NCBI GenBank assembly: GCA_910592345.1
Contig: CAJVPI010000214.1
Span: 1-42,060 of the forward strand
Length of the DNA stretch: 42,060 nt
Direction of reading: 5' to 3'
Source of the DNA: Paraglomus brasilianum
Lineage: Eukaryota
In this document: in pieces, positions 1-42,060 of the stretch
How the letters are laid out: every line of letters starts with the position of its first letter
Position numbering within the stretch: position 1 is the first letter of the stretch
Made by a program: the position numbers and the translations under genes
The notes under the pieces: model-generated
Told to the model about the DNA's origin: nothing
The model's input: only the letters and a program-made list of their open reading frames with translations
Databases searched by the model: none

Positions 1-135
1 GCGGTCGAATTACAAATTATCGGAAATTCATATGTAACGGTCGAATTAACGGAAAAAATTTCATATGAAAAAATCGGTAATTGTCGAATACTGGAAAGTC
101 GAATTATCGGGAGTCGAATTAACGGCAGTTGACTG
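1..135. mobile_element. Right end of a pogo/Tigger-like (Tc1/mariner superfamily) element or MITE, truncated by the window edge
   Basis: Repeated GTCGAAT subterminal motifs (about 5 copies) end in ...GGCAGTTGACTG followed by TA. The reverse complement CAGTCAACTGCCG is a typical pogo-type CAGT terminus. Confidence 0.6.
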
Positions 136-1395
136 TATTGTTAATGATGACGTATTTCCACAATCTGCATCCAATAACAGCATAACATAAATCTATTAAT
201 GCGATCTACAATTATATAGTTAGTGAAATGATATAAGCGGAGATGGTTTCGCTAGCTAACATTATCTTCAGTTTGTAGTTTGGATTTCGTTCTTGAATCT
301 AAACATTCCTTCGAACACTTGTACTATTATTAGCTATCATTCAACAATAAATGATATACATATTGGACATTAATTATCCCGGCGTAAAGCACGGATTCCG
401 GAATCGCTAGGTAGCATCAATTCTCGTTAACATACGCGTATACTACGGTCCCCCAACGCACTATCGGAACTAATCCTACCGATGAAGAACTACCGATCGA
501 TTAATTTGGGAGCATATTAAAAGCCAGAAATAAGGCCACCAACTGTATTGGCGATTTAAGCAGGAGAGTAGAGGCTAGCCAAGCCTCGATTGAAAAGGCT
601 AAATCCTAAGGCCAATTACTGAGCGCTCTCCCGCGGTAGTTGGCTCACATTATATCGGTAGAGTAACTCACGCTATTGTTGAATCTCTATTTTATGCGTA
701 TGCGTTTTGAGCAGCAGAAGCAAGAATACTAGTATAATAACAACAAGGACAGTAATTCACACCATTCGCATGCCAAACATTCCAAACATTCCAAACATAG
801 TAAACTGAAGGCTAATATCGACGACAAAGATGGAAGTGTCTGCAAAATTGTAAGGCATAATGCGGTGGCAATAATATCTATGTGCCATTTATTATCCGTA
901 ACTAGGATTATTGCGTTATGTATTTATTAGCCCAGATATACAGCATATTCAGAATGTCGTCAAAATTACATAGTATATTCCTTTTATGAGGAGACATGTG
1001 ATACTTCAAATGCATAGTTTGTACTACTACGTCAATATGCATAGTAATAGTTGGACAAACATCTACGGTCACATGATATATTGAGGAATTGCAGGATTTT
1101 GCCACGTCTCAGAATTTGATGATTGGCTACAAGTATGTGCAAATATCAGCCGAAAAATTTTTTAGTTCAATACTCCCAGTTAGCTAAACTCGTTTCAAAG
1201 TAAAAAAATAATTTATTCTCAGACTATCAACTATGCGCTCTCGGAAGCGAACACGTACAATAAACAGAAAAGCAAATTGCGAGCATGCATATTTGATTGA
1301 ATAATAAGAGATATTCTTCACAAGAAAGACCGTGGTAATACTTTGTACCAAACAAGGTAATGTAGTTCTATAGTAGAGACGGTCATTCCTAGAAC

Positions 1396-3565
1396 TTAGT
1401 CCTCCTTAATATCATCAAAGTCTTTCTCCCATTCACCGTCGAGGACTGAAGAAGTTAATTGATAGTCACAACGGATGGATTAGTAAATAAATACTACTTT
1501 ATCGTTGTCCGCTTCTCAACCCTCCCCTCTTTTCGGGAACATACCAGAATCATTCAGGTCGTTACCATCAGCAGGAGCAAGAGCGGCTGTAGATTCCGCA
1601 AGTGCTTCTTTAATCTTTTCGCCGACAACAGACATGGACATATGGTCTTTAGTTTCAAATTTAGGGGTCTCTGAACCGTGATCCTGTTCAGTTTGGATTG
1701 GCGGTGGCAGATTTTGAATAACGAGTGAATCTTGTTGAAAGACTTCAGATGGTTTGTCTTCAGAGGTTAGGAATGATGGCATCACGCTGCTATCGTCTTT
1801 TTTCTCCTCTGGTTGCCTCGTCTGTTCCAATTGCCCTTTCGCTTCATCCATATCCACATCCTTCTTTGCCGTATCTTCTTTTACCACTCCTTTTGTTGCA
1901 TTCTCTTGTTCATTTACCGTCTCCGCTTCCAATTTCTTCACCTCGACTATTACAACCTTTCGCTCACCCAATTCAATATCTTCGCTCCTATCCTTCTGGT
2001 CCTTTTTCCTCCGGCTTCCTATGCTACTCCTTTTCTCTTCCTCCGTGATATTGCTTGACGGTACCATTTTATCATGCTCTATTCTATTTCCTGGCACCAG
2101 TCGTCCGGTTGCAGTAATGGCCTCTTCGCGATAATTGCTTGGAGGGGAATACGGTCTTATGGAGTCAACATTTGTTTGGAAGAGCAAGTCGGCGTTCTGT
2201 GAGCTTTGAGTCGGAACTGGATGTTTGTACAAAGATTGGAGATGAGCACAATGTAGTGTCAACCATTTGATGTCAAAAGCAAACAAAACACTAACACTTA
2301 CGTTTGAGTACTGTATCATTTAACCATTTCCATACTTCAACCAAATGTTGGTTTTCACACAAAGTCTGGAATTTGGTTATCGCATCGTAATGTATTAACG
2401 GCGGAATCAACAGCAATGAATTTACTGTAACAGCGAAAGGATAATTGAACAAATTAATGACAGAATTTTGATAGGCTCAGACAGCACAAAGAGGTAAAAG
2501 CGGTTTCCAATCACGTGAACCAAAACATACCAATGAGGACAGCTTGTTTCATGGGCGACATTAGCTTTCCGAGAAGTGCAAGGAGGAAACATGTATTGAG
2601 CACAACTGCCAAATACTACAAAGTGGCCAACAGTTAATACTTTTCAATACGAACTACGATGGCAACACGATCTGCTCTTCGTCTCAGACATTACTGGGCT
2701 CCATTCTTTACGGGTTTAGTCGATTGGTCACCGTTTATTCAAATATACTTTTGCAAACTTACCAATCGTGGATTATCCTTGCGGAATTTTGATACAGAAT
2801 CACGCAACCATTGTATACGGATCTTGAGCCTATTGCATATTTCGGAGTATTTGACCGGTGTGGGCTGAGCACTGTAATTTATCGTTGATAAACGAACAAG
2901 GAATGGGTTGACAGCAGGTGAGAAGTAATGTTTTGAATTCGGTTGAGAAAAATTCCAAGATATGATTTCACATTCTCACTTACAATTCTTTCTCAAGTCT
3001 GTTGTGTAGTGGCTGTAATATACTCTATATAATAAATGATTAAATCACGACTACGATTAGAAGCCACAACCCAAAGCTGAAATGCGCACATCTTCCTTTA
3101 TCATCATATTATTCTCATTCACACTCGTACCTTTGATGCATCCTTTAAGTTGGTATTGGTATTACTATGGACAAGTATTTCTGAGAGCAACACATACAGA
3201 CCAGTTCCTGATGCTACCAACGTGAGGAGCGGTATGTATGGGTTGGTAAAGACCCTGTGAGGTGTAGTAATGGACGAGATAAGTAAGGGAAGTAGCGTTT
3301 ATGCACGAGAAAGTGACAAGAATCGGATGTATGCGCTACATTATGCATTTAAGTCTTCGTTTCTCACAGCAATTCACTCCTTTCGCTACCCATATATATA
3401 TGTATGTATGAATGAGTATACTTGCCAAACGGTAGCGTTAAGTCCGAGTACGACCACACACCATAATGTTGGTCTCTTGAGTATGAGAGTGGCATATGCG
3501 ATCTCGACCGTTTCCTCGTACTTGTCGAAGTGGAGCTGTAACTTGTTTATTCCTTGCGCTGACAT
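1396..3565 (-). CDS. Reticulon-homology (RETREG/FAM134/ARL6IP1-like) ER membrane protein with acidic disordered tail and C-terminal LIR/AIM-like motif; 447 aa, 8 exons
   Basis: Exons 3565-3426, 3254-3131, 3024-2984, 2871-2763, 2615-2531, 2424-2302, 2216-1545 and 1445-1396 join in frame (1344 nt). Introns are GT-AG except intron 1 (GC-AG). Two hydrophobic segments flank 'KYSEICNRLKIRIQWLRDSVSKFRKDNPRL'. 'VNSLLLIPPLIHYDAI' resembles ARL6IP1 'VTSLLLLPGLNQHGII'. The protein ends 'DGEWEKDFDDIKED*'. Confidence 0.8.
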
Positions 3566-5086
3566 AGTGAAGTAGAGTGTAGACAAACTGTAGCGTGAAG
3601 CGTCTGTGCAGTAAAGCTGGAACTATTGATAGTAACGGACTGAGTAGATAGTAAACTTCTGGTTATGGTATTACTCGTAATAAAACTCTCTCGATACGTG
3701 AAGCAATCTTTTTTCCCTTGTCATGATAAGCAAGTTTTATTAGATGCTTAAGTATGCGGCGGGAGATTCATGGTCACGGGAACCGTAGTTTATTTCACGC
3801 AGTGGTGGTGGCACATGGCGCATGTATAGATGAGAGGTATTTATCCTGTGTGCAGACATTACGTGAATGTTGTGTGGTACGCCAGGTGTCATGGGGAAAG
3901 ATGGTATAATTGATTAGATGAATAATAACGTTGTATTTGTTGCGTTCAAAACGATTGACGAGAGAGATTATCGTTATGAACAATCTACTGTGTAACCATG
4001 GATTAATGCAATTGTATAATATTATTTTCAGGGGTTCATATCATTCAAAACTTCCCAATAATTAATAATGGATCAACGTTTGTAATTCGGTCACATGCTT
4101 TCCTTGTTCGCTTTGAAAAGAGATGATTTATTTAATCGAACATTGTCTGATGCTAAAAAGCAATTCCTAGCAAGGGACGTCCTAATTTACCGAATCCTTT
4201 CCGTCATATATTTTGACCTTCCCACTTCTTGAGAAAAATAATAACAGGGAGACATTTCCTTTAGAGATTTACATCTCAGACCGGATAGATGTCTGAACGC
4301 AGAACATTTGTCTCTCGTTGTTCAGAAAACTATAGATATCCCTTCTTCAATTATAGACTCTGATTTGCACGCATCGGTTGCCCCACTCCTGCAGTGAGTG
4401 TAATAAATGAGAAGTTATTATTGTTGGATATTTCGGCGACATTCCAAGCCACTTACACAAAAATAAGCGGTATATATCAATGGTGAACTTTTTTGTTTCA
4501 GGATAGTGGTAAAGTTATTCTTTCTAACATTGTAAACGGCAGGTCATCTACAATGTATGATCCACCATAGTAATAGCAAAGTAGACTTTTCGAAAGCTGA
4601 AACAGAATCAATTCGGATTGCCTGCACATTTGTTTATTGCTTCAAAAATTTCTGTGCCTATGATAAATAATGATTGGGATCTGCTAAGTTACGTGTTCTG
4701 CTAGCTTCAAGAAACTCATGGATAGGCTTTCTTTACCATTGTGCCAAAAGTCGAAGATTAGAAAGAACTAGTATACATATGTTAATCAAGCATATGGAAA
4801 AACTAAACCGTCATCAATTTTTTGATGCTCGGAACCCCTGAAATCTTCCGTAACACTCTCAAGTCAATTTATCTACCTACCTATTGTGTTCTACATATAG
4901 ATGATGACGCATTCTGATCTACAGATATTCGTCAGCACCAAAGGAGATCGACGCAAGTCATGTGAAATTCTCAAAACACGCATACCACCATTTTAACAAG
5001 ACTAAAATACCAATATACAATTTTATTCCCCACTCTATATAATACATCCTACATACATATCACCTATTTATTACATACACAGGTAT

Positions 5087-8000
5087 TCAAATAAAGTTAT
5101 TTATCCTATATATGAGCATAGCAAATCTCTTCAGACTAGGGTGCGAAGTATCTTCAGCTAATTGTCGATAGTATGTATCTTCAAGACGTTGTCTAACCGG
5201 GGGGATGATCCGGGGAAGGTGTTCTCGAATTGAGGCGTCCTATAATAACAAGTATCGTTATAATGGGAATAGTTAATATAAGCAACCTTCAAACAAGTTT
5301 CCAACGAATGCTTCTCTACTCACCTTAATATCTAAATGAGCAACTGCCTCTTCCAACCATAACAATTTCAATTCAAATAGCTTATCCAATTCGTTCGATA
5401 GATGGTGAATCAGTGAGAGTACGACAAGCTGCGACACACTTGTCCTACCGTCTTCATGAAAAATAGTCTTCTGATCCAGTTTACTAATTAAGCGGAGTAT
5501 TGTTGTCGCGTCGTTGGATGATAGGGCCTGTTGGAAATTTTGACAAAATTTTTTAATGAATGATGTACGCTGATATTTGGCATTTGCTTAGTTTGTATAA
5601 TTGGGTATGAGAAGTACACACACATATATACGCGCGTGCTGTGTGTATATATGTACGCTTCCTTCTCCCAACCTCAAAAACCAAGCCCTAAAACGAACCT
5701 TAACAAAAGCCTCTTCAAAATTCCCCACTTCCAAATACCTATCAATCATATTCCTCAATTCAACTACTCCAGGGGCTTCCATAGGAGACGTATACGTCCG
5801 CTGCACACTTGGGTGACGCTGATGTGTCTGCTGACGGTGATGCACAATAGTATGTTCCGCTTGAGAAGGCAATGCTTGACGAGTAATTAGAGAAGTGTTC
5901 GATGTATTAAATGTGGCAGTCGATTGGGGAATTATAGATGTGGTAGGTTGTGGAATGGTGGTCGTTGTAGATAGTGGGATGGTCGCCGTAGATGGCATGG
6001 ATGACATGGTTGGCATGGTTGCTGTGGCCATCGGCGTAGCCGCGGTGGGGAGCGAAATAGGCACGTTATTGACAGGTGTACCTGCTCCTATGGATGCCAT
6101 TATACCAGTAGATTGAAGAGCTATCGACCGATCGACCGATCGTTTGGTTGGCATGAATCATATATATGAATTTTGTAACGAGATAATCGGCAGAGCAATG
6201 GCGGGTATTGGTAAAAAATAAAGTAGCGGATATTAGGAAAAAAGTCATCATGCAATAAGCAAACGGAGTTGTCTATTTACCCCATACATTATTTTTGTAC
6301 CACGCACGCCCACACAAACCCTGCTCACTCATCCCTTATTCACTTACCACCATTCCCAACTCCCTTATTTCCCATTTCATATCCATCCTGCGCACTCATC
6401 CGTCCCAATCGTGGAGTTGTTTGAGGAATGAGCATACGCTTCAATTCTCCCGATAAAGATCGAGCCAGCTTGTGTTGAACCTCGGCTGTAGCGTGTGACG
6501 AATGCGTCTCGGGCATGTGAGAAGGGAGATGAGTTGTGGTGGCAGTGGCGGTGGTGGCAAGAGGCTGTGGGTGGATGCTCGAGGGCAGCTGTTGCTGAGG
6601 CAGTTCTGGCTGTCGTTGCTGTTGCATTCCTTTTATTATATTAATCAATTCCACCTGAGTTTGCTGCATGTCTCTTATAGACCTTTCTAATTGTTCTAAC
6701 CTTCCGTGAATTCCCTTCTCACCCGCTCCCATCGAGGTCAAACTTTTCTCACTCCTTTCTGCAACATGTTGCAAACCCTCTTCTACTGTTTGATTTATTT
6801 GCAAGAACATTACAGCCGTAGCTTCCTGGAGTTGAGGGACAAGAATGCCAGTAAACGATTGTTTGAATATTTCGTCAACGGTTGGCCGCATTGCTTTGGA
6901 CACGCCTTTGGCAATCGATTCAATCACAGCCGGTTTGGAGAGAACTTTGGAAACATTTTCGGATACAGCCCGCTCGATTGCGACTGGGATCGACTTTTAA
7001 GATAGTGGAAAAAAGTAAATTGTAAGTGAATTGTTGCATATTTGTACGATGATACCACGATCTACGTTGTTATTCAACCATATTATAAATTATTATACAT
7101 CTACCTTACTTATAGCCTCAGGTAACGCCTGCTTTACTTTATTATCAACTGCATTGGTTAGCGTCCTAGTCAATGCTGGCACAAGCATAGTCTGCACTTC
7201 CTGTCTTATTGTCTGGGTCATTAACTGAGAAGTATTATTATTCAACGTATCGGAAACAACCTTCAGAATTGACTGTTGTCGAGATGTCTCAAGAGCTTGA
7301 TGCTGTATACGATCGGATTTTAGTTCTTGTGCTTAGAAAGGTGGGGAAGAATAAGGTCGAGTTAAGATGTGAAAAAGAAGTTAACATAAAAGGGCGACAA
7401 GGAATAAAAAATACATATGCACTTACATTGCTTATCCATTTCTTTAATGAACACCTTTTGCACTTTATTAACAATATTTTCTTCTAGTTTTCTAAACTCC
7501 TTGGAAGTGTTTCCGTCTATAACATCCAATTCATACTGTTAGCATAAAGTGTAGACAGTCAGAGATAATAGCAAATGTTCCCATTCACAGTACCTGCTTT
7601 GTGGTTAGAGTTTTCTTGTTGAGCCTGCGCTTCTGCCTTGCGTGATTTCTCATTCGCATTCGATGATTTACCATTGGCTTTTTGTAAATCTGCGGGTTTT
7701 TTATTCTTCTGTGATGGTTCTTGATGTGCATCGTTATTTGAGTCTTTATCCTTCTCCTTATCTTTATCTTTCTCTCTATGTCGATCCTTGCGCCTCGCGG
7801 GTCTTTCAGAATCCGACACTATTTCTCCCGTCCCTGCAGCAGCTAAAGCTCGTTCTTTTTCAGCCTTTTTCTTCTCCTTTAATCTTGCAATAGTACCGTT
7901 AACAACAGGACCAGACAATTTAATGTTGCCAGTTGAGGCGGCTTTTTGATTTTCTTTTTTATCTTCTTCGTCTGCTGGTTGTAATTCGGAAGTCGCTCGG

Positions 8001-11000
8001 ACTATTGAAGAATGAGATTCTGTACTGGTTGATGTTGAGGCAATTGCAGAAGTCGTAGCTGAAGTAGACACAGAGGGATGAGGTGGATGCAGAGAGGACT
8101 GGTCGTGAGTAGCCGTTACTGGTGGTGCGTTTAATGGTTGTTTGATTGGCTGCGGTAGAGTAATCTCCGTACTTGTATTTATAGCTTTGGTTTGGTTTCC
8201 TGTAGTCACGCTCAGCTCTTTATCTTCCCCTTCTATCTCTGCCGTTTTAACTTTCGGTTCTGATCCTTCGGCTGAAATGACTTCTGTAGCTCCTTTGTCT
8301 GACCTATCATCAGTCTTCTTCTGCATGAATATGCTTGGTTCGCACTTAAATTCAGGACATCTTTCAAGGTTGTTTGGGTACAACATTTCTGAGTATAGCA
8401 GATATTGTTGTACAACATCTGTCTGAATGCAGTAGATACTGAAACCATCTGATTCCGGGACGTTTACAAAGCTGATTATGAATTGATCAACCGGGAACTC
8501 AATTATGTAATCGAACTAAACGAGTCATTAAATAGGGTTAGTAAAGTCACAGCTACCCAACACTGTTGAAAACAATTCGCGTCGTTGCGAACAAAATAAG
8601 AAGCTTATGGACATTGATAATGATATCCAACCTTTTTCCTTCCTGTATCCAAGTGCACAGCAAATATAGACATTCTAACACTATTCCCTACTATCAAACA
8701 CCGACTTTTCTGTTCAAACGCGACACAATTGAACATCTTTCTTTCATTAGTTAATGTCTTTCCACCGTGTCCATCTCCTGTCTCTTCTTTCGGAGGTATA
8801 TATTTAATCTCCTGGATAGCACTCTCCATTGTCGCATCGTATAACCTCAATAAACTATTCCTGTTAGCACCAATAACAACGTATTCAAATGCCGATGATT
8901 TGTTGAATAAAGGCAGGCCTTCTTCTTGAAGGTCAACGAAAAGGATCGAGGATGGTCTTTCACCATGAAGGTTTATACTGTGTACGACAACAGCCTCGTG
9001 AGGATTTGACGTGAGTTGTTGGACATCAAAAAATTTGACATAGTGACCACTGGCGGTTGCAAGAATTGTGCCATCAGATGAGAATGCCAGGTCTTCGACT
9101 GGCTTTTTTTTTTCGATACAATAGTTTAGATAAGAATATGTCAAATTACATTATGCTGAAACGAGTTGAATATGAGTCTTACCTCGTCATATTTCTCCGT
9201 CTTGGCGATACTTGACCATATTTCTTCCTCCTTATGATTCACACTATCTTTGCCCTCAGACACCTTTGCTACATCAATTACTCCAACTTCATTAGTATCA
9301 GTAGCAACTGCAAATACAGTTCGCTTGGGATGCCAAACAGCTCTCGTATATCTTGGCGGCGTCGGTTCGGACATTATAGTCTTTGCGTCTAATTCAAAGA
9401 CAATTTTGCACGGAATTTCCTCATCGGCTGCCTGCGGCGGCTCTGAGATTTCCCAAATAGTAATTGTACTAACGTCGCCGATGGCAAGAAGAAAGTGACA
9501 GTTATTGTGGCTAGAATATTGGAGGCATACGTCAATTATTTGCGTGCCTTGGAGTCGAACGAGCGCCCTGCTTCCATATTGGATGCTTATTATACGGACT
9601 TTACCTCCTGTCATATTAAAAGGTTATAAGTAAATGTTGAGGAGTAAGGTCAAGTTCACGCAGTATTAAAAATTATAGAACTAATACTAAATAATGAAGG
9701 CTAATACATAATAACAACTAGTGGCAAATGCGACAATCATTATGCCATCGAGAGAAAATAAACCAATTTGGCATTGCGTTTCACTAATACCAACCTTTGA
9801 CTGCGTAGCATATAAAATGATCATTTGCAGCAATCAATTTCGATGTTCGATATTCAGTATCACTTATAACCCTTGTAATCGTGGTAAGTTCCAAATCTCT
9901 CGTTGATATCATTGACTCGTTCTGTTGCGACAGGTCAATTACAATATCACTCGAAGGAAGCCTCATTCCATCAGGAATATCTCTCGATAAATTCTTCCTA
10001 GTCATAGAAGCCCGTATATTCCACGCAGTAGTATCTGGTAACGAAGGCTTCATATACGGATAGTCCATAATTGTTTTTTCTCCCACAATTGTTGTTCCTT
10101 CAAAGGACGCCTTCGGTTTTTGCCCCACCGATTGTCCTTCAGTCTTCACACTGGTACTCCTATCCATACCTCCATCCGCTTTCTGACTTTGTCCATGAAC
10201 ACTTCCACCACCTTTACTCCTTGCAGTCGTTGTCGGGTTAGTTTTTTTGAACAAATCAAACGGATTTTGATATGTAAAAAGCGAACTAGCACCAGATAAT
10301 GAGCTTGCTTTGGTCGTTGGTGGTGAAGTGGAAGCAGGCGGTATTGATTCGAGACTAGTAAGTTTGTTGTAGTCAACTACTTCTACTGGGGATGTAAGAG
10401 AGTCGTCACTTAACACTGCGTCGGGTGTGGGTTCTTCGGCAATTGCGATGGGGTCAGTAGCGGCGTCGATAGTAGGAGTAGTATACATTAATGCGGATGC
10501 AGATGTGGACGCGAATGTAGATGAAGATGCGAATGTAGATGAAGATGAAGATGCAAGCGCGTGCGCGGAAACAGATTTTGATGTGAATTTTGGATAATCT
10601 AAATTGTGAACGTCTTCTACACGCGTTTGAGTAGTTTCACTGTCACTATAAAATAGGGATGCAAGTCAGGAGATGATTGCAGACAATAATGCAAGAATGA
10701 ATAAGATAAAAGAATTGACTTACGTTCCCTCATCCTTCTTCTCATTCTCCATCTCCATCCTTTGTGGTCCAAATAAAGCCAATTTCAGAGATTCTGTCGA
10801 GGCTCTATCGATATTCAATGTCGGATCAGCTCTAAGCGCTAGTGGTGGTGGATATGGAGGTGATCCTGGCTCTTGGGGAGTGCCACTTGATGATGTCATT
10901 GTAACAGATGTCGTTGATGACGTTGAATTTGCTGAGAAAGAGTTTTGTAGAAACGCCAATGGATTTATGATATTAAGAAGATTAGATTGGTTAGGGGCGT

Positions 11001-11487
11001 TAAGGGAATCGGAGGAGTCTGGTAGAAAAAACGGAATAGGTAAATCTGAAGGATTTGGCATTTGTGGAGGTGTTGACGTCGTTGGTGATCTTGCTGGTGG
11101 CGAGACGAGCTGGGTAGATGTAATGGAGGGTGAAATTGTGGGCGTGATAGTAGGTGAAATAACACTGGAGGAGGGTATTTCCGTATTTTGAACAGTAAAC
11201 ACCGGGGCAGCACTGAACCGTGGTGAAGACGGCGGCGGCGAACTATCAGCACTCGTAATACCTTCGCTCTCAGTAACACTCGAAACCGCCACTTGCACGT
11301 TCTCATTCGTTATCGTTTCAACATTATCTTCATTATCTAATCCTTCCTGAAAATTATCACTCATTTGTTGTCCGTCCTCTTGCATCTGGCCTATCGAAGT
11401 TGTCGTAGAGGTTTCCAAGTTATCCTGTACGTCAAGTTCAGTACTTTGTTCGTCCCGTCCTAGCAAGTCTCGTATTAGACGGTACAT
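5087..11487 (-). CDS. EDC4: Enhancer of mRNA decapping 4 (EDC4/Ge-1/Varicose/Pdc1-like), multi-exon
   Basis: WD40-like region ('SKLIAANDHFICYAVKG', 'KVRIISIQYGSRALVR', 'VEDLAFSSDGTILATASG'), a helical region ('FKQSFTGILVPQLQEATAVMFLQINQT') and the Ge-1 C-terminal domain ('VSQLVVLSLIHHLSNELDKLFELKLLWLEEAVAHLD'). Stop TGA at 5089-5087. Internal exon boundaries were not all resolved. Confidence 0.85.
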
Positions 11488-11648
11488 GTACCTGTGAAAA
11501 TTTTAAAAAAACAAGTCTGTTGCCGTAGGTTCCACTATCGTGAACGACGGCAAAAACAGGGTATGTGTCAAAAAGCCTGTGTGAGAGTTTGAACGACGGT
11601 TTTTTTGGAGTAATGATGTGATGTCATAAATTGAGGGGTCAATATAGT

Positions 11649-11708
11649 GTGACGTCACGTAACGAGAAATCAATGTTTACTAACGAGAAATAGTATACTA
11701 ACGAGAAA
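11649..11708. promoter_or_regulatory. CRE/ATF-like palindrome GTGACGTCAC plus three TAACGAGAAA direct repeats upstream of EDC4
   Basis: GTGACGTCAC at 11649-11658. TAACGAGAAA at 11660, 11681 and 11699. About 160 bp upstream of the EDC4 ATG. Confidence 0.4.
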
Positions 11709-13222
11709 CAGTTTAGACGGATGCCAGGTTTCTGGTATGAAAAACGGATTGAAAAATAATTGGATTTATCTTAACTAGTATTGGCTAAGAGAACGCTTGC
11801 ATTTGCCAAACCTATACCAATCCAAGCACATAATAACATCATGTTTTACACGCACGAATATGTTGAGCATGTTGAAATACACACAAAGAAGACTTTCGCA
11901 TATCAAGAGGATCAGCACAAAAGATGTGTGTGGATGGTTGCTAACTGTCTTCCGTGAAAGGACAGAACCCAACCATACTACATTGAGTATAATGTACACA
12001 TAATTGCCGCCATTATAAGAATAATTTGGTGCGTAAATAGACCAAAAGTTACAATGCGTAACAATATCAATCTGACTAATTCCGTGACGCATTATGCGAA
12101 TTGTATGTACACAAAATTGACCTAGTCATCACTCGTTTGAAACATTATCTCGTATATCGATTTTGATATCATACCCCGTTGATATCCCTATCAACATGTA
12201 TCCAGATTTGATCCTCACTGATAAAGAATTATTCAAATAATTATGCACTATCAAGATTAATATTAATATAAATTAGTATTTAAATTTAAACTTCTGATCT
12301 ACAATATTGCAAAGTCTGTTACATCGAAGCGAGACAACAAAAAATTAACAGATTTTTTTATCAAGAGAGAGAGAGCCACAATTCATAAGACTGGTGAGTA
12401 AATTGAGGTTTTAAGCGGTGGTAATTCTGACTACTATTAATTGCCTGAATATCATGTTACTTAATTCGAGACGATGAATATCGTACATTAATATAATACA
12501 TATCAGATACGACGTCGTTTATTTAAAACCCTAGCCGGTCCTGTAGGTTGATATTAGAGATTTACTGTATATGTATTGCTATTTGAGTAATATTAAGGCA
12601 ATCCTTTTAACTTTACTTTCACAAAAGCAGTTTAATCACAATTTTGTGAACATTGAGGTTTCTACTTATCTACTCAACCATATACTTGTTGCCATACGCT
12701 ACATCAAGTCAAAGGCTTTTGTTACCAACAATTTTTTTCCGAAATTATACTGCTTTTATATTACAAAATAAACTTTTAGATTAGAAAGGCGTACTAGCTT
12801 CTTAATTAACAGTTGCAAACCAGTTTAAGCACAAAGTTTATATTCCAAAATAATCTTTGTACGAGTATTATTTCTACTGACACAGTGTACATGACATGTC
12901 TCGCTAATGACAGGTTAGATGTTGAATACTACTTATTTTTTCAATGTAGATAGGTACACGTCTGGAATAAAGCGCTGGTTCTAATTTGTAAAAAAATGTA
13001 TACAAATTATAAGGCTTATACGCACGTGTCAATTAAGGTGGGATTAATTTTGAATGAAAACTCTGTAGACTTCCCATTGCTAAATGTATAAACATATCTC
13101 CCTCATCAAGCTGCACAGAAACACGAAGGTGTGATAATTAGTGGTCAGTGCAAATAGTTACAATAAATATTCCTTGAACAATGGCCATTAATTTACTGCA
13201 AATCAGAGTATCTGACACTTAC

Positions 13223-13589
13223 CCAGGTAATCCTCAACAATGACATGGAGATTGTCTTAATTAGGTAAAGCACTGAACACATTTTCAATTTTTGCTTCAG
13301 ATTTCCAGAATGATGCCCACTGCTCATTGTCCATGTACGAATGCATTGCTTACTGGAATATCCAGGTTCTTTGCTGGGACATGGTCAAAACCTGGTTTAT
13401 TACCCTTTCTGAATACAGTAATATAGCGTGTTTTTTTCAAGGTTGACTTCAAAAGCCTTTGCAATGTCATTTACCAAAACCAGGCACAATTGTGTAATGG
13501 GACCTCTCTTAGCCTGTGGCAAATGTTTTGTCACCCTGTGTGGATGGATTACGTCTAGCAGACGTTGCTTTCCTCTTCTGGGAGGACAT
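13223..13589 (-). pseudogene. Crinkler (CRN) effector N-terminal domain relic
   Basis: Across frameshifts and stops it reads 'ITQLCLVLVNDIAKAFEVNLEKN...FDHVPAKNLDI...KIENVFSALPN*DNLHVIVED', followed by a GTAAGT donor. This matches the CRN ubiquitin-like header ending in HVxV. Confidence 0.7.
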
Positions 13590-14108
13590 GTTTGGAAGTA
13601 AAATATTCGCGTTTATTATTATTACTATTACGGGTCCATCGACATAATGATTTTAATCGTTGTTTTTTTCAGCCATTCCAGCCATTAATAAAAATGCTTA
13701 CTTATCGATAATAACCTTGGAGATCGAGCTTTTTCAAACGAGGCCTGGCAAAGCTTATTTCTATCGGGGAAACTATTATCTATTCTAAGTCATTATAGAC
13801 AATTAATTAGCAATCGTATTTGATAATCGATGAATCAGATCGATTATTCACTGATAGAGTAATTAACGTTTTCACGCTCTATCAGTGCGAATAAATTAAG
13901 AACACGCTGTTTATTAGAAAAAAATTGCGTTATAGAACGAGATTACATGTTGTTTGCTGGCGAAATTTAAGATTTTAACCTCCTAGCGTTCCATTAGCTA
14001 CATTCTAAAAAGAGTGAATAATAAATAAAACGCGCACCACAAAAGTTTAGCAATCTTGTCAATTTTGTTATTAATTTAAGATACGGTATGTAATGTAATA
14101 ACAATGTA

Positions 14109-14536
14109 CACATACTGGCCAAAAGTATTGGTCACTTACTAGTAAAACATAGTAAAAACCTTTAATTTTATCGTCCATGCGTACTATGCAAGTTGCAATG
14201 ATTTCTGCGCCGTTTTGAAGCTAATTGATTGTATTTTTCGAGAAAAAAAAAAAATCAGTGTGGGACTTAAATTATCTACTGTAATGAAGGAATAGTCCGA
14301 TGAAGTGGCGTATTTATCTTACACATATTAATATAATTTTCATATGTGTAACATGAATCACCACTTTATCAAACTGCAGCTTTAAAACAGGACTGAATAT
14401 GTCATTATTATTTTCGAAAAATACAATCAATTAGCTTCAAAACGGTGCAGAACTTGCATGGTACGCATGGACGATAAAATTAAAGGGGTTTACTATGTTT
14501 TACTAGTAAGTGACCAATACTTTTGGCCAGTATGTG
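14109..14536. mobile_element. Tc1-like non-autonomous element (MITE) with about 130-bp TIRs
   Basis: TA|CACATACTGGCCAAAAGTATTGGTCACTTACTAG... and ...CTAGTAAGTGACCAATACTTTTGGCCAGTATGTG|TA. TA target duplication, no coding capacity. Confidence 0.9.
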
Positions 14537-14775
14537 TACATTAATAAATAATGTATTTAAGTTATAATAATAGTCAAATAAATTAACTTCTTATAATCCA
14601 ATTAAGCTGCACTTGAACACCTATTAAATTAAACAGACTGTTTCTTTGTCCAAGGTTAAATACAATTAGTATATTTGTTCTTCGACTCTGGTTTCCAATA
14701 AAAATAACGATTCATCTAAATCAAACATGTTATACTTACTATCGCGGGTAACTTATACTATCGATTACATTAATC

Positions 14776-14862
14776 TGTTGTACCTCAGTTTGAAACAATT
14801 TCAGTCTAGAACTCAGCTGTCTCGGTCCAGAACTGAGACAGGTCCTAAACTGAGGTACAACA
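14776..14862. mobile_element. 87-bp mini-element with TGT...ACA termini and 4-bp TSD (Ginger-like MITE)
   Basis: Perfect 16-bp TIR TGTTGTACCTCAGTTT / AAACTGAGGTACAACA, with AATC on both flanks. Inner inverted repeat CTGTCTCGG / CTGAGACAG. Confidence 0.7.
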
Positions 14863-15136
14863 AATCCATCTCTGTCATCAACAAACTTAGCGGAGTGAAA
14901 TAAGAAGCTGCAAAAGACAAGCCGTGTTCTTCATAAACAAAGATGGCAAGACGCTGAATAAGAATAGGATTTAATTATCCAGAATAATGAAATAATTGTA
15001 GATGTCATAAATGATGTAAACAGTACGATGAGAATAAAGTTATTGTTGGATGATAATTCAATTTATTATTATTAATAAGAAAAGGGCAATCCCATTCAGC
15101 GCCTTTGCAAAATGATTTTTTCACACTTCGTTAGAT

Positions 15137-15498
15137 GGGAGGCATTCATTTCATCGACAGTACAGTTCGTCGACAGTCATTTCGCCGGCAGTACATTTCG
15201 CCGACAGTCATTTCGCCGACAGTAAATTTAATGCTTATATTTAATTTTGCTTTAATAATTATCATCACAATAGGAATTGTAACCAATAAGTGCCGTAAAT
15301 TTCCTATCCACTTTTCTAAATTACGTAGATACAGTCATATCTTTTTGACATCCTTACCTAATTTCATAATCCCGCGTTGTCTTTACAATCCTTATTATAA
15401 TAAGCAAATTAGCTGTCGGCGAAATGACTGTCGGTAAAATGATTGTCGGTAAAATGTGCTGTCGACGAACTGTATTGTCGATGAAATGAAGCAGGCTC
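15137..15498. mobile_element. Foldback-like element whose inverted arms are built from tandem 15-16-bp units
   Basis: The left arm has about 5 CATTTCGCCGACAGT-like units (15145-15225). The right arm has the reverse complements (about 15405-15490). Exact termini are uncertain. Confidence 0.75.
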
Positions 15499-15620
15499 AT
15501 TCAGTTGACAAGGCTCAGGTTATTTTCTAAGCTACGTGACACAGTCGCCCACCAAGCTACGTTGTCAGCAAGAGCGCTTAAAAGAATACTAATTTTTAAT
15601 ACTAACAATAAACTTGTATA

Positions 15621-16083
15621 CAGTGTGCTACGAAAAAAAGAAGCTTTTCGAATGCGTATATTTTATGCAATATAAATTATTTTGTTTTTTTGGGGGGGTT
15701 TTTTTTTTTTACATTTTGATGTAAACACTTACAGTTTTTTTTAAAACTGTCAAACAATTCAAATCTTTGTTTTGCTCAACCCTAGCTTTTTGCATCAGAT
15801 TTGATCACAAAATATCTCGATCAAGTTTGAATCCACAGTGCAAGTGGTCTAGCCAAAAAAGTATAACCAAAGATTGTGGAAGAATGAAATTCTATTTCTG
15901 ATAAAATGCAATTTAGTGGATCGATAAAATAAAAACGTACGCTAATTATGGAAATATTTGTGAAAAAAAAAAATTACTCTGGCAATAAAACCTCTGCTCA
16001 TAAGCTATTAAATAAAGTATAAAGCTCATTCATTACTCTAACCGTTGTAGCACAACAATCAATAGTTTTTTTTGGTAACACTG
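15621..16083. mobile_element. Degenerate Tc1/mariner deletion derivative
   Basis: TA|CAGTGTGCTACGAAAAAAA ... TTTTTTTGGTAACACTG|TA: imperfect TIRs with TA flanks. Confidence 0.55.
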
Positions 16084-16269
16084 TAAGGACCACTCCGCAA
16101 AGTTCATATTCCACAAGTGTTTAAACTTTGCCAGTAGTTTTTCCTCCTTGTACGTATTATATGTAAGTTATGTGTATTCATAAAACATTGTTGCAGGCAA
16201 TACTCTTTAAAGCATGAACGTTAACAATCCATAAAGATTTTAACAAAAAACTGTGCCTTACAAGTTTTA

Positions 16270-17075
16270 CAGTCCCCGGCGAAAAGAATGGCGTAGAAAT
16301 ACTGCGTCTTTTTTTAACCGTAACGTCACCATTTTCTGATTTTAGGCCATTTGCTTATATTACCAAATTGGATAATAAAGTGTTAATTTAAAATGTAATA
16401 GTAAACAACGATCTTTGTTATTGTTTATATTTCACTTTTACCTGCCAAGTCCTCTTGAAATACAACGAAACGCCGTTAAGTTGCTTTGGCAACAAAACGT
16501 GCGTAATACGAAAGAATTTTCCCAACAATTGGGAATTCCTTTACTATTACGCTCATGCGTACGATACGTTAGTATATTGAATAAAACTGACAATCTTTCT
16601 ATAAATTATTCACCCGGTCGTCCAAGAAAGTTGTCCCTCTAAAACGCCACCATATTGGAAAAATCTTGAAACACAACCATTTCACCACAGCAGGCGAAAA
16701 AAGATTATACACTTAAAGTCAGTGAACGTACATGCGTCGTGAGCTCAAAAATCTCGGTTATGTTTCTATTCTTCCAAGAAAAGTGCCTCTCTTGACCCAA
16801 AGAGCGAAGCTTGTGATTATTCACGTTACAATTGGAAGAAAGTTATTTTTTCCGATGAAACAACACTCCAGATGTTTAGCAACACCATCTGTACATGGCT
16901 CATGATTAGTGCTAATGGAAAGGTTGTAATTCACCGAAAATTTAGATCGTCATTTATATCGGAAAATCTTACAACGCGAATGCATTACATGGTCGTAACT
17001 GTTCCAACAAGATAACGATGAGTTCTTCCTTGGCCTTTATACAGCTCAGACTTGAATCCGATTGAAAATGTATGC
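16270..17075 (+). mobile_element. Tc1-family transposon relic with disrupted transposase
   Basis: TA|CAGTCCCCGGCGAAAAG left end. Fragments read 'SPGRPRKLS', 'RRELKNLGY...PRKVPLLT', 'WKKVIFSDET', 'FQQDND' and 'WPLYSSDLNPIENV', with several frameshifts. No right TIR seen. Confidence 0.9.
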
Positions 17076-20071
17076 CTTAAAAACAGTTAATAATAATAAA
17101 GTTTTTACATATCATCAAAAAAGGACTATGCCCTAGTGACGTTGTTAACTCAGAGGCTAAGTTTAGACAGCAAAATATGAAGCTAGCGGAAATTTTGGTA
17201 GCAGAAGAGGGGGCTGTTATCATAGAGTTAATGCTACCGTCCAATGCATTATCCTGGTCCGCGCAAAGTGCGTTTATAAGGCGAAACAATACCCACACTG
17301 AACATGGTATTAATGGTCAATTAAGAGATTAAGATCGTATGACAATGCAATAAGATAAAACTACAGTCCGATTATATGTGAGTATTAGAAAAGCCATCTT
17401 TTAATGTGTGAGACTTTATTTTCCAAGCTACACTATGTAAATTTAACATTAGCTATTGAAGCAAATAACATTTCTTAACATATTGCACGTAATTCGGGTT
17501 AATAGACTTTGTTTTCGGTTCTTTCTCAAGAATCTGAATATGAATTGCAACAATATACTGTATTTGATACAAACTTTTCTTAGTTTAATAAAACGAGATT
17601 CGATTGCATGTGACCCAAACTCATCGTTATAGTTTAGTTGCTTTAGTGGAATCTGCGCTATATTCCAGTTGACACTTTTCTCCTTTAAACTTATTTGCTG
17701 CTAGAAGTGAAATTGTGGCCAACCAATATGGTTTAAAACCCGCATTATTATGATAAAGTTGTAAAACACTTGATCTTCGATTAAGTCATAAGCTGAAGCT
17801 TAACATTAATTTTACAACAAGTCGTATCAAATGTAATCTTTGAACTTTCTTGTTTGATTGATTTCTCACAGACATCCAGTCACAAAGTTTCTCGAACAAG
17901 TATTATTATTATATATTGTTATTGAATTTTGGCCAAAGTGATTTCGGGAAAGCTTCCTATCAGAAAAGTCTACCTCCTATTTTGCTACGCATGCCTAAAA
18001 CTAATATTGGATATATTATAGTTTTCAAGTTCTGATTTTCCACGATCTAATGCTGAGTACCTAATTATTATTCCTTCATTAATAATCCGTCGTTGGGTTC
18101 GACAAATGATCAAATATGGCTAATAACCGAGTAGGACCTGTATATAAATAGAAACGTAGTCATTTGTATAACAATGAATTTGCTTGGGGTGATGCACGAT
18201 CATAATAAGATTGACATATGAAGGTTTGGCGAAATCGAAGATGATTGGATTTTGGGGATAGGACATTGAGATACATTTACAGTGTACTGAATACAATAGA
18301 GACAATTAAAGACTGCCGAGTGGGCGAAATGAGCACAAAAGAAGACGTTCGGATTCCAGTGTTCTTTTCTAACGCTACGGAAATGGCCAATCATCGGGAA
18401 AATACATGCCCAGAAATAATTAACGCTCAAGTTAATTAGTTGACGTTGCATAACGTTTGCTGATTGGTCGTTAATTTTCCGTAGCATTATTAGGTTAGAA
18501 TTATCAACAACAGACATCGATGTATTAATATAGTAATTATCGTTATTATTATGGTCAACCCTTATACACTAATGCATATGATTTATTGTTTAATTATAAT
18601 AGCAGTAGTAGCAACAGGACTAGGTGAACGCGGATCTCGAGACTAAAGGATATTAATATGGGTATAAATAAATGAGGTACAGCTTGTATACGTAATACAT
18701 TCAGATATGGGGGGTTATTTATTAATGTCTTGTCGATCATCAGTGCGATTAACCCAATTACGGTTGAGTGGAAAATGGTTAGCTTGTCAGTTTAAATCCC
18801 CATTTTTACATCAGGTTTGTTTTCAAAGCGAATAATAAAATAATGACCATGTCAAAGGAAAAGAGTCAGGAGGCCAATTGTGACCAAGCTAAACGAATAA
18901 GCAAAAGTATAAGGGGTGTATGTAGCGGGTAATAGTGGTTTTTTTCTTAACGACTTGGCTTGTACTCATGTGATAGATAAAACTTTTTAGCGGATTAAAC
19001 GCCTAATACCGATACTTACTAATTGATTAAAAAGTGGGACAGCACGTTCTTTTGGATGATGGGGCAGAGAAAGCGTGGGAATATGACCATACAAATATTT
19101 ATTACTGTAATATTTATATTATCAAATCTTATTATTAGATTACGTAATACAATGATATAATGTCAACCATTGGATATGAGTGAGAATTTTAATTACTATC
19201 TCGGATTACAATTACAAATAAACATTCAATTAGGTATGCGGACGGCGAGTGAAAAAATGAAACCTGACTTGTTTAACATGGCTATCACAATGCTATTGGT
19301 TCCGCTTTGATGAGTATCCGAGTTTAAGCATGTTATATTTAAAAAACACTTACAAAGGTTAAAATATCGACGGCACCATTTCATAACAGAATGTCTCTAT
19401 CAGGCAATTCCATGGATTATTCTGGACTTATGTTATTGTCCCAGATTTGCGTTATTATTGCTCCTAATAATCTTGTCACATCGGCATTGCGATTAGAAAT
19501 CGATACAATCGTAACATGGTTGCTCTTCTATCATCAGTAGATGCCGTTAGTACCAAAAGCTGGCATTTTTTGCTATTGTTGTATTAACTTTGTCATTAAT
19601 TAAAAATGCTCTCTGGATGCAAATTGGAAATGCGGATATCTATGCATGAACACAAAATCCAGGAAAGGATTTTCTAAAAGCTATTTTCAACAATAAAAGT
19701 GTTTGTCTCATTTACTAAAGTTTATTTTAACCATCAAGGACCTGCAGTGTGAATCAATCCCAAAATAGACCCAGCCATAGTCGCACTGTCGAATCTATTA
19801 GCCCCACGCGAGAGCAGTCGGACAACTCTAAACCAGCGGGGGAAATAACCATTACGGCAAGGCAGCCGATATCCACAATCAGTTTAACGACCTGTTACGA
19901 CTCCATTATCACCACCACCACCACCAACGTCATATATTTATCCTCTGTTATTTCAATCTAAACCCAACTCGTCCACGAGCGGCAAAACGGTAACATTAAA
20001 CAGGCCACAATGTAACACTATTGTCACATTCCGTCTCGATAAGTCGTCCTATTCCTTCCATCTCATTTCTC

Positions 20072-20078
20072 TATAAAA
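20072..20078 (+). promoter_or_regulatory. Candidate TATA box for the SAP-domain gene
   Basis: TATAAAA after a pyrimidine-rich tract. Downstream is a CT-rich leader with a plausible 5'UTR intron ending TTTTAG near 20923. Confidence 0.3.
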
Positions 20079-20320
20079 CACTAGCCGGCCAGCATAACAG
20101 TCCATCACTGTGCGTATCGTACTACTCTCCCTATCCTTCCCTTCTCTATCTCGCCATACCTCTCATTCCCTAAAGTCCCTTTACTTCGATAAAGGACAGA
20201 ACATTCTTTACTTCACTCCTCATTTTATATTCGTCACTCACTTACTATATATATTTGATGCTCTGTTGTTCATTATTTTAATACTTATACTGTTGGCTGA
20301 GTTTATCAGTAGTAGGTAAT

Positions 20321-20376
20321 TATACATATATACTTATATATATATATATATATACACACACAAATATATATATAAA
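20321..20376. repeat. (TA)n/(CA)n microsatellite
   Basis: Direct reading of tatatatatata...cacacaca...tatata. Confidence 0.8.
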
Positions 20377-21035
20377 TATTACACCCATTCCAATAACTTT
20401 CTCTCTTTATATTCACTGTCCGTTCTAACGCCTGTCTGTTTGTGGATATATTATTATTGGAATCCAACTAGAGTCCATAAAGTCCACTCGGCCCTCACTG
20501 CTGTCGATATTATACGACAGATACCTACACACACACTCTTTTTTGTATCTTCGGCATATCTCAAGTCATTTACTTTGCGACCTAGCAAACACGTCATTCC
20601 TACGAATAGAAGAGATAATAATACGGATAATAAGAATAAGTAATAGGAATCTTAGAAGTACTCCGACAAGTACGCTCACTGTCAACTAACTAGAAAGTGC
20701 CATCTGTACTGCTCCACATACCAACTGTCCCTTCGGTACATATCTTTTTCACATGTGTATATAGTTATTTCTCTGCCATCTTTTATTTGCCTTCAAAATA
20801 CCTGTTTCATTGATAATATAATCTGACCCTCATTTCCTTAAATAACTCTGTTCTATAAAACGATCTCCTATATTCCACACATGTTCAATACTTACTCTCT
20901 AATCTACCATCACTCAATTTTAGATTCACTCCTCAAAAGCCTTCCGAGTGCCTTTTTTAAAGTTTTCTGCGAAAACAACGACTACTCCCCGTTCATTTAA
21001 TACCATATTATTACGTTGTTACCGCTGTTACGCCA

Positions 21036-23291
21036 ATGTACTCCCAACGAAACCACTCTGAAAGTCTTCTCACTCAGCCATTTCATCCTCCGGCTGAGGA
21101 CCAGCTTGTCGACCAGGGGTTTATACAAGACCAACTGCAACAACAGCCGCCTTATAGCCAAGAGCAATTGGACGATATCAATTTCAACACGTCCCAGCTA
21201 ATGCTCTCTTCCAATGCCTTTGCTCTACAGTCATTGGATGGTAGTATGCCGCAGAGCGCTCTACCTGCTGAATGGCCACTTTACTCGGACGCATTAACTG
21301 GAATGGCTGATGTCAATGTTTATGATAGCGACTTGATGACTGATAATCCAATGATCGGCGACCCAGCCTGGCAGCTCATATCATCGCAACAGGCCTCTCA
21401 GCTCGCCGAATCGCCAGCTCAATCTCTTTCCAACAATGCGAACATGATCGTCAATGACCAACTACCTCGAGCTCAGACCCCAGGTCCGCATCCCAGGATG
21501 AACGCACCCCATTACTTGCACATGCGTCGTCGCAGTCTTTCAGCAGACAACATACATGCGCTGGCAAAATACCAGGCGACTCAGAGAAAGACCGTATTTG
21601 GGAATCAACAACAATCGGCATGCCAATTTGATCGTTCTCAGTTTGCACGGACTCAAACTGTAACCGAAGTTATTGAGACTGAGGATCAATTACAATCTCA
21701 TGGCATAAAATTGGAACCGCAAGCTGCCTTTCAACATGCTTCAGGCAATATGATCATCGATCCTCAGGTTACCAGCAATGGCAATTGTCAAGTTAACGAT
21801 AACGAACAGCAGCATTCATCTTCATCAAACCCTTCCACACCAGACGGCGAGCAAATCAAACACGCCCAAAAGCAGTCAGAATTTACAGCTAGGTTTAAAA
21901 TCAGATTGGATAAGAAGCCTCAGAGAATGCCTAATATTCATGCAAACCCAAACATCCTTTCCGCTACTACTCAATCAAAGATTACCATGTTGCCAGGTGT
22001 CATCAGCGCTCTATCCAGTGGAATGGAATTGGGATCTTCCATTTCTACTCCAAGTACTCCAACATTCTCACCTGATAACGGATCTCATGTAGACAACAAA
22101 CCGTCTGCTCCTCCTCGGCGTGGTCATACACGCAAGAGATCTCTCTCTGCGCCACAAGCGTTCAATCCCCAGGGGATATCCGGTGCTATGCCTCTTCAAA
22201 CTGTCCAGCCGTTCCCATTTAATGTCCCACAAACTCCTCGTAGACTCAATGCCCTGCCTATTCAAATCTCAAGGAGCCATAAACATAGTTACAACAGTAC
22301 ACCAATGTCGTCGGAAGAATATCAGAGAAAATTGGACGAAGAGTTGGAAAAGGTCGACTTTGAGGATATTACTGTAAGCGAATTGAAAGACATGTTACGT
22401 CAAAGGGGTAAACCCGCAACTGGAAAGAAGGCAGTTTTGATGCAAAGGTTGCAAGAAGAAATGACTCATCTGAAGGCTAAACAAATCCAACAGCAACAGA
22501 ATAAACAGAATCCACAGAATCCACAGAATCTGCAGCAGCAAACAGTCAAGCCTAAACCCCAACAGCTCGGGAACACTGGTAACATCAGCTTGACGAGTGG
22601 TCAATTCGGTCAAATGATTTCGTCCCCAACATCGCCATCTGGCATATCACTTCAGCATAGCCTGGGTAATCTCCATATTTCTAGCCCGCCCGCTCATTCT
22701 CGACGCTACAGCCCATACACTAGTGTTAGCATTCCCAATAGTCCTAGGATGCATCCGAACAGATCGTCTGCCGGATTCAACGGTGGAAGTTTCCCATTTG
22801 GAGCTAATGAAGACTGGCAGTTCAGTAACGCTGCTATTCCCAGTCCCGGCTTTGTAGGTCAAGCAAGTACGCCAATGGATGAACATGTTTTTATGCTTAT
22901 GATGGACAATCAACAGACATCGCCCCAGCAAGACTATTTTGGTCCACAAGAGCCATCCTCCGCTCCAGCTACTACCACAGAATTTGCCTATCAAACTCCA
23001 TCTTCAGCACCTGCCACTACTACGGAATTTGAAGGATTCCAACAGTCTGCGCAACCCGCACAAGCTGTCAACAGAGAATTCGTTAATCCTTTGTATGTGA
23101 ATATGGACGTGCCTATGGGTATGATGGGTGTTAATTATAATGGGGGAATGACTCAGGATGCTGATCAACCCCCAGCTTCGACCAATGCGATGAATGGAGT
23201 CTTGGCCTCTCAGGCGGGTTTGGGATTTGCGTTTGACCAGCAGCAAGCTATGTTGATGAAACCAGATGAGTCTTGGAATGCTTGGCCATAA
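21036..23291 (+). CDS. Intronless 751-aa SAP-domain protein, Q/S/P-rich, putative transcriptional co-regulator
   Basis: Long uninterrupted ORF. SAP motif 'FEDITVSELKDMLRQRGKPATGKKAVLMQRLQEE'; the remainder is low complexity. Confidence 0.85.
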   Translation: MYSQRNHSESLLTQPFHPPAEDQLVDQGFIQDQLQQQPPYSQEQLDDINFNTSQLMLSSNAFALQSLDGSMPQSALPAEWPLYSDALTGMADVNVYDSDLMTDNPMIGDPAWQLISSQQASQLAESPAQSLSNNANMIVNDQLPRAQTPGPHPRMNAPHYLHMRRRSLSADNIHALAKYQATQRKTVFGNQQQSACQFDRSQFARTQTVTEVIETEDQLQSHGIKLEPQAAFQHASGNMIIDPQVTSNGNCQVNDNEQQHSSSSNPSTPDGEQIKHAQKQSEFTARFKIRLDKKPQRMPNIHANPNILSATTQSKITMLPGVISALSSGMELGSSISTPSTPTFSPDNGSHVDNKPSAPPRRGHTRKRSLSAPQAFNPQGISGAMPLQTVQPFPFNVPQTPRRLNALPIQISRSHKHSYNSTPMSSEEYQRKLDEELEKVDFEDITVSELKDMLRQRGKPATGKKAVLMQRLQEEMTHLKAKQIQQQQNKQNPQNPQNLQQQTVKPKPQQLGNTGNISLTSGQFGQMISSPTSPSGISLQHSLGNLHISSPPAHSRRYSPYTSVSIPNSPRMHPNRSSAGFNGGSFPFGANEDWQFSNAAIPSPGFVGQASTPMDEHVFMLMMDNQQTSPQQDYFGPQEPSSAPATTTEFAYQTPSSAPATTTEFEGFQQSAQPAQAVNREFVNPLYVNMDVPMGMMGVNYNGGMTQDADQPPASTNAMNGVLASQAGLGFAFDQQQAMLMKPDESWNAWP

Positions 23292-24655
23292 AATCTCTTG
23301 CTTGTCTTTTCAATCCACAAGTTCTTCTTCCCCACCTTTCTCTTACCCCACCCCCACACTTTTGGTTCCTAATGAGGTCATCACATCACGCGCCTTTAAT
23401 GTGATCCTATATACACTTATTTAATACATTCTGCTACATGAGAATGTTAATGTTTGCTAAAAGTCTCACTATACATCTTACTATTTATACACAATGTCTT
23501 TATGTGTTTTTGCTAGTAATGGAAAAGTGAAATTAGCTTGGATACTTGCATATATGCAATTAATAATTGAGAAAATACAAAAAATAGATAGAGCAATATG
23601 AAGAAAAAAAAAAGCCAGCATGGAAAGGACGGCTGATATGACTTTATAAGGTTTCTAATATTATATACTATTTATATATATACATGGATATGATCATGAC
23701 ATGGCATGTACTATTTCAATTTATACTCGATTTTTGAATACTATCGAATCTCTTTTATTGTGAAGAAATTTGTTCGATTTGTGATTTGATTAAAAAAAAA
23801 AACAAAAAAAAAAGGAAGAACTTTGTTCTCCTCTTTATATCAGCCGAGGCTGGTATATTTTCCTTTCCAACTCGTTCGATTTAATTGTTGAATCGAAAAG
23901 TCCTATTTTGTCTCTCCTATAACGTTTGACCTTTTTCTTGTAGTATATTTTTTTTTTATCTTTTACTCCCCGATTTTGGCATAGACTTTTTTCATATCAT
24001 TTAAACTTCTTCCCTATCATTTTAACTAAAAAAGAAAAGTCCATTGTAGTTATGTCTAAAAATAGCGTGATATTATTGTTCTCTAAAAAGGATTTCTTAT
24101 TTCTTATTTCTTTTTCTTTTCTTCTCTGTTGGTACAAAAATACCATCTAAAATATATCCTAAAAGTCTTATTCCCCTAGTATTTTTTCCCTATCATTATT
24201 TTTTTTTCTGCCCAATTCTTACTCGCAATAAAATTTGACTATTTTCTTTTATTCTAATTCATACTGTGTGCAATAATTTAGACTGTATGACAATGGATGC
24301 AATTGAGCGTTGCGGTACAAGATTGGAATGAAATTGTAGTTACTGTTACCAGCGTCTAATAAAACGCTGAATTCGTTTCAATGTATTCGGTGAGATATTA
24401 AATGACCCAATTCTCGCCAGTTTCTCTGCACTCCACAATACGCACAAAAAATCCCTGCAGCTGATTTACATCTCGTCATGGCCGATCATATTAAGCTCTT
24501 TATTATTGTTGGTACACTCAATATTAATATGCAATGATACATAATTTGTCGTACATGCAAGCTCAAAGACCACCACATGTCAATTGATTACACATAGAAT
24601 TTTATTTCAAAAAACACATCGTCCGTCTTTAGCATGCAAAACAAAAGTTTATCGG

Positions 24656-26957
24656 CTACCAATTTTGATTACTACTGCTTCCTCCTGTAGCTGCCTTGGC
24701 TTTTTCGAGTAATTGCTTCTTCGTCTTCAATTCATGTTCTTGTTTTTCAACGTGTCGTTTTAGATCGTGAAGACTGACAATTGCCTTTTGTAACTCGATC
24801 CATTTGGCACACACATTTTCTGTGGGCATTGATGGCCGAATACCTGTTGGAATAATGCGGCAATTTCAGCGTAGAAAAGGTTAGTCTGATATTATGTGCT
24901 GTTATAGATCACAACAAATTTTGTATCTACTTGTTGGTATTCTACCAACTGCTAACCGTATAATAAATGTATTTTGCTTACCAAGTCCAGCTTCCTGTAA
25001 ATACTTGCTAACTTTCGTAATAGCCCCTTGTTTGACTTGAGGAATCTTTTGACTACGAACAATTACACCAGGAGGCAATTTTTCTCGTCGTACATGTTCA
25101 ACAGGTGGATGAGCTTCAATAGATGATAAATTTTGAATTGGATATATCGCATGCAAGAGAATGCATTCAAACTCTTAAAATAAATACCCTCAACAACGGC
25201 ACTCGTCCCAACCGATGATGCAGATGCTCTTCTACTCTTCTTGGGTAATGATTCCGAAGCTGGCACTGAAATCACTGGCGTGACTATTTCAGTTGCGGGT
25301 GCGGATGAGCCGTTCGTCATTGATCGTTTTCGTTTCTAGTCATGATTGTAATGAGACAATGTTAGATATACATGCATACATATGTACATCGGATAGGGTA
25401 AAGATAAATAGTTTCGTGTGCATATACATGCTGACAGAACAAGGACGGTCAATAAGTTTATCGGCATTACCACTGCTGTTGATATATCCTGGAATGCGAG
25501 TGATTTTATTAAAGCCTCGCGTTCTTTGGCGAATTTCTTCTCATTTTGTTCTATACGTTCGTATTCCTCTAACAAGGATTCCTCTTCCTAGAGATTGTTT
25601 AAGCTTTAGTTATGCTTAACTCACGCGAAATATTCATAATGTGTAGCGATTACGTACTTTGATTTGATCGGGCGTACGAGTGAATAACATGCATAGATTT
25701 CTCTTTCTGTCTACTTCTCTATCTAAAAGATAAAAATTGAATAAATGGACTGCGATAAGCAGAGATAAGAAACTATGGAAAAATGGATACATACTTTTAT
25801 CGTAATTGTATTTTGCGATTTCAGCTTTATCCTGTCCGGGCCGCTGTTGTATTATTTTACGCTGTACGAAATAAAAGCGATCTTTTAGATCCTTTTATTG
25901 ATGAAAATCGTGCGATTAGTTATCCAAATACTCGTAAAGTGCGTGACTTGTAAGAAATTTTGAAATTCGAGTATATCACCTCCATCGTTCTTCTCTTCCC
26001 AGGACATTCATATCTGTCATATATTATCATAAATCTTCCATCATATCGCTTATATAAATCGAATAAATAATCGGTCTCTTCCTTTGTCCAATCACGATCT
26101 TTGATATCAGATGAAAATTAGCAAATACTGTGGTCATAAACCAAAGTCTCTATCGAAATTCCAATTACCTAGGAGATGTTTATGATACTCTTCGTCCGTA
26201 TACTGTACAACCTCAAGATTCTGAAATTCCTGCAAACCATCTTCTCCGTGGTATGCGAAAGCATTGCAATATGTCAGCAGTCCAACAAATAGAATATGTC
26301 TCACACAATTATAGTGAAGACATTACCAGTGATATTACTATTTATATCCTTCGTCCACCGAAGTAAAGCCAATTGATCTGTTCGTCCAGGATGAACAAAT
26401 TCGCGCAGCTCCCTTTGTTGTAATATCGATCTCAGTACATGGAAAGAATAGATTCAAAAGCAACCTCACTTATGAACTAACCAATGTGCTGCCTTGAGTC
26501 TTAGGTTAGGCTTCTGTTTGTATGTTGGTTTGGTGAATGCAACAGGCGGCGCTCCACCAATAAGTTGGAATAGTTCCCGGCTTATACCCTCTACACGTTG
26601 AATATATTAATTACGGCATCAATTGAAAATGAAGCAAATAAATACTGTCGCATTGATACGCTAATGGTTAATCTACACAACAACTATCAACAAAAGTAAC
26701 ATAGTAAGAGTTTGACGTGGCAGTAGTGACCTCCTAAAGGAAAAAAGATTATTATTCCTCGATTAAAGAGGCCCCTCAAGGGTCACTTCGCCGACAATCT
26801 CACTCTAGATCTAGCTACAGGTTATGCAAACCTTGTCAAAATAACACAAACCAGGTTTCTTTTCTTTTTCGGGCTTTGTTGATTTCTTCGGTGTACCCTC
26901 TGCACTTGGGGCAGGCCTGCTGATCTGAAGTATGTCTCGAACGTCGCTTGTAGCCAT
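24656..26957 (-). CDS. SWC4: SWR1/NuA4 complex subunit Swc4/Eaf2 (DMAP1 homolog), multi-exon
   Basis: Spliced translation gives 'MATSDVRDIL', 'EGISRELFQLIG', 'YTDEEYHKHL', the SANT region 'WTKEETDYLFDLYKRYDGRFMIIYDRY...RTMEDLKDRFY', and 'LPPGVIVRSQK', 'MPTENVCAKW'. Introns checked are GT-AG. Confidence 0.92.
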
Positions 26958-27083
26958 TTTGAATGAAAGAGTTGTTGAAAAAGTTAATAGTGTAATTGTG
27001 AAAACCGAAACTTCAGATAATCACGTGTCACATTCAATACTTCGTACTCATCAAACCAACTCTCGTCATCTTCAAAAAAAAAA
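26958..27083. promoter_or_regulatory. 126-bp bidirectional promoter with central TCACGTG E-box
   Basis: Divergent ATGs at 26957 (-) and 27084 (+). TCACGTG at 27021-27027. Confidence 0.55.
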
Positions 27084-27759
27084 ATGTCAACCTCTCGCGC
27101 CGTTGCAGCTCTCGACTGGACAAAGCTCACTGTCTCCCTGGGTTTACAGAAAGAGACAGTTGCTGCTTTGATTGCTTTTCGTAAGCGTAACGAAGAAGCA
27201 AAGAGAGTTGTCACTGCGCTTAAGGAACAAAAGACTGATGTAGATTTCGAGCATTATAGAAAGTTATTGAAGAACTCGGTAATCGTAAATGAAGCAGAAA
27301 AGAATTTGAAGGCGTTCAAGCCAAATAAGGTTGACTTGGCCAAACAGTTAAAAATAATTGACGAATTTGAAGCGAAAGCGGTAAGATTAAACATTATAAA
27401 ATCACGCTCTACGTTAAGTCCATAAATTCATCGTTCAAACGGACAAATTTTTTTTGTAAAGGTTGCTAAAGCCCAAAGAACTGCTTCAAAAGTGGATGCT
27501 GAACTTAATGACCTACAAAAAGCGCTTGTCAACATTGAGCAAGCGCGACCGTTCGAAGATCTCACGGTACGAATCGACGATTACGTCTCATCTTTTGCTA
27601 TATCATAAATTATTTTTATTCATGTATTTTCTCTGTCCTTAGGTTGCCGATGTAGTTGGAGCAAAACCAGAGATTAATGTGGCTCTAGAGAAAATGATGA
27701 AACGAGGCCAATGGGAAGTGCCTGGTTATGAGGAGAAGTTTGGAGGCGGCCCAAGTTAA
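27084..27759 (+). CDS. ATP7: Mitochondrial ATP synthase subunit d; 172 aa, 3 exons
   Basis: Exons 27084-27380, 27462-27566 and 27643-27759. Motifs 'LDWTKL...AFRKRNEEAKR...VDFEHYRKLLKN', 'NIEQARPFEDLTV' and 'GQWEVPGYEEKFG'. Confidence 0.96.
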
Positions 27760-28549
27760 AGAATCTTATTATGATAGTAAACTTCCAGGCCAAAAACAAT
27801 CGCATTATAGTAATTTACCCATGTACAAGTTGCAGGGAGCATTCGGCGAATATGTAATGGTTAATCGCCCAATAGAGTCTTTAACAGCTTTGCAACCCAA
27901 AAGAAACAATGCCCAAACTTTACTAAAGAATTAAAGATTATGTGTTTGCCCAGCCAAATTCTTGGTAGATGAGTCAAACGTAGATGGGGACTCGCCCGAA
28001 AAGTTAAATGTCAAGCTACTCGCAGAATTGTAACAGCTTGTAAAGCATCTGTATCTGCATAACCGGATTTGCACATAACATTTGTAACCTGGGGATAAAT
28101 GTTAAGACAGAAACAGTCCCAAAGCCGATCAAATAAACAGTGCGACAGAATGGTATTATGATACAGTACGCACTCTTCCCTTACGGCCGGCCTGCGTTGC
28201 GGGTCGGAGACTCTAAACGTAACACTGAAAATAAATGGAACGCTATGCATTGCTACAATTCGCGTGACAGATTAATATAAGACACGAAACCAGATGCCAA
28301 GATAAAGAATTATAGCCCACATAACAGTAAATATTTTTTTAGTTCTGGCTTATCCTTTTGACAGAATGCATTGGGAGTGTTGTCTGTAAAGGCAAACCGT
28401 CCTCTTGATACGCGTAGTTACATCTTTATCTCGATATTGCATGTGTATCAACGTTGTAGAGTTATGGTATACTAGAATTCATTTACGTAAAAGTTTTGAC
28501 AATATATTTATTTCTTGAAGATGTACATAATAGTTTTAAAATAGATTGT

Positions 28550-29200
28550 TGCATCCCTTCAAATTGCTCCCTGCCTATTTCTATACGATGTTTCAGCCTT
28601 TTTTACCAATTCTGAAATAGAAAGGCTTTATAGTAACCCTCTTTTTGATATGTCATGAGACTGCCTGGACAGCTTGTGGAAGACTTTCAATCTTCTAAAA
28701 CTTTTTTTGCTCTTTATTCTAAAAAATCACAAGAAACTAGATCTGGATTGTGATAAAGATGTGGCATTAATTAGACTCTTTCTCTCCTTAAGCAACTTCT
28801 GCTTTATTATTATGAGGTGGTGCATTGTCATGACGTATGAAATCCATCTTGAACACACTTTATTGAAATCGAGTTGACTATGTAAGATGTACTCAATTCT
28901 TTCTTCAGAAATCCCAATTTGCTCCTCTATCATTCTTACAGTTATGGGGGATTATCATTTATCAGTTTCTCCACCTTTGCAATTTTTTTGCAGGCAACAG
29001 TTTCACGAGAATGCCGCAAGCAGGGAGTCATCTTTAATTATAATGTTCTCATCTCCATCTTCAAATATGCTTCAATCCACCAGCAAATACTGAAATAGTG
29101 CATTCAGACAGTGCATTGGATCTTTCAACAACTCTCAACCCTTGGTAAATTTGTTTTGTAGTTTGACCGTTTTTCTAGATGCAATAATGTTGGCGTTCTC
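28550..29200 (-). mobile_element. Degenerate mariner-type transposase relic
   Basis: 'IEEQIGISEERIEYILHSQLDFNKVCSRWI' resembles the mariner HTH and WVP linker, with an upstream 'FEDGDENI' segment. Heavily disrupted; boundaries approximate. Confidence 0.7.
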
Positions 29201-30256
29201 ACGTAATATTCTCCATAGTTTAGGGTAAGGATTTTTAATTACATTATTAATTTATTTGAGTAGTTGCACAAATCATCAAGATAAATATTCAGACACCCTA
29301 ATCCTTAAATACTGTGAGTATACGTTTTGTTGACAATCTTTCAAAATTTACCTACTGTAATGACGGTTTTCATAAATTAAAAAAGTCTTATTAGTCTAAT
29401 TACTGTATGTTATGCACTCCAACCATGCTTTTCGGAGACATCACGAAGGAACAAGTAACCAATTTTTTGTGCTATGCACTCGAAAATCAAAAATAACATC
29501 AATAACACGTCAGCATGCATAATAATTATACAATGTTTCTATTCCAACGTTCTCTTCTACGCTAAAAGAGAGAATCAGTTTAGCGTACGTGAGGGCTGAG
29601 GACCTCCAATGTATCACTCGCAGGCTGCGCTCGTCTTGACAACCACTTAAAACCTCGTCGAAGACGATACTCCGAACCTGGAGGAGCGCAGGAAAGGGCG
29701 TTTTCTGGTCTATGTGCTCGCAGTATGGTTCGTAAGTCGTCGCGTGGCCCGTGGGGGATGTTCGATCGACAGATATTACTTGATGAATTGCCAGCGAAGG
29801 CACAAACGCTTGTTCAGAATCTTGAAGATTATATTATTGCAGTAGTGTTGTACGGGCGGTGTTGTTATTGTTGTCCTTAGGTATGATCGTATTATAAGAA
29901 CGTTGCTGGGATTTCATCGATAATCGTTCGTACAACTGATTAAGCTGTAAACTTAAATAAGTTCAGCATATTGCCGAAAGCTAGAGATTACCAAACTGAA
30001 TTTCTACCATTAAAGACATTAGGGATCATAGTGAATGTCAGTTGAATATTTCAAATCGTAAGTTTATTAGTTGTTTTCCATCGTATTTATTCGAACCTAC
30101 AAGTATTATTCCACCGTAAGAGCTATTCCATTATTCCTACTGCGGCATAGCTATTCTAAATATTTACATGTTTGTGTAGTACATTTAAGTGATCATCTGA
30201 CCGTTCTCGCCTTCTAAATTTACTCCTTAACTCATTTCCTTTTCTCTCTCAATAAT

Positions 30257-30768
30257 ATGTCTAACAAAAGAAGACAAAGACACTTTGCCATTTCTCATTC
30301 TGCTAATAAAAAGCCAAGATATGCCCATAATTCGGGTTTAGAACTGCTTTCTTCTTCGGAGGATGATACTGATCCATTTCCTCAATTGCTCCTTCTGTTT
30401 CGCGGGGATCTTCATGTCCTCGATGTATAATTCTTAATAACGAAATCAAGTGGCTTCGTTCCCGTATCGAAAAGTATGAAGAAAGAATGCAAGCGCGTAT
30501 CGATAAATTGGAACGGCTTCTTGTATTGGCTTTGAATGGGCAAAAAGACGTCAATAGTGGATTCGGCGTTCCTTCGTCTTGTCCTTCAATGGTATCTTCC
30601 ATTCCCGAGGATGCCGTAAATTTTGGAGAAATAACCGTTTCTTCTATGGAAAGTCCAGATATTTCCGTGGCTACTGAGGCATCGGTTTTTCCAGAGGCGT
30701 CAATTTTTCCAGAGGCTTTATGGTTTCCAGAAGTCTCTTCTGATAATTTCTTCCCGAAACATTCCTGA
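30257..30768 (+). pseudogene. Frameshifted small coiled-coil ORF of unknown family
   Basis: 'MSNKRRQRH...KKPRY' in one frame continues after an apparent frameshift near 30380 into 'CPRCIILNNEIKWLRSRIEKYEERMQARIDKLERLL', with three 18-bp repeats (EASVFP/EASIFP/EALWFP). Confidence 0.35.
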
Positions 30769-31375
30769 TATTAGATAACGAATATGTATAAAGTAATCAT
30801 ATATAATAATAATGTAATAACATAATATGATATTGAAATGTATAAAAAATAATCATGTTGCTATAAATAAAGTATATTAAATGATTGCACAAATATCTTG
30901 GTAAGGGGTACGAACAAATTTATCCAAATAAGGAGGTATTTCCATTTGTCGAATTATTCATCGTGAAACAAATAATTTAAGGGTAAATTTTTCCAATTAA
31001 CCAAATACTAAATTCTTCAATAAAATATTTTCAAACAAGATTTTCCAATAAAATATTTTCTCGCTTTTTACTAACACCTCTCGTAGAACATAATTTGGCG
31101 GTTCCGACTGTGTTCGTTTATGGATTCATATTATTATATGGTCCCATTACTATGGGAAATTAACAAATTGACGTCCTATATATACCAGTGGTATTTTACA
31201 ACCCCGTTGTACTATGCATGGAGTGGTACTTTGTGATAAATCGCTATTTTATTGACTGTAACGTACTTAAAATTTCTGTTAAAGAGATGACATTAGCATT
31301 GATTAAACCAACAAGGAGAATGATATTTTTAAAGAAGTAGATGGTTTTAGGAATATATAAACATGTTTAATAATA

Positions 31376-31810
31376 CAGTCAAAGCTCGTTATAATAGACA
31401 GTTGGGCATAACCCATGGATGCCATTATAACGCGAGTCCACAATAACGTGCATGATTTGTTATAATGGACTTCTTAATATTGCACGTGTAATTCCATTAT
31501 AGTGCGATTTTTTCCATACTATAAATTCACTTAATAATAAATGTCATCAGAATATTCCTTGTAAGTGAAAGACTTAGTCACAATCTTTATTGCACTCAAC
31601 AAAAATAACAGTTATATCAATCGTTACATGATACATATGTCATGTAGACAACGATATTACAGCAACAAAGCTTATTTATCGATAAAGCTATCCAGCCGTA
31701 GCTTCGTCAGATGGAGCACTTCTCGCCTCTCCATGCTTCGTATATTCACGAAGGTTATATTTCTTCTTGAACTTTGTAATCCACCCGTCGGACGCTTTAA
31801 ACCATTCAAT
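31376..31810 (-). mobile_element. pogo/Tigger-family transposon relic
   Basis: TA|CAGTCAAAGCTCGTTATAA terminus at 31376. Minus-strand 'FKASDGWITKFKKKYNLREYTKHGEARSAP' is the CENP-B-type HTH signature. Confidence 0.8.
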
Positions 31811-31826
31811 ACTGAGAAGCAGGAGA

Positions 31827-31870
31827 GAGAGCAGAATAGAGAGCAGCATAGAGAGCAGCATAGAGAGCAA
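31827..31870. repeat. 12-bp tandem repeat GAGAGCAGCATA, about 3.7 copies
   Basis: Direct reading. Confidence 0.85.
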
Positions 31871-32687
31871 GAGAAAGAAAAGACATGCTAATATAACCCA
31901 TAATGCCAATTTTACCACCGACGGGTATAATGCACGAGTTAGAACTAAGCAAAATATAATTGAGGAGTTAGTTGAGAAATTAAGAGCAGTTAGAATATTA
32001 TAAAAATCAATACCCTGCCAAGACCAAAGAATTAGAACAATATATAGAGCAGGGGGGGTACCATCTAATGCGACGCAGAATGGAGGTGGTGCTAAGGCTA
32101 TCTGGTATATTTGATGCATTGGGTGGTGCTGGTCCATTGAGAGACTCACAGCATCCCTTGAGAGAACTATAATGGAAAGAGACGTGCAATTGAACCAGCG
32201 TGCAGAGAAAATTAGTAAATTTATCGCGTGAGATAAAACTTAACCCGAACGACAAAATCTGTTTATGATTTATTTTTTCACATATACTATCTACGTTTTT
32301 ATTTTATCGATTCCACTAATAAATTTCTATGCTGGACTATTGACAAGCCACTAATGGTCTTGCAAAAAGCTAGGGCTGACAAAATAATTTATATTGCATA
32401 ACATATACGCGTTCGAAGAACTCTTTACTCTTTATACTGTAACAAAATGCTTTCGTCCTATTATAATGTTATTAATACAAACGCCGTTGTTAGGGTGACA
32501 GTTTGGGCTACAAGTGTTGTTTGCTCGTTTACAGGTACATCTTCTGATAGAACAATTTACAGTTATCAGTATGAGCACTTTTATTACCAGTGTTCTGTAA
32601 CCTAATTGCTAGCCGTTAATGAAATTGTTGTTTGCGGAATGTCTGACAGTTCACTATTCCGTGCATCAGATTTCCTGTAAGAGTGTA

Positions 32688-33572
32688 CGTGGAGGGGGAG
32701 CTGAAAATTTTGCGCGTGGACCTTTATTTTCAGAAATTTCATAATAATTATCGATACAACTATTTCATTCCCTCAAAGTACTCTCCATGCAACGTTGCAG
32801 ACGATTCTGCTAATTCTGGAAAGACTTCTCATAGTAATAGTCGGCTTTTTGGATGGTTTCAGCAACTGCCTGAGCAACCCTTGCCAAATTTCAACCTTAT
32901 CAAATCTTTTCCCCTTCAGTTTTTCTTGATTCGAGGGAATAAGAAAAAATCACAAGGAATACAGTCTGAACTGTATGGCAAGTGGGGGAAAAGTTCCCAC
33001 ACGTTCGTGATAAATATACTCCGTTATGATCGTTGCCTTATGTGGTGCAATGAAGCATGACGTTCTTCCCTTTTTTTCTGGAGGCTCAGCTCATTAGCAA
33101 AATGTAGGAAATTTTTTCACTTTCGTTGGCTAATTTTTTAATAAAAATGCGCGGGTTATTGCTAACAATATCCTCGACCTTGGCAATTTTTCTGACGTCA
33201 CGGCTTTGCGAGGACGTCCAAAACAAGCCTTGTCTTTAATTTCTTCTTACCTGCCTTTGAATATAGCAATCCAGCGTCTAATTGTGCTAATAGGCAATAC
33301 TTGTTCCTTTTCTACGTTCACCAACTCTTCGTGGCATTTCCCAAGAAGCGAAAATAAAGTATCGTTAGCTCTTACGGCTCTTTTTTTTCCAGCCGGTTTA
33401 CTATGGTTTACAAAAAAAAAAAATAATAGTTTCTCGACAATGAGATAATGCATTTGCCTCTACTTTTGTTTTACATGAAAGCACGCGCATTTTATGATTA
33501 TTCCAATTTTTAGTTAAACTGATGCAATCTCGAGTTAGAGGGCCACACACAAAACTTTTCAGTCCCCCCACG
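32688..33572 (-). mobile_element. Internally deleted mariner element with both TIRs
   Basis: TA|CGTGGAGGGGGAGCTGAAAATTTTGCGCGTGG versus the reverse complement of the right end, CGTGGGGGGACTGAAAAGTTTTGTGTGTGG, then TA. Transposase relic 'CHEELVNV...STIRRWIAIFKGR...IKDKACFGRPRKAVTSE'. Confidence 0.88.
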
Positions 33573-34169
33573 TAAATGGTGACCTGATCTTTACAATTTA
33601 TTGGTTGGTATAGGTATTGGTTTATCCTATCCAATCTAAACAGCATACCAATCGTTACAAGAGTTCTGAATAATATTCTGGTGAGTGGAAAGCAATTGAG
33701 TTAGAATGTACCTCACTAAGCAATACTCACTAAGAAATACTGGCAAGAATAAGATATACGTCTATTGAATACTTTTGGTAATAGTAAGCATCTTGCTGAC
33801 GAACGTCAAAACTGAAACCGAAGACGTTGACTTTTCAGAAACTGTATCCTTTGTTTCACTTAGGTAGTAGATGTGTTAAAATTGGTATTAGCAGTACACG
33901 TAGCAGGTAGCTTAGAAATAAGTCTTCCACTACTTTACAGAAACTTGCATATTAATATTTGCAGGACGTTGTGCTGATAACCATGTGACATTTACAATCA
34001 GAAAATATTGCAAACATCTCGTCATGATATCACCAACAAATTGCTAAATTTCTATTAGTATCCTGGCAATCTTGTCACGAGATTCTGCTAGATTGTTCAA
34101 CTTCGGCACATCTTCACGATACACTAAAATTAGAATCCTCATGGCGATCTCATTACGTGATGCCTGTTA

Positions 34170-34465
34170 CCGTAGAGCACTGAATATAGTACCCCGGGTA
34201 CATATATAGAACACCTCAAGTTTTTGAATTGTACCCGGGGGGATGTACCGGGGGTACTATGTACGGAGGAGGGTACTATTTTAGGGGGGTACTTTGAAAT
34301 TCCTCGCATTGTACTATTACCATAGTATATGTAACACGTGACGTACGATAAACTATTTGTACCCGGGTACATTTCAAAAACTTTACCAAAAATTCCTGAA
34401 TTGTACCCGGGTCCTAATTTAGGGGAATACTATTTAAGGGGGGTACTGTATTCAGTGCTCTACGG
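34170..34465. mobile_element. Tc2/pogo-like MITE, 296 bp
   Basis: TA|CCGTAGAGCACTGAATATAGTACCCC ... GGGGTACTGTATTCAGTGCTCTACGG|TA, with internal GTACCCGGG and GGGGTACT repeats. Confidence 0.9.
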
Positions 34466-35072
34466 TAGATAGTGGTGATCTTATTCTGATGTCACAGAGA
34501 GATTTATAAAAACTACAAGTTTCTGTAAGGTACTGACCCTGAGGCATTAAGATCTGATTGGTTTCATGGGTATTGGTTTTATGTGACTCAATAAAGTGTA
34601 TTAGTGTGTTTATTTAGGGTGCTCAAATATTCATCTATCGTTGTTTGCTTACCGAATTTAACCTAATGTAACGTTCAAGCACTCTCACATGTTTTAGAGT
34701 CTCGTTGAACTTCTTTCAGGCATGTTTATTAAGTTACGTGAAATCGCGGGCAGAGATCATATTTTTAATAATATTGGGGTCCGTGTAATGCAGATCGTCC
34801 GTGTTACTATAAATATCCAATAAATAAGACGTGTACGAGTTTCTCAAATTTTTCGCGTCAAAATACAAATTCTGCAGCAATGACAAAAGCTATGGTAGAA
34901 GCAGTTGAATGTTACCTTCGGGAAATCCCCCAGAATGAATGGTCGCACGTTCACCGCTTACAGTCTTTAATAATAAAGCCCTTTATTACGTCGGCGATCA
35001 TGGAAGTAAGTATAGCAAGGGCAACACAAACAATGGTTATGATATACCTAAACAAATTAATTTTACAAAATT

Positions 35073-36552
35073 ATGTCAAAGTTTGAAGAACCGAGTCCAT
35101 CATTATCGGTTAAATTGCCCAACTTAGATCTAGACTCTACAACTCTACCAACCGATATTGTGCAGAAGCAAGATACTGAAGTTAATGCAGAGACCAATGA
35201 AACTACGCTGAAGCAAATCGCTGAAGACCCAACTTGCAAATTTAGCGTGGCGTCGAGTGGAATTACGCAGGAACTTGAGAAGATTGAAACAGCTACTAAT
35301 GCATCTCAGACTATAGCTGCTAAAAATCTTGTACAAGAGTTGGACGGTGATTTAAAGGTATGGCTTAATTGGACGATATATTCAACAGAATTGATTGATC
35401 AGCATATGTTTATGAAAGTGGATCGAACTTCTTTAGGATCCCTTGCAAGAGGCAACTGAACAGATTCAAAAACTTTTAAAAGCATTAGATAAATCTCATA
35501 GTGACCTTGCGGCGGTAACGGAACATTGTGCCAGGTTGCAAAAGCGTCTTGATGAGTCAGAAGCAGAAAGGAAGGCTAATGAACGCGAAGCTTCACCATT
35601 AGTAAGTTAATCGCTCGTAAACATGCTACGGATAAGCATCACCATTTATTCTATTTATTAAATTAGTTGCAGAGGACGAGAACTTATGAAGGAAATCATG
35701 ATGGTTCGAATGCAGAAACGGTAATGATGAAACCAAGTTCTGTCAAAACTAAGTTTTATAGAATGTGTGAATGTTTATATGAGATATTTGATACTTTCGC
35801 AGATTGAACGTCTCGATGAATCGAAAGAACTCGAAAAATTAAAGGAGGAAAACGAACAACTTAAATTAGAATTGCAAGCTTGTAAGAAGGAGACCAGACC
35901 ATTTACAAAGATGTATTTTCGAGGTAAAAGAACGCGACAGTCATCAAATTTTCAGCCAATCATTTAAATAATTGACATTTCTTTTACCAGAGTCGAAATC
36001 TAGACTGGAGGAAATTCGAAAGGACAGACTTTACAGTAGACTTCAGTTGTCCAAGGTCGACGAAGCTGACACAAAGATCCTTGCTGAGATAATAAAGGTA
36101 TACAATCATTATTTGATACATTGATCCGTCTTCTTTGTCTTCCTAATACATAACTTCTTCAATTCAAAACATAACAGGAGCTTATGCTTACCTTAAAGCT
36201 CGAAAAAATCGACCAGCTTGTTCCGACAATCGACCAGTTGGACAAAGTGATGCGTATTATACCTCAACTCCGAGAGTTTATCAATAATGTTGTCTTTCTT
36301 GCGACAAGCTATAATGGATATCGGACTGGTTTAAGCCATAATTTCTCTACTTATAGATCTCCAGCACTAACGAGATCTCATAGTGCAAATACGACTTTGA
36401 GTAATCTGCTGAACGTCCCATCTGAGCAAACGTTAAACGCAACGTTGGATACGCTTTCACAGTGGAGAGATGCTATAAGGAATATGGAATCGTTTGCTAC
36501 GCAAATATTGCAGGCCTCGCACACTAATTGGAATAAGTATCATCATTGTTGA
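35073..36552 (+). CDS. Coiled-coil protein with CEP70-like C-terminal region; 368 aa, 6 exons
   Basis: Exons 35073-35357, 35437-35601, 35667-35720, 35803-35923, 35991-36097 and 36178-36552 join in frame via GT-AG introns. 'DRLYSRLQLSKVDEADTKILAEIIKELMLTLKLEKIDQLVPTIDQLDKVMRIIPQLREFINNV...TLSQW' recalls CEP70/CRC70. The gene model is firm; the family call is tentative. Confidence 0.6.
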
Positions 36553-37180
36553 TGTATAGATGGTAGTCTCAGCGCGTATGTTCATTGGAGTAATCGATTT
36601 CATGGCGAGGTGAATAGTAACCACATTAAAAGTTAATAATATCCGTGTTATCAAATATCCCTTACGTGATGGCCATTATTGGTACAGACAATTAATTATG
36701 TTTTCAAAAGACTTCTGCTGAGCCAGCAGTTCTAGTCTCCCCGCCATTCGTTCGTTGTAAGTTATTCTTCTATTTGCTCACAACACAGTGGCAAGAAAAT
36801 GATCTTACGACCGCACATTAGAATCTGGTTAATGATAACATCTTACATCTGATTGGGGTAAACAGAGGCTAGTTGCAACATATAAAGAGGCGTGATAAAT
36901 ATGAGTGTCAGAGGAAAAAAGGGCGTCTACAATAATCCGCGTTGGGAAATTTTATTTTTATAGCATTCAGTACAACTGATTACACTGTATTTATGACTCA
37001 CTGAAAAAAATATTCAGTGCATTTAAAAAATGAGTATTGATGATACAGAGGCAAATCATATAACTCTATCGAGACCCGTACAGATATCATCCAGACAGTT
37101 GATCCCGTCAAAGCCAAGCTTACGAAGTATTTGATGATAATGTAGTTTTTCACTATCCAAACAAATCGTAGAAAACCTTT

Positions 37181-37678
37181 CTATCTTAATATCAGTATCT
37201 CTTTACGATCGCCTTTATCATTCTGATTGTCTCTATCATTATTGTTCTTATTGTCTCTATCATGATCATTTCTATAATTATCTTCGTGACCATCGTCATT
37301 ATCACGGACTTCCTCCTCATCATCTTCTTTGTCACCATCCCGCTCATATGCCCACTCAATCACTGTTTCAATTACACTCTCGTCTTCTCTGTCAACTTCC
37401 GTATCTTCCACGCTTCTAACTTCACTCGCTCCCCTCTGCATATCTTGCATGTTATCCAATTCACCGACATCAATACTAGATCCTACATCTCTCTCAGCAT
37501 TCACTTCGAGTTCCCATAACTTCCTTTCGAGAACAAGAAACCTCGCTTGAAGAGGCTCTTCGAAATCAGCGTTTGTTGGTGTTGTAGTTACAGCTGGTGT
37601 CTGGGTAGTGAGGGTAGAGGTAGAAGAACAGACTGTGGAAGGAAGGAATGTTGACGAGGTGCCAGAGTCTGTTTCCAT
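37181..37678 (-). CDS. Hypothetical acidic low-complexity protein, possibly truncated
   Basis: 165-aa ATG-initiated ORF with an S/T-rich start, a short helix 'LQARFLVLERKLWELE' and a D/N-rich tail. No recognisable domain. Confidence 0.4.
   Translation of the reverse strand: METDSGTSSTFLPSTVCSSTSTLTTQTPAVTTTPTNADFEEPLQARFLVLERKLWELEVNAERDVGSSIDVGELDNMQDMQRGASEVRSVEDTEVDREDESVIETVIEWAYERDGDKEDDEEEVRDNDDGHEDNYRNDHDRDNKNNNDRDNQNDKGDRKEILILR

Positions 37679-42060: not shown

Follow-up and report, generated by a model that had tools for sequence, protein, structure and literature searches.

A candidate ER-phagy receptor with a RETREG/ARL6IP1-type membrane domain in the glomeromycete Paraglomus brasilianum

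The window analysed in this work (42,060 nucleotides of the Paraglomus brasilianum genome) contains a minus strand gene located between positions 3565 (ATG) and 1396 (stop). Its eight exons have a total length of 1344 nt and code for a protein of 447 aa, which is probably an ER-phagy receptor working in the manner of FAM134B and Atg40. We estimate the probability of this reading, made by analogy with these proteins, at about 0.68. It is based on the following features: PF24456 is the sole Pfam family matched at E<=1, its membrane segments are spaced as in FAM134B, the tail agrees with the rules described for receptors, and the exon carrying the terminal motif is unchanged in a relative. In addition, RETREG clusters are the closest matches of the full-length protein in the ESM Atlas, the motif core has an acidic second residue, and Atg8 is listed among the proteins of arbuscular mycorrhizal (AM) fungi (PMC8401276; papers are cited by PMC number throughout, each for a part of its text). 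The cited part of that paper mentions neither Atg39, Atg40 nor reticulophagy.

Gene structure and transcripts

The first-pass annotation, made from the sequence alone, had proposed a hand-spliced 447 aa protein with a separate last exon. The eight-exon model (Table 1) likewise gives 447 aa, and joints corresponding to all seven of its introns are present in contigs of RNA, or probably of RNA, from the runs examined (eight out of the 23 listed). X5 and X6 are recorded as metatranscriptomes, while the remaining runs (including X1, X2, X8, and X15) are RNA by our guess. The splicing support consists of contigs, none of which spans the whole gene, and unspliced pieces occur as well. Intron 1 (3425-3255) is of the GC-AG type. 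Contig L002 has introns 1–3 removed, this GC-AG junction included. Intron 7 (1544-1446), located directly in front of the motif exon and singled out earlier for an RNA check, is spliced in five runs out of eight.

Table 1. Features of the gene in the window (joints are given with the supporting runs where specified).
Feature	Position	Strand	Residues and support
Exon 1, ATG	3426..3565	-	aa 1-47; intron 1 joint 3253/3425 (X1, X2, X5, X8); spliced in L002
Exon 2, second half of hairpin 1	3131..3254	-	aa 47-88; joint 3253/3425; intron 2 joint 3024/3131 (X2, X5, X6)
Exon 3, linker	2984..3024	-	aa 89-102; joint 3024/3131; intron 3 joint 2871/2984 (X5, X6, X8)
Exon 4, linker helix predicted to be amphipathic (aa 121-138; window 2816-2763)	2763..2871	-	aa 102-138; RNA-contig joints
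Exon 5, first half of hairpin 2	2531..2615	-	aa 139-166; intron 4 joint 2615/2763 (X2, X8); intron 5 joint 2424/2531 (X8 alone)
Exon 6, remainder of hairpin 2, C-terminal helix predicted to be amphipathic (aa 192-209)	2302..2424	-	aa 167-207; joints
Exon 7, acidic low-hydrophobicity tail	1545..2216	-	aa 208-431; intron 6 joint 2216/2302 (X5, X8); joint 1445/1545
Exon 8, W437 and LIR/AIM-like core F441-D-D-I444 (window 1419-1408)	1396..1445	-	aa 432-447 and stop; intron 7 joint 1445/1545 (X1, X2, X5, X8, X15)
RETREG1-3/ARL6IP-like reticulon homology domain	2363..3523	-	aa ~15-187, over exons 1-6; PF24456

The protein of this locus is already deposited (P0001, P. brasilianum, 459 aa; retrieved by a search with the tail) and carries an automatic PF24456 tag, so it is the corrected splicing, the motif and the receptor reading that are new. 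P0001 uses a later donor in intron 1, which adds 12 aa inside the first hairpin compared to the RNA-supported form. This version of intron 1 was ruled out, as the RNA joints back the GC donor; splicing with GT donors only yields stops. The long open reading frame at 1516-2319 covers the tail alone, which bears out the earlier remark that the ORF track misses both the membrane domain and the motif exon. Contamination by animal DNA is unlikely, since the contig belongs to the deposited P. brasilianum assembly and the RNA-labelled sources are rhizosphere and soil metatranscriptomes.

If intron 7 is retained (1516-1544), the frame stops after nine further codons, giving an isoform that lacks the LIR-like motif. 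Unspliced intron 7 pieces (X1 record 1417-1574 and L001) may represent pre-mRNA, antisense RNA or DNA. Three RNA-contig joints (X1/X2) skip 1357-1547, 1766-2100, and 2918-2997 with canonical donors and acceptors on the plus strand, and a matching loose end is present in X7; a random skip would have a canonical plus strand donor and acceptor in 0.9% of cases. These joints, found in contigs that do not show strand, suggest that the gene is crossed by a spliced antisense transcript (its longest ATG ORF being 101 aa), genomic deletions being another possible cause. Such a transcript may account for some of the “retained” sense introns.

The neighbours in the window are ordinary eukaryotic genes (14 ORFs scanned). 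They include a multi-exon Ge1/EDC4-type decapping enhancer with a WD40 region (PF16529; ~5588-10665, minus strand), a Gln/Ser/Pro-rich ORF of 776 codons that encodes a SAP domain (20961-23291, plus strand) and the gene for mitochondrial ATP synthase subunit d (27021-27425, plus strand). A weak match to a Tc5 transposase DNA-binding domain (31688-32239, minus strand; E 5e-4, under the cut-off) is probably a decayed element.

Acidic tail and terminal motif

The acidic tail, earlier put at about 230 aa, comprises 238 residues (210-447) including 54 D/E and 32 K/R, with a net charge of -22. By analogy with known receptors, we infer that it is cytosolic and disordered. Receptors of organelle autophagy are described as having a net negative cytosolic tail of 47-250 aa, with the LIR at least 24 aa away from the membrane (PMC12431859). 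Here, the whole tail follows the last predicted helix (268 aa if counted from the end of hairpin 2), and the LIR-like core is located 262 aa from hairpin 2.

This core, F441-D-D-I444, is the sole [WFY]xx[LIV] match in residues 208-447. It has D at positions -1 and +1, E446 at position +5 and Lys at position -2, and I444 is followed by just three residues. The earlier description of an F-x-x-I core in acidic context within its own last exon holds, and exon 8 is indeed spliced. Among 20,000 shuffles of the tail, 79% contained some LIR core and 5.3% a core flanked by acids, while in 0.26% such a flanked core fell among the last 15 residues, the pattern having been set after the motif was seen. 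By their consensus sequences, FFAT and di-lysine motifs fit the exon 8 terminus poorly.

An acidic second core residue is also found in the LIRs of FAM134B, SEC62, RTN3, and Atg40 (PMC7335187). A helix on the C-terminal side of the LIR is used by the same four proteins (PMC8727931, PMC7335187) and raises the affinity of FAM134B more than 10-fold (PMC8727931), while an acid at position -2 is described as important for binding to GABARAP (PMC7615515). The Lys at this position and the lack of room for a C-terminal helix argue against a strong LIR in the Paraglomus protein. Because of this Lys, the terminus is a poor fit to the FIR motif as well (consensus from PMC7615515).

Exon 8 is identical in the relative L001 at 15 out of 15 residues, with two synonymous changes, whereas exon 7 retains 71.6% amino acid identity (166/232 columns). 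For comparison, identity is 86–88% in exons 5-6 (against L001), 87% in exons 1-4 (against L002) and 65–80% in introns. In this one close comparison, identity at all 15 positions would arise by chance with p ~0.007 at the rate of the tail and 0.12 at the rate of the membrane domain. In run X8, no changes were found in 1349-1445 vs. 16 in 387 nt of exon 7. Conservation of FDDI, suggested earlier as a check, is thus seen to the extent that the motif is unchanged where the tail around it is 72% identical, which favours the receptor reading; that the comparison covers close relatives only counts against it.

The tail has a single Trp, W437, which is kept in L001 although an F-x-x-I core needs no Trp. 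The protein may therefore be an ER-shaping protein of the RETREG/ARL6IP1 type in which W437-x3-F441, with acids around it and borne on a long flexible tail, serves as a delta-COP motif, catching COPI vesicles at curved ER like the Dsl1 loop. Motifs of this kind obey a rule for the spacing between W and the next W/F. ELM lists Trp-based motifs placed among acidic residues as binding delta-COP (PMC7145657). However, the overall layout is that of the known ER-phagy receptors, and I444 completes a canonical LIR core. As, to our knowledge, no reticulon-domain protein has a delta-COP-binding role, we consider the COPI function rather unlikely.

Membrane domain and its relatives

The two-hairpin hydrophobic domain claimed for the N-terminus is visible in the hydropathy profile, the hairpins being located at 32-71 and 138-179. 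Charged residues are absent from the hydrophobic stretches 32-71, 138-154, and 162-179. Amphipathic character peaks in two windows, 121-138 (hydrophobic moment 0.52, the highest) and 192-209 (0.48). By these computed measures, the protein has two hairpins, a linker of about 60 aa and amphipathic helices flanking hairpin 2. A possible internal repeat between the two helices was not significant (its score was reached in 12.7% of shuffles).

Similarity of the N-terminus to the reticulon family, also claimed earlier, is indicated by profile search. PF24456 is the sole Pfam family matched by P0001 at E<=1 (E 1.2e-5, profile positions 35-171 of 184). The score of 25.3 bits is below the gathering cut-off of 27 bits and was obtained for a protein with the 12 aa splice error; this weighs against the receptor reading. 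L002, which gives the correctly spliced first 138 aa, matches profile positions 2-120 (E 0.001, 19 bits). The two overlapping matches are colinear and together cover positions 2-171 of the profile. Neither the Reticulon nor the REEP family was matched by P0001 at E<=1 in Pfam, and none of the six single exons searched matched a relevant family.

FAM134A/B/C (RETREG2/1/3) have the PF24456 domain near the N-terminus, where the Paraglomus protein has its sub-cut-off match, and a similar total length. They share two hairpins of ~40 aa, a linker of ~60–66 aa, two amphipathic helices and a C-terminal tail of ~240 aa bearing an F-type LIR that has an acid in second position. In FAM134B the order is TM12 (92-134), AHL (165-188), TM34 (194-236), and AHC (238-260) (PMC6542808), and the corresponding segments of the Paraglomus protein (32-71, 121-138, 138-179, and 192-209) have the same order and similar spacing. 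The differences are at the two ends. FAM134B has 80 disordered N-terminal residues, while only 31 residues precede hairpin 1 here (RNA cover ends near 3700). F455 of FAM134B (497 aa) is followed by a helix, whereas the fungal motif ends three residues from the C-terminus and lacks the C-helix. Because the C-helix and the long N-terminal tail are absent, we do not file the protein as a FAM134 ortholog, orthology itself being a matter for a tree. The first-pass designation “animal-type ER-phagy receptor” is thus supported in its PF24456 domain, its last-exon splicing and its layout of reticulon domain, acidic tail and terminal LIR-like motif, while an animal-type FAM134/RETREG identity is not established.

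Searches of the ESM Atlas point to the same family. With the whole protein, the top matches are chordate RETREG clusters of 441–449 aa (0.90–0.91, 203–210 of 256 features). With residues 1-219, an ARL6IP1-named cluster comes first (0.88), arthropod RETREG/ARL6IP clusters score 0.87 and a reticulon cluster is lower (0.79). In both searches, the ten best family-bearing matches all come from one family or clan. A score of 0.9 is also reached by 4–10% of shuffled proteins, which likewise speaks against the receptor reading. Since the results depend on whether the tail is included, orthology is not settled by them. The structure rows of the Atlas all have TM<0.4 by query, and the AlphaFold2 model built on a four-row alignment is unusable (mean pLDDT 35.7). 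A sequence search of the PDB gave a single match with E 7.1.

The relatives found are close Paraglomus-like sequences only, by searches blind to distant animal or fungal ones. Word-based homolog searches, which miss distant relatives, returned the window's own protein alone, phmmer over 1.84 billion representatives gave three close fragments and no animal match at E<=0.001, and a metagenome scan yielded two loci from 50 candidates. Thus no direct match to animal proteins was obtained with homolog searches of close-relative reach. Searches of this kind cannot bridge the divergence that separates the domain from its animal counterparts, and their finding no other fungal members is not evidence that the gene is absent there.

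ARL6IP1 resembles the Paraglomus protein in having its domain, of the probable shared family PF24456, near the N-terminus and is its nearest Atlas cluster when the domain alone is used. Although LIRs are predicted in it, ARL6IP1 fails to bind LC3 (PMC10247384), which adds to the points against a receptor. The protein could then be an ARL6IP1-like ER shaper or a co-receptor clustering with the true receptor, its tail being a spacer and F-D-D-I incidental; non-functional LIRs in ARL6IP1 itself and the frequency of LIR cores in shuffled tails would agree with that. However, the Atlas clusters that bear the name ARL6IP1 have lengths of only 174 and 238 aa, whereas the fungal protein continues into a long acidic tail with a LIR-like end, and the motif has its own exon, is terminal and acid-flanked (the rarest arrangement among the shuffles) and stays fixed while the tail drifts. 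A role limited to ER shaping or co-receptor clustering is therefore unlikely in our opinion. ARL6IP1 is described as restricted to metazoa, and to some of them, in a survey of 50 genomes (PMC9804665), where it is scored absent in Allomyces, Batrachochytrium, and Rozella. FAM134 does not appear in the main text of that source; Rhizophagus and Rhizopus are included only in its wider table, the visible query columns of which lack ARL6IP1. FAM134C was found in many eukaryotes (PMC8351555), which may bear on the fungal spread of the family.

It is very improbable that the N-terminus is an unrelated or classical-reticulon-derived four-helix membrane domain scoring weakly through its hydrophobicity: the sub-cut-off score, the failure of phmmer to reach animals and the unusable structure model would allow this, but two sequences match PF24456 colinearly and along almost all of its length, other families are not matched at all at E<=1, and the best Atlas matches converge on one family or clan with the reticulon cluster behind.

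Proposed function and origin

Functioning as an ER-phagy receptor, the protein would insert its two hairpins and two amphipathic helices into the ER membrane and bend it, while the acidic tail would reach into the cytosol. By analogy, Atg8 on the growing autophagosome would take up F441 and I444 in its two pockets. D247 of Atg40 is described as pairing with R67 of Atg8, and D442 and E446 may form pairs with the conserved arginine of Atg8, as D243 and D247 do in Atg40. Atg8-driven clustering would then pack ER into autophagosomes destined for the vacuole.

Atg8-like sequences were also seen on viral contigs (L003-L084), where the Atg8 C-terminal motif is in frame at 61 out of 82 loci. Most of these loci are Atg8-like ORFs of 115–140 aa, many on giant-virus bins. 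L004:365-1006 matches a solved Atg8 with E 9e-55, and in L004 and L033 about 90 extra residues follow the terminal Gly.

Atg40 and the AIM-bearing REEP1-4 proteins of budding yeasts are likewise fungal membrane-bending proteins with a C-terminal AIM and acids at +1 and +5. Atg40 has its origin in REEP1-4 and occurs only in Saccharomycetaceae (PMC10659188), whereas the Paraglomus protein has no REEP match and is predicted to form four RETREG-type membrane helices. It is not Atg40. The known fungal ER-phagy receptors Atg39, Atg40, and Epr1 are not FAM134 homologs. No fungal family member was found in titles and abstracts of the related literature, and no work on FAM134 in Mucoromycota or on RETREG1/ARL6IP1 phylogeny was found either, in searches mostly excluding subscription papers.

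We tentatively speculate, with more doubt than confidence, that in this gene a fungal ortholog of the FAM134/ARL6IP1 ancestor has survived, with an ARL6IP1-like reticulon domain already joined to an acidic tail and a terminal Atg8 motif. If so, receptor-driven ER-phagy by the FAM134/ARL6IP1 family would predate the split between animals and fungi, ARL6IP1 would have arisen by losing the tail, and yeasts, after loss of the gene, would have recreated its function from REEPs in the form of Atg40.

Overall, the architecture is familiar while the lineage is unexpected. If a glomeromycete has a protein of the RETREG/ARL6IP1 type with a receptor tail, this would move the origin of the family back to the ancestor that animals share with fungi or represent a further independent invention. 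It would also offer a first way into the selective turnover of ER in AM fungi, one that can be tested in yeast.
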